From Blepharisma stoltei ATCC 30299 (lineage: Eukaryota > Protista > Ciliophora): a stretch of 64,000 nucleotides of DNA. The stretch is from positions 620,001-684,000 of the forward strand of contig CBFDEM010000018.1 of NCBI GenBank assembly GCA_965603825.1, in the 5' to 3' direction. Positions within the stretch are counted from its first letter, which is position 1, and every line of letters starts with the position of its first letter. The notes beneath the pieces are model-generated. The model worked only from the letters and a program-made list of their open reading frames with translations. It made no database searches and was not told the DNA's origin. Below are positions 1-64,000 of the stretch, in pieces. A program made the translations under genes and the position numbers.

Positions 1-15
1 GTAATATACATGTAG
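1..15 (+). other. 15-nt spliceosomal intron (gtaatatacatgtag)
   Basis: GT..AG with A at -6. Removes the in-frame TAA at 2-4 of the PAQR frame. The upstream exon is outside the window. Confidence 0.75.
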
Positions 16-256
16 TCCTGAGGCAGAAAAATTTTATTCTTGCTTTGTGTACTTTGTGGTGGTTGTTTTTCTTTATCTTTGTGGGGTTTGTGTTTACATA
101 ATAAGATTCCCAGAACGGTATTTCCCTGGGAAATTTGATTTTTGGGGGAACTCACATAATTTATGGCACTTTTTTGTTTTGAGTGCAGCATTTTTTCACT
201 ATTTAGGAGCTTTGGATTCTTATCACAGAAGAGAGAGGTTGCTTTGTCCTGCATAA
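1..256 (+). CDS. PAQR/adiponectin-receptor (haemolysin-III) family membrane protein, 3' part
   Basis: RFPERYFPGKFDFWGNSHNLWHFFV matches the PAQR C-terminal PE..FPG.FD..G.SHQ.WH motif. The frame is open back to the intron at 1..15. Stop TAA 254-256. Confidence 0.9.
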
Positions 257-299
257 GCTCGATAATCTAAGAACTTTTAAAAACTATTTATTCTAATAA

Positions 300-947
<648 letters not shown>

Positions 948-1664
948 TTAAATTTCTTCATCAAATTGATCTGGCGGCTGAATATAGTCTGTTTTTAAAT
1001 ACTCGTTCATAACCCCTGACAGCGCTCCAAGAATGGCTCCAATTGGGTAGCAATAAAGCTGCTCTTTCATCAACGCAATTCTTAATTGATACGCAGTCTG
1101 GTCCTCCACGTCTAGAATCCCAAAAATCAGTCCAAAAATGACCCCCATAATAGACGATAGCACTAAAATAGCTGAAATTTGTTGAGGGTTCTCTACTATA
1201 ACTTTTCCTGAATACCCACTAAAATAGCTGGAAAAATAGTTCATCAAGTCTACGATTGCAAAAGTCAAAGCAAAACTTACAGAGATCCCTAAAATTGCAT
1301 AGAGTGGAATTTTCAGATGAGGACCTAGGCCAAGCGACCAGTTTTTTTCTAATAAAAAGCAGAGAATTCCTGAAAGGACGACTAAGACCCCAAAGGCAAA
1401 ATAATATTTTCGCTTAGTTTCTTCGTTAGACTGCTGCTGGACTCGGCTAATGATGACTGCGCCGACTATCATGAAGAGAATGCCAAAGTACTAAATGAAA
1501 TTTACGACTGAGAAGAATGGATTGATACTGATTTCAGCCAGTGTAGAATTGATAATAAAGCTGACACCTATTCCGAGACCTGCACCAATTGCGCTCGAGA
1601 TTGAGGCTTTTCGCCAGTTTAGTTTGTCGCCTACAGTCTTCATTAGGTCTTTGTGGAAATTCAT
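948..1664 (-). CDS. Multi-pass membrane protein, 233 aa
   Basis: ATG at 1664. Intron 1491-1505 joins ...INPFFSV^YFGILFMIVG. About six hydrophobic segments. Stop TAA 948-950. Confidence 0.8.
1491..1505 (-). other. 15-nt intron (gtaaatttcatttag)
   Basis: GT-AG, A at -6, phase 0 with an in-frame terminal TAG. Confidence 0.9.
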
Positions 1665-2398
1665 GGAAAAATTATTTGTAAAGATGAATAGTTAGATAAT
1701 CGTTTTATGATGGAAAATATTGAAAAGATTCGAGCAATAAAATATTATTTATTATTGTTTATAGAAATTGATGCGATAAATAATAATTATTAGTGCTTAT
1801 ATCATAAATAATATCTTAGAAAATCTGTTAATTTTCACTAATCAATCTATGCTTAAAGTAAATAAAATTTCAATAACTCTCTAAATAGACAGCAAGCCAA
1901 ATAATTGTGTTAAAAAGCACATATTTAATGATTTATTTCATTCTAAACAGAGTCTTAACCAAATATTTAAATGATTTGGAATTGATTTAGCTGCAATAAA
2001 AGTTTTTAGCTTATTAGTTTTATGATCTTTTATAAGTGATTTATAGGCTAACTATTAATGATAAACCTTCATTCCTATAATTTGGTCCGAATATAAATAA
2101 ATTCTTTATTAGCCTTTTGCTTATTTTTATTAATATCATTAATTAAAATAAGTTGCAATTATAATTATAATAAAGCTGATATAATCAAATATTTTTAATT
2201 TCCAAGATTTATATAGAGAAATAAGAGCCAAATATATAAACCAACAGAATAATTTGAATAATATTAGCTTAAGCAAATGATTAATTGCCACAACAATTGG
2301 TATTTAAAGCCTCTAATATGTTAAAATTCAAGTTATTTTTCTATCAAATTATTATCCTATTATTAATAGCGACACAAATAAAGATTTAACAATATCGC

Positions 2399-3913
2399 AT
2401 GTATTCAAATGACACACTATCAAAGAGTTGAAACTCTGGACGTCTAGAAGACTCCCACACAAGGCCAACTGGCATCTCTCTGACTCCTAAAAGATCCAGT
2501 AAGCGATCTGTAACAGCGAAACAATCCAAAACCCCTGAACCTCTCTCATCCCGTCCTAGATCCGGAAAGGTCCAAACAAAGTACTTAAACCCTAACCTAT
2601 ATGGCAATTCTTTGCAAGACAATGAAAACTCTCAAGGATCTCCAACAAACGTAACAAAAGCCACTACTTTTTTGCACATTTTAAAAACAATGCAAAAATT
2701 CAAATTAGGGCCAGGCCAATATTACTATGATTTAAGCACACTAGGTGGCCCTTCATTTCATTTTTCGTCTGAAAAAAGGTGACCGAAAATTGATCATTTG
2801 ATATCTCGGCCAAGACTGAATTTTGATGATGCAAAAAGAAGGCAAGAAATTTATCATGATAATAAAAATGTTAGAAAATATTCCCCTAATGAAAGAATGA
2901 AAGCTATAAAAAAAAAAGCAAGCCTAGAAGCAGCTAAAATTGTGGGAATCAAAGAGAAAAAACAAATGATTTATAATACCACGAAATCGGAAAGACTACT
3001 TAGGCTGAAAGATAAAGAAAGAAGATATGAGTGAAATAGAAAGAAATTTGAATTAGCCAAAATTTCAGAAACGTGGATTGCTATCGATGTAATTGTTGGG
3101 TTTGCATCAATTGCAAGAATAAAAATGAAGCTTAAATATAAACTGCATCTTAGGTCGGCAAAATTGCTAAAGAAACTGTATGTTATTTGTGTATGCTATG
3201 GAAGACTAAAAAGGAAGCTTCATAAAATTAGGGTTAAACGCGCTTTAAATGTTTTGAGAAGAATGGTGATACCGATGAAAAAATGGCTGATGATAAGACG
3301 TAAAAAATTAGCTGAAAAAATTGTTGACATAAGCGAATGAGCCATAACAGGCGACAAAATTTTTAGCCTCATGCACGCTTTTATACGAATAATTACATTT
3401 ATACAGCGAAAAATTAGAAAAATCCTCAAAAGAAAACATTTTTCTTTAGCTGTAAAAAAGTTATTGTGGAATAAAGTTGAATATAAAATGTATATAGAGC
3501 ATTGTGTCAAAAAATACACCCTTCCACAGTCAGAATTATGGAAAAAAATAAATTATGAGGCAATACAAGGACATTCTTCTATTCCTGATAGCATAAAAGA
3601 CATTGTTATAAAGAAAGTCTTGAAGATGAGGATGCAAGAATATAGAAAAAAATTAAGGGAATATAAAGAAGAATGTAAAAAAATATCAGAAGAATACGAA
3701 GAAACACATTATAAAATTTTGGGAAAAGTAGCTGATGGTGGACCGATTTATCCACTTCATCCTGTGCCGCATTATATTATATCTGAGTCAGAATACAGGA
3801 TCTTGATAAATGAGACTCTACAAAAAAGACTTGAGTGGGAACCTCTTGTCAGAAAAAATACAAGAAGGAGCTTGTTGAGACTTAATACCATTATAAAGCC
3901 TCAATTTAATTAA
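2399..3913 (+). CDS. Basic hypothetical protein, 504 aa, with a GPGQY (SHIPPO-like) motif and an IQ-like motif
   Basis: ORFs 2798, 3125 and 3371 are in one frame, interrupted only by TGA (2429, 2780, 3032, 3338). Contains LGPGQYY and FIQRKIRK. Ends TAA. Confidence 0.7.
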
Positions 3914-4130
3914 TATATAGCGTAAGAATTTTGATTTATTTTTAGTTCTTTGATTAAAATAAAAATTAATCAATTAATTAGACAATTAAATTTATTATCA
4001 CCAATTAGCTATTTTGAAATTTCCACAAACAATGACTATAATATTTTCAAAAATAATTGCTTTTTACACAATTTCTGTACTAGTAATAATTTTCCAAATT
4101 AATAGCATTAATGCGTAACTTATAATTTAA

Positions 4131-5159
4131 ATGGAGTTTGGATTTGATGTCAGGCGAGTTTTACGTCCAGATGAGGATGGATTTACAATTATAACCCCAC
4201 AGTCAGATTCTATTCAAAATAAAGAACTTTGCGAAATAATCAATGAAATGGGAAAAGCTTCAGCAAGAGCTCAATCATTAGGGGCAGTCATTACAACTCC
4301 ATCGAGATTTTTTTCTTCATCAGATAGCAAGCTTTATATAAAAAGCGAAAATCAAAAGGTCATTGGAATCTTGAAAACTGGACGAAGAAAATTATTTTAT
4401 ACAGACATGATTGGGAAAATCACTGAAATGACTCCTCTATGTTTACTAGATTTCTATGTGCACGAGTCCATGCAAAGACATGGCCATGGAAAGCTAATTT
4501 ATGAAAGAATGCTTGAAGAAGAAAATGTCTTACCAAACAAAATTGCTATTGACAGACCTTCCAACAAATTAATTAGCTTTATGAGAAAGCATTATGGACT
4601 TGCTGACTATATCCCACAAAATAATAATTTTGTAATTTATCATCAATTTTTTGATGTAATCGACAAATAGACAAATTTTAAGCTGCCTAAAAGAGCGGGA
4701 CATAACAGCTATGAAGAAAGAAAAGAAGCCTACCATGAAAAACCTCAAGAAGACTTAGAAGAAAACTACTATGAGCAGCCCTATCGCAAGACTCAAGATC
4801 TTCATCATAGGCCTCAAGAAACTTATAATGAGCCTCAAGAGCATTATAGAAATGAAGCACATAACGAGAGAAATGAGCCTCAGAGGAATTATCATTATTT
4901 GCAGCAAAATAATTATGGAAGCTCTTCTCAAAGGTGCAAATCAAGGGAAGATAAAATTTTGGACCAAATTAGATCCAATATTGTGGTAACTGAGGATCAG
5001 CTGAAAGAGACAAGGGAAAGGATTACGAAAATGGAGGCTGAGACGAAGATGAGCGGATATCAGCCTAGAGCGCCATGGGCTACGAGTGGGACAGGAAGAG
5101 AAAAGAAAACATCTTCTTCTGATTATGGAGCTTATTTAAATTATCAGAAAAGGTATTAG
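4131..5159 (+). CDS. ATAT1: Alpha-tubulin N-acetyltransferase (MEC-17/ATAT1), 337 aa
   Basis: MGKASARAQSL, LCLLDFYVHESMQRHGHGK, AIDRPSNKL and PQNNNFV are present. Intron 4656-4670 joins the low-complexity C-terminus. Stop TAG. Confidence 0.95.
4656..4670 (+). other. 15-nt intron (gtaatcgacaaatag)
   Basis: GT-AG, A at -6. Removal gives a continuous frame to 5159. Confidence 0.9.
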
Positions 5160-6110
5160 TTTTATGAAAATCCAAATTAATTTATTAGATAATAGAATTA
5201 TTATTAGCAAATGTGATAATGACTCCAAGCAGTTATTTATGGATGGAAATACATAAAATGCTTCTTTCTTCTCAACTAGAATAAAGTCAATTATAAAAAT
5301 TGCTCAAATGTTTTTAAATATCAAAAGTAGATAAAGCTGTTTGAGCTTTAATATACATTAACTAAAAAACCCTATTATTATAGGATTTTATTAAGCTATC
5401 CTAAAAACTTGTCTTTTTAGGAATAAAAAATGTCGAAAAAAGTTGAATTTATTAGATTAAATAGTAAAAATGAATCATTCAATTTTCTTAGAAATAAAAT
5501 TATACAAAAAGAATTGAATTTAAACCTGCGACTTTAGCTTATACTAACAAAAGCTTTCTCTTTGAGAAATTTTCCTTGATTTCTCTCATGCTTAAAAATT
5601 CGTTAAAATGTGATCATATTGATAATGGCAATATAAATATTTTTTAAATTATAAGAAAATAAAAGCATAAAGGCTTAGTCAAAATATCAATTTAAAATAT
5701 TTTAATATAATATGCTAAATGTAATATTATTTTCTCTCTATGAATTCTTCTGTTAATAAATTTTTCATATTCATATTTTCCAAAAATAAATTGGCATTAT
5801 TCAAATATTACAAGACATTATATAGTTAAAAAAATCAATTAAAGTAATAAAATAATCCATCTCTTAGCTTAAATATAAACTATCATAATGCCCATTAATA
5901 CTCAATTAATAGCAAAATTAAATTCTCCAGAACTGCTTCATTAATATATATACTTACACATAGACCCCAAATCAATCAAATATAATTAAATTTCAACTAT
6001 TTTATGGCCAGAACTCGTCCATAATTAATCTTATTCCATCTAAAAATCCAGTAACTCATGCGTCAAAATTTTGCAATAAATTCACGCATCATTTTCATAA
6101 TATAAAATTC

Positions 6111-6813
6111 ATGCCAGAGAGCTTACGATCATATAAATCTCGGATTCTTATAGAAGATACTCAAAATTCAGGGTTAATTGTGTTTGGTGTATTATTACCA
6201 ATTGTGCTTATTATTATAGTGTAAAATTTACATAGAGGATTTTCGTGTTATTTGATAAGAAAATATAAAAGAAGAAAAAGCACAAATAAAGTCAAACCGC
6301 ACAAAGAGTCAATAAATTTAAATTTGGCTGGAGATCTCTCAGGTGACGACTCTAAGCGAGAACGAACCGACATAACCCTTGACCGAACCATTTCAAGTGC
6401 ATTGGATGGGCAAAGTGAATCCAAACGAAAAAACAACCCACACCAAGGAGAGTTGCTTACTATTTCAGTGAATCGGGCTTCATCGAATTCAGACCAAGAC
6501 GAGTCTCGCAGGATTTCGCGAGTGACCGAAATTCATTACTTGTGTCCACAAGAAGAAGATTATATCAGTCCAACCGAAAGGATTCCGGACCATTTTGATA
6601 TTTATGAGTTCAGAGATATCACTGGGGAAGTGTGCAATGTGTGTAACTCAGTGTAAAATTTGATATAGATTCGAAAAAGGAGATATGGGCCTTGCCGGAG
6701 AGTGTAGGCACAAAATTCATTTATCGTGCTGAGCAGAGTTCATACAAAAACATAGAGATAAATCAATGCTTTGCCCTATGTAAACGATATGTAGATGCTG
6801 TAACAAAAGTTAA
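6111..6813 (+). CDS. Single-pass membrane RING-H2 E3 ligase-like protein, 218 aa, three introns
   Basis: After removing 6221-6235, 6653-6668 and 6780-6794 the protein has a TM segment LIVFGVLLPIVLIIIVGF. The RING-H2 reads CNVC...ECRHKIHLSC(TGA=W)...LCPIC. Stop TAA 6811-6813. Confidence 0.85.
6221..6235 (+). other. 15-nt intron (gtaaaatttacatag)
   Basis: GT-AG, A at -6. Removes an in-frame TAA and completes the TM helix. Confidence 0.9.
6653..6668 (+). other. 16-nt intron (gtaaaatttgatatag)
   Basis: GT-AG, A at -6. The resulting frame change joins the two halves of the RING finger. Confidence 0.9.
6780..6794 (+). other. 15-nt intron (gtaaacgatatgtag)
   Basis: Removal converts CPM* into CPIC, supplying the last RING ligand. 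Confidence 0.9.
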
Positions 6814-6900
6814 TTTTCAATGCAAATATCGTAAATTGAGTATTTGTGCTGAATTAATTTAAATCGTAATTTAATAGAGTAAGTATTTTATAAGAGTTTA

Positions 6901-7422
6901 TTAGAAGGAGCTTTTGGAGTTTATGCTAGTCTCTTCTAGAGCCCAATAATTGTCAATTTTTAGCAGTTCTTCTGTGTCTTCGTCCATGTCTAAAAATAAG
7001 TGAAAATCGTTGATGTAGTCTTTGACGTTTAAATCTTTTAAATAGCAGGCTATTTCTATACAAATTAAAGTTTGGAGGGGATATAGGTCCAATCGCTTAG
7101 CAGCGAGTAGAAGTTTGAGCTGGTTTTCTTGGGAGGTTTTTTCGAAAAAGTACCTGTCTCAAGGATCAATATATGTTTTTATATCAATATCTTTAGCAAG
7201 AGCTCTATATACTGGTGGATTGTAACGGTGATAAGACAAATAATCAATAATCATGTCCAGTGTTTCAGAGTCAATTTCTAGAGCATCTAGATAAATAGGA
7301 GAAGAAACATCAGGGATTTCTAAATGAAAAATACCACGCAAAAATTCTGATAATTCGACAATCTCGTGTGGAACTTTGTAAGATTTGCCTTCAAATGAAA
7401 TAAGCTCTATTGTTTCTCCCAT
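6901..7422 (-). CDS. Skp1/BTB-POZ family protein (divergent), 173 aa
   Basis: IELISFEGKSYKV..SEFL and IDSETLDMIIDYL present. P(TGA=W)DRYFF..LLLAAKRLDLYPL resembles Skp1 'WD..F..LILAANYLDI'. Confidence 0.8.
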
Positions 7423-7682
7423 AGCTTTATTTATTTTTAAAATTAATTATAATCAAAACTTGTATATATTGGGCACATAATATGAACTGCATTTTAATGC
7501 TTGTTATTTCCCAGAACTTAAAGTGTCTTTACTGATTTATATGAATTCCCTCTTATTTACAGATCTTATCTTAATTTTTTATCAATTTAACCCTATGTAA
7601 GTCTTTAATCTCTCAACCTATAATATTAAAAAGACAATTTTTAAGTGAACCTGCAATAAATAGGTTATTTCTTTAAGTCCTC

Positions 7683-8204
7683 TTAAGAGCGGAAATTCCA
7701 CCAAACTCCGAAAAAGAACAGTCCCAAGCCCGCAGCAGTCGCAGTTCTATAAGCTCCAAAGTACGTTTTAGAGAAGTTATTCACCAAAAGCCTTTCAGTC
7801 CCATTGCAGAAAGGCGCATTTGCAGATTGTTTGCAGTTGCAAATCTTGTAGTATCCTGATTTATCTACGTTGAAAGCGATTGGTCTATTTCTTGATAGCA
7901 TGTAATGGCATTTATGATCGCACCACGGTTCATCCCAAGTGGCTCCACATGAGCACCATTTGTAAATTTTACCAGCTTCTAAATGAATATTGGTTGGGAT
8001 AAATCCCCCTCTGATTGGTAATGTTGGTGGCCTGTATTTTCCTTCAGGATAGTGATATTCTTCTGGCATTGGAGTCACTGTTTGTTTAGGGAAATCAGTG
8101 ACATCAGTAGGTTTTTTCTCTGCTCTAGGGGGTGGTGCATGAAGAATTTCTGGCTTTGGGACGAGAGGATCCAGTCTCCAATCGTAGTTGCAAGGGTCAG
8201 ACAT
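7683..8204 (-). CDS. Double CDGSH-type Fe-S domain protein (CISD3/MiNT-like) with C-terminal TM helix
   Basis: WCSCGATWDEPWCDHKCH and ICNCKQSANAPFCNGTE, followed by a hydrophobic tail AAGLGLFFFGVWW. Confidence 0.88.
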   Translation of the reverse strand: MSDPCNYDWRLDPLVPKPEILHAPPPRAEKKPTDVTDFPKQTVTPMPEEYHYPEGKYRPPTLPIRGGFIPTNIHLEAGKIYKWCSCGATWDEPWCDHKCHYMLSRNRPIAFNVDKSGYYKICNCKQSANAPFCNGTERLLVNNFSKTYFGAYRTATAAGLGLFFFGVWWNFRS

Positions 8205-8256
8205 ATTTTATTAAAGATTTGATTTTCAATGGTTGAATTAAAATATTAGAAGAATC

Positions 8257-9672
8257 TTAAATGATACTTGGAGCGATGTTAGCTGCGATTTCGCTGTAGC
8301 CATTATTTAGGACTAAAATGTCATCAGTGAACTCGATGTATTTGATCTTAGGCAAAGAAATATTAACTTTTCCTAAGTCATTATTGATAATTGGCACCAA
8401 TATGTCAAACAGGTTTTCTAATAGCATGCTCAAGACAGCTGTATTGACGGTTCCTACATTGGAATTTATTACGGAGACTTGCCAAAGGTCAAGGGTGTTT
8501 ATATCAAAGTTGAGGACTGTGCCGTTAAGGTGCAAATTGGCATTGATGTAGATTGATGTTAATAAGTCCAATGCATTTGTCCATGCAGTTGAGGAGGTTT
8601 GGACTGCAAACTTAGTTTGTAAAGTTGCGTTGAAATTCAAAGAATTGTTGGTCCATACTGTTGGGTACTGGTAAGCAGGGTCTGAGTTGAAGGTAAGTGC
8701 GACATTTTTCCCTTTTCCGTAGGTCTGTTTTAAGTTTGGTATCAAAAATGCCAGCCCATCAGTTGTCAATTTCAAAGGAATAGTTGGAGGAAGCTGCTTT
8801 AAGTCAATATTTAAAAGTCCCCAATAGGCGACTACCAAAGAGTTCAGGAAATAGTCTGATAAAAAGATTTGGAAGTCCAGCCCATCAGCTCCATAAGCTG
8901 GGAGATCTATAGCCTTGAATGGGATAAATGAAGATTTAGTAGTAGAGTTATATACTTCCCCTAAGAATGGAATGCTAAGATATCCATTGCTTACTGAAGT
9001 ATTTTGGGTTAAATGTAAATCTATGATTGAGCGGAGTGATTCCAGTTCAAGCTCGTAAGGGAGGATGTATAACAGCATATTAATATCATCTGTTTTATTA
9101 GCAACGTACCCTTCTATTGTTTTTTCAAGGGTAGGGATTTCTGATATCATCGCTTCCAGCAGCAATTTCTTAATTGTACTTGACAAGCCAGTTGTGGTGA
9201 GCTCTATGTTGGTTATAACTGCAGCCAGATGTCGGATAAGGATTTGGGCTTTGTCTTTAGGCTGAGTCTGTATGACTGTTATGAAATAGTCAAAGTCGAG
9301 ACCTAAAATGGTAAGAGTCCCTGTCCCTTTATAAGTTAATCCGTACTTTAGGAGATAGTTGAAGGTCACAACGATTTTTCCATCGTTTATAGCTAGCTGT
9401 ATTTCGTCTGGCTCTTTAAATGTTAGCCCTGAAGTTGTCAGGTTTGCAGTTACACCTTGAAGCTGGACGTTCATCAGTTCCAATTCCCCTTTGAATCCAG
9501 CGTTGAAATTGAATGTAAAATTTCCTAGCGTGTAATTGATGGAATATCCTTCCCCAAATGCTAGTAAAATCTGCACAATTTCATGGAGTGGAGCTTGGTT
9601 AATGGAAAGCGATAAGGCATTGTCACCAGCGAAAATGAGAGCAGGCAAAAGTGCTAACAAAAAGAACTTCAT
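8257..9672 (-). CDS. Secreted BPI/LBP/CETP (TULIP) lipid-binding protein, 471 aa
   Basis: Signal peptide and a length suited to two BPI domains. FQIFLSDYFLNSL and FLIPNLKQTYG match BPI2 domain motifs. Confidence 0.8.
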   Translation of the reverse strand: MKFFLLALLPALIFAGDNALSLSINQAPLHEIVQILLAFGEGYSINYTLGNFTFNFNAGFKGELELMNVQLQGVTANLTTSGLTFKEPDEIQLAINDGKIVVTFNYLLKYGLTYKGTGTLTILGLDFDYFITVIQTQPKDKAQILIRHLAAVITNIELTTTGLSSTIKKLLLEAMISEIPTLEKTIEGYVANKTDDINMLLYILPYELELESLRSIIDLHLTQNTSVSNGYLSIPFLGEVYNSTTKSSFIPFKAIDLPAYGADGLDFQIFLSDYFLNSLVVAYWGLLNIDLKQLPPTIPLKLTTDGLAFLIPNLKQTYGKGKNVALTFNSDPAYQYPTVWTNNSLNFNATLQTKFAVQTSSTAWTNALDLLTSIYINANLHLNGTVLNFDINTLDLWQVSVINSNVGTVNTAVLSMLLENLFDILVPIINNDLGKVNISLPKIKYIEFTDDILVLNNGYSEIAANIAPSII

Positions 9673-10106
9673 AATTATTTAGTCAACAAATAAATGGTGA
9701 GATATTCGACGCACAACAATTTTTGAATTTCTTGTGATAAGTGCGTTAGACAATAAATAGGCGAAATAAAATGACAGAATTTAAATTCATAGGAAAAGGA
9801 AGCTGTCTAGGTAATAAAATGATAAATTTTTTAAGATATTCTAAAAATAGGAGAGAAATATATAGATTTTCTTTTTTAAATTAAAATATGCTAAAAATTA
9901 GGAGAATTTACTCTAGTTATGCTGCCAATAAGCCTTTAAATTAATTGAAAAATTTATTATAAAAAACAAGATCGATAGTTGAGGTCAACCAGATTGATAA
10001 AAAATGGTAAATGACAATCATGTAAGATTTGCCTTTTATTATTAAAATATTATCTTATTAGAAGCGTTATCTTTAAATATAAATATTGAATTAGTTAATC
10101 CTGCAA

Positions 10107-11057
10107 CTAATAATAAAAAGAAGTTTCTACACCTGCATGATCACTTATTTGCGTAAAGACTTCTCCCTCAGTGCTCAAAGGTTCAACTTTTGTGTTTTCC
10201 ACATTTATTTTCAGGTCCTACTTTTATCTTACAGTCCTATCTTCATTTGCTAGCAAAATATAATCAAGAGCTTCATCAGCACAAATTTCGTGATTCATTG
10301 TAAGGATTTTTTCTAAAGCTTCTCCTTTCTCATTGATTCTCCCAAATGTTGCAGGAGAAAATCCATATTTTCACCTCAACAAGTCTTTCATAGCAACTTT
10401 TTTTCCTCGCAAAAGGAGTTTGCTGAGATGTTCATAATCGTCTAAACACTCAATATCTTTAAATACTGGTGGCTTTAGCTCCTCTCTCCCATCCACATTT
10501 AAATCCCCACATATAAAACCAGGCTCTTCAGCTAGCCCTATTTTTTCGTCAACAAAATTTCGGAGATCAATTAGCTGTTTTCTCCTAGTCAATCTATACA
10601 TAAGATATTTTTTGCTGCTTTTAGTAGGGTGTTTTGACTGTAAATGAACGTTAAAAAGATGCAAAGGCTTAGAATTTACTAAGATTTTTGCATATAAAGC
10701 TCCCTTATAGGCCAATTTATCTGGATAAACTGAGTCATTGAAAGGCCTAAACGTAGATTCCAAGATTTTATGCTTGCTTAGTATTACCAGCCCACAGTCG
10801 GCTATATGAGTTGAAAAAATTTTTGGAAGAGGGCTGATTGCGTGATACAAAAAATTGTGATTGGCTGCTTCATGCAAAAGTTTCTTTTGACGTGAGGTAT
10901 AAGCTGCATATGTCTCTTGCAAACAAATGATATCGTATTTCTTTATGATCTTGCTGATAAAGTAAGAAAGGCGCTGATTTTTAAAATCTCAATTTTTGTT
11001 ATGAACTAGAGGCGGCCTCATAAATAGATTCAAAGTCAATAACTTTGTTTGAGACAT
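10107..11057 (-). CDS. Endonuclease/exonuclease/phosphatase (neutral sphingomyelinase-like) protein, 311 aa
   Basis: LLTLNLFMRPP, YDIICLQE, CGLVILSK, KGALY, NVHLQ, CGDLN, LDYIL and terminal SDH present. Two TGA and intron 10218-10232. Stop TAG. Confidence 0.92.
10218..10232 (-). other. 15-nt intron (gtaagataaaagtag)
   Basis: Removal links the frame to the catalytic SDH motif. Confidence 0.92.
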
Positions 11058-11127
11058 ATTTATATAGCACTATACTAGTCTTATAAAATTTTTTTAAATA
11101 AAAATGATTCTGATAATAAATATATAA

Positions 11128-11457
11128 ATGATAAGAAAATTCACCTCTCAAATTAAAGTTTCTTCTATTTCTGATATCAAAAATACTTTACCCAGTTGGA
11201 ATATAGCTCATGATGCTTCTGAGCTTAGTAAAACATATCGTTTTCAATCTTACACAGATGCATGAGACTTCTTCCATCTTGTAAGTAAAGTTGCTGCACA
11301 AAACAAATGTCCACCATCATGGTCATTTTCTAATTTAAACGTTAATGTGAAATTTCCTCCTGAAGAGCACCAAGATCTTACACTCGGCCAAGTCCGTTTA
11401 GCAATGTTTATGGACAAAGCTCAAGAACACATACAATCTGATCGTAATTTTAATTAA
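11128..11457 (+). CDS. Pterin-4a-carbinolamine dehydratase (PCD)-fold protein lacking the HHP motif, 109 aa (absent from the ORF track)
   Basis: LPSWNI..ELSKTYRFQSYTDA(TGA=W)DFFHLVSKVAAQNKCPPSW..VNV..DLT..VRLAMFMD follows the PCD pattern. ATG 11128, TAA 11455-11457. Confidence 0.75.
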
Positions 11458-11480
11458 TTATTCGAAACCATTATTTTACA

Positions 11481-12563
11481 TTATTCTTCAGCTTGTTCTT
11501 CTATTATATGAATACTTATATCTCTATGTATATGTGAATGCTCGGGGATAGACTCGGGATTCTTTTCATGAAAATAGCTTAATTTCAATAAATCTTTGGC
11601 TGATGGCCTTCTCATAGGATCTCTTTGTATACACTGCTTTATGATATTTTTTAGCTGATTTTCGCATTTTGGGAAGTCTGGGAGCATCTCATTAGTCGCG
11701 ATCAGCTTTAAAACTTCTCTGGCATCTTTTGAGTAATTTGACCATGGTGGTCTTCCTGATGCCATTTCTATTAAAACACACCCTAGGGATCAGATATCGG
11801 CAGAATAGCTATGCCCTCGCCTTAAAACCACTTCTGGAGCCATTCAATAAGGGCTCCCCCTTAAGCTTTTGGTTAGCTCTAAGTCAGAATGTTCAAACTT
11901 TCTTGAAGATCCAAAATCAGTCAATTTTAACTTCCCATTTGTCGATATTAAAATATTTGCTGATTTTAAGTCTCTATGTATAACATTATTTTCATGAAGA
12001 TAAGCTAGGCCTTTGAGTAGCTGCCTGGCAAATGTTTTAATAACATTATCTTCAAGAATTCCATATTTTTGAATTAAATGTCTCAAAGTCCCACCAGGGA
12101 CATACTCAATCACCACATCCAGTGAATTCATTTCTGGCGATAAATCAGTTTGGTAATATTGAACTATATTAGGATGATCTAGTTGTTTTAATAAAGAAAC
12201 CTCTTTTTTCATAAGGGTAAAGTCCTTTTGTATTTTTGTTGGGTCGTCTGTAAGCTAAATAAAGGTTACTTGGAAGTGTTTTACAGCCAAAAGTTCGCCA
12301 GTTTCGATATTCATGCACTGGTATACTTTGGCATAGGCACCTTCGCCTATGATTTCTCCTCTTTTTCATCTGATTAGTCTTCCAGTCCGAGGAGTGGAAA
12401 GCTCCACAAAGGTGGATTCGGAATCGTCGGTTAAAAATAGCTGGGATTTCTTGCGGCGGATTAACTCTGCATTATTTCCTGGGTTGGAGCTATTGAGGGA
12501 GGTAGCACGAAATCCCATTTCTTGGATTTTCACTGATCCTTTTGAAAGACATCCGTGTCCCAT
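11481..12563 (-). CDS. STE11/NPK1-type MAP kinase kinase kinase, 355 aa
   Basis: (TGA=W)KRGEIIGEGAYAKVY, LLAVK, HRDLKSANIL, DFG, GSPY(TGA=W)MAPEV and DIWSLG present. Intron 12255-12269. Confidence 0.95.
12255..12269 (-). other. 15-nt intron (gtaacctttatttag)
   Basis: GT-AG, A at -6, in-frame TAG between kinase subdomains II and III. Confidence 0.93.
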
Positions 12564-13456
12564 TTTAGAAGTTATGTATTATACTTTCTGAAAATGAAAA
12601 AAATATCCAAGGACTTATAAAAATAAATCAATAGGGTAAACCTGCAATTTATTGATTAATTCTTAGATAAATAAACTTAAAGACATCATAAGCAATCGAA
12701 AATAATGGATGTTTTAACTATGTTAGATATAGTTAAAATAACGAAAGCCATAATTTCATAGAATATACCATCAAGATTATTTACAAACCACGCTTTAAGA
12801 ATTATCTAAATTATTATCACCATTTTCTTAATTATCAATTATTTTACAATTTTGTATTGGCAACAGAAAACAAGAATTATTTAAAATATTTATTGAAATA
12901 ATATATTTTCTCTATAGGTCAGTTGCTTATTTTTGGTTTTCATCATTTGAACCGTGCTTTTCATATTTTAAATCCGATATAACTGAGTAGCTGTTTCTTC
13001 ATACTGAAAATCAGGTTGCAACTCTTCAAAAATTAAGATAGATAATCTGATACTGACTAAACTGAAATTGATCATCATTGAAAACTTGGCTTAGCCCAAC
13101 ATAAGGTGAGCTCATATATCTTATTTAAAATCAATATTTATTTAGCTGTCATACTGAAATAAAAGAATCTTGAATCTTTTAATTTAAGATCGTCTTATCT
13201 TACCCAGCAATCCACTATAAATATTAAAAAAGTATTAAAACCAAATCTTATTTAATGATGCACAAAAAAGTAATTTAAACGCTTATGTTTATGCAAATTT
13301 ATATCCATATAGAGTTCATTATTATATTTATTTTCTTTATATTTATAAATAGAAAGATAATAGTAATTCAAAGAAACAAGTCAATTGAATATTAATGAAT
13401 TAAATGATTATGGATATTATTAATTATTAAAGATATCCAATATATGTATAAAGAGT

Positions 13457-14386
13457 CTAATTATCAAATTTCTCATAACTCTTTTTCCCTTTCATTTTGG
13501 TAGATATCACTCCTATGCCTATCCCTACCAGTGCTCCTAGAGACAGAAAAACTATCATATGTGTAACATTAAACCGAGTTTGTGTGCTTTCAATTTTATT
13601 TCGGTTTTTTATATTGAAATCTAGCTCCTCAGCCTGTTTTTCTAGATTCTCAAAATGCTGAATATTGGTTAAAGTTTGGTCTTTTAATATAGATTTTATA
13701 TTGGACGTAAGCAGAAGAATTTCTTGGGTCTGTTCTTTTACATACTTTCTAAGCTCCTCAATTTCAATTCTTAATGCTTCGAATTCTCCTTTCCATTTAT
13801 TAGAAAACTCAGCAGATCGGTCTTCAATCACAAATTCATACTGTACCGCTTTCTCGTGCTCAATTTCTTCCTCTTCTTCTGTATGCTCATGGTGATTTTC
13901 TTCGTCAGGCTGCTCTATTCCATCATGTACATCACTCAAATTTTCATTTATTCCTTGATTTTTTTCGCTATATTCTTCTATTTGTTTATCAATCCAATTA
14001 ATAAAATTTATTTTCGTCCTTTCTGAATCAAAAAACGAGAAAATTTTATTAGAAAAAGGTGCGATGATCCCAATTGTGGGGTATTCTCGGATTTGGAAAT
14101 CATTCCCCATTTTGACGTTAACTTGCATGTTTGCACGGGAAATTTCGAGGTCGTCCCTTTTTCAGTTGCTTTGAGGGTCTTTAAAGTGCTTTCATACTGC
14201 TTCGTATTCAGGAAACATGTGCTGGCAAAAGTGGCATCATGGGGCGTAAAATTCTAGGACGATAAATTTGTTTGATCCAATATGCTGCAGGTAGTTATTA
14301 TCTGTTAGCTCTAATGTTAAAGAATCTTCTCACCAGCCACCTTTGCATTCGAAGAAGTCACCTAAAAGTATTAGAATCATCCACAT
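13457..14386 (-). CDS. Membrane-anchored thioredoxin/PDI-like protein (WCHFC), 309 aa
   Basis: Signal-like N-terminus, LELTDNNY, VLEFYAP(TGA=W)CHFC and EYPTI cis-Pro loop, then an acidic linker, coiled coil and C-terminal TM. Four in-frame TGA. Stop TAG. Confidence 0.88.
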
Positions 14387-15024
14387 TCTCTAATAAATTA
14401 CAAGACTTTTAAGATTTCCATTTTTTCTGTCCAGATTCAAGCTGATGTTCTTGTTAATATAGAAATACAGCAAAACATACCTTTTCAAAATATTCAGAAT
14501 TTAGAAGCTAAAAAAAATAAGAATCAAATGAATGCAAATGACAAGAGGATAAAATAAGAAAACAAAAAAGTTAAAACATTTTCATTCTGCAATGCCTGCT
14601 TTAGATACTTTAAACAAATCATTAGATTAATATGGTTATTGCTTTAAATTTTATCAAAGGTAGATTGATAAAAATTTCTTAATTTTTATGAAATACGACA
14701 ATTAAAATTTTGGATAATTACGATTTAAGAGCTTGAAAAGCAATTAAAATAAGTAACCCCTCAATAAAATAGCTAAAATTTCAAGATATGAGTTGAGAGA
14801 AACTTAAATTGTAAAAAACTCTATTGAAATAATTTTGAGTTCAATATACTTGCTAAATGATAATGCGATAACTCCTTCTATAAAATTTGGTTTTAATATC
14901 ATGACTAAGAATTGATTAGAGGTATAATTATTTACTAAATATCACCAAGTCACTTATTTCTTATATTTATATTTTTTCAATATTTTTGGCATCTAAATAT
15001 AATTTTATATATTTTATTTGGTAA

Positions 15025-16188
15025 ATGGAACATCCCTCTTTTGCAACAACTGACCAACTCGTTTCAGAATCACCTCCAAACACACAGCCTGAGCAACTCC
15101 GCAATTCCTTTACTCTACAGATGACCGAGGATCAACCCCCTAGAGTTGAAATCGTAGAGGACCTCTCAGTGATTCCCCCAACCCCCAAATCTCCAATCCC
15201 GCCATGTTAGGCATCCCCAAATTCGAATGAGACAACATCAAACTAGAGATGCTACCGAACTATAAGGGCCTGAGTCAGGATCTGAACATGGATGAGCCCT
15301 GAGGTCTACAAAATCCATCATCGTCAACTGGCGATTTCCTCTTTGGATGCCACTGTCAGACGGTACAGAAGGAACGCGATACTTCTTAGGAAGTGCTTAT
15401 CTTACGGAAAAGACCGTGCGGATATGGCAATGCTACTCGGGTACTTGCGCCAGCTCGCCCCAATCCCTTGGATACAACTACATGATCGAATTGGAATTCT
15501 ATATAGTGCTCTAATGCACTTTGCCCCTGGATTCAACAACGATGAATGGTTTGAACTACTAAATATGAATAACCCGCAGATTTTAAAGAGAATTGAACAC
15601 CGACTGACTCAAACAGAGGACTCCAGGACCTGGTGGAAAGACATAATCAGTGTGTATAACGCCATACCAAATGCTTGGAAGTGGGAAGAAGAGAAGTTCG
15701 ATTTGATCAGAGCACTGAATGATCCCGAATGGAGTAGCCAAATTAATACAGTCAAAATACTGGACGTCTCAGAGATAGCCCACAACACTTCAAAAGAATT
15801 GCAAGAGTTTAAGGCGCAGATCGAAAAGAAAATTGAACTACAAAATCAAGAAAACCTACGACTTGTACAGAAGGTAAAGGAACTGACGCTCAAACTAGAG
15901 GCTATCCACAAACAACTGGATGATAACTGTAAAACGATTTATTCCTCCCCACCCTCTTCTAACAATTCTCGGAGAAACTATATTTCTCGCGACAATGCAC
16001 ACCCAGCAAGACAACCTACACCTGCTTCACTGACAACCTCTCTGATGCCTCAGATAAACGCTCCCTTAACGCCCCAAGCAAATTTCCAATTCGTTCTCGG
16101 ATCTCAGGTGAAGACCTCTGCTGAGTCCACACACAGCAAAGGAAACTTTGTCAAGCCAGAAGCGAAACCCCTTTCGAAATCTACATAA
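15025..16188 (+). pseudogene. Compositionally atypical ORF interrupted at about 15200-15300 (in-frame TAGs or a frameshift pair); function unknown
   Basis: The same-frame ORFs 15025-15210 and 15292-16188 are separated by TAG 15208 and TAG 15244, and no GT-AG 15/16-mer removes them. The region is visibly richer in C/G than its neighbours. 15292-16188 could be an intact 298-aa gene on its own. Confidence 0.5.
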
Positions 16189-16275
16189 TCCCATACCCTT
16201 TAATTTAAATTTCTATCTTATTATCGTTTATTATTTTTGCAATTTTTAATAAATTTCATCAGTATTATTTCACAT

Positions 16276-18093
16276 TTATTTTTTCTTCTTCAATACTAAA
16301 AATTGCTTCTTTATTTGATCAATAAAGCTCCTTGTCAAAGAATTTGGAATTATCACATAGCAATGCACCTTTTTGCTACCACTAAAATAGAATGTCAAAA
16401 TTTTCTGTGTTGAGTTTATTGATGTGATTTTTAACAGATCAATTATCTTGAACTCTTCTGTTACTCTAGAATCTGTGGATAATTCAGGGTCTCCTAAGAT
16501 ACCAATAGTTAAATATTGGGATTTTAAATAGAAAAAATAATTTTCATCATAGATGGTGTTAGAATTTTTGTCATATTTCTTACTGATAAAAAATGATGAT
16601 GCTGGATCAGATTTTTGAAGGTTGTTTTCTGACTGTAACTTTGCTTCAAGAGCAAGCTTTTCTAGATTTGAATCCAAAGAAAAAGTCCTTCTCATAGTGC
16701 CTAGCATTGATGATCTAAATTTTTTTAATTTTGACTTCATTAGACTTGCAATATTCGGGCCATCAGGTGTGCAAACTAAGCAATATTCCTCTTGATGATT
16801 TTCCAACTGCAGCTTATAATGCATTGCAAATTCATGGCATTTTTCAAAGCCTCCTTCAGCGAGACTTATATGTGAAAACCCATTTTTTTCAAAGCAAATC
16901 AATAACCGTTCGAGAGTATTTAAATCAGGGTTTTCTTGGTTCATTTCATCATAATTTGTGTTTGCTATCGTTTCTTCTGAACTTAAAATACAAAAATGAA
17001 AAATTTCTTTCATTTTTTCATACTGATCTACAATCTGCTGCAAATTTTCATCACTTACAAAGAACGGGACACTGACTACAATAGAGTTTGGGACTGTTCC
17101 AGCTTGTTGTTCATTTTCTGTCCTAAAATCAATTAAAAATAATGGAATGTCGTTAGTTTTGTTTATGCACCATGCACAGTCATTATGCTTACAGTTGCAG
17201 ATGCTCATTTCTGGGTATGCTCTGTGCATGATTTCTCTTGGATGCACAGTAAAGCACAGATCTTTTTCTAATGAAGAAATATATGAGTCTACATGGTCTA
17301 TGTTATAGATATTGATTTGGTTTAGTTTTATTTTTATTGAGTAAGGCATATTTGATTTAATTCGAGATGCAATTTTCAAAATTTCTGTCAACTCCTGCAT
17401 GCTATGTATAGAAAGCTGCGAAAGTGTTTGTGGAATCGATATTTCTTCCTGTGCCAAAATATGATTTTTGCTGTAAGTAAGCAAAGCAACTGCTATATAA
17501 GCTACAAAAATATAATCTTTTTCTTTTATCAGGGTTTCCCATAGTTTATAGATAATTTCTATATCATTGATTTTGCTTGAAAATACAGTGATGAATCAGC
17601 AGGTAGAAAACAGCTCAGGAGATATCCCATGGGTATGGAAATAAGAGCTTAAGACAGGCTCATGATATCTGAGTAGCAATTTAAAAATTATGAATAAAGC
17701 ATGGAGAGGCTTAAAGTCCTAAATATAATTTACAGTACCAAACATCTTTGGCAATACTTGCTGTATGAAGCTTTCGAATAAGCAGTATGCTTGCTGCAGA
17801 GAAATCCCTTCTCTTATCATTAAGACAAATAAAACCATAATTTCATTCATTCCTTGGGTGTATGGGGTGTTTTTTGCTTTGCAGTAATGAGTTAGTAAGA
17901 TTTCTAAGTAACCTTTTTCTTGTTCTGTAAGAATAGTTGTTCTTGTCCTTTCTACATCCAATTTTATGACCTGCTGATTAGGCAGATCAAAGTTTTGGCT
18001 AAAACCAACATTTCTGATTTCAGTGATTTGTAAAAGATCCTGAATATTCCTCACCTTTCAGATATCAAATCTTCGATTTTTTGTGCTTTCCAT
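16276..18093 (-). CDS. TBC (Rab-GAP) + rhodanese-like protein, TBC1D23-like, about 600 aa
   Basis: IKLDVERTR, YTQGMNEI, LLLRYHEP, C(TGA=W)FITVF and LWE form the TBC domain. LIDFR..GTVP and EGGFEKCH are rhodanese-like. Intron 17719-17733. Confidence 0.88.
17719..17733 (-). other. 15-nt intron (gtaaattatatttag)
   Basis: GT-AG, A at -6, in-frame TAG inside the TBC domain. Confidence 0.93.
18040..18054 (-). other. Candidate stop-less 15-nt intron (gtgaggaatattcag)
   Basis: GT-AG, A at -6. Removal gives R..IWKDLL, the usual TBC 'W..LL' spacing. Confidence 0.6.
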
Positions 18094-18218
18094 AGCTTTA
18101 TATGTTAATTTTAACTAAAACTTATTTACATATTTAAACTTTTCATATTTTTCTTTTATTGATAAAGTAGCTTAAGTATATCTCAATGTCTAAATATTTC
18201 TTTTCAGTTACAATAAAT

Positions 18219-18890
18219 ATGTACTTTCTCGCACTTCTTTTATCTGCAGCTTCTGGAGCTACCTGCCCTCTGTGGAGCTGCAGTACTTCACTGGCAACTG
18301 GAGTCTGTGTTGAATACCAGGATTCGAGCACCTACTTAGTCAACTATAATGGCTGCCCTTCAAGTGCTCCTTACTGCAACTACGAGTCTGTCCTAAGTTG
18401 GATCCCTAACGCATTCTCAGGCTACACCTGGAGCTGTGAAACTACTAACACAACTGACTATTGGACAGTTCCATCCAGCTCCAATTATTTAGCCTGCAAG
18501 CCAAAATATTACAATAAAAATCTCGCATCCGGCTCTCACCCAAAAGAATGCAGCACTATAGGCTCTACAGACTCTAATTGTATTTTAAAGGACGGGAGCT
18601 ATTCAGAATGCAAATGTGGACTAAATGGAAAAGCTTACTGCGTCCCTGAGCCGTCATCTGAAGCGTTTTCCGATTACTGGACACAATGCTGTACAATTAA
18701 TTGTGGACACATGGATACGTTTAAGCATTACTTGTATTGGTATTTGAAGATGGAGTATTATGTGGAGTATATAAGTGGGTATAGCTGCACAAAAATATTT
18801 ACCCAGTTCTCAGATATTGATAATTTGGATTATGTCGGAGATGGGGCCATTGGGCTACTGATGGGACTGGGAGCAGTAATCTTACTATAA
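18219..18890 (+). CDS. Cysteine-rich secreted, probably GPI-anchored surface protein, 223 aa
   Basis: Signal peptide MYFLALLLSAASGA, many Cys (ECKCGLNGKAYCVP) and a hydrophobic tail GAIGLLMGLGAVILL. Confidence 0.8.
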   Translation: MYFLALLLSAASGATCPLWSCSTSLATGVCVEYQDSSTYLVNYNGCPSSAPYCNYESVLSWIPNAFSGYTWSCETTNTTDYWTVPSSSNYLACKPKYYNKNLASGSHPKECSTIGSTDSNCILKDGSYSECKCGLNGKAYCVPEPSSEAFSDYWTQCCTINCGHMDTFKHYLYWYLKMEYYVEYISGYSCTKIFTQFSDIDNLDYVGDGAIGLLMGLGAVILL

Positions 18891-19009
18891 TTCTTTAGAT
18901 TTTTAATTGTAATTTGTTAAACTGATTGAAATTTAAATTAATTTGATAACTAAGCTAGATTTATTAGGTTTTTTGAAGGGTAGTTATAGATAACAAATAT
19001 TCACATTAA

Positions 19010-19360
19010 TTACTTAAAAAATCTTTCTGAACTCTCAAAGATTCCAGAAGCAATTAATTCTTGAATAGGAACACTGTCTAGTTTTACAGCGAACCTTGGG
19101 TTTAGAGAAGTTATACATGTCGCGTTTCTAAGACAATGCCCAAGAACGCTTTCAAACGATGAGCTTCTTCTATGAGAACTTGGATAAGACGATGACTTTA
19201 CACCTTTATCTGAAAAATTAGACGAGTGCCTATTGAAGTTTGTATCATCGTGAAAATGATAATTCAGATCATTTCTAGGGAGAAGGTTAAAATCAAAGTC
19301 TTCGTTTGAATCTAATGTACTTACATATCCGTCTAGGTTATCTGACGCTTTATTTACCAT
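19010..19360 (-). CDS. Hypothetical Ser-rich protein, 116 aa
   Basis: ATG after an A-rich leader, TAA stop and coding-like composition. No motif recognised. Confidence 0.55.
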   Translation of the reverse strand: MVNKASDNLDGYVSTLDSNEDFDFNLLPRNDLNYHFHDDTNFNRHSSNFSDKGVKSSSYPSSHRRSSSFESVLGHCLRNATCITSLNPRFAVKLDSVPIQELIASGIFESSERFFK

Positions 19361-19525
19361 TTATGATTATTAAGAATGAGGATTAGATGGAGGTTATAGC
19401 GTTTTTATAAATTATGGGGATTGGGAAATTTTTAATAAAAGAAAAGAAATTATGCAGAGCTGTGGAGGACTATAAAAAAGGTAATTTTTATTGGGTAAAT
19501 AGGAAAGTTAATGTATATTAAATAA

Positions 19526-20254
19526 TTAAGACTTTGGGATTTTTTCTTTAGCAGGCTTTGGCTCGCTTTTTTTCGCCTTTTTTGGTTTTGCAGCTGCCTC
19601 TTTTTGAGTAAGATTAAATTTCCTGAGATTCATAGAATTTCCATCTTTAAACCCAATTTCTATTTTCTTATCTAATACTCCTAAAGCCATTCTTGAAAAC
19701 TCAATTTGTTTATTTTTTTCTTTTGCTATAATGGCGCTTTTACTTTTCTGTGTATTCCAATTATATTTTTCTACAAGATCCTTTAGCTCAGAGTCGCAAA
19801 AAAAGCTTGATTTTCCAACTTTGACTTCTAAAAAGCTTCCTTTGTCATCAATCATGTATCTGTATTCGTTATTAATCAGTTTTTTGGATTTGCAGTAATC
19901 ATTTAGCAATTTGTTAGCATGGACTAGTGCTTTTTCATTTGACTCATGATCAGCAATTGGGACTTTTGCTATGAGGCTTGACCTATACATAAGTCTATAT
20001 GTTTTATTTTGCAATTTCATTGTGGCTAAGTTTTTGCCGCCAATTCATTCCCCTATTAGATCATCTGGCTCTGGAGATTTATCATCTTGAAATTGATGAT
20101 GCGGGATAGTTGAATATGGCATGTTTGAAGCTAATAAGCTTGAAAATAAAGTATTTCCAGCTAATCCTGAAGCTAAATCATTAGCGACGATAGAACTTTC
20201 AGAAATCGATCTCAAAATCTACATTATAAGTACTTTGGCAAACTTAAAAACCAT
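19526..20254 (-). CDS. AP2-like + degenerate HNH-like protein, 237 aa
   Basis: ATG 20254, intron 20219-20233, GE(TGA=W)IGGK. FFCD..LVEKYNW..FSRMALG..IGFKDGNSMNLRKFNL parallels HNH_3 'HR.I.G..VDH.DGN.LNN...NL'. The gene model is firm; the family call is tentative. Confidence 0.65.
20219..20233 (-). other. 15-nt intron (gtacttataatgtag)
   Basis: GT-AG, A at -6, in-frame TAG. Links ATG 20254 to the open frame. Confidence 0.85.
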
Positions 20255-20595
20255 AAATAGAGAGGACATAATTAATGATAAAATACAAGGGTGGAAAGTC
20301 TACCATGTATATACAATTTTTTCAATATTAAATACAAATAGTAATTTTCGCACTATATTATTGGGTAATATTTTCCACTCAAAATAATCAAAACACAAAA
20401 ATAGTTGGAATTTAATTTAATTTCTTTAATAAAGTATTTTCATATTATTTCTTTATTAATATTTTAGTTGATAATATTTTTAAAAATTCTTGGAATGAAT
20501 TATTGCACAAAAATGATTTTTCAAATCCAATTCCTTGATTTAAATTTTTCTGATATAAATTCAATTATAAAATATTTTTTAATTAATTTGTTAAA

Positions 20596-20944
20596 TTTTT
20601 ATTTCTCGCCTACCCAATATAATATCCAATAACTATCTCAATAGAATTTCCAGCGATTAATTTTAAATTCATTATGCAAGCTTATGGAAAAATTTTCCAT
20701 ATTGTCTTCCCCAAGTTCTGCTTCAAAAAGTTTCCTTGTTATATCAATAATTTCGTCTTACTTGGCCAGCATAATCTAGCATCATTATTCTTTCATTTAG
20801 AATCATGGTTACCTCCAATTATGTCCATTAGCGCACCAGCCAGTATAGGTTGCGCTTGGGTAGAATTCGCCTTCATAAGAAATATCATCGCCTATAATAA
20901 AGTTCATTCATGGAGTGTTTAGACATTTTTAAGCCTGCTAACAT
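20596..20944 (-). pseudogene. Decayed copy of the 3' half of a vWA-domain gene (paralog of 35850-36623)
   Basis: The minus strand reads NTP*MNFIIGDDISYEGEFYP..WCANGHNWR*..MKE*..LFEAELGEDNMENFS..VIGYYIG*ARNKK. It is collinear with NTPRMYFIIGDDTPHGSEFHP..GCACGHDWR..LFEAEYGEDNMETFS..VIEYYLEQARNKKK and has several TAA/TAG. Confidence 0.9.
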
Positions 20945-21006
20945 ATTTTTTAAGGAATGTTATCAAATATTGATGATTTTTATAATAACTTAATATTAAT
21001 TATTCA

Positions 21007-23391
21007 ATGGCCATTTGCATATCAAACCAGCAGAAACTGGAGCTCTCTCTTGCTGCCTTATCGCAAGACGAGAGAACTAAGGTATTCTACATTTAGCTCC
21101 AAGGCCTACTTGAAAAATGTATCAAGACTAGTGTGGACCCAGTAGAAATCCTATTGAATTCCCGAACCCCAAAACTGAACGATATCTCAGAACCAGATTC
21201 GAAGGATCCTGATTTTTCACAGTGCACGTGAAAAATTTATAATGCCCTTGGTATTTGTTATTCAGTCTATGGTAAACAATTTCCCCGCTGACGGTGCGCT
21301 TCTACACTGGTAGAAAATAATATCTTTATTTTTGGAGGTAGAGGACAAGAAAATCATTCAAGGAATTCTTTTCATATTTTAGACCTTGAGACCAACCAGC
21401 TAGTGACTTTAAAAACGAATGGGATACCAAGACCTAGGGAAGGACATTCAATGGTCACATATGAAAATTTTGTTATTGTATTCGGAGGCTGTGAGGGTGG
21501 AGAAGAAGCTAAGCCTTTTAATGATGTGAGGGTTTTTGATATGAAATCAAGCACTTGGGATTTGTCCAAAGTAAGAGGGCAAAGACCTCAGGGAAGATAT
21601 AATCATGGAGCAGCGTATCTTAACAACCAAATGTTTATTTATGGAGGAAATGGAGGGGAAACTATTTTAAGCGACATGTATTCACTGTTATTACCAAGCT
21701 ATGAATGAAGAGAGCTAACACAAGAAAATTCCCTTCCTGGGCCAAGAGAAAATATGGGTTGTACAGCTGCATGTGATAAAATTTTTATTTTTGGCGGAAA
21801 TCAGCAGACAAATGGGACGAATTTTTCTAACGAGTTATATGAAATAGAAATTATAGAATATACTGCAAACTGTATTAAAAAAATTCCTAATGGTCCAAGT
21901 CCACCAAAAAGAGTATTTCATACACTATTGAATTTAAATGATAAATATCTAGTGCTGTTTGGCGGGCAAAATGAAATATCCATGCTTAATGACGTTTGGA
22001 CTTATGAGATTGCTCAAAATCAATGGGCTGAAATACACATCTTGAATGAAATTGCTGGAAGAATTTCTTTTGGGTCTTGCATCTACAAGAATAGTTTAGT
22101 TGTCTTAGGAGGTAAAGCCTCAGATGGAGTTGTTCAAAGTGAGTTTTCTGTGTTAAATTTTAGTAAATATACTGCTGATGAAACCTCTACGATTTCTTCT
22201 ATAAAGTCTGTTCAAAATTCATCCTCCCCTACCTATTTAGCTTGCCAAAATTGTCAGCATTCTGATGAATCCTGCAATTTCACAGAAAAATTCCCTGAAA
22301 TTGGAAATTTTCGTTCCAATTTTTACGTTCTTACTCCAATTCCTAACCCTGTGCTTAAATATTTTTCAGAAGAGTTTGATAATCCTTTATTGTCAATTCT
22401 AAGAATAGCTGAAATCATCGGGAAAGAAGATTTTAGAATTAAAAATATAGGAAGAGGCTTAGTGAGAGGGTCAACTTATTTAAAAGTGACCCCAGAGCCT
22501 GCTAAAATTGATTTTAATTTTCTTCATGCCAAACTAAACCAAGAATATCATTTAAGACAAGAAATGATAGCAAATTGGAAATCTTGTAAGACTGATAAAA
22601 ACGTAATGATTTTAGGCTTAGAAACATCTGCGATGTATACTCCTGAAGAAATCATGGGATTTTGCAATAATCCAGGCAAAAATAACATTATTTTCCCTCT
22701 GATGAGAATTTCTGAAATTGCAGCCATTGTGAGTAGAAATGAAGAATTTTTAAGTGCTCTGGTAATTGAAAGGCAAAATCAGTTTTCTCCCTGCTTTTTT
22801 GTCGTTTTTGACAAGAGCAATAAGCCTGTTTACCCTATAAAAGAAGCTTATAATGGGAATATTATTAATATCACCAGAAGGAGCCATTTAGATTTACCAT
22901 CTATTTTATCACACAGTTTCGGTACCACAATTTATGTATACTCCTCTGATTTTGAAAGTGAGCTCAATGAAATTTATTACAAAAACATCGAAATGACCAC
23001 TTTTTTAAAATTTGCCTATTTAAAATCCCCATTTCCTCTAAAATTCTATATAAATTCCACACTTATTGAAAAAGACACATCAAAAAAGAATTTTTCAACC
23101 GGAATTGCTTCGAATTCTCAATGGGAAATATGAAAAACAGAAATCGACTTTTTTTCACTATTAATTTATTCCAAAAATAGACTTATTTATTGGGAAACTA
23201 AGAAAAACAATATAAGACGATGTAGGGAAAAGGAGTCAATAATTGTGAAACTTTTAACAGATGAGCTGATATCGCCTATTACAAATCAAATTAAATGGGA
23301 AAAAGAGACCATGTACTTATTTGCTGATATATATAGAGAAGGCACAAAAAGAAAAAAAGGTTTAGCTTCTGATGATTATGTCTATACTTAA
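21007..23391 (+). CDS. Kelch-repeat protein fused to a degenerate MORC-type GHKL/S5 module, about 785-789 aa
   Basis: Six Kelch blades (IFGG, VFGG, IYGG, IFGG, LFGG, VLGG; PRPREGHS, PQGRYNHG). The C-terminal half follows MORC motif order. Intron 21082-21096, four TGA, TAA 23389-23391. Confidence 0.85.
21082..21096 (+). other. 15-nt intron (gtattctacatttag)
   Basis: GT-AG, A at -6, in-frame TAG. Confidence 0.88.
21251..21265 (+). other. Candidate stop-less 15-nt intron (gtatttgttattcag)
   Basis: GT-AG, A at -6. Removal brings the first Kelch W..G..PR spacing closer to that of the other blades. Confidence 0.55.
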
Positions 23392-23452
23392 TCTATACAA
23401 TAATATATGAAACTCTGGTATAAATAATAAAATTTTGTAAGTGTTCCAGCAT

Positions 23453-23535
23453 GGCTGTTTGCCCGAGTGGTTAAGGGGGCAGACTTAAGATCTGCTGGAT
23501 CAACGTCCGCGTGGGTTCGAACCCCACAGCAGCCA
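23453..23535 (+). tRNA. trnL-UAA: tRNA-Leu (anticodon UAA)
   Basis: Acceptor stem GGCTGTT/AGCAGCC plus discriminator A. D-loop AGTGGTTAA, anticodon arm GCAGA-CTTAAGA-TCTGC, long variable arm and T-arm GTGGG-TTCGAAC-CCCAC. Confidence 0.97.
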
Positions 23536-23540
23536 TTTTT
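23536..23540 (+). terminator. Pol III oligo-T terminator of tRNA-Leu
   Basis: TTTTT immediately follows the discriminator base. Confidence 0.8.
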
Positions 23541-23641
23541 GTAATTTTTCATAAAATTTTTATTTCGCCTACTTTTGACGATTTCAGGACTCAGCTTAGT
23601 CTATACAAAAAATAGAAATGAAAATATATTAAATAGACTCT

Positions 23642-26413
23642 TTAATTAATAGGAAGCCAAGAATAGCATGGATATCGACTTCTAAATGTATCTGGATCAG
23701 TTTTCAGCTGTTCTGAGTATTCATCACGAACTTCTCCTCATTTCGATGCATAAACTTTGACTACAAAAGCCCTATCAATAAACTTATGCACCGTAAGCCA
23801 ATTATTAAAATCTTCAATTTTCAATTTTTTCAAAAATTCAATTTCCTTTTCCCTTCTGTCAAACTCAAAATTCCTCTGCAGAATTTCTTGCCAAAAATAT
23901 TCACTTTTGTCGTTTAAGCTATGAAAAGGCTCTTTTTTCTTCGAAATTACTGCTTTTTTATGCTCTTTGAAATTTTCACTTAAATCTTCTTTGCTTTCTC
24001 TCAAAAATTCGTTAATTTTTTCCATTAAATAGTCAGGATTATACTCTGTTGAGCAAAGCTTGATTAAAAATCCTGACATTCCTCTAGTCATTCTCGAAGA
24101 AACAGCCACATAATACCCCAGCTGCTGATTAGTCCTTAACTCATCAAAAGCATCCTCATCTAAAATTTGTTCTAATAAAGATGCCATTGCCCTTTCTTCA
24201 ATTGTAGCTGTCCCAAATTGGTAATAAATTTCAATGACTGAGCATCCATTTGCTGGGTCTACTGCATTTAATTTTCACTCTAAAATTTGGTCTCTAAGAA
24301 GCATTACAGTTCTGGGTGAAAAATTTTTGACTCTTTTGCCTTCAGCGGCAAATAATAAACCTTCAGTAAATTCACTTAAATCTGAGACGTCACTTTTAGG
24401 GATATTTCCGGTCATATATATGAGAACTTTTACATGGGCTAGGTTGCATGTAATTTCTGATGTTGCAAGCTGCTGGATTACTTCTAATTTATGTTCTTCT
24501 AGATATTGTTGGTGCTGCAAAAAGACAAGTCGTGCATTTCTTGAGTGAGCTTTTGGGTCGATGTTAGCGTTTTTGTATTTTTGGATTAGCCTTTCTATTA
24601 TAAGTCTTATAGAATTTTCATTAGGATACGATGTATAAATATATTCCATTATTTTTTCAATTAAAGCTTCAAGCTTATCTGCAAATCCATTGACTTTGAT
24701 TTCAAAGCAGTTATCAAGAGCATCAATTGAGATATTAAACCCAGCGTAGCTTGCCTGGTACCCAAACTCATCATTTATATCATTTTGTAAGACTTCAGCT
24801 ATGACATCTACAGTCACTGAGCGTAGAGCTGTGGATCTGAAATTTGGAATAAATAAAGCAATAAATGCATTCGCACGGGAATCTCTATATGAAATATCTG
24901 TGTTATACCAAGCTTCTACCATATCAGAATTATAGACTTTTACTGGTTTTGGCTCTTCTAATTTCACTAAATTAAAGTTTGTAGGGATAAATTCATTTGC
25001 TGCTGGGTAGTATAGTTTTTCAGCAATTTCTGGGCTGTTAGGGATTTCTGGTAAATCTTTTATACAGTATTTTGTGCCGAACCATGTTTCTACCATATTG
25101 GCTTCATTTTCATAGAAATTTGAAGTTATATCAATGCGCGCCCTTTCAAAATTAATATATTCAAGCATATGGTTTATTGCATCTGAGCTTAATTCTTCAA
25201 TTAAATCATAAATTCCTGCAGTCAAAACTCTATCTGCTGGGAAATGCTGAAGGGCGTCACTTATTTTTGAGCAATAATCAACAGGCTCCATTCTTTCAAA
25301 ATATTCAAATTCTAACTCCTGCATTTGTTTTAGCTCGTTATAGAAATACATGCAAGGTGTTTTTGATGATTTCAGCAAGTTTATATATGTGAAAATTGCA
25401 TTGATAACAGCCCATATCTGCTCCAAGCCTTTTTTGGTAAGTTTTACTTGGATTCCTAAAGAAAATCAAGATCGGGTATGCTCCATAAATGGCCCTGCAC
25501 TTAAGCCAGTTGCCAGTCCATTTTGTTTTAGAAAATATAAAATACTTCCTTTAGATTCATGTCCTAATAGACTTTCTAAATAGCAGTCTGGTCTCGATGT
25601 ATAATAGCTTCAAAACGGAGGCACCATTCATGTAATATCAATGGTTTTTATGTCTTTTACAGGGACAATACAAAAATATTTATTATTGTTTTCGACGGAA
25701 GGAATTCCTAAGTCTGTGTATAAAGGAGAAATATTTTTGTTAGGAATTTCTGCAAATTTCGCAGACACCCAAGACTCTAAAGTTTCCATATCAATACCAG
25801 GAGAATAAACACACAGTGTCATTATATTCGCTGAATAAAATTGACTATGAAAATTCAGCGTCTCCTGATGCAGATTAGGCTTTTGTGCCAAACTTCTGAT
25901 ATTTCCCCAAGAAAAAGAGTTTATCTTATGCTGAGAATTCAATGAAAACCCAAAAAGTGACTCTCTTCTGACAGCATCGTTTTGTATTACTTCATTAAAC
26001 TCAGCCTCAATGGCTTGGATTTCCCTGCTAGAAGATTCTTCTTTTATAAGCGGAGAAATAAAAAATTGAGCAAATCTATCAAGGGCTTCTTCAAGTTCTT
26101 CTGGGTCAACTTCAAATAAAAAACTTGTGGACCCTCATTTAGTCTCTGCATTGCAATATCCACCATGCTGTGATATAAATTGGCTGAAACTTTTTTCGTC
26201 TGGGTATTTTTCAGTGCCAAGAAAGCACATGTGTTCTAAGAAATGGGCTAATCCTTGCAAATCTTGAGGATCGCTGAGAGAGCCGACGCCCACTGTTAGA
26301 GAGCATGCAGCTTGACCTTCAGATTCTGGCTCGGATATGAGGATTGCTTGAAGCTGGTTAGGAAGAGTTATGTGTTTATATTCTCTAGGGTCGCGAGTAG
26401 GCTTTCTCACCAT
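23642..26413 (-). CDS. Insulysin/pitrilysin family (M16A) metallopeptidase, 923 aa
   Basis: GLAHFLEHMCFLGTEKYP (HxxEH), ALDRFAQFF, LGHE and FDELRTNQQLGY present. Four ORF-track fragments are joined by six in-frame TGA. TAA 23642-23644. Confidence 0.95.
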
Positions 26414-26557
26414 TTCTTATATAAGTTAAAGAAAAGAGAAATGAAAATTGAGAATTTTATATGAGTTCTATTATAGTGAAAAATATTTTTATTTTAGAAA
26501 TTTTTCAGTTAAATTCAGAACAACAATATAAAAATCTCCTAAATATCTTAATTATAG

Positions 26558-27320
26558 CTAGCTGTTTAAGTATTCAACAAAATCATCGATCAGCACAGGC
26601 CAAGCTCCACTTGGATCGTACCCTTGCAGTCCTTCTCTTTCTACAATTATTGCAAAATCCAAAAACATTTCCCAAGTGTCCTTAGAAATATCATGCTTCT
26701 TATCCCTGCTTTCTAAAAATCCAATCCATCGATTAACAAGAGGATATTTTTCCCCAAGCAATAATCTTCATAACGCTATAGCAGTCTCAAACCCTAAATT
26801 CCTCACCCCTTGATCTCTGCTAAAAGCAAATACATAATTATAGATTTCTTTAAAACTTTGAGGGTTATTCAACTCCCGTCTTAAATCAGGAATCTTTTGT
26901 CTTAGTTTAGAAATTTCATCACATCCAAGGGCTTTCATGCCATTGCAAAATTCGTCTTTCGTGTAAATTCCCATGGTCGCTGCATTAAAATATTTAGAAA
27001 TCACTAAAATTACGACATCCATCGGCTCAATCCCTATGTCTCTGCAAAAATTCTCAATTCCTTCCCCTTCTATTTGGGCTGATGTAGAACTTTTGTATCT
27101 TGTAAACAGGCTATCAATTTTTTTCTGATTTGTGGGCGCAGGTTGATCTCTGGATACTTGAGCTCCGGAATTATAAAATTCATCTACCGCTAGCTCAAGA
27201 TCCCAGTTTTTAGACGTAAGGAACTTTTTAGCAGGGACATCCTGCATTCCAGTAATCGACATAAATTGAGCTAGTTTTTCACGTTGTCTGCTATTTAGAG
27301 ACTATATAGCGGCTTACCAT
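26558..27320 (-). CDS. DCN1: DCN1-like cullin neddylation E3 (UBA-like + PONY domain), 248 aa
   Basis: M^SLNSRQREKLAQFMSIT..NWDLELAVD, FKEIYNYVFAF, AIAL(TGA=W), ISKDTW and YDPSGAWPVLIDDFVEY present. Confidence 0.95.
27302..27317 (-). other. 16-nt intron immediately after the start codon (gtaagccgctatatag)
   Basis: GT-AG, A at -6. Its removal puts ATG 27320 in frame with the DCN1 N-terminus. Confidence 0.9.
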
Positions 27321-27429
27321 ATCTAAATATTCACAATTTATAAGATGATATTAGGTGTTATTAGTATGTTATGGCTTGTTAAAATGCCTTGATGTTTACA
27401 GAAACTAAGGTTAGTGTTATATAAAAAAA

Positions 27430-28746
27430 TTAGCTTCCAAAATCATAACGAGTCCTAACACGAATTTCTGGCTTATCAATTTCTGATAGCTTTTTGATAA
27501 TAATTTCTTCTTCAATTATATGCTCAATATCAGCAGCTATCTCTTTCATAGGACCATCTATTATTTCTTTATTTTCTACTATTTGCCTTCCAAAGTTTTG
27601 TTGAGTTTCTTCTTCCTCTTCTATTTCTTCCTCATCTATTTCATTTTTATCTAGTTTACTGCTTTCTAAATTGCTGATTCTTTTATCTTTTTGTTTACTA
27701 TTGGTAATCAAAATATCCCTTTCTTTTTCACATTTAGTTAACTCTTCAGTCATTTTTGCCTTTTGGGCGTCTAATGCTTTAATTTCATTTTTATATTTTC
27801 CTTCTGCCCCTTCTATGCTCGTTATTTGATTCATTGTTTCACTTTCTACCTTTTTTCGAAAATCATCAAATTTTTCATGTGCGGCTTGTAATTGGCTGGT
27901 TCTTGAAATAAGCTCAGACTGAAGCCTATCATTTGAATTTTCTAAAAGCTGTAAACGAGAAGCTAACGAGGACTTTTCTACTGATAATTGTTCTATTAAC
28001 AAAGTTTGGTCTGCATTTTTATCCTGAAGGTCGAGTATTAAAGAGTCTTGGGACTCTTGAATTGTTTTAAAATCTTTCAATTGTTTCTTATGAGAAATTT
28101 TTTGTTGTGTTTTTAATGACTCGCTTAAGACTTCTATACTTTCTGCATGATCTCGCTTTAAAGTATTAATTTCATCCTGTAGGCTTATCAATTTTGTATG
28201 CTCAATATTGCATTTCTGCTTATTTTCTTCGAATTCTGCTATAGTGGTCTGTAAGTCTCCATTTAATTTTGCATTTTCTATTTGCAGCTGCATAATAATT
28301 TCATCTTTGTTTATTAATTCATTTTTTAACTCATTATAAACTGTTTCAAAGGTCCTTGTATTTTCCCTATCCTTTGCTATTTGTATAGAAGTTTTCAATG
28401 TAAAAGAAACGTCATTTAACTGACTAGTAGTAAAGCCATTGATTTCTCCTCCATAAAATTTGGAATCCTCTATAATTCCTTGTATGAACGGTATTAATTC
28501 TTCAGCTAAATCCAATTTCACAGAATAATCCTCTTCATCTTGATACTCCTCTATTAAAGCTTCTAAATTTTCGATGTTATAAGTGTAATCTTCGTGGATT
28601 TTTTCCCCAAAATCTATCAATTTAGACACCTGTTCAATCTGTTTTTGCAAATTTGTATAAGCTTTTTTTAATTCTCGGTTTTCTTTTTCTAATTGCTCTA
28701 ATAAATTTTCTGCATAAACTCCAAAAATCAATATAAAAAATAACAT
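27430..28746 (-). CDS. Signal-peptide-bearing long coiled-coil protein, 438 aa
   Basis: Uninterrupted ORF with N-terminus MLFFILIFGVYA and heptad-rich E/K/Q/L composition. Confidence 0.8.
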   Translation of the reverse strand: MLFFILIFGVYAENLLEQLEKENRELKKAYTNLQKQIEQVSKLIDFGEKIHEDYTYNIENLEALIEEYQDEEDYSVKLDLAEELIPFIQGIIEDSKFYGGEINGFTTSQLNDVSFTLKTSIQIAKDRENTRTFETVYNELKNELINKDEIIMQLQIENAKLNGDLQTTIAEFEENKQKCNIEHTKLISLQDEINTLKRDHAESIEVLSESLKTQQKISHKKQLKDFKTIQESQDSLILDLQDKNADQTLLIEQLSVEKSSLASRLQLLENSNDRLQSELISRTSQLQAAHEKFDDFRKKVESETMNQITSIEGAEGKYKNEIKALDAQKAKMTEELTKCEKERDILITNSKQKDKRISNLESSKLDKNEIDEEEIEEEEETQQNFGRQIVENKEIIDGPMKEIAADIEHIIEEEIIIKKLSEIDKPEIRVRTRYDFGS

Positions 28747-28768
28747 ATTTTTAACGTTAATGAATTAT

Positions 28769-30235
28769 CTATTTATTCGAGCATATTTTCAGTATTTCTT
28801 TTTGTTTTGCAAAAAAGCATCTATTGGCGTCAACAATTCCTACATTGCAGGAACATTTATCAGCGACTTCATTTTCCCCTAGAAGCCTTGCTGGTTTTAT
28901 AGCAGAATGGAAATACTCGCTTGAAAGCTCCCAGTCTTCAAGCTTACTAGTCAAAAACCCAAGGGCAAGCAATGTGTCTAGCTGAATTTTAGGATTCCTT
29001 ATCCTCGTCGCAAATTGAATGCAAGCTTCTAAATTTTGTTTCGCATTTAAATCTTCTCCTAAGCTTAAAAATGACATTCCAAGCTGCCCTAAGCTTATGC
29101 ATTGTGACTCATAATCACCTCTTTTATTAGCCCAATTTAAGGCTTTGGTAAAATACTGTACTGATTCACCATATTTTCCTACTAATCTTGAAGTTATTCC
29201 TAAATTATAATAAGCTGCAAATTTGTTTTCTTTGTCAGAAAATTCACAATGTTTCATATGAAATTGTATGCTCTTTTCAAGCTTATTCATATTGTAATAA
29301 ACAACTCCTAGACGGTTTAAGGCTAATGCAGCACCTACAGGGTCGTCAAGTAGCCTTGCACAAAAGAAAAATCGCTTATAGAACCTTGCAGATTCCTTGT
29401 AGTTTTGGTTTTCTTCATTCATAGCTCCAAGGCAAAAGGACATGTGGGCTTCTTTTTGGACGTCGCCAGCTTGAACCCCAGCCTTTGCGCGTAAAACTAG
29501 ATCTTTTAAGGATGTATTTTGTAAAGCGTCGTTGCCAGCTGGTATTGAAGGTGCCCAACCTCCACCAGGTGTTAAAGGAGCTGCAACAGTTGCATTTAAC
29601 CCTTCAGGAGGCTGTACTTGTATTTGATGATTAAAAAAGCATTTATCCCCTCTTACTTGAGCTACTTCGTTTTCTATTTTATTTATTGATTTTACAGTTG
29701 ATTTTGGGCTCAAAAAATTTTTATTCTTTTTATCCAGCAACAAATCATCAAATTGTTGGGACGCCAAAATTGTTTTAAGTTTCATTAATTTTTCTTCTTT
29801 TGGCTGTACAAATATTTCTTTAAATAGAATCATTTCTCCTTCAGCCTTAGAAATTGGGACTTGCTTTGGCTTATTTTTTGACGGGGTATTTGAACTTGCC
29901 CTCGATTTTCTTGGCATTTTTTTTTCCATGCTTAAGTTAAGAGGGGTAGGTACTCGATTTTGTTCTTGAAGATGGGCCAGAGATTCAGCTTTGGTCAATT
30001 CAAATTTTTTTGAGGAGGCTGAGTTTAGGAGAAGTGCAGCATTTTTGGAATGCCTGCCTGGGGTTTTATGAATTGTGCTTGCTGTGTGGTAGACTTCTGG
30101 GGTAACGATAAACTCAAATTTCTTTGAATTTGATGAAGATGTCATAGGTCTGGAGTCTGCGAGTTTTACAATTTTTGAGCGGCTTGGGGAATCGATTATC
30201 CTTGTAGACCTGTTTCTTTTGAGATCAATTGACAT
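28769..30235 (-). CDS. TPR-repeat protein with disordered N-terminus, 488 aa
   Basis: ALNRLGVVYY, AAYYNLGI and SLGQLG TPR/GPSM-type repeats. Confidence 0.85.
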   Translation of the reverse strand: MSIDLKRNRSTRIIDSPSRSKIVKLADSRPMTSSSNSKKFEFIVTPEVYHTASTIHKTPGRHSKNAALLLNSASSKKFELTKAESLAHLQEQNRVPTPLNLSMEKKMPRKSRASSNTPSKNKPKQVPISKAEGEMILFKEIFVQPKEEKLMKLKTILASQQFDDLLLDKKNKNFLSPKSTVKSINKIENEVAQVRGDKCFFNHQIQVQPPEGLNATVAAPLTPGGGWAPSIPAGNDALQNTSLKDLVLRAKAGVQAGDVQKEAHMSFCLGAMNEENQNYKESARFYKRFFFCARLLDDPVGAALALNRLGVVYYNMNKLEKSIQFHMKHCEFSDKENKFAAYYNLGITSRLVGKYGESVQYFTKALNWANKRGDYESQCISLGQLGMSFLSLGEDLNAKQNLEACIQFATRIRNPKIQLDTLLALGFLTSKLEDWELSSEYFHSAIKPARLLGENEVADKCSCNVGIVDANRCFFAKQKEILKICSNK

Positions 30236-30433
30236 TGTTGATAATAATTAAATTAGAGAGAAAACTATAATTTGATTTTTTGTATAAAAAGCTATTATTA
30301 ATAAAAGAAAAGATTTTAATTAAATAAAGCTGTGGAAATCATGAATATGCTTATTATATGTTTAGCAATAGAAAATGATCATTTATTTTGATAATAAAAA
30401 AGTGTATTTTATATAGTTACAGCGAAATATTTT

Positions 30434-30817
30434 TTATTGATAAATAATCTTGTAAGGCTCATTAAGCAGTAATTGAAAATCGTCAGGATCTAAAGACTGC
30501 TGGGCTTTTGCAATTTCAAGCCCATACACTGCAAGATCTTCAAGGCTACGCAAGTCTCCTTGATGAAATTGAATTTTTAAATATTTGCAAGGCAAGCTTC
30601 CAATACTTATCCTTCTTTCTCTTGTATGGGTTAAAATAAAATCTTTTTCAACCACAATTCATTTCCCGGTTCGATTCTTTGACACACTTACAGTAATAAT
30701 TGCTCTTGTTTTATATACCAAATTAATATAAGCCAAAGATGTAAGCTCTCTTAACTCAATTACCAGCTCATAAGGCGAAATATGATGAGTTGCATATGAT
30801 ACTTGCTCAACTTGCAT
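30434..30817 (-). CDS. Hypothetical beta-rich protein, 127 aa
   Basis: ATG 30817 is in frame through one TGA (30659-30661). The pattern ELVIEL..W..CKYLKIQF..VYG suggests a galactose-binding-like fold (weak). Confidence 0.65.
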
Positions 30818-30840
30818 ATTTAAAATTATAATAAATTTAC

Positions 30841-32148
30841 TTAATTTCTATATCCATAATTCACGTGAACTGGAGAATATTGACTGAAATATTCTCTTGA
30901 TGACTGGAATGGCCGCTTGAAAGGAGATCTTGTCGGCGACTGCTCAATTTTTGTATGTACAGTAGGCCTATCATAGGCTGGAGTTGATGCTCTAGGACGG
31001 TCCACTGAAGGTATTGGTGAAGACTGTGGTGTCCTATGGGCTTTTTTGGCTGTCAAAAGCCTTTGGGCTTGTCCTTGGTCTCCATATACAGCTTTAGCTC
31101 TATCTGAAGGAGAATACTCCACAGAAAGCGCTGAAATTTGATTTGTTATATCCCGGACGCTATATGTCCTATGTGTCTTCAAGTCATACTCAATCAAAAA
31201 CTGCTGCTGAGGCCCAAGCACAGATCCAGGCCTACAAATTCTACACCACCCTATAAATTCTTCAGCTGGAAAATGATAGTTTTTTATAGCATAACACCCT
31301 ATAAGAGTCCCAGTTCTCCCAAGCCCTGCTTTACAATGTACAGCGACTGCCCCCATTTCCATTTCCACTATTGAATTAAACCTATTTACAATTTCTTCAC
31401 TGGGGACACTTCCGTCTACAAAAAAAAGCTCAAAAAGGTTAATACCATTCCTAATAAACCTCTGCTCATCATATGTTTTATTGTTTAGCCTCACTACAGC
31501 TGATACACCTAGTTTTCTGAATAATAAAGAATACTCTTCTGGTGTATAATTACAAATCCCCATTTCTTTTCTTTCACTAGGGCAGCTAAATGCTAGCAAT
31601 TTCCCTGGGATCACCCAGCTTATATCCCCATTTTCTATTTTTTCATGAAATTCTGAAAACTGCAAGTCGAATCTCTGATAGTCAAACCAACCCAATCTGA
31701 TAGCTCTATCTAAGCCTCTCAAACAATGTAAAATTGTACATTCATAATAACAAGGACCATAGCTTGCATCTCGAAATGCCATAAAGCTTGGCAGCAGTGC
31801 AAATGGTCTTCAAGCCTCGTTTGCTGTTTTTTTCATGATAACGATTTGAAATGCTCCCATTAAGAAGGCTGCATTAGCACGCTTTGTGGGATCTACAGAG
31901 CAGTAGTGGTAAATGTGATAGTCTCGATATCGGGGGTCCTTTAATAGCCTGTCTAGCTGTGTGCAAAATCGATAAACCATTGATAAATTCACTGGGCCAA
32001 AGTCTTCACAAAAAGGCTCATAGACAAGTTCCTATGTGAAAATTACGTTATCAATAGTAAAGAAACAAGATTTTGGCTTATTCCGAGGAGGAGAGCGCTC
32101 AGATATCCAAAAAAGACGATCTGGAATTATTTCGGCTGCACTTGACAT
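30841..32148 (-). CDS. CDC14: Cdc14 dual-specificity phosphatase, 430 aa
   Basis: EIIPDRLFW, FTIDN^ELVYEPFCEDFGP, KRANAA, FRDAS, ENGD and VHCKAGLGRTG present. Intron 32032-32046 and TGA 31810-31812. Confidence 0.97.
32032..32046 (-). other. 15-nt intron (gtaattttcacatag)
   Basis: Removal restores the Cdc14 motif 'ID.EL.Y.PF..DFGP'. Confidence 0.95.
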
Positions 32149-32384
32149 AGAAAAATATGATTATTTAAAATGGAAATCGTTAGAGTGAATAGGCTTAGGA
32201 TTTGAAGATAATTTTGAATTCAGTGAAAATAAGAAATGGATACTTAAAAGTAAAGATCGTTATTTAAGATAATAGAGAGGATTAAGTTGATTTTTAATGG
32301 TTTTGTTTGGGTTTTAGAAGGTATTTTGCTACAGATTATTATAAAAATAGTTGAAATTCTGATTATAGCTTATAGTAAACAATT

Positions 32385-34418
32385 ATGGAAGCAAATGATT
32401 CCAATAGCTTATTACAAGCTGGGATCACTTTTTTAAGGACTTTTATGCAAGAAAATATTTCTGGGCCGCCCTTAAATCTTCCTCGTACAAACGCAGAAAA
32501 TTTATCACTTGACGGTGAAGATGTGATTACTTATATTTTAGGCAGTGAAAACTTGTCCAATGCCAGAGATATTTTTATTAATCAGTTTTCCTCAATCGAG
32601 CCTCTTCAAGATTCTTATCTCTGGAGAGCTCGCTATGCATTTCTCCATCAACAAATATTGACTCACCAAGTCGAATCTCTTAAATCCCTCTCTTTATCAT
32701 CATATGAAAAAGCATTATCTCACGATTTTCCACCATCAGAGAAAGCTCTTTTATTAGTAGAATACAGTAGGTGTTTACTTTATTATTTGCAATATGAGCA
32801 ATCTGAGCAGGCTTTGCTTCAGGCTCAAGAATTGGCTGGTTTATCTTTTAATTTGACTGGGAAATTAGGTGTCAGGACAAAATTCCAGACTTTTAAGACA
32901 GCTCAGCTTGTGCTGGAAACCAGAAGTTCTGAAGAGATCACAAATGTGGCAGCAGAAGCACCAGTCTCAATTAAATTGGATGAGGATTGTCCACTTCATG
33001 AGACTCCTCAATTAGACCAACCTTCATTAGAAAATTGTTCTATTGCAGATCAAATAATTTTGCTAGCTTGGGTGAATTATTTCTTTAAAACTAAGCCAAA
33101 AGATGAGCTTCAAACAGAAATCATTGCAAGCTATCTAGACAAAATTCTAGAAAAGCCTTTAAATTGGCTTGTTTATTCTGAAGCTTTGTTATATAGGTCA
33201 AAAAATCAATTTGAAAGCTACAAGCACAAAGAAAGGTCTGCTTTACAAATCCAAACCCTTTTAGACCAATTCTCCGACGAAAGCCCAGACGTGGTAGAAA
33301 GGCTTTCCTACGTATTTTCCTTAAATTATCCTCTAAGACACTGGCTAAAAGTCGAGCTCGGCGAAATGTTTATGAAACTTGGCGCCCCTATGAGCGCTTT
33401 CCAAGAATTCGAAACAGTCGAAATGTGGGAAGACGCCGTCGAATGCTTAATTATGAGCAATTATTCAGGAAAAGCTGAAAAACTTGCGAATGAAAGACTA
33501 AGTATCCACAAAACCCCACGAATGTTATGCGCATTAGGCGATATTTCAAGAAACCTTGAATGCTATTTAGAAGCCTGGGAAATTTCTAATCATAGATATA
33601 CAAGGTCTCAAAGGTCCCTGGCCAGAATTTCATTCGATGAAGGAAATTTCGAAAAAGCTATAGAGCACTATAAGCTTGCCTTAGAAATTAACCCACTTTA
33701 TGCGAATTGCTGGTTTACCTTAGGGTGTGCACAAATGAAGCTGCAGAAATGGGAGGATGCAGCTTTAAGCTTTAGAAAGCTGGTACATGTAGATGGGACT
33801 ATAGCTGAAGGTTGGAATAACTTGGCAGCAAGCTATATACAGATGGAAAAATATGAAGAAGCTTTTACAGCGATGTATCATGGTGTGAAGTATGACAGAA
33901 TGAACTGAAAAATGTGGGAAAACCTATTAATTTTAAGCATACAAGTCCGGAAAATCTCACAGACCATTGAAAGCATAAGGAGCTTGTTAAGGTTAAACCA
34001 AACAAGAAATATTGACGAAAAGGTATTTGTCGCCTTGAATTGGTATAGTAATGAAACTCAGAGGTGGCAAGAAGTTGAAAAAGTTTATAGCGAAGTGGTA
34101 AATAAGATCAGCATAAATGGAAGAAGCTGAAAATGCTACGCAGATTTTGTTGAAATGTATCAAGGTATAAATGAAGATTTTAGCATAGAGAGAGTGCTGA
34201 ATTTAAGGCTAAAAGCATGTAGAGCTGTATTGGGGACTCCAAGCTGGGAAAAGGATAGTAATTTGTGTAGTGATCTTATTTTATTTGGGACAGAACTTGC
34301 AGAGTGCTATAAAAGAGTCAATGAAAATATGAAAATTGAAGGAAGACTATTCATAGAGAATATAAAAAAGAAATTTGAAGAAAAACTAGAAAAAGAAGTA
34401 GAGTTCCCTAATTTTTAA
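32385..34418 (+). CDS. TTC27: TTC27/Emw1-like TPR protein, 677 aa
   Basis: WRAR..HQQIL, LTGKLGVRTKFQ, NWLVYS..LLYRS and ERSALQIQTL present, followed by TPRs and N(TGA=W)KMWEN. Two in-frame TGA. Confidence 0.9.
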
Positions 34419-34465
34419 CACAAAATTTAAAAAATATTCTAACTTCTGAGTTAATAAAACTATAA

Positions 34466-35083
34466 TTATTCCTTACTTCTCCAAGATAAAGTAATTGGAT
34501 ACTTATCTTCTTCTTCACTTGGCAAAATCGTCTGAACATATTCTCCAGCGACCACATTCCCATTACAGAAATTCCAAACCCCTTTGCCTTTTGGCATATT
34601 ATGATCGAATTGCCCTTCATAAAAGCTTTGGTTCTTGAAAATCCATTTCCCCTTCATAATTTTCCCATCAGCCCAAACTCCTACTAATTTCGCGCCACTT
34701 TCTTTTACGATGTAAGTCCCTTTTCCTTCTTTTTTGCCACTTTTCCATTGGCCGCTATATATATCGCCATTGGCATATTTGAAAACTCCTTCCCCATCTT
34801 TTAGTCCGGCTCTGAAATAACCGTGGTATTCTCCTTTTTCATTGTAAGTCATTTTTCCTATGCCTTGTTTTTGGTCATTTTCATATGCTCCGACGTATTT
34901 GTCGCCATTTGAATAGGTATAGGTGCCTTTTCCGTGCTTTCTCCCATCTTTGAACTCTCCTTCATAGATTTCTCCATTGGGATAGGTAGCTGTGCCAGTC
35001 CCTGTGTAAAACCATGAAGATTTTACCTGTGTGCCATCTTCCTGGACTAGGAGGTATTCGCCAAGTTCTTCTTCTGCGGCCAT
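34466..35083 (-). CDS. MORN-repeat protein, radial-spoke-head (RSPH1/RSP10)-like, 205 aa
   Basis: Tandem YEGEF..G.KHGKGTYTY.NGD MORN repeats. Confidence 0.88.
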   Translation of the reverse strand: MAAEEELGEYLLVQEDGTQVKSSWFYTGTGTATYPNGEIYEGEFKDGRKHGKGTYTYSNGDKYVGAYENDQKQGIGKMTYNEKGEYHGYFRAGLKDGEGVFKYANGDIYSGQWKSGKKEGKGTYIVKESGAKLVGVWADGKIMKGKWIFKNQSFYEGQFDHNMPKGKGVWNFCNGNVVAGEYVQTILPSEEEDKYPITLSWRSKE

Positions 35084-35849
35084 TTGAGTAACTGTTAATT
35101 ATTTAACATTCTAAAAGATAAATTTATAAAAATAACAACTGATTGCAGGGCTTTAGTAGGAAAGCTACTACCTAAAATAGTAAGAAGAAGGTAAATAAAT
35201 ATACAAAAGTTATTGTTTATAATGCAAGATAGAAGATATAGTTTGAAGCAAAAATTATTTTTGTATCTTCATTTAGGAGTTATATTAAGAATGATAATCA
35301 TTCAATAATTATTTTTGGAGATTTTGGAATGTTTAGATTTTAACTTTTTAAGTTTTGGATTATCCTGGATTTATTTTTTAAACTTTTAGGTTTTTTTGGA
35401 TTTACTCCGATTTTTGGATATCTTAAACTAATTTTTGGCCCTCCCCTTATTCCAAATATGCCATTCATTATTATAATAACAAGATATGCGACTTATCTTG
35501 AGTAATATTTGTATAAATAAGGAATTTCTGCACAATTTTGGTTAATTTCTAAATCTTTATTTAAATAATAATATTCGTTAATAGCCAATTAGTAAACCTT
35601 ATCAGAGCGCTAAATCTTGCAAAAACTTCATTAAAAAAACTATAATAGGAGTTTATTATATCTCAGGCAGCATCTTGATCTATTTATTTTAGGATTTATT
35701 TTATCAATTAAGCAAAGGCTATACCAATTTCAACCAACCTTTATTCCTATTGAACAAAATACCACATCTTTTAATCAAAAGAGACAGTTACATCAGATGT
35801 CACCAGAAACTGCATTTATATGGAAGATAATCTCTATTATCAGTAATAA

Positions 35850-36623
35850 ATGGAACCAACTGCAGACACATCAGAAAGCGCTGGGAGCGCAGAAGTCCCA
35901 CAATTAGATCCAACTGCAGACACACCAGGAAGCGCTGGGAGTGCAGAAGTCCCACAATTTGATATTTGCATTATCCTTGACTGTACAGGATCTATGGGCT
36001 CATCATTCCCCCAAGTTAAAGAAGCTATTACTTCAATAGTAAACATGTATATGCCAAGAGGTGTATCTACTAATTTTGCTATTGTTGGGTATACAGACCA
36101 TGCCGGTGACAGTGGAAATTTAGATGGAAATAATCCAGTTATTATATATCCACGGTCAAAAAATATCAATGATTTTGTCAAAGATGATGCATTGCAGTTT
36201 TTAAATAATTTAGTCGCGAATGGAGGTGGCTCACAATATGGAGAAGCAATGATTGATGGTATGTATAATGCAAACCATTTGGTTTATAGACCAAATACAC
36301 CAAGAATGTACTTTATTATTGGTGATGATACTCCGCATGGCAGCGAGTTCCACCCAAATACTCAATATCCTAATGGGTGTGCTTGTGGACATGACTGGAG
36401 ACAATTACTGAGAGAAATGAAAGAGCAAGAGGTCTTGCTTAAGTTTGTAAAGCTCAATGATATTATGAATAAAACAGCAGAACTTTTTGAAGCAGAGTAT
36501 GGAGAAGATAATATGGAAACCTTTTCACAAGCTTGCATAAAGAATTTATCGTCAATTGTGGCAGATTCTGTTGGATCAGTTATTGAATATTATCTTGAGC
36601 AAGCTCGAAATAAAAAAAAATAA
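35850..36623 (+). CDS. von Willebrand factor A domain protein, 257 aa
   Basis: DICIILDCTGSM (MIDAS), FAIVGYTDH, ANGGG..EA..DG and FIIGDDTPHG present. Confidence 0.9.
   Translation: MEPTADTSESAGSAEVPQLDPTADTPGSAGSAEVPQFDICIILDCTGSMGSSFPQVKEAITSIVNMYMPRGVSTNFAIVGYTDHAGDSGNLDGNNPVIIYPRSKNINDFVKDDALQFLNNLVANGGGSQYGEAMIDGMYNANHLVYRPNTPRMYFIIGDDTPHGSEFHPNTQYPNGCACGHDWRQLLREMKEQEVLLKFVKLNDIMNKTAELFEAEYGEDNMETFSQACIKNLSSIVADSVGSVIEYYLEQARNKKK
35856..35963 (+). repeat. 54-bp tandem duplication (2 copies) at the vWA N-terminus
   Basis: PTADTSESAGSAEVPQLD / PTADTPGSAGSAEVPQFD. The units start at 35856 and 35910. Confidence 0.95.
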
Positions 36624-36786
36624 ATTAATTTAGAGTTATTTTAAAATTTAATTATATAAAAACTGGATTTTATTCATTATTTTCAATATAAAGAAAGCAA
36701 AACGACCTCTTTTATCAATAAGGGATTGATTTATAATTTTAATTTCTGGACATTTTTCTAGGATTTTATATATAGTTAATTATCAA

Positions 36787-38757
36787 ATGGAAGCTTTACA
36801 ATGCCGATTTCTTGATCACATCCCATCAGAAATTCAAGATTTTTCCATTTTAAATGACTATTGCTTAGTTCTTTTCAACGATTCTAAACTTCATCTTTAC
36901 AGAACTTCATCATGAACTTTGCTTCACACATTTCCAGGCACGCAATCTCTTTCCCTACGAAAAGTTCGATTCCACGATTCATCTCATTTTATCTCTGCAG
37001 GTACAAGCGGTGCTTTAATCCTATGGAATCTTTATAACCCAGCTCCATTAGAAATAATCCAAGTCCCAGGCTCAGGAATTTGGGATATTTCTAAGGCCAA
37101 TTCTGACTACGCTTTGGCAGGGGATGATGGAATTCTTCGGTTATATGAAATCGAGGAGGATCATTTTAACCATAGCTTCTTATTTCAGCGACAAATAGAA
37201 GAAAAATTGTTAAGTGTTATATGGTATGACGAATTTATTTTTACAGGGACTCATAAAGGCAACATCATAAAGTTCAGAAAAGGAAAAAGCTCTTATGAAG
37301 ATCGTCTCGCAACAAGATCAGCTGTATGGAGCCTTTGTGCCATAGGAAAATTTTTAGCCTCAGGAGAAGCCAATGGCCACATAAGCTTATGGGATCCAAT
37401 ACACGGTACCCAATTCCAAACCATAAAATCCCATGACGCTGACATACTTTGTATGTGCGAATTAGACGGAAATCTCTATGGAAGTGGCGTGGACTCCAAG
37501 GTCGTAAAAATTTCTTGGACTGGGCATAATTGGGTAGTCGCTGGAAAAATCCGAGGACAAAGCCACGATGTCAGAGCTCTTGCAGCCTGCAACAACACAA
37601 TTATTTCAGGCGGCGTCACAAGTGACATATGTGTCTATACCCTCGATCTGTTCGAAAACGAAGGAAATATGATGTGGAACAACAAAATCCAGCATGTGAT
37701 TTACAAGAAAAAGCCAATTCGGCACATAAGCACCCTCCCGTACACATCTCCAGTTTCTATATGCAAGACCCATCAAGGTATTCATATATTACACAATAAA
37801 TCTAGCTCCCTAGATTTATGGCAAATAGATACACAAGCCCAAACCCTATCAAAAATCATCAGTTTAATCCCAAAATCAAAGTCCTCAATTACCTGTTCAG
37901 CGATTTCTTATAATTCACAAATTCTTGTATATTCGACACTTTATTCATTTAAGGTTATTCAATTGTCATTAGAAGAATTAAAGGCTGAATATATAAAAAC
38001 CAATATAAAGCCTTGTAGTGAGCTGGCTTTGTCAGGAGATTTCTTATTTACAGGTGGAAAATCAATGCAGTTTGTGAATATTAAGACGATGGAAATTATT
38101 GATGTCATGGAATTTCATGAAGATTTGGTAGTAAAAATGAATTCTAAAGGGAAATGGTGCGCAGTTATATTAGCTTCTAATAGAGTGTTGGTGTTTAAAG
38201 AGGCTGCACTTATATGTGAGCTTCCAAGGCTAGAAAAAAGCATCACGGCTGTAGGCTTTGGGCATAGAAAAAGACTGTATTTAGTAACTGAAGACAATTT
38301 TTTGCATGGGTATAATATGAAAACACAAGAGCCTGACCCATATACTCATAAGTACGGCCACAAGCTCCCAAAGAACTTTTTAAATGAGGCAAATAAAGTG
38401 ATAGGAATTGAATATTTCCCTAAAAATTCCTTAATTTTATATACCCATTACTCCTTTACTTATATAGATTTATCTAAAAAACCACCAAAAAGAGCTGATA
38501 TTTTGGTAAAAAACAGCTTCCCAGAGCACAGCCAAACTTGGCAAGGGGTTTTAAACACCCACCCTCTGCATTCTGATAGAAAACAAGGATCAACTATACA
38601 GGTAAAGGACTTAGTAAATTTTGCCATAAATAAGAGATTTGGACCAATTTTGAGTTTAAATATAATGAAAAGTGAAATGGTAGTCACTGAGCTGGCCTGG
38701 GAAAATATTTTGGAAGTGAAGCCTAAGCCTATAGCACAGCATAGATATGGATCTTAA
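36787..38757 (+). CDS. UTP4: U3 snoRNP WD40 protein UTP4/cirhin, 656 aa
   Basis: N-terminus CRFLDHIPSEI, WD40 repeats (SHDADIL, GVDSKV, SHDVRAL) and C-terminus GPIL..EMVVTE..W..I...P.PI...RYG. One TGA at 36913. Confidence 0.88.
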
Positions 38758-38900
38758 AGTTAATAGATTTTTTATCAGCATTTTTTGGTATTAATAATCG
38801 TAATTGTAAGAAAAAATCAAATATTTAATTCATATTTATGCCAAATAACGTAATTTTTACAGTATAAAGGTTTATTAAATATTCAGTTTACTCTTTCAAA

Positions 38901-39296
38901 ATGAAAGCATTAATTAATTGGTTTCTTCGATTATGCCAGTCAAAAGAAGAGAAAAATGAAGAACAGCAAACAAAGCAAGAAATTGAGACAAAAATTGAGC
39001 CAAAAAGTGTCGATTTAACAACTGCTAAGTTTGTTGTGGAATCAGTCAGTAAACGTAAAAAGCATAAAAAGAGGAAAAGAAGCAAATCTAAAGAAAAAAA
39101 AGTGAAAGCTAAAGAAGAAAAAAAAGAAGAACACTCAGAGAATACACCCTCGCCTAAATATCACCGACCTTTGAAATTCCAATCGCTTTCAGTTGACACA
39201 ACAGGAAACTCGATACTTAGCAGAAAATCTATTGAATCAAGCATCACTAAATCTCAAATAAGCACAGTAGTTTTATCACCTGGATACACAAGCTAA
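38901..39296 (+). CDS. Lys/Ser-rich hypothetical protein, 131 aa
   Basis: ATG..TAA ORF with a basic cluster KRKKHKKRKRSK. Confidence 0.6.
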   Translation: MKALINWFLRLCQSKEEKNEEQQTKQEIETKIEPKSVDLTTAKFVVESVSKRKKHKKRKRSKSKEKKVKAKEEKKEEHSENTPSPKYHRPLKFQSLSVDTTGNSILSRKSIESSITKSQISTVVLSPGYTS

Positions 39297-39427
39297 GCCT
39301 GGTATCATATCTTCTATTTAAAGCATTAAAGGCTAAATTTCTTAAAAATTTTTGATAATTATTACGATATACATCATTTTTTACGTATCGCAAAATTTAT
39401 TATTTTTTGATTAGAGTAATAAATTAA

Positions 39428-42400
39428 TTAATAACTAGTTTTACTCCCTTCAGGTGCAATCAAGTCTCCATCAACTTCTACCCACTTAGAAGTTTTTTCT
39501 GCATTATCCAGCCTGATTTGCAACAATTCTCCAACATTATTCACAATTGTAGCTCTACACCATCGTTGCCCATTATTTTCTAAAGCATCAATTTTCTTAT
39601 CAACCTGCAGATCTTCATCTTTCATATCTTCATCACTATCCCAATCGTCCATTGCAGGTGCTACAGTTCCTTTCAAAATTTTTTTATAAAATTCAAGCTT
39701 TTCTGTATTGTTTTTGGAAATATAAGCAGAGGTAGCTCCCCACTGTGTGCTGTTTGGCTTATACAAACTCATTGTAGGCTTCATGCCAGAAGGTGCTGTC
39801 GGGAACTGGTTATCCTTAAGCCAAGCTTCAATCCACTTGAAGTCTTTTACTTTTTTATAAGCCCATTCTTTAGCAGCAGGGATTCTTAAGACTGTTTTGA
39901 AGAAATATTCAATGCATAGCTCAGTGGTTTTATAATATTGCTTGTTTTCTTTCATTTCAGTCAATAAGCTCCTTAAGCCATAATCAACACGATCGTCAGT
40001 CAAATCATCCTGAATTTTCAACAGACAAGTTAACTGTCGAAGAAATGGGCGCTGGAAATCATAGTCGTTGTCTGAGATATGCTGAATCAGCACGTCAACA
40101 TAATTTTCTGAAAGTACTCTATTTTGGCTGCAGAATTTGGCATAAAATTCACCTACTGATCTACAACCAATTTTATTAGTGCAAGATGAAGAAAGCTTGG
40201 ATACTATTGATTTCTGCCAAAAGGTCGAAACCAGCTCAGATGAGAGATATTGAGAGCCGAAATTCAGGATAGCGAGAACGTAGGATAAAGAGTTATTGTC
40301 ATCATGGGAAGAAAACTTGTCATGAGATTCATCAGTAGTAGCATGTTTGTCGTAGCCTAAATAAATGTCGGAAAATTTATACCGCTCTTCATAGAGTGGA
40401 AAATCAATTTTTTCGCTAAGTACATAAGCAGTTAACTTTGCTATCAGCTGCGTCGAAGGCATCAAATGTGGACTCATCTGCACAGTTCTATAAATAACTT
40501 CAAAATACTGTGGAAAATGCCTTGAATATGGCGATTTCGCAATTGACAGCTTATTCAGCAACCTCTGCAAAAACTGCTCATGCAAATATGGATTCACCGT
40601 CTTCAGCGCTGCATGAATTACCCCTACAATGACCCTTCTTTTCTCAACAACAGGGCAATCCAGCAGCAGTTCTTTCAAAACCTGTGGCACAGTCACAGTC
40701 TCCAGCACCCACTCACTGATTTCTTCATTTTCTTTCAGCTGATTTTTCAATAAATTCACAAAAATTGGCAGCCTCGTCACGTCTTTGCTTCTTATCATAA
40801 TAGTCAAAAAGAAGCTGGCAGCGAATTTCAAAATTTCATTTTTTCCATACTTAAGCAGCCTTGTAATAAAATCAAAATAATCAGTGCTAAAGCTGGACTT
40901 GCAGCGCCAGTACCTTTCGTTCTCTTCTTTTACTTCTTCGAAATCTTTGACTTCTCCTTGGGAGGTAATTGTGGTTAATGGGATAATTGTGTCATCTTCA
41001 TTGCTTTGCTTTGAATAGAATTTTTCACGTTCGTAAAATAGTAAATAGGCATTTCGGTATTTTTCACGATTTGTGGTAGAATTTGAACTGTATGATGAAG
41101 AAAATGACCATTTTTCTTCGCCTCCAAAGGCTTCGTTAGGGATGTCTTCTGGGTTAAAAGGCCTCACAATGGTATCGTTAAACTCATTCCACTTCCCAGA
41201 GCTCCTGTCCTTTATGAATGAATAATAATGACCGCTTTCTGCAGTTCCCATATGAATCACAATTCCTTTCAAGGTAAATTTATAATATTCTTCTGGGTAT
41301 TTTTTATTAGGAATTTCTTTGGTAAACTCTTTGCCTTCTTTGATGGCTTGCTCTTTCAGCTTGAGGAGTTCTTTACGCTCAAGCCCTTCTTGTGTATAAG
41401 GCTCCATATCAATTTCCATCGGAAACTCGCAGTAGTCATTGACCTTTACCCTTGCCATGGTATCAAAATCGAATTCAAAGCGCCGCAGACTGATAATAAA
41501 GGTGTTTGGCAAATATTTTATGCAGACTCGTCGCAATGCAGGAACTTTATTGTCACAATGGTCACATTGATACATATTGTCGCCTTCTAAAAGTTCGCCT
41601 TCTATAAAGCTGTCTAAGCTTTCATAAAGATTTTTCTTGTTTTTCACTTGGACTGGAAATGTTAAAAAGGGCTCGAGACGCTCACTGCGATGATTACAGG
41701 TGTCTTTTCCAAACATTTCTGTGACTTGGAAGCCTCCAAAATGGTTTTTGATGATATGCTCATTAGGGTCACCTTTAAGCTGGTTTTCGAGACGGTCCAT
41801 AAATGTGTTGAAAAACTCTTCAGCGTCCATTTGTTCAAAAACATTGACAGGCCGGCCTTCCCAGTCCTTAAAAGCTCTACAAAGACCTTTAGGATTTATA
41901 TGTTGCTTATCACTATTTTTAAGCCCAGAGAAAATATATTGAAGCTGATATAAAAGGCTCTCATCCAAATTCTGACCACTCAAATCTTTAGCTCTTAAAA
42001 TTCCTTCTCTAAATGTCGGCACATTAAACATCTGCTGTATAGAAGAATTCATATAACAAATACACCCTAAATTTTTCAGCCCAACAAAGCCTGTCTCAGA
42101 CTTTTCCAATGCTACTGGGGAATAATTCCAATCAGCAAATCTTGACGTTCTCCAATGAGGGTCTTCATGAAGCTTGTTTAAATACTCCACAACTTGGTAT
42201 AAAGCGTCACGACTTATTACACAAAGCTTATAGAGCAGCCTAAAAGCTTCTTTTCGTGTGTCGCTGTTTTTGCATTTAGGAGGAGGGTCTAATTGTGATG
42301 ATGAAGGGACCTCAAAGAGGCAAGAATGAAGAATTAAATGGACAATTTCTTTGGTTATCTTTATATTTGATTTTCTAATCCCAGATCTTATCACTCTTAG

Positions 42401-45400
42401 TGTGCCCCATAGTACATGATCATGCTCTTTCGAAGATTTTTCTGGCTTTTTTTCTTGAAGTTCTAACAATAATCTTTGTACAAGAGGAGTCTTTTTTTCT
42501 TTATCATTATTTCTTTTCAATAAATGTGACAGCAGTGCCCAATAAAAATCAGACGCATTTTCTTCATAAGCTGTATTTATAAGTTTTATATGGATATCCA
42601 ATATATGAGTACTCAGTTCTTCACTTAAATTTGCAAGTTTGTCAAATAACGTCATCATTGACGCCCCAAAAAAGGTATTTGGGCAGCTTAATATAGAAAC
42701 CCTAATCAAACTTTCCAATTGTTCACATTTTTTAACTGTATTTACCAAGAGACTTTCATTCCAGTTTCCTATAAGTAGCAGCATTTCTGTCGCATGGACC
42801 GCAACCTTTGAGGCTTCTTCTTCCGAACTTTTGCAGGCAGACGCAATAATCATAAGTGACTGGAAAATTTTTAAAATTAACTGAGGGGATGGCTCACTTG
42901 AGGTTTCTTTGAAAATTAAAGAAAGGAGGCTGATCATGACTGAGCAGTATCTTGAGTTCAAAGATATACTTTTTATATTAGAAGTGTCAGTATTTAAATA
43001 AATATCAATAAGGTATGGCAGTCCTCCCGCTTTTTGGAATTTCTGCATTCATTCTTCGTCTGAAATTAGCTGTTCTATGATAATTAGTGTATAAAGAAGC
43101 TTATAAAGGGAGCTTGAATCTAAAAGTTCAGGCAAAGTCTGCTCCAGCTCTTTTATTTGGATTTTTATTTTTTCATTTATAGGGAGAGCTGTAAGTAAAT
43201 TCCAAGCCAAACCTGCAAATGCTTTGTCAGGGACTGATAAGAGCTGGAATAGGACGTCGACCAGTTTTTGGTGCTTTGAAAGGAGCTGGACTTGGGTAAT
43301 TTCGTCGGATTTTGGCTGCAGAAAATCAATGCTTATAACAGAAGTTTTTATGCTAGATATAGGCATGTCGTCATCATAAGAGTCATAACGAATCCCGCTC
43401 AGTGTAAGGAGGACTGTGTTTAATGGCTTTTTATAAAGCTCAGAAATTTTACGGCGCAAACTGCCGACTGTTTGGTTGGAATATGCGTGGATTTTTTTGT
43501 ATTCGTTCTCCTGCATTGTTTTGGCGTAAAATACTTGAATAGGTCCTGATGGAGATTCTTCACGGTGTCCAGAGTCGTCTAAAAAGCATAATAGCAGCTT
43601 TAAGACCCTTTCTGTAGTTAAATCTGATTGGGAATTTTCAATATAGGATAAGGACTGGTTTATAAAAGATGTCCAGATTTCTTCTTTTCTAGGCTTAAGA
43701 AGACGGCCTAGACGTAAATTCAAGTTGACTACGAAGTAAATCGCTTGTGAGGATACTTCTTCTTTTGATTTTAATAGGATGTCCATAATTGCATCAAAAC
43801 CTATCAGAGTGGCCTGATTCCTGCTTAAAAGGCTGTTTCCTCTTATTTCAATATTCCTTTCATTATGATTTAGTGCTAAGAAAAACTGGCAAAAACACTG
43901 ATATGCCTCTATACTTATAGTTTCTCTTGGGAAAGCTAGAGGATCTACAAAAAATACTTCAAAAGCTTCAGCAATCATTTTTGTGGTAAAAATATTTCTA
44001 ATAATCCTTTGCAGCCACTTGAAGAACGCAGCTTTATCTCTATCAGACAAAGGATTTTTCACAAAAATTTCCCAGACAATTGAAAAATGTGCCCTTGAAA
44101 ATGCAAAAGACCGACTGCTTAGCACATATTCAATAAATTCAAATCTTTTCTTAATATTTTTGTTATGTGTATATCTTCCTTGTAGTACTTCTCTATAAGG
44201 ATTCTGAAGCCCCTTTGCCTTTTCTCTCGCAATTTCATAGTATTTCTCTAAATTTTCAACAACTCTTTGTATTAGTCCACCTACTCTTTCATCAAGAAGC
44301 TTCAGATTTTCATCTTTATTTGATGATACCTTATATGCACAAAAGCTTTCTAATATTAAAATTGCTAATTTTAATGACTGGAATGTCGAGTGATTTTCCT
44401 CAATATTTTTTATTAATTGTAGCAAAATTTGTCACAGTTTGTCTTTTCATGGAATATTTTTTAAAATTTCAGCCAAATTGTCTGTAGCTATATCAATAAA
44501 ATTGATAGGGCTGCTATCTAAAATTAGTGAATAAAAAATTGGGATTGCAAAATCATCATTGTCTGAGCGGGTTCTAGGGCCAAATTCTATAGCTTTTAAT
44601 GTAAATTCTTTAAGCATTTTCAAGTACATTTCGTCGTATTCTTGGATAGGTTTTTGCTTCATTTTTTCAAATAAAAATTGGTGGAAAGAAGGAGAAAGGA
44701 AAGGGGTTATGTCAACAATTGCTTGTAAGGTAGCGATTACTAAAGAATCATGGCGCCCTTGGCCTGAATTTCAAAGAAGAGTCAGCTGGTCTTCTGTAAG
44801 AGCTCCAGTTTTAGCGAGAAAAATAAAAATTTCTGACACTCTTTTAATCATTTCTACATGATTATAGTCAAGGACAATTTCTATGATATTTTCTTGTAAA
44901 AGCCATTCCTTCATAAATTCTGTAGTAATCCATCTTGTACCTTTGGTAAAGCCTTGATAATAGACTCCTTTATTGTTGACTTTTTCGATCATGTCTTTGA
45001 TTTCATTAAGCCCTCTCAATCTTTTTTCCATATAAGGGCACTTCAAAAGTTTTAGGGCGAGCTCTAGCTCAGCTCTTTCTATAAACTCATAGGTTTCTCC
45101 TCTTCTATCAACTTCTCCACTCAATTTTCTTAATTTTTGTAAAATTTCGCTAATCACATCTTTGTCAATATCTTTAAGCTCCCTATTAGAAATCGTGCTA
45201 ATCCTCTCCAAAACTACTCTCTTAAACTTTGGGCACCAATCATCAGAAAACTGTTTTGATAGAAACTGGTTTATTTCATATAAAGGCAAAGCTGTAATAA
45301 AGCTAAAAGGCGCTTTTTGTTTTTCACTATATAAAAAATACTCTTTTTCTGACAAAATTTCAAGAATTAAGTCAAAACCGCCGGATTCCGCAAAATGGTC

Positions 45401-46120
45401 AACTAGGTATACAATTGTAGAGCTGGGGGAGGTTTTATTGACAAAATTAGAAGGCTTGAACTCTTTAGGGGTATACGTAGAAGTCTTGATTCTGGGCAGC
45501 CTAGGGTCGAATCCCAGCAGTCTTTCTAATGTAAGCAAAAGTTCAGGCCAAGCCATAGCAGCAGCAACTCCATTATCAGTCAGAAATAGTTCAGGGTTGT
45601 CTAAGCCATTGTAATACAAAGGAAACATTTCTTTATAACCCTGAAACCATAAGACAATATAATCAATCACATGAGTAAAAAACTCTAAGGAAGCATGGAT
45701 TTCTGCTTTAGTTTTAAAGGAGCCTGTAAGTAAGCAGTCAACTAAAGTAAAAACTTCGCCACGGATAAATTGGGTTGTTGTAAAAGCGTCGCTTGCTTTG
45801 AGACCAGATTGGATAAGCGTGATAAGAATTGAATTTACACGTTCAAGCTCTTCTTCAGAATATTCCCAAGAGCGGATTGCGAATTTTTTTTGGCCAGTGT
45901 ACAATTGGCTGTTTTTTCTAAATGGAGAAATCCTACTGGAAGATAAGCTATAAGTCGCATCCCATTTCTCACTCCACCCATCATATCGAATCAGAATTGC
46001 GTTTCTTTCAGGGTAAAATTCAATGATTCTTGCGACGCACCAAGCATTCATAGTATCTTTTGCATCGATGAAGACACCTGGCTTAAAAGCTTGATTTATA
46101 TTGGTAGAATTGCTTTCCAT
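39428..46120 (-). CDS. Giant USP9/24/34-family deubiquitinase, 2230 aa, no introns detected
   Basis: VGLKNLGCICYMNS (Cys box), QMDAEEF and GIVIHMGTAESGHYYSFI (His box) present. Fragments are joined by TGA at 44771, 44447, 44432 and 43049. Confidence 0.95.
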
Positions 46121-46504
46121 TAGCAATAATTATAAATAAATAGAAGATGGATAGATGATAATGGAAACAGGGAATTATAAGAATGGCAGAAATTGATGAA
46201 AGATACATTAGTGATATATTTTATAACAAATAAATTATAAATTTATATGTGTTATATAGGATATGAAATAGTCACAATTATTTTGTTATGATAGTTTATG
46301 AAAAAAATTCTATTTTATCTAAGTCGCATTTAATAGAAATTTGATTTAAACCTGCATTTTATAAATTTTTAGTGCTATTTTATAGTCATTTACTTTAATT
46401 CTTTTTGGGTCTACCTAGACAAAAAGGCTTTAATAATATCTGAACTTATAAAAAACAAAAGGAATTAAAAATGCAAGAAGTTCATGTCCTTGAGTTAGGC
46501 CATA

Positions 46505-46925
46505 TTCAAAAACGATGGTGGCTTATCTTATTTTCATAATCTGGGCTAACATTTATGAACGACGCTGTTCATTGAACTCTTTCCCTATTGGTGAAAATGC
46601 AAAAAATTATTATAATGCTTCACAAGATGCTATATCCCTATTTGCGGTCAGTTTTCTTAATATATCTTCCATTATCACCCTTCTCTACATAGCTTCTCGG
46701 AAAATCCTACCATTATTCAATTATTATAGCTTCGTCTCTTAATTTTTTAGGCTATACCTCAGTAATCCTCTTCTTACTGACTGTTTTCCTTGATTGAGAA
46801 CTGTTACCTGTATTCTGAATGGTTCAGCTATAGGTGTTCAGATCACTTAGAACAGGAAATTAAGCAAATGTTCAAAGATTCCCTTAATTAGAAAAGGTCA
46901 TTGTGGCAACTTTGAACAAATACGT
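46505..46925 (+). pseudogene. Decayed 5' fragment of an MFS transporter, paralogous to the adjacent gene
   Basis: Across frames it reads KRWWLIL..TFMN / PIGENAKNYY..AISLFAVSF / IYLPLSPFST*LLGKSYHYSIII..FLG. This matches RRWVML..SFIN / PVDRLAEEYY..LVSLFAVSF / MYLPLAPFASWGLGISYHWSMMI..FIG of 47078-48277, with frameshifts and TAA/TAG. Confidence 0.88.
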
Positions 46926-47077
46926 CTAGAACAGAAATAATTCAAAATCACTGTAAATTATTTTTTGAATTTCATAAAAATATTAAATAACAATTTTTTA
47001 AAATAGTTATACTTTGCAGTTAATCTAAATATTATGTCTTTTCTATGTTAATTGCTTAAAAACTTGTGAAATATAAA

Positions 47078-48277
47078 ATGTCATTTTCCCAGCGGCGCTG
47101 GGTAATGCTGACTCTATATTGTGCGGTAAGCTTTATCAATGGTGTCGCCTTCTGTGCATTAGATCCTGTAGACCGCCTTGCAGAAGAGTACTACGGCGTC
47201 GGGACTTCTCTAGTATCTCTTTTTGCTGTGAGTTTTGGTGCAATGTATCTTCCCCTCGCACCTTTTGCCTCCTGAGGACTTGGGATTTCCTATCACTGAT
47301 CTATGATGATATCATGAATTGTTACATTTATTGGCTGCTGGCTTAAATATTTAGCATTTACCAACTACACCCTAGCCTGCATAGGAATATTTTTAGTAGC
47401 CTCTGTCAATGCTCCTATCCTTGCTGGCTGTTCACCTTTAGCAGTCCGATGGTTTCCTCGTAACGAATGAGTCTTATGCACCAGCATTGCAAGTATCAGC
47501 AATTTTGTGGGGATGGGCGCTTCCTTTATCGCAAGTCCTTACCTAAATGACATGGATTTGATAAATCTCTGACATGCTATTTTTTCAACGATTTTTTTGG
47601 TACTAAATGTAATTTATTCCAAAAATGACCCAGAATTTGAAAAATCGACAGGGTTAATTGAAGGGTTTAAGAAGGCTTTGAAAAATAAAATGATTATGTG
47701 GATCGTCATGTGCTCAAGTTCAGGGATTGCAGCTAGTTATACAGTTATAGCGATTTTATTAGTAATTTTAGAGCCAGATGGGCTGAGTGCGAAACAGGTA
47801 GGATGAATAGGGTTTGATATGGTTATGATGGGAATGCTTGGAGGGCTAATAGCTACGTATTTGGTCGCAAATTATAATGCAATTACGACACCGTTGAGGA
47901 TTTTTTTGGTAGGGTCGATTTTGTCTACTATATTGTGGGCGTGCATAAGGGCGAGTTTTTCGCTTTCGATAAGTGGAGCTGCACTTCATGGAGCTACGCT
48001 GATTGGCCATTTACCGCTTGGAATAAGTGCTGCTGTTATTGAAGATAGGACTATTGAAGAGTCGATAACTACAAATATGATTTTCTTTATGGCAAATTTG
48101 CTTTGCACTATTTACACTTACCCAGTCCAGTATTATTATGAAATCACAGATTCTACAGGGCTATGGGCAATTGCTATATTAGTTTTAGTTAGTTTTCTGC
48201 CACTTATTTTTATATATAGAAGTCCAGTTGAGGATAAATCTAGTGTAAAACCATCGGAAAATTTATTACAAAATTAA
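47078..48277 (+). CDS. Major facilitator superfamily transporter, FLVCR/SLC49-like, 399 aa
   Basis: RRWVML..SFING and LAVRWFPRNE present, with about 11-12 TM segments. Six in-frame TGA join the fragments. Confidence 0.9.
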
Positions 48278-48293
48278 ATCACTTACTAATTAT

Positions 48294-50117
48294 TTATGGA
48301 TCCTTAACCTCTTCCATCACAATCGTAGCCTCATTCCCTGTCGGAGCTTTTTTCAAATTCTCCACAATAAGTTTTACTCTATTGATTTCATGTGTCAGTG
48401 AATTATTTGTATAAATCTGCAATGCCTCTTCAAATTTCCCTTCTCCTTCAAAAAACATAGCTTTTGCATACTCATCTAAATTAATTTCCCAGAAATTTTT
48501 TTCGTCTAAATACCCCCCTTTTCCTAAAGCGTCGTTAATATTGGTAAGATTCATGATTTCTTCATAGTCATTTAAAAGAAGTGCATAGTCAGCAGACGTC
48601 ATAACTCGGCCTGTTTTTTTGATGATTTCTTCAATTTCTTGTTTTGGGCTTACATATTCTTCGTCCATCATTTCCCTTTCATATTTTGCTAGTGTTGCTA
48701 TACCTTTAAAGCCTTTGAAGTCAGCTAAATAAGAAATATCATTAAGAAGCCTAATGCTACGCAATTTTCTGCCTAATAAAAAGGCTTGTTCGTAGTTTCC
48801 GATGCTTAGCAGCTGGTAGCCAAGCCTTATCATAATGTCTCTGCTCATAGAGTCTACTAATTTTGTATGGCAGGATTTGGTTCAGATATCTTCTAATACT
48901 TTTACATATTCAATATCTATGTGATTCATTGTATATTCGCATAAAGAAAAAAATCCTTCTTCAAAGTCTTTTTCGTTTGATAAGGTTTCAAGGCATTGGA
49001 CTGCTTCATTGAAATTTTGAGAATTTAAATGGATGCTGACGAGAGATATTTTTGTGTGGAGAAATGAACAGTAAGCTAAATTATGAGGAGTTGATAAAAT
49101 TATTGGGTCTTTTTCAGCATTAATCGAAGTAATTTTAGAAAATAATGTATCATTGTTCATTGGAAGATACCCAAGTTCTCTACTTGAAGAAATAATTTTT
49201 AGTTTATTTAGGCAGCAGTCTATAAGATGAATGCAATTTTCTTCATTAATCAAAATAATGATAGACCCGCATGCATGCCAGCGTAGCCTTATAAAATGTG
49301 ACAAAGAATCCACTTTAATCCCCGACGTTTTATTTCCTTTGAGGAGATACAAAAATTTTTCTTCTGTAATAAAGGCAAAATGGTCTTGATTATTAACATC
49401 TAAAGAAGCCAAATCTGACTCAAAACTCAAAATATGCAGCCGGCTTTCACTAATTTCTCTATTATCAATGATGCATTTTTTAAGAATATAATCTGCGTTA
49501 GTCTCTTGAGAAAATCGTATGTTTTCAGTGACTGGGTCTTTTGATTTGTCTATGTAATAAAATAAATTTGCATATCTTTTTGAAAAAAACACTGGGTTTT
49601 CGGAAGTAAAGGATTGGGAGGTAGGAGAAAAAGGCGCAAATGAAAGCAATTCATTTTTTTTATTAAATGCCATTACCTGTATGAATTGCTCAGAAATTGC
49701 TAAAACAATCCTTTGGTTTAAGTTGAACTCTAAAGTTGATAATGTGTTTGGAGCTTTTTGGATTGTCATGATTAATTCTCGTCCTTGTGCTGTGTGGATG
49801 TCTGCTCCTGTACTTCGTATATACATTAAGGTTTGGTTTTCCAGATAAAAAACACATGGAAAATCTTCAGTTAAAATAGCGCAGACGATTTCACATGTAA
49901 AAAACTGACTTCATGGATTTTCTATAATAAGCTTGGTTCGAGGATTAGCTGGGTTAAATCTAAGCAGCTTTCCTGATGAAAGTAATATTGTGATTCGTCC
50001 ATCTCTTTCAAATAGTGTGCCTACTATTTTGTTTCTGCGAATAGCTTCATAAATATCAACAAAATTTGGCGACTTGCTTAGTTTAACTACACTTAATCCT
50101 ATTGCAGAGTCTTCCAT
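48294..50117 (-). CDS. WDPCP: WDPCP/Fritz-like CPLANE ciliogenesis protein, 607 aa
   Basis: RWHACGSII..IHLIDCCLN resembles WHP.G...G.LQ.FD.AL. RLGYQLL..YEQAFLLG..LLNDISYLA..G..IA.LA resembles RFFHHLL..FEKAFLLA..LFMDIHYLA. Two TGA. Confidence 0.75.
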
Positions 50118-50246
50118 TGAATTTATTTGATTTTTAGTAAATATTAGGACTACCTTCTGCCTATTTTTTAAAAAATAAATGCTGCTTTATATTTACCCAA
50201 GCATCTAAAACACTTTGAAATAATAAAAATATTAAACATATAGAAA

Positions 50247-50825
50247 TTAACTTACTTTATCTTTGCAGTTTTCACAAAATCAGCTTGGATCTTCAATATT
50301 TGCCTTCACACAATCAGGGTGGAATAATTCCTGGCAATTATCGCAACTAATATACAAGACATCAGGGTTTATAATGGCGTTACAAACACAAGCTTTTTTT
50401 CATTCTGTAAGTGGAGGTATCACACAATCCTCTTTAGTGATATATTTTGCTCTGCAAAAATAAACATCTTCATCTGCTTCATCCAAGCTGTGATATTCTT
50501 CTAAGGTAACAAGCTTTATTTTCCCATAAACACATTGGACATTTATATCTTGGATAAGGTCAGAATCTATTAATTCTGCAGCTGAAATAAAATCATGATC
50601 TGCATGAAATGCTTCACTTGGCTTGTAAAATCATCTGATATTTAGCTGAGGCTCTAGTTTGGCTGAATCTTTAAATATTCGCTGGATTGTGGCAAAACAG
50701 TCTTCGTCACTGTATTCCTTGACTTGAACGACATCGCCTACACAGAAATCGATTCCATTAAGCTTGAGTTTTTTGAATTCTGATATAGTTTTGGATTGTT
50801 TTTTGGCAACGGGTTTTGCGTTCAT
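50247..50825 (-). CDS. BAH + PHD chromatin reader (EBS/SHL-like), 192 aa
   Basis: VGDVV, IR(TGA=W)FYKPSE, EL..SD and YFCRAKY form the BAH domain. The PHD reads CVC..NPD..YISCDNCQELFHPDC..(TGA=W)FCENC. TAA 50247-50249. Confidence 0.92.
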
Positions 50826-50964
50826 TATAATTAATTATAAAATTTTCAAAGCCCCAGAATTTTGAAAATTTTAAATAAAATTTTATTAAAGAAATTTTCT
50901 TTTAAAAAGGCAATTTTTCTTTAAAGAAGATCAAGTAAAAAATTATTTTAGTTCCTAAAGATTA

Positions 50965-52260
50965 TTAAAACTCAATATAACTATGTTTATCATTAAAATC
51001 ATCTACAAATCTTGATATTTCCCTTTGAAACCATGTTTCTATATTTACTTGTATAAATTCTTTCAAATTAACCTGATATTTCGGATTGCTTAATGTCACT
51101 TGATCACCTCCTCTTCTTTCCCTATAATTTTTATAGGCTGTCTCAATAATTTCATTGTCCTCAGGTGAGTAATCCCACCAATTTCCATCCTCATTTTTCC
51201 ATTTTCATGAAAGCCCACCTCCCATCTTTATGAATGGCTCACTGTTTGTCTCAAGTTTCCTTAATTGGGATTTTTTTAAGTCCAATAAATAATCCCCATC
51301 ATTTAGTGCCAAGACGATATATTCTTTATTTTCCTCATAAGCTGTTTCTATCATTTTACAATTAGATTGTGAGAATTCGTTGTAAATCCCTTGTTTATAG
51401 CAAGCCCATTTTGCTGAAGAGGGGTTTATTACTGGGGGTACCCTATTTGGTTGATTAATAGGCGGTGTGTATGGTTTGTAATATCCTAGCTGGCTTGCGG
51501 ATGATGGACCGTCATCAGGCGCTGTATTTAGACGATAAGTTGATGAAGATACTTGAGATTGCTGGCTAATTGGCTGGATATTGGGCTCTCTAATAGGCTG
51601 ATTAATATTGAAGGTATTAGGCTGCTTTGCAGGTTCATAAATTTGAGGCTGTCTTTCAGGGCTAGACTGATTAATAGGGAATTTAAAAGGCTGATTCGTA
51701 GGCTGGCTAAAAGGCTGATTCATAGGCTGGCTTTTAGAGATATTAAAAGGCTGGCTAATTTGCTGACTAGGCTGAATAGCAGGCTTGCTTACCATCCCAA
51801 TTTGTTTAGGGGCTGGGATAAATTGAGCAGGTGTATTTAAAGGAATCGCACCTGGAACTTGTCTCGAATTTCCCAACATCTGAGGTCTATAGCTTTGGTT
51901 GAAACCATTTGAAATATAAATAGAGCTGGACTCAGAAGATTTCGAGCTTTCTATAGAACTCTCTGGATATTCGTTAAACCTTTCTACTTGGCGTGGCTGG
52001 TTATTTATAAAAATAGGTACTTGAGCTTGCTGAAACTGCTGACCTTGAAGCTGCATACTTTGGCCAGAAAAATTAGGCTGTGAAGGATTTACAGGCATTC
52101 CCCCAGACATAGGAATATGTTTAGGTGCATTATATGAATTATTCTGCTCATAACTAAATATAGGAGGAGGTGCCGGCTTAGGGGGAATGATAGGTTTTAC
52201 CGGGTTCATTCAGGCTTGGTTTTGTTGATTGTTGAAAGCTTGTAGCTGCTGACTACTCAT
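50965..52260 (-). CDS. Pro/Gln-rich protein with two C-terminal WWE domains, 431 aa
   Basis: KWACY..YNEFS..MIETAY..YLLDL and (TGA=W)KWKNEDGNWWDYS..IIETAY..YQVNL..Q..R.I.R. ATG 52260, TAA 50965-50967. Confidence 0.85.
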
Positions 52261-52299
52261 CTACAAAAATTATTTCTATTATTCTAATTATTTTGATTT

Positions 52300-52923
52300 T
52301 TAAATATCCTTAGGCAAATTTTCAGGGTCAATATTCTGTACCAGCGGCAATAAATTCGTCAGTTGTTGTAAAGCGACTGAATGGTGGAACATTTCTGCGT
52401 TCATTAGATGCAGTAAAACTTGTTTAATGTCATTTACATGCCTGTTTTCGAACTCTTTAATGTTTCTTTGTGTTTCTTCATTCATCATTTTGAGCTCTTT
52501 TTCATTTTCTTCGTTTTCTTTATTGATTTCTTCAGAATTCACAGTTTTTTGTAGGGATTTGGACCTTTCTTGGGCCGTTTTTTCGCGGTTTTCGCGCCTG
52601 GATAGAGATCTTTTTTGCTGCTTTATTTTTAGGGAGGCAATTCTTAAGGCGTCTTGGATATAGTCTTTGAGAATTCCGAGGCTTTCAGTGTGCGCGCTTT
52701 CTTTGGCTTTTAAAGAGTTTGAGTAGCCTAAAAATACATTGGCAAGGTCATTGTGGCGTTCAAGTTCGGCAACTTCTTGTCATTTTTGTTGGAATTCGAG
52801 ATGGTTTTCAAGGCTTTCTTCTTCGCTTTTGATGAGTTTTTTGAAAATTGAGTGTAGAGATGCGTATTCGTTGGAAATTTGGTCAAGCTTGTCTTTGTAA
52901 ACTCTCCCTCTTTCTTGGTTCAT
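52300..52923 (-). CDS. BAR-domain protein, FAM92/CIBAR-like, 207 aa
   Basis: Helical coiled coil. FENRHVNDIKQVL..AEMFHH..ALQ..VQNID resembles FAM92 'FE..K..DIK....IEM.FH..ALE...IQNID'. One TGA. Confidence 0.65.
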
Positions 52924-53022
52924 ATTTGAATTAGAATTAAAATTAAGTTGAAATTACTATGAAGGTTAGAAAATTTTGTTTTTTATTTGCTTAGGATTAT
53001 TTTTCTAAGAAAATTATTTATT

Positions 53023-54219
53023 TTATTTGCTACTAGCGACATCTACGCCAATATTTTTTAGTTCATTTATTAAATAAGCTTCTATGTCATCCGCAAAACA
53101 TGGAACACGAATCACTTTATATCCTTTTGCACTCATTAAATCAGTTTTGTATACTGCTTTTCCCCTAAGTAGTTTGAAGCTGCTATCATTATATTTTCTA
53201 ATAAAATGTCTAGGCCCATCTATTTCAATTGCAATGTTTGGCTCAAGAAAATAATCTGCAATATAATAATTACTAATTATTTTGTCGAATTCATATTTCA
53301 GTGAGTATTTTTTAAATATCTCTTTTATACTTATCTCCAACGGAGACACTAAATTCTGTGTTTTTAAATTTTTTGGATCATAATGGCATTTGGCCGTAAT
53401 TTTTCTTAAAAATTCTACATATTTTCCCATGTTTTCTGGCGCAAAAGTTTGATGGGCATCAATTATTTGGAATATAGACATATCAGTATATATTCTCCAA
53501 GGAGTATAATCATGATGACATTTAGGGTAAACATAAGCTAGCATTTTAAAGTTATTTGTTCATAAATCTGTATCCTGTAAATGCTTTAAAAAGACAAGAG
53601 ATTTTGTAAGTCCTATTAAAGAGTTCATAGCTGACTCCTTTTCAAGATCATGTTGAGAAAAATTCTTTTTGGTAAGCATCACTTTTCTAAATCTATCGGG
53701 GTTTTTATGCTCAGGATTTTCTAAGAGTCTAAAATTTGCATAAAAATTGACAATTACTGAGTATTCAGCTAAGCTAAATTGTTCGCTGTTATTAATAATT
53801 ACTTCTTCAAGCTTTGAAATATATGAAAATGAAGGGATGATGCAATATCTCCCAAAAATTTTAAAAGCATTTTGCACTAATTTTCATGACAATTTGTCTG
53901 GTGGCATTTTTACAATTTTTTCTTCTAATAAGGCGTAAAATTGAGGAGACATCGAAGTTTTTTTATTATACGTAAGATTTTGTAGGTAATACGAAAAAGC
54001 AGCACCTGAATAAGCGTTTAAGTACTTTGGACTCTCAAGGACTTGAAATACGTCTTTATTCCTGCTAAAATTTGTGCAAGCTAGCCTTATTAATTCCATC
54101 CCTTCATTTGGATATTTCTTCAGCTTGTCAAATTGGGCTTCATTTAAAATTTCCACTGCTTGTGATGGATCTGTTACGTTTTTAAAGGCTTGGATAAGTT
54201 TTCCAAGGCTTTTAGCCAT
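53023..54219 (-). CDS. RAP-domain (FASTK-like) RNA-binding protein, 398 aa
   Basis: Helical N-terminus, then YIADYF..IAIEIDGPRHF..K..L...GYKVIRVP. TGA at 53884 and 53560 join three ORFs. Confidence 0.85.
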
Positions 54220-54325
54220 TTTTACAATGTTAATCAGCGATTATGAGAAATATAATTAAATAGATTATTTTAAACTATTTACTAGTAATAATAAGATATT
54301 TGCCTATGATAGACCGAGTCAAGAA

Positions 54326-54769
54326 TTAAAAATTGTTTACATAAGGTTTTCTTAGTCTTGGTCTTTTGAATATAATTTCACTCACAAAAGGATTTTTTCT
54401 TTTCAATTTTTCATTGCCTGATGAATTATTCATCAAAATTGCATCTAAAAAATTATGCTTTAGAGCCTTGTTTTCATTTTTAAGAATTTTTAACTCATTT
54501 CTACAAGCTTCTAGCTCATTTGTAAGTGTATCATTGGATCTAAAAGCACCTGATAAGTGAAAATTCGCAAGAGAGACTAGTGAGCTATACTCTTGCTCCA
54601 ACACGCTTATTTTATTTTGCAAATTTATATTGACAAAATCACAGTAAACTAGCTCATCTTCTAGTTCTTTTTGATAATCCTCAGTGATTTTCTTATAATC
54701 CATAAATTCTTGCTTTAAATTCTCAAGTTCTTGCTCGTTATCACTTGTAAAAAATCTTTTGAAGCTCAT
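54326..54769 (-). CDS. Coiled-coil protein (weakly NudE-like), 147 aa
   Basis: LKQEFMDYKKITEDYQKELEDEL resembles the NudE N-terminal coil. ATG..TAA ORF. Confidence 0.6.
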   Translation of the reverse strand: MSFKRFFTSDNEQELENLKQEFMDYKKITEDYQKELEDELVYCDFVNINLQNKISVLEQEYSSLVSLANFHLSGAFRSNDTLTNELEACRNELKILKNENKALKHNFLDAILMNNSSGNEKLKRKNPFVSEIIFKRPRLRKPYVNNF

Positions 54770-56292
54770 ATTTATTTTATTATTATATTTTTAGCGTTAT
54801 AGAAAGATAAAATACCTCTAAATCTGGATTTCATAGGCATTTGTAAGCTTGAGCTTTTTTTGAGATTTACTTTTTTAACTCTATTAATTAAACCCATGTT
54901 AATAGATTCTATTTTTTATTGAAAAAATTATTTGTTTTATTATCATTAAGCTCAATTAAAAGCTTGTTTAATTCTGCTCCTAGTCTAATATTTCTAAATA
55001 CCTTTAGAGAGTTAAATGCTATAAATCTATGCCATTCTTCATTTTTCAATAGCAGATATTATCATAAGCAGTAAAGATAATAACTTGAATTTCTGATTTT
55101 ATTAATCGCTTTTGATTAATGTAACTATGAATTTCATTATTCATGGATTCGTTTAGGAAAACAGCTAAAAAAATTGTAGAAATTAATATTTTCAATATCT
55201 TTGGCCAAAATTCGCTTAGATTTATCTTTATTGATTAGATTATTAGGATATAATGATTTGCCCTCCTACAATCAAATAGCTAAAATTAGGCAGCTCAGAC
55301 ATCTTAATTCTTTAACTTTGTATTTTTTAGTATACAAATTTTACAAGCAAAAATGGCCTCTAATATTTCTCTCCCAATCCTTAATACTTTGAGCCAAGGC
55401 CATTTCAGTTGACTTTTGAAAATTATTCCTTAGTTAGGAAAGATTTTAGTTAAGAAAACTAGTAAAACTTGCAATTTTGCAAGAAGTTATTTATATTATA
55501 TGACACATATGTTGGCTTCTGCATTGCTAATATTGGTCTTACTTTTACCTCATTCTAGAATCATATAAAATAGGTCTTTAAAGGATGCTAAAATGCTTTG
55601 GAATCACTGCTTAGAATCCATAAAGAGGCACTATTGATGTTTTGCTATTTCTATGATATGCGAAAAACACAAAGTTTTACACTCATTTCAATAAATTAAA
55701 TTTTGTTAGTGGCCTTATATTTTTTCTACAGCGATTTAAGATTTCATTCACGATGCCCTTTATGGTAATTTTTCTTAAAAAAGGGAATCAATAACTGTTT
55801 CAGATATTCCCTACAGATTTTTGCGAATAATATGTCTGAAATATAATATCAATTATTCAAATATTCAATTATTTTGGCTAATTTTATTTTCTTTACTCTT
55901 AAATTTTATTAAGTGGTCATTGAGATAAAAATTAGCAGCAAAATTACTATCTAGTAAGCCAATAATTATCATTCTGCATTCCTTTTCCTCAGAGCAAAAT
56001 TATCACACTGGTCACCATATGCAGCATTTTCATTATTGGTGGGAAAAATTAGTCCATTTTTATAAATAATTCAGCAATCTTTGCAGGATACTTTTATTAT
56101 TTCTGATCAACTATGCCTATCCCATTCTAGAATCTTAAATGAGGCGAAGTAATTCCTCAAATCCAAAAATAATTCTAAAAATTCCAAAAAAATGACTGAT
56201 CTCCTTGCTGAATTGTTTCCTCTTTGCTTTTAAACAAAATCGAGTTATTTTATTGTCTAATTATCTGATTAAGCTAGTTATAGAACTTTGTT

Positions 56293-56622
56293 CTAGTTTC
56301 CACACGACTCATGCTGTTCCATATGCAATTGCATTTCTTGGTTACCTTCATGATGCTCGTCGCAAATAGGACAGAATTGCCTATTCGGCGTGTGGCGCAG
56401 ATTATGCTTCTCCAAATCAATTGGATTATTGAAATTTAGGCTGCAAAATATGCATGCATAAATTTTCTTCGGGCTTACTATTATTGGCTGTCTTACGAAA
56501 TAGTAATCAGTTTCTTCCATTAAAAGATCTTGGCTATTCTGTCTTAGTCCGTCTCCTTGGACATCTATGACAGTTTCCTTTATCTCTATCTTTCCGTCAC
56601 AAAAACACCATAGACTTGACAT
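56293..56622 (-). CDS. Small two-finger C2H2 zinc-finger protein, 109 aa
   Basis: YACIFC..F..LEKHNLRH and FCPIC..MQLHMEQH. ATG 56622, TAG stop. Confidence 0.8.
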   Translation of the reverse strand: MSSLWCFCDGKIEIKETVIDVQGDGLRQNSQDLLMEETDYYFVRQPIIVSPKKIYACIFCSLNFNNPIDLEKHNLRHTPNRQFCPICDEHHEGNQEMQLHMEQHESCGN

Positions 56623-56685
56623 ATTTTGTAATGCAAGAGGGAATCTCACATTTATTTGTCATATTGTTCACCTAAATAATTCAAA

Positions 56686-59600
56686 ATGTCAAGCTCTTTA
56701 ACCAAGCTAAATGAGGTAGAAATTCCTTCGCTGATGAGGCACCTTGATAAATTCACTGCATTCTTTAGTCGGCCTGCAATTACGCAAAGGACGTCGATTG
56801 CAGGATCAGAAGAGTTCGTAGAAGAGCTTATTACCGAAATCACAGACTGCTATAAAAAAGCTAGAGAATGCATAAACGTGGCGTTCAAAATCCACCAAAT
56901 TTATGAAAAAACAAATGAAAAACTGCGAAAAATTTCATATAAAAACGAAGCATTAAAGAATCAAGTGGAAGAAATGAAAGCTCACATCCAAGACCAAGCT
57001 AATGAGTATATAGTCAAAGAAAAAAGGCTCGAGAGCTTATCCCATGATTTATATGATACAGAACAAGGATTTAAAGCTATGCTGAGCGAAAACAAACAGC
57101 TAAAAAGAGATTTAGCTATGCTTAAAAAAGAGATATCACTGAGAGAAGAAGGGACAAGAGCTAGAGCATCAAGCCAAGAAGTAAAAAGGCCTCCGCCTGA
57201 TTTAAAGCAAGAACAAATAAATGCCTTACAAGCAGAGCTTAAAAAACAAATAGAAGAAGGCGAAGGGCTAGTTTTTCAAATAAAGGATCTCGAGAATTTA
57301 TTGAAGATTGAAAAAGCAAACTCAGAAAGGCTGAAAATTTCTAATGGAGCGTTAAGAAAAGAATTAGATGACACAAATGAAGAAGTTGAATATCTACAGA
57401 ACGAAAAATCAGAGTTGATAGAGCAATCTGAGGTTTATAAAAGTGAAATTATTCAGCTAAGAATGATGATCGAAAATCTCAAAAGGATCCAGGAAAGAGA
57501 TAGAATGAGAGCTACATTTACATCAGAGGCTGGATTCAGCAATCATGCAGAAGATGAGGAGTCACCATCAGCTACTCAAGATGCCATGCAAGACCAAAGC
57601 CCAAATCCATATAAAATAACCACAAATTTTAATGAAAGCGACAGCCCAAGAGGTTTACTTGAGCGAAAAATTAATCAATGAAGAAAAACAATGACTGAGA
57701 ACCTTGGAGAAATTTTTGAAGTAGAAGAGGAACTTGTTGACGAAAAACAATTGTTTGTACTCAGTTCGTCAAATTCTGTATATGGACAATTTCAAAGCTT
57801 TGTAGATTCTGTTAAAGATAGGCCAAATTTGTCTGAAGAAACCCTTGAATCTATAAAAATTGAGGGAAAAGTTAAAAGAAAAAGCGAAATTTCTAAAATT
57901 TTTGAGCTGGAAATTAATAAAAAACAGCAAAAATTGAGGATTGTAGAATTGGAAGTTGAGAAAACTTGTAATGTGAAGATTTTGCCTTTTAAGGATTTTT
58001 CTAGATTAAGAATAGAAAAGCAAAATGATGCTTTTATTTTGAAAAATATCATAGAACTCTCTATAGAGAATTCGCCAATTGTAGCAGTATCGGAAGATAG
58101 AAAAAAAGAATTTTCCATTAAAAAAATAGGAATTATTGAAATTCTAAAGCAGGAGGAAAAACTTGAATTAGAAAATTTGCCGATTGCAGCTGTTATCGAC
58201 CACCGTAAAGAAACATTCTTAATTAAAAGCATAGAAAGCATTGAAATAAAAAAGCAAAAGATAGATCTTGAGATAGAAATTTTGCCGATTGTAGTTCTTA
58301 TGGAATCTAGAAAAAAGGAATTCTCAATTAAAAGCGTAGAAAATATTGAAATACCAAAACAAGAGGTTGAGCTCTCTGCCGAGAATTTGCCTATTGTAAC
58401 TCTTATAGAATCTAGAAAAAAGGAATTCTCAATTACAAACGTAGAAAATATTGAAATTCCAAAGCAAGGGATTGAGCTCTCTGCCGAAAATTTGCCAATT
58501 ATAACAATTATCGAACATAGAAAAAAGGAATTCTCAATTAAAAGCATAGAAAATATTGAAATATCAAAGCAGGGGGTTGAGCTCTCTGCAGAGAATTTGC
58601 CAATTATAACAATTATCAAACATAGAAAAAAGGAATTCTCAATTAAAAGCATAGAAAATATTGAAATACCAAAGCAGGGGGTTGAGCTCTCTGTCGAGAA
58701 TTTGCCAATTATAGCAATTATCAAACATAGCAAAAAGGAACTCTCAATTAAAAGCATAGAAAATATTGAAATAAAAAAGAAAGAAGCAGGGCTCTTTACT
58801 GAAATTTTGCCTGCTATAGAAATAATAGAGCTTCAAAAAAATGAATTTTTTATTCAATCCATAGAAGCCATTCATATAAAAGCACAAGATCTCGAACTCT
58901 CTAAAGAAAATTTGTCTAATATAGCACTCGAGCCTAAAAAAAAGGAAGTATTAATTCAAATTGCAGATATTATTGAAATTAGGAAGCATGAGATCGAGCT
59001 TAAAATAGAAAATTCACCAACCTTGACAACAATCGAGCATAGAAAAAACGATTTTTTGATTGAAAGTATGGAAACTATGGAAATACAAAAGCAAAAAAGA
59101 GTACTAGAAATAGAAAACGTGCCTGAAGTTTTTATTAAAGACACAATTTGCAATCTTTCGATTCAAGAAATACCATTGATTGCTATTAAAGAAGAAAAAA
59201 ATCACCTTTCTATTGGCAGTGTTCCTACTATATTTATTAATAAATCACAAATAGAAAATAAGATTGAAGAGCAGTCTTCAATATCTATTGATTCAAAAGA
59301 AAAAGAATATCTTTTATTTGAGGATATTTGCAAAATAAGTATAGAAGACAGTAGCAAAGCCAGCTTTTCTATTGAAAATATGCCCTTAATAAATATCCAA
59401 GATATTTCAATAAGTATTACAGGTCAAAAGCCCCAAATCTCAAATTCTCTTAGAAACTCTATAGGAGCTTCAACACTGGATAGCTCGATTTTCTTTTCTA
59501 ACGAATCGCATGAAATATCTATAGAAAGCACACCCATCCTGAGTCTAAAAAATCCAGCTAAAATTTTTACATTTGAAGTTAAAAATCAAAATCAAATAAC

Positions 59601-60363
59601 CGTCGTCTCTCGAAAATCAGTAGAAATGCTAATAGAAACAACTCCAATATTAAGGCTTGAATCTCAATCAACAGGACATTCCAGTCCTTCTCTCGAAATA
59701 CATACCCAGGATGAAAGCATTTTTATTCAGTCTCCTAAAGCGCAAAACCTTATTTTGGAATCCATCCCTATTATAAAATTTGGGTGTGAAGACAAAAAAT
59801 ACACTCATACTTTTGCAATAGATTCTCAAATAGATAAAGATTTATCAGTAGAAATAGCGTCCACAGTTAAAAATGATGGAGAAAAATTTTCACAAAAAAA
59901 AATAGCTGAGAATGAAAAAGAACCAGAAATTTTGACACAAGAAAATGTTTCAATAAAACAGAAGAAATTGGGTAAAAAAGGTGAAAAAAATGCAAGCTCG
60001 AAACCAAAAATTTCTCAAACATTTGCGTCTGCAGGACACAAATCTGAGACCTTTGAGCTTGAATTTTTAAAATCTTTAAAATCGCCTGGAATAGAAAATT
60101 TGCCGCAAAAGAAAAGTAAAAAAAATCGTCATACAAATAGAGTAATTTTCACAAAAGATCCAATTAAACAATTTTTTATTTTGGTAAAAATTATTTAGAC
60201 ATGTGAGGCAGCTAAGCTGAATAGCGAAAAGCGAGACTATATCGGACAAATCCCATTTGATATATTATATAATAAAGTCTTTGAAGAGCACATCCCGTTT
60301 AACAGCTGGCATGACTACATACAAAAATTCTTACACAGTAAGACAAGTGCTATAAATGTTTAA
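56686..60363 (+). CDS. Large coiled-coil and tandem-repeat protein with a compact C-terminal domain, 1220 aa
   Basis: TGA 57679 joins the two ORFs. Intron 60184-60198 adds KDPIKQFFIL^TCEAAKLNS..LYNK..IPFNSWHDYI. TAA 60361-60363. Confidence 0.85.
58060..59120 (+). repeat. Coding tandem array of 105-bp (35-aa) units
   Basis: aaaaaaggaa(t/c)tctcaatt recurs at 58311, 58416, 58521, 58626 and 58731, with more degenerate copies on both flanks. Confidence 0.95.
60184..60198 (+). other. 15-nt intron (gtaaaaattatttag)
   Basis: GT-AG, A at -6, in-frame TAG. The downstream exon is open for 54 codons. Confidence 0.9.
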
Positions 60364-60707
60364 TTTATAGCTTAATAGATAGCAAGCCTAAAAATAACTT
60401 AATGGATTATGAAATAATTTTGTTTATAGAATTTAATTATAATTGAAAATTCAAGATCATTAGTAATTATTGAGAATATTATTTAAAAGCAATTATATAT
60501 TTAAATTCTGGTATACATTATTAAACTAGAATTACTTAATAGGTCTTCTATGAAGCCTTCACTTGAGAATTTTCAATTTTATATGATAAATAAAATTTAA
60601 AAAGATTTATCATTAAAATCGATCAAGGGAAATTGAAATTAAATAATATTTCTATCCTAAATCTAAGGCTAATAATCCTCCATATTTAATTTTATTCTGA
60701 TAATTAA

Positions 60708-61178
60708 ATGGAAACCAAGGAAAAAGCTACTATGTCTTCACCATTTCAATATGAAGCAACTCTTCTAGATCAAAACCCAGGCATTGTGTGGGGAATGATA
60801 AAAAACCTCCAATTTGACGTTCTTTGCCCAAGCTGAATCGCAAATGTTCACTGGGAACAAGGAGAGCCAGGAAAAGTAGGCTCAGTCGTGACTTTTGAGT
60901 ATACCGATGGAGCTAAATGGCAATTTCAGGTATCTGAAATAAGTGATATTAAAAATACAATTGTTTTTGAGCTAATCGAAGCAAATCCTCCAGCTATGGC
61001 TACAGGAATTCTTAATAAAATTACAATCCATAAAGAAACACTTAACAATAAAACATTTTTGATTTGGGAAACAATTTTTTCGACTGATACAACAACAGAA
61101 GTTATTTTAGACAATAAATTCAAAAAAGTTGATTTTTTAGTATCAATGTCAAGATATTTTCAAGCAGCATCGCAATAA
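60708..61178 (+). CDS. SRPBCC/START/Bet v1-like (polyketide cyclase-like) protein, 156 aa
   Basis: VWGMIKNLQFD..P..I..V..GEPGKVGS..EY.DG and TFLIWETIFS..D. One TGA. Confidence 0.8.
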
Positions 61179-61700
61179 TGTAAAATTATAGAAATTATAT
61201 GATAATTTGATTCAATAAATAAATTTGATTGTTCAGAGTATTTTAGGTATTGATTTTATTTATTTAAATAGTAAAAAAATAAGTTTAAATCGTCTAAAAT
61301 TATTTTGCTAACCTAAAAATTGGAAAAATTATAACCATCATTGATGACCAAAAATGACGCATTTCCCTGCCTGCCTCAAATTACCTATCTTTGATAATAT
61401 AAATCTTAGAGATATATTACAGCATAATCGCATCTACGCAATTATAATGTGATTACTAGGATATTTATTAATATATTGTGGGGTAGAAAGTGAATGCTTT
61501 GTAAATAATAAATATCTATAAAAATTATAAAATTTCCCAATATAATCTTGTAATATAAATCAAATTGGTTTTATTATTTTGTAGTACTCAATAACTACTA
61601 AAAGCCCCATTTGTTATTTATCACCTTTTTAAATATGGTTATAAATATGAAATTAAATATTTTCCTATTTTTGTTTTTCGGATTTTAGTTTTATTAATTC

Positions 61701-61833
61701 AGAAAGCGGGTCTGGCGTAATCGATACATTGGTGATGAAAATGCTTAAAAGAGTATGAAACACCTAACCGGTTTTCCGACTTACAAAAAGTGCTTGCACA
61801 ATGTGAGAGATAGCGCAGGAGTACTCACATTTT
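61701..61833 (+). other. Unexplained GC-richer island: possible structured ncRNA or decayed gene fragment
   Basis: Several short hairpins, a terminal AATGTGAG/CTCACATT stem followed by a T-run, and no intact ORF. Confidence 0.25.
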
Positions 61834-61946
61834 CATAATTTAATAAATAGTTAAACTTATTTTTTCCTTCTTTAATTTTAGCATTATTATGTCCTTTTTA
61901 TTAAGACTTCTTATTTGACTAACCCAAATTAACAGCTTTATTAAAA

Positions 61947-62648
61947 TTATATAATATTGCACCCTGATTTATTTCCTCTTAGCCCTATTTTTAACTCTGC
62001 TATAAGCTCATCTGCAACTTTCAGCTTCCTTGATTTTTTCTTATAATTCTCAAACATCCATAAATAAATACTTTCTTTTTCTTCCAAAAACGGACTCTCA
62101 TCACTAGCGCACACAAATTTCACATTTTTCAATAAATCATGGTTTCTTTCTTTCATTATTGCAGTAGTTTTTCTTTCAGATCCTATTGCTACCATGATCC
62201 CAGCCCCTAAATTAATGCTTGGCTCGATTTCATATCATAAATTAATTGTATTGAGCTCATCATTTATGACTGGATAAGCAGGAACTCTTGATATTTTGTG
62301 AGGAAGCTCTTTTGATGGCAGCATGCTGTCTTGTAAATATTTGTCATATAATTCTCTAGCTTTGTGAAAACTGGCTATATCGTCTACTAAATAAGTAATA
62401 ATTCCTAAATAGCAGTCTTCTTGAATTAGATTTAAAACATGCTCAAATGTGCTTTCAGTGACGAACCAAAAGTTAAAGTGTATTCAGAGCTTGTCAGTGC
62501 TCACTATACGCGTGACTTGACGAATTGAGCCATATTCATTGACTTGATAAGAGTCTGGATTTCTTCTGAACATTCGAAGTAGAAATTCTTCAGATCCATC
62601 GCCAAGGACTATTGCATCTATATCATCATATAAAATCGGCTCATCCAT
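61947..62648 (-). CDS. Degenerate Ras-superfamily GTPase-like protein with CaaX box, 233 aa
   Basis: AIVLGDGSEEFL (G1 remnant), IHFNFW, GIITYLVDDIASF, MVAIGS, FVCAS and terminal CNII. Two TGA. Confidence 0.65.
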
Positions 62649-62829
62649 ATTAAAATTATATCAAAATTCTAACTTGCATAATACTCTTTTTAATTGGGAT
62701 ATCTTCAGAATTATGTTTAGGTAGGGTTGAAATTAACTAGTGACTTTAATTTTAATATAAATAGAGGTTTAATTTAGTTAGCCTTGATTTAAGAATAATA
62801 ATAAAAAATTGAATAAAATAGTTAAATAT

Positions 62830-63408
62830 TTACTCTGATGAGTGATTGTCGTTTTTTATATCATTTATAAAGAAATCCAAAAATTCTTTATACGTAATTT
62901 TCCCTTTATTTTCTGTATCAATTAAGCTCAACAATCTTTTGGACTCTTCCTCATTTTGAATATTAATCCCAAGAATCTCTGTAACTCTCCTCAAATCTTT
63001 AGCATCAATATACCCAGTTTTTTTGATATCCATCAAAGCAAATGCTTGCATTAAAGATTCCTCTAAATTGTTTTGTGACATAATCGATTCGTACATTTTT
63101 GAGAAGGCTTCGAAATCGCATTCACTTGAGCCATCAGGAAATGATGAAATCTGAGAAATATTAATAATTGATAAATATTCCTGAGTCTGCCTTATTTCTG
63201 GACTACTTGGTTCTGAATGGACAAAAAGATTGCTGTTTGCTGGGTTATTTAAAGTTAAATATCGTTCGCTTGAATCTTCAAGCTCCATTAAGGCGTTCTT
63301 AAAGGGATCTATAGTAATTTTTCCATCGTTGTCTGGCTTGAATAAATCAAATACAAATTTCAGCTCAAGTTTTTGATAGTCAGAGAGCGTAAATCCTTGA
63401 GAATCCAT
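62830..63408 (-). CDS. Centrin/calmodulin-like EF-hand protein, 192 aa
   Basis: ELKFVFDLFKPDNDGKIT, AFALMDIKKTGYIDAKDL and DTENKGKITYKEF. Confidence 0.88.
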   Translation of the reverse strand: MDSQGFTLSDYQKLELKFVFDLFKPDNDGKITIDPFKNALMELEDSSERYLTLNNPANSNLFVHSEPSSPEIRQTQEYLSIINISQISSFPDGSSECDFEAFSKMYESIMSQNNLEESLMQAFALMDIKKTGYIDAKDLRRVTEILGINIQNEEESKRLLSLIDTENKGKITYKEFLDFFINDIKNDNHSSE

Positions 63409-63465
63409 ATTACCACAATTATAAAAAAAATCAACATAGATAAAAATAAAGGGTAACATAAAAAT

Positions 63466-64000
63466 TTAAGACTTTCTTAGTGATATTATGTGTCTTATAC
63501 TTGCTGGCTCTTGGATGACCTGAACAATATTGGCATTAAGTCCCCATAGCTGTGCTTCTCTTATAAATAGCTCACTCCCTCCTCCAACACCAAAATAATA
63601 AGCTTTACAAGCTACCAAGCACTCACCTTTTATAGTTGAATTTATTGCTTGCAATAAATTAGGATAATAATCTGTATTGTAAATGCTGTCACTTGTTAAA
63701 ATTAAGTCAAATTTTCCTAAAATGCTCATATCTTGCCAAGCACCTGCATAATATTTTGCAGATTTCCCTGGGCAGTTTATTTGAACATTATTCATAGTTG
63801 TTAGTTGAAGGACAGCTGCATTGTAGTCTTGAAAAACCACCTCAGCTCCTCTAGATAAACAATAAATCCCTGGAAGCCCGTGGCCACAGCCTAGCTCAAG
63901 CACCCTTCCTTTAATTTCAATATTTTTCAGATAATTAGTTAAATCAAGCGCACATTCCCACAGTCTAAGTCCTCCTTCATAATGACCTGGAATGATATCT
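63466..64000 (-). CDS. METTL18/Hpm1-like histidine methyltransferase, 5' end outside the window
   Basis: DIIPGHYEGGLRLWECALDL, VLELGCGHGLPG, FQDYN, FDLILTSDSIY and KAYYFGVGGG. Confidence 0.92.
   Translation of the reverse strand, partial: DIIPGHYEGGLRLWECALDLTNYLKNIEIKGRVLELGCGHGLPGIYCLSRGAEVVFQDYNAAVLQLTTMNNVQINCPGKSAKYYAGAWQDMSILGKFDLILTSDSIYNTDYYPNLLQAINSTIKGECLVACKAYYFGVGGGSELFIREAQLWGLNANIVQVIQEPASIRHIISLRKS

Follow-up and report, generated by a model that had tools for sequence, protein, structure and literature searches.

Can a MORC-type module persist in a genome once the residues that bind its ATP are gone? In animals, plants and apicomplexan parasites, MORC ATPases serve as central machines of gene silencing, and their mechanism is thought to rest on ATP-driven dimerisation; the apicomplexan protein is essential and controls sexual commitment. 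The question is raised by one gene in a 64,000-nucleotide stretch of the Blepharisma stoltei ATCC 30299 genome (contig CBFDEM010000018.1, positions 620,001 to 684,000 of the forward strand; hereafter the window), which an earlier note had described as a Kelch-MORC fusion with every ATP-binding motif eroded. Our analysis indicates that this transcribed gene probably represents an enzyme-dead Kelch-MORC architecture in ciliates (Table 1).

The gene lies where the earlier note had placed it, at 21007-23391, and is transcribed and spliced. The exon model agrees with database protein P0001: the spliced coding sequence, translated with TGA as Trp, is identical to it, and P0001 is in turn a 100% match to an 'unnamed protein product [Blepharisma stoltei]'. 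Four in-frame TGA codons (21229, 21289, 21706 and 23131) are read as Trp, and the Blepharisma genome paper gives both UGA=Trp and introns of 15-16 bp. The expression evidence consists of assembled contigs from four runs of a single study, whose RNA nature is inferred from the spliced state of the contigs; they cover the gene body only, with both introns spliced out. Specifically, 15 nt at about 21250 are skipped in contigs of 4/4 runs, and 15 nt at about 21080 in the sole contig that extends there, which comes from one run. The neighbouring genes are uninformative as to role, and the upstream ORF has no Pfam support as AP2/HNH-like (best match START_2, E 0.057).

Table 1. Features of the gene, in window coordinates; residue numbers refer to the encoded protein.
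Feature	Residues	Position	Strand	Remarks
Complete gene, ATG to TAA		21007..23391	+	784 aa, three exons
Exons		21007-21081, 21097-21250, 21266-23391	+	Spliced CDS with TGA=Trp has no internal stop
Intron 1		21082..21096	+	15 nt, GTATTCTACATTTAG; holds the only in-frame TAG; not in P0001
Intron 2		21251..21265	+	15 nt, GTATTTGTTATTCAG; not in P0001
Six-bladed Kelch beta-propeller (predicted)	about 80-384	21274..22188	+	From Pfam, PDB matches and motif count
CCHC-type knuckle (putative zinc site)	403-413	22243..22275	+	C-x2-C-x-H-x4-C, in the linker from Kelch to the MORC-like module
GHKL (Bergerat-fold)-like domain	430-646	22324..22974	+	Fold from model; motifs I-III missing
Family-specific insertion, ~37 aa	483-519	22483..22593	+	Between first beta-hairpin and motif-II strand
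MORC-type S5-fold (transducer-like) domain	647-770	22975..23346	+	Predicted; includes signature strand LLIYSKNRLIYWE
KRKK basic motif	771-774	23347..23358	+	C-terminal tail; candidate nuclear localisation signal

The N-terminal half is, as far as sequence can tell, a six-bladed Kelch propeller. Pfam matches to PF24681 are strong (E 2.5e-33 and 8.6e-22) and are accompanied by Kelch_1/3/4/6, and six hhhhGG motifs mark blade starts at residues 96, 146, 199, 249, 305 and 354, in agreement with the six blades that had been claimed. PDB sequence matches for this part are to LZTR1, KLHDC2 and dynein heavy-chain Kelch domains. The CQNCQH..C motif reported to follow the propeller was also found, as CQNCQHSDESC. 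Its positions C19, C22, H24 and C29 are invariant in the four closest sequences, and a CCHC knuckle occurs in 26 of the 31 relatives that cover the region. It is a putative zinc site at which metal may bind; model confidence at the knuckle is only about 50-66. At the protein's opposite end, the S5 domain and tail together are basic (pI 9.4); taken as a whole, the protein has a mildly acidic pI of 6.3. Of the 28 relatives whose sequence extends to the C-terminus, 11 have a basic motif within their last 30 residues, every Blepharisma-clade and Stentor sequence among them, and KRKK is a candidate nuclear localisation signal.

By predicted fold the C-terminal half is a MORC-type GHKL+S5 module. 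The AlphaFold2 model of the module reaches a pLDDT of 85, and in comparisons with Foldseek and VIA-align it matches GHKL proteins throughout, MORC best, the alignment to MORC2/3 reaching model residue 387-388. The S5 fold directly follows the GHKL domain, and in the structural alignment it is nearer MORC than other GHKL families: SMCHD1, Hsp90/TRAP1, Topo VI-B and MutL/MLH1 are clearly more distant, by about 10 Z units. The N-terminal and the later MORC equivalences differ in offset, and this shift fits the insertion at residues 483-519, which is modelled as a loop plus a helix (120-128 in model numbering; pLDDT 72-80) and in which the columns of residues 483, 486, 492, 501 and 507 are conserved as Lys, Pro, Asp, Asp and Arg. 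The earlier note had staked its claim on the fold being GHKL/S5, with prediction and Foldseek as the check, and because the predicted fold is of the MORC-type GHKL+S5 kind this check does not refute it. A structure predicted from a 4-sequence alignment had a pLDDT of 42 and was discarded.

From sequence by itself the MORC signal is below significance (E 0.04-0.9). Profiles run against 177,635 PDB sequences put MORC3 at ranks one and two, and MORC4 at rank one, with collinear segments; the S5-half profile had MORC4 at the top (E 0.14) and MORC3 in third place. HMMER aligned 'MRISEIAAIVSR...' with MORC3 'MRLGKDAIVFTK...', and 'SL..L....K..' and 'LLIYSKNRLI' with MORC3/4 'SLRAYCSILYLKP' and 'MMYH(K/R/N)NRLI'; the helix alignment agrees with the structural offset to MORC2. 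The six alignments from which the MORC motif order had originally been read were reproduced by the tools. Pfam Morc6_S5 (PF17942) scores E 0.04-0.07 and 13.7-14.4 bits, below its 26.2 cut-off, HATPase_c_3 (PF13589) has no match in the protein, and no GHKL or MORC family recurs in a Pfam scan of 36 family members. The GHKL half alone returned only a chance vinculin match from the PDB sequences, with no sequence-level GHKL signal, and the profile of the 4-sequence alignment returned no match there.

The active-site residues can be followed through the equivalences to MORC2, which rest on the sub-significant HMMER alignments and on the structural aligner's range offsets. The reference residues in MORC2 are Glu35, Asn39, Asp68, Gly70, Gly72, Gly101, Gly103 and Lys105, and N39A by itself ends ATP binding, dimerisation and silencing. 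In the motif-I helix (residues 450-461, PLLSILRIAEII) the VIA offset and the position in the helix put Arg456 and Ile460 at the places of Glu35 and Asn39; this protein has no Glu/Asn pair there in any register, nor is there a family-wide acidic/Asn pair. The Glu35 column of the family contains no Glu (R15 Y4 H4 K3...), and the Asn39 column is mostly hydrophobic (I8 L6 V3...). No Asp or Gly is conserved in the strand and loop of motif II (525-536), and DxGxG occurs in 1/34 members, at a non-homologous place. For motif III, GxxGxG occurs in 0/34 members: the region in this protein (residues 545-552) reads NPGKNNII, and in the family Asn/Ser fills the Gly103 column and Leu/Ile/Val the Lys105 column. 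Motifs I-III are therefore missing throughout the family on alignment evidence, and catalysis has presumably been lost with them. The same genome provides controls: motifs I and II are present in its MLH1, PMS1-type MutL and HSP90.

Some elements survive. The motif IV residues equivalent to MORC2 Thr119 and Thr197 are kept, the first as the Ser566 column (S26, T3 of 34) and the second within Gly629-Thr630 (G in 27/32, T in 19/32), and the first G2-box glycine column is Gly in 24/32 relatives, with Asn in this protein. The statement that every motif is eroded is thus right for motifs I-III and slightly overstated as a whole, because motif IV Ser/Thr and one lid glycine are retained. A similar qualification applies to the stated absence of ExxDN, DxGxG and GxG, which holds for DxGxG, GxxGxG and the pair in the motif-I helix; a literal E-x-x-D-N string does exist, EEFDN at residues 445-449, modelled in the loop before that helix. 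In the S5 domain conserved Lys and Arg residues follow the LVYWE strand in the loop; no single one of them could be matched to MORC2 Lys427, the S5 lysine that contacts the gamma-phosphate.

The B. stoltei genome has three paralogs of this Kelch/MORC-like type, and no canonical MORC is among its detectable GHKL genes, every one of which is MLH1, PMS1-type MutL, HSP90, a histidine kinase or Topo II. (Searching the genome with PF17942 gave no match, but the control matched nowhere either.) The earlier note had taken the gene for the dead paralog of a MORC still active in ciliates and proposed a search for the active copy; none was found, and since the three paralogs are unaccompanied by a canonical MORC, the protein is not an inactive partner to a working enzyme. 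The wider family comprises 40 clusters among 1.84 billion, its named members come from Blepharisma and Stentor only, and full-length ORFs are kept over deep branches of up to about 2 changes per site. A word-based search for MORC sequences at E<=10 returned only family members, and zf-CW matched no member.

Among described proteins the nearest in layout is apicomplexan MORC (TgMORC; PfMORC, PF3D7_1468100), which carries Kelch repeats together with a MORC module on a single chain, is encoded by a single-copy gene and acts with HDAC3 and ApiAP2 factors. Both proteins are alveolate and both join Kelch and MORC GHKL+S5 in one polypeptide with the Kelch first, so that the apicomplexan architecture named in the earlier note is indeed recognisable here. 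The ciliate protein differs in its six blades, in bearing a CCHC knuckle where the apicomplexan one has CW, in lacking motifs I-III and in its three copies per genome. Its identity to the animal MORC2, MORC3 and MORC4 modules (PDB 5of9, 9cdf, 5ix1, 6o1e, 7k7t) is only 8-14%; relative to these all the reference residues listed above are replaced, the CW domain and the MORC2-type coiled-coil insertion are lacking, the 37-aa insertion is specific to the present family, and the HATPase_c_3 and Morc6_S5 cut-offs are not reached. Blepharisma's own MLH1, PMS1-type MutL, HSP90 and Topo II have all kept their ATP-binding motifs, unlike the Kelch-MORC protein.

We propose that the gene encodes a transcribed heterotrich pseudo-enzyme, composed of Kelch, knuckle and MORC-type parts, that acts as a nucleotide-independent adaptor, and put the probability of this reading at roughly 0.6. 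Four parts would make up the protein: a Kelch propeller of six blades, the CCHC-type knuckle, the MORC-type GHKL+S5 module and, at the C-terminus, a basic tail. The module would have arisen from the MORC ATPase fold, its Mg-ATP-binding and water-activating residues having been lost in the ancestor of the whole family: Glu35 would have become Arg and Asn39 Ile, Leu or Val, with DxGxG, the G2 box and Lys105 gone. With the loss of these residues there would most likely be no ATP-driven dimerise-and-release cycle like that of canonical MORCs. Instead the propeller may recruit partner proteins, and the conserved MORC-shaped body, together with the 37-aa insertion, the knuckle and the basic S5/tail, could form a fixed platform for docking or for binding nucleic acid, which would probably lie in the nucleus. 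We infer the loss of ATP binding, a location in the nucleus or at chromatin, the adaptor mechanism and the shared ancestry with apicomplexan Kelch-MORC. A possible role in chromatin or genome rearrangement is hinted at by the ancestry of the fold and the KRKK-type motif (11/28 full-length relatives). If the proposal is true, a conserved, transcribed family would reveal which MORC functions can persist without the ATP cycle, and a MORC-derived protein would be placed in ciliates, to which MORC proteins had not so far been attributed and which are absent from the listed MORC-bearing eukaryotes.

In a competing explanation the protein has the same MORC-like pseudo-ATPase fold but no chromatin role. 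It might serve these giant contractile ciliates as an adaptor in the cytoplasm, cortex or cilia, for instance as a Kelch substrate receptor or a cytoskeletal scaffold, with the dead MORC body purely structural. Protein binding is a generic property of Kelch propellers, and for this one the PDB sequence that matches best is the Kelch domain of a ciliary outer-arm dynein heavy chain. Metagenomic relatives adjoin ciliary genes (CFAP96-like, SHIPPO), though linkage means little in eukaryotes; in addition, 17/28 relatives lack the basic C-terminal motif, and the overall pI is on the acidic side. On the other hand, every characterised MORC-fold GHKL+S5 protein works on DNA or chromatin, both the KRKK/KKRK-type tail and the knuckle are kept in the closest Blepharisma and Stentor members, and the S5 and tail part is basic. 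We consider a non-chromatin role unlikely.

The nuclear platform can also be extended to a fuller history, which we regard as speculative and rather improbable in its entirety: the Kelch-MORC fusion would predate the split of ciliates and apicomplexans, and heterotrichs would have dropped the ATPase and kept an ATP-independent chromatin scaffold, triplicated in Blepharisma and serving nuclear dimorphism or developmental genome editing. Because the Kelch-then-MORC order is shared with apicomplexans, the family would allow a test of whether an architecture that looks parasite-specific is an ancient alveolate invention. If that history holds, this would be the first natural pseudo-MORC, and it would offer a model of the parasites' silencing factor in a free-living organism.

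Alternatively, the module may stem from another GHKL+S5 lineage (bacterial paraMORC/HATPase_c_3 or MutL), possibly by horizontal transfer, with a Kelch fusion independent of the apicomplexan one. Bacterial HATPase_c_3 clusters are listed first in an ESM Atlas feature search, and no link to eukaryotic MORCs reached significance at the sequence level; set beside the MORC-nearest fold and the distance to MutL/MLH1, we think this origin very improbable. Least credible of all is a highly divergent active MORC, still binding or hydrolysing nucleotide through non-canonical residues: the hydroxyls of Ser566 and Thr630, the G2-box glycine, the E-x-x-D-N string and the basic S5-loop residues could be read this way, but the motif-I helix has no family-wide pair in any register, the glycine-rich lid and the adenine-contacting Asp are gone, N39A alone already kills MORC2, EEFDN is not conserved (Asp in 21/33 relatives at its Asn column), and the GHKL half has no profile-detectable similarity to any GHKL protein.

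The literature searched held nothing relevant on a ciliate MORC, a natural pseudo-MORC or the Stentor locus tag, consistent with the earlier note's statement that it knew of no description, and the Blepharisma genome paper supplement mentions neither Kelch nor MORC. Database annotation covers the Kelch part only: because the sources name these proteins by their Kelch domain, public annotation misses the MORC-like module entirely.

The C-terminal part of P0001, the 784-aa product of the gene at 21007-23391, is on its predicted structure a MORC-type module made of a GHKL domain (residues ~430-646) and an S5 domain (647-770). AlphaFold failed on an alignment of 4 sequences (pLDDT 42), and on a 36-sequence family alignment it returned a model with pLDDT 85 and pTM 0.82, in which 254 of 400 residues score at least 90. 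The top 20 Foldseek matches of this model in the PDB are all MORC4, MORC2 and MORC3 chains (E 1.7e-14 to 8e-9, TM ~0.52), followed by Hsp90/TRAP1 at E ~3e-6 and TM ~0.3. The ESM Atlas's independent model of P0001 lies closest to HATPase_c_3 and MORC3-like clusters, and when the AlphaFold model is compared with Atlas clusters, animal MORC3-like and plant MICRORCHIDIA proteins are the closest (TM 0.57-0.60 over 292-306 residues), with bacterial HATPase_c_3 proteins lower (TM 0.41-0.49). The GHKL/S5 fold claimed in an earlier note on this DNA thus survived comparison with both Foldseek and the Atlas, which lead to MORC proteins. We put the probability of the Kelch-MORC architecture and fold at about 0.9.

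No Pfam family is assigned to residues ~395-784, and Morc6_S5 matches the last 85-145 residues below threshold (E 0.04-0.07, 14 bits where the cut-off is 26.2). The profile of the 36-sequence alignment, run against 177,635 distinct PDB sequences, gave four matches led by human (E 0.19) and mouse (E 0.32) MORC3, with the MORC3 alignment in two collinear segments (profile 186-251 with MORC3 109-179, and profile 272-348 with MORC3 238-325); with the S5 half alone, MORC4 comes out on top (E 0.14) and MORC3 in third place, none of these E-values being significant by itself. The GHKL half alone matched no GHKL protein among the PDB sequences. Chance is very unlikely, because MORCs are few among PDB sequences yet take the top rank twice, with collinear alignments. 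The profile alignments to MORC3 and MORC4 also reproduce the very strings that the earlier note had aligned with MORC, and its six Kelch blades proved correct: six hhhhGG motifs start at residues 96, 146, 199, 249, 305 and 354. Pfam searches with stop-free pieces of this half give PF24681 (E 2.5e-33 and 8.6e-22) and Kelch_1/3/4/6, and its PDB sequence matches are propellers (dynein heavy-chain N-terminus, LZTR1, KLHDC2). After the blades, CQNCQHSDESC (403-413) looks like a putative metal-binding CCHC zinc knuckle; its C-x2-C-x-H-x4-C pattern recurs in 26 of the 31 relatives covering the region.

An exhaustive search of 1.84 billion representative proteins with the family profile yields 40 clusters in total, and every full-length member examined combines Kelch with the module. 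The members with a species name are from Blepharisma stoltei and Stentor coeruleus (OMJ77713.1); the others come from MMETSP transcriptomes or metagenomes, and their source labels, 'N-acetylneuraminic acid mutarotase' or 'Galactose oxidase/Kelch', indicate that annotation has recognised the propeller alone. Neighbouring genes on distant members' contigs are eukaryotic and partly ciliary (Sec23, aquaporin, kinases, ribosomal S27e, CFAP96-like, SHIPPO, condensin Cnd3). Because some of these contigs have a GC content of 50-53% and the standard code, the family may extend past heterotrichs to further protists. The most distant member, P0040, lies on such a eukaryotic metagenome contig (L012/L013; GC 0.53, standard code), which is extremely gene-dense and apparently without introns, ORFs of at least 150 aa covering 95% of it. 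Separately, an ESM Atlas cluster of 413 Kelch proteins (~911 aa) without GHKL annotation matches the module structurally (TM 0.54, 274 residues), and may be a larger hidden pool of Kelch proteins with cryptic MORC-like parts; its 'Viruses 80%' label is based on 5 records only.

To read the ATP site we use MORC2, where motif I comprises Glu35 (general base) and Asn39 (Mg2+), motif II Asp68, Gly70 and Gly72, motif III Gly98, Gly101, Gly103 and Lys105, and motif IV Thr119 and Thr197, with Lys427 contributed by the S5 domain; N39A by itself abolishes ATP binding, dimerisation and silencing (PMC5811534). Equivalent columns were inferred from the HMMER MORC3 alignment and from the offset to MORC2, which stays at 37 through the first part of the superposition. 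Glu35 then corresponds to Arg456 (R15 Y4 H4 K3 in the family, never Glu) and Asn39 to Ile460 (largely I/L/V). No Asp or Gly is conserved in the strand and loop of motif II (525-536). The column of Gly98, at residue 545, is Gly in 24/32 and Asn in P0001; the Gly101 column is variable, Gly103 is replaced by Asn/Ser and Lys105 by Leu/Ile/Val. Thr119 corresponds to Ser566 (S26, T3 of 34) and Gly196-Thr197 to Gly629-Thr630 (G27, T19 of 32). None of 34 members has GxxGxG, one has DxGxG (at a non-homologous position), and two match the strict motif-I pattern. MLH1, a PMS1-type MutL and HSP90 of the same genome, taken as controls, carry motifs I and II at the expected places. An EEFDN string in P0001 (445-449) falls in a loop between the first two helices of the model, and where it has Asn, 21 of 33 relatives have Asp; the motif-I helix PLLSILRIAEII lacks a Glu/Asn pair in every register. 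Whatever the exact equivalences, the domain nowhere shows a conserved E...N, DxGxG or GxxGxG.

As read from these sequences, motifs I-III are lost family-wide and in both deep halves of the tree, so that the loss is ancient and no recent decay. The earlier claim that every ATP-binding motif is eroded therefore stands for motifs I-III, but motif IV and one lid glycine are kept, probably for structural reasons. We consider it likely that ATP binding has been lost.

That claim was coupled to the idea of a dead paralog of an active MORC, which the genome contradicts. Searched with the family profile, the B. stoltei genome has exactly three loci (the gene itself, C33:710511-711725 and C27:602984-604201), sharing the Kelch-knuckle-module layout at 35-36% module identity, and these three copies are its sole MORC-type module. 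HATPase_c_3 matches over the Pfam cut-off are all MLH1, PMS1-type MutL, HSP90s, hybrid histidine kinases or Topo II, so the search for an active paralog that had been proposed returned none. With no active MORC in the genome, the Kelch-MORC protein could not poison or regulate one. All three paralogs fall inside a single clade separate from that of Stentor, which places the triplication after the Blepharisma/Stentor split; P0002 and P0004 are the closer relatives of P0001 in the tree. Crown groups, apicomplexans and heteroloboseans are the MORC-bearing lineages that Iyer et al. list, with ciliates unmentioned (PMC2292703). The genome has several hybrid histidine kinases (L016, L017, L019-L022; HisKA + HATPase_c + Response_reg, ~710-750 aa), so signalling proteins of the two-component type are present in this ciliate.

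The source genome has 41.46 Mb in 64 contigs, with the window at C18:620001-684000. The frame 21007-23391 contains four TGA, one TAG and a terminal TAA; its product is 100% identical to P0001 ('unnamed protein product [Blepharisma stoltei]', 784 aa), and the gene model agrees with the published reassignment of UGA to tryptophan and with introns of mostly 15 and 16 bp (PMC9942806).

Features of the Kelch-MORC gene and its surroundings (window coordinates)
Feature	Position	Strand	Remarks
Exons	21007-21081, 21097-21250, 21266-23391	+	joined, TGA=Trp: 784 aa, 0 internal stops, = P0001
Intron 1	21082-21096	+	15 nt, GT...AG; holds the lone TAG
Intron 2	21251-21265	+	15 nt, GT...AG
Upstream ORF	19529-20218	-	divergent; best Pfam START_2, E 0.057
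tRNA-Leu (anticodon UAA)	23452-23536	+	60 nt 3' of stop codon; outside RNA-derived contigs
M16 insulinase-type peptidase	23645-26416	-	downstream; TGA=Trp x6
DCN1-like protein	26561-27301	-	downstream; UBA + Cullin_binding
TPR protein	28772-30247	-	downstream

In four public runs of one 2022 study, 91-93% of the gene's words are present. The run contigs are confined to the gene body (~21052/21109 to 23354-23424), with both intergenic flanks essentially bare. Contigs from all four runs lack exactly 15 nt at ~21250, and the sole contig extending to the 5' end also lacks 15 nt at ~21080. Since genomic DNA would retain introns, these contigs, from a single study, represent spliced transcripts of an expressed gene. 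Two runs (X1 and X2) each contain a second, lower-depth 121-nt contig (21951-22071) that differs at four sites (21981 C>A, 22008 G>A, 22011 T>C, 22041 C>A), probably an allele from a second mating-type strain mixed for a conjugation experiment.

Canonical MORCs are driven by ATP-coupled dimerisation (PMC5811534), which the absence of Glu35, Asn39, Asp68 and the lid glycines makes very unlikely here. The conserved fold, full-length ORFs over long branches and transcription point to a retained non-catalytic function, and we regard the gene and its relatives as a Kelch-fused, MORC-derived pseudo-ATPase family. Most economically, the protein would be a nucleotide-independent adaptor, whose propeller would bind partners and whose MORC-like body, together with the knuckle and the basic S5/tail, would serve as a platform for docking or for binding nucleic acids, plausibly in the nucleus. 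The S5/tail region has a pI of 9.4 and KRKK at 771-774, and 11 of 28 relatives carry motifs like it. A role outside the nucleus competes seriously with this reading, and a role at chromatin, as the earlier note had it, is a tentative suggestion that falls somewhat short of even odds. Like apicomplexan MORC, the family combines Kelch with a MORC module in an alveolate host lineage, a likeness of architecture; unlike it, the ciliate proteins differ in blade number, have the CCHC knuckle in place of a CW finger, lack the ATP site and carry a family-specific 37-aa insertion (483-519). In the literature searched, no MORC of a ciliate, no Kelch-MORC from beyond Apicomplexa and no natural MORC lacking the motifs is described.

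TgMORC recruits HDAC3 and ApiAP2 factors; an AP2 domain in the upstream ORF would intrigue because ApiAP2 factors partner apicomplexan MORC, and Pfam gave no AP2 or HNH match there. The neighbours are uninformative on function: besides the tRNA gene, the M16, DCN1-like and TPR genes are of the usual housekeeping kind and show no obvious connection with the Kelch-MORC gene.
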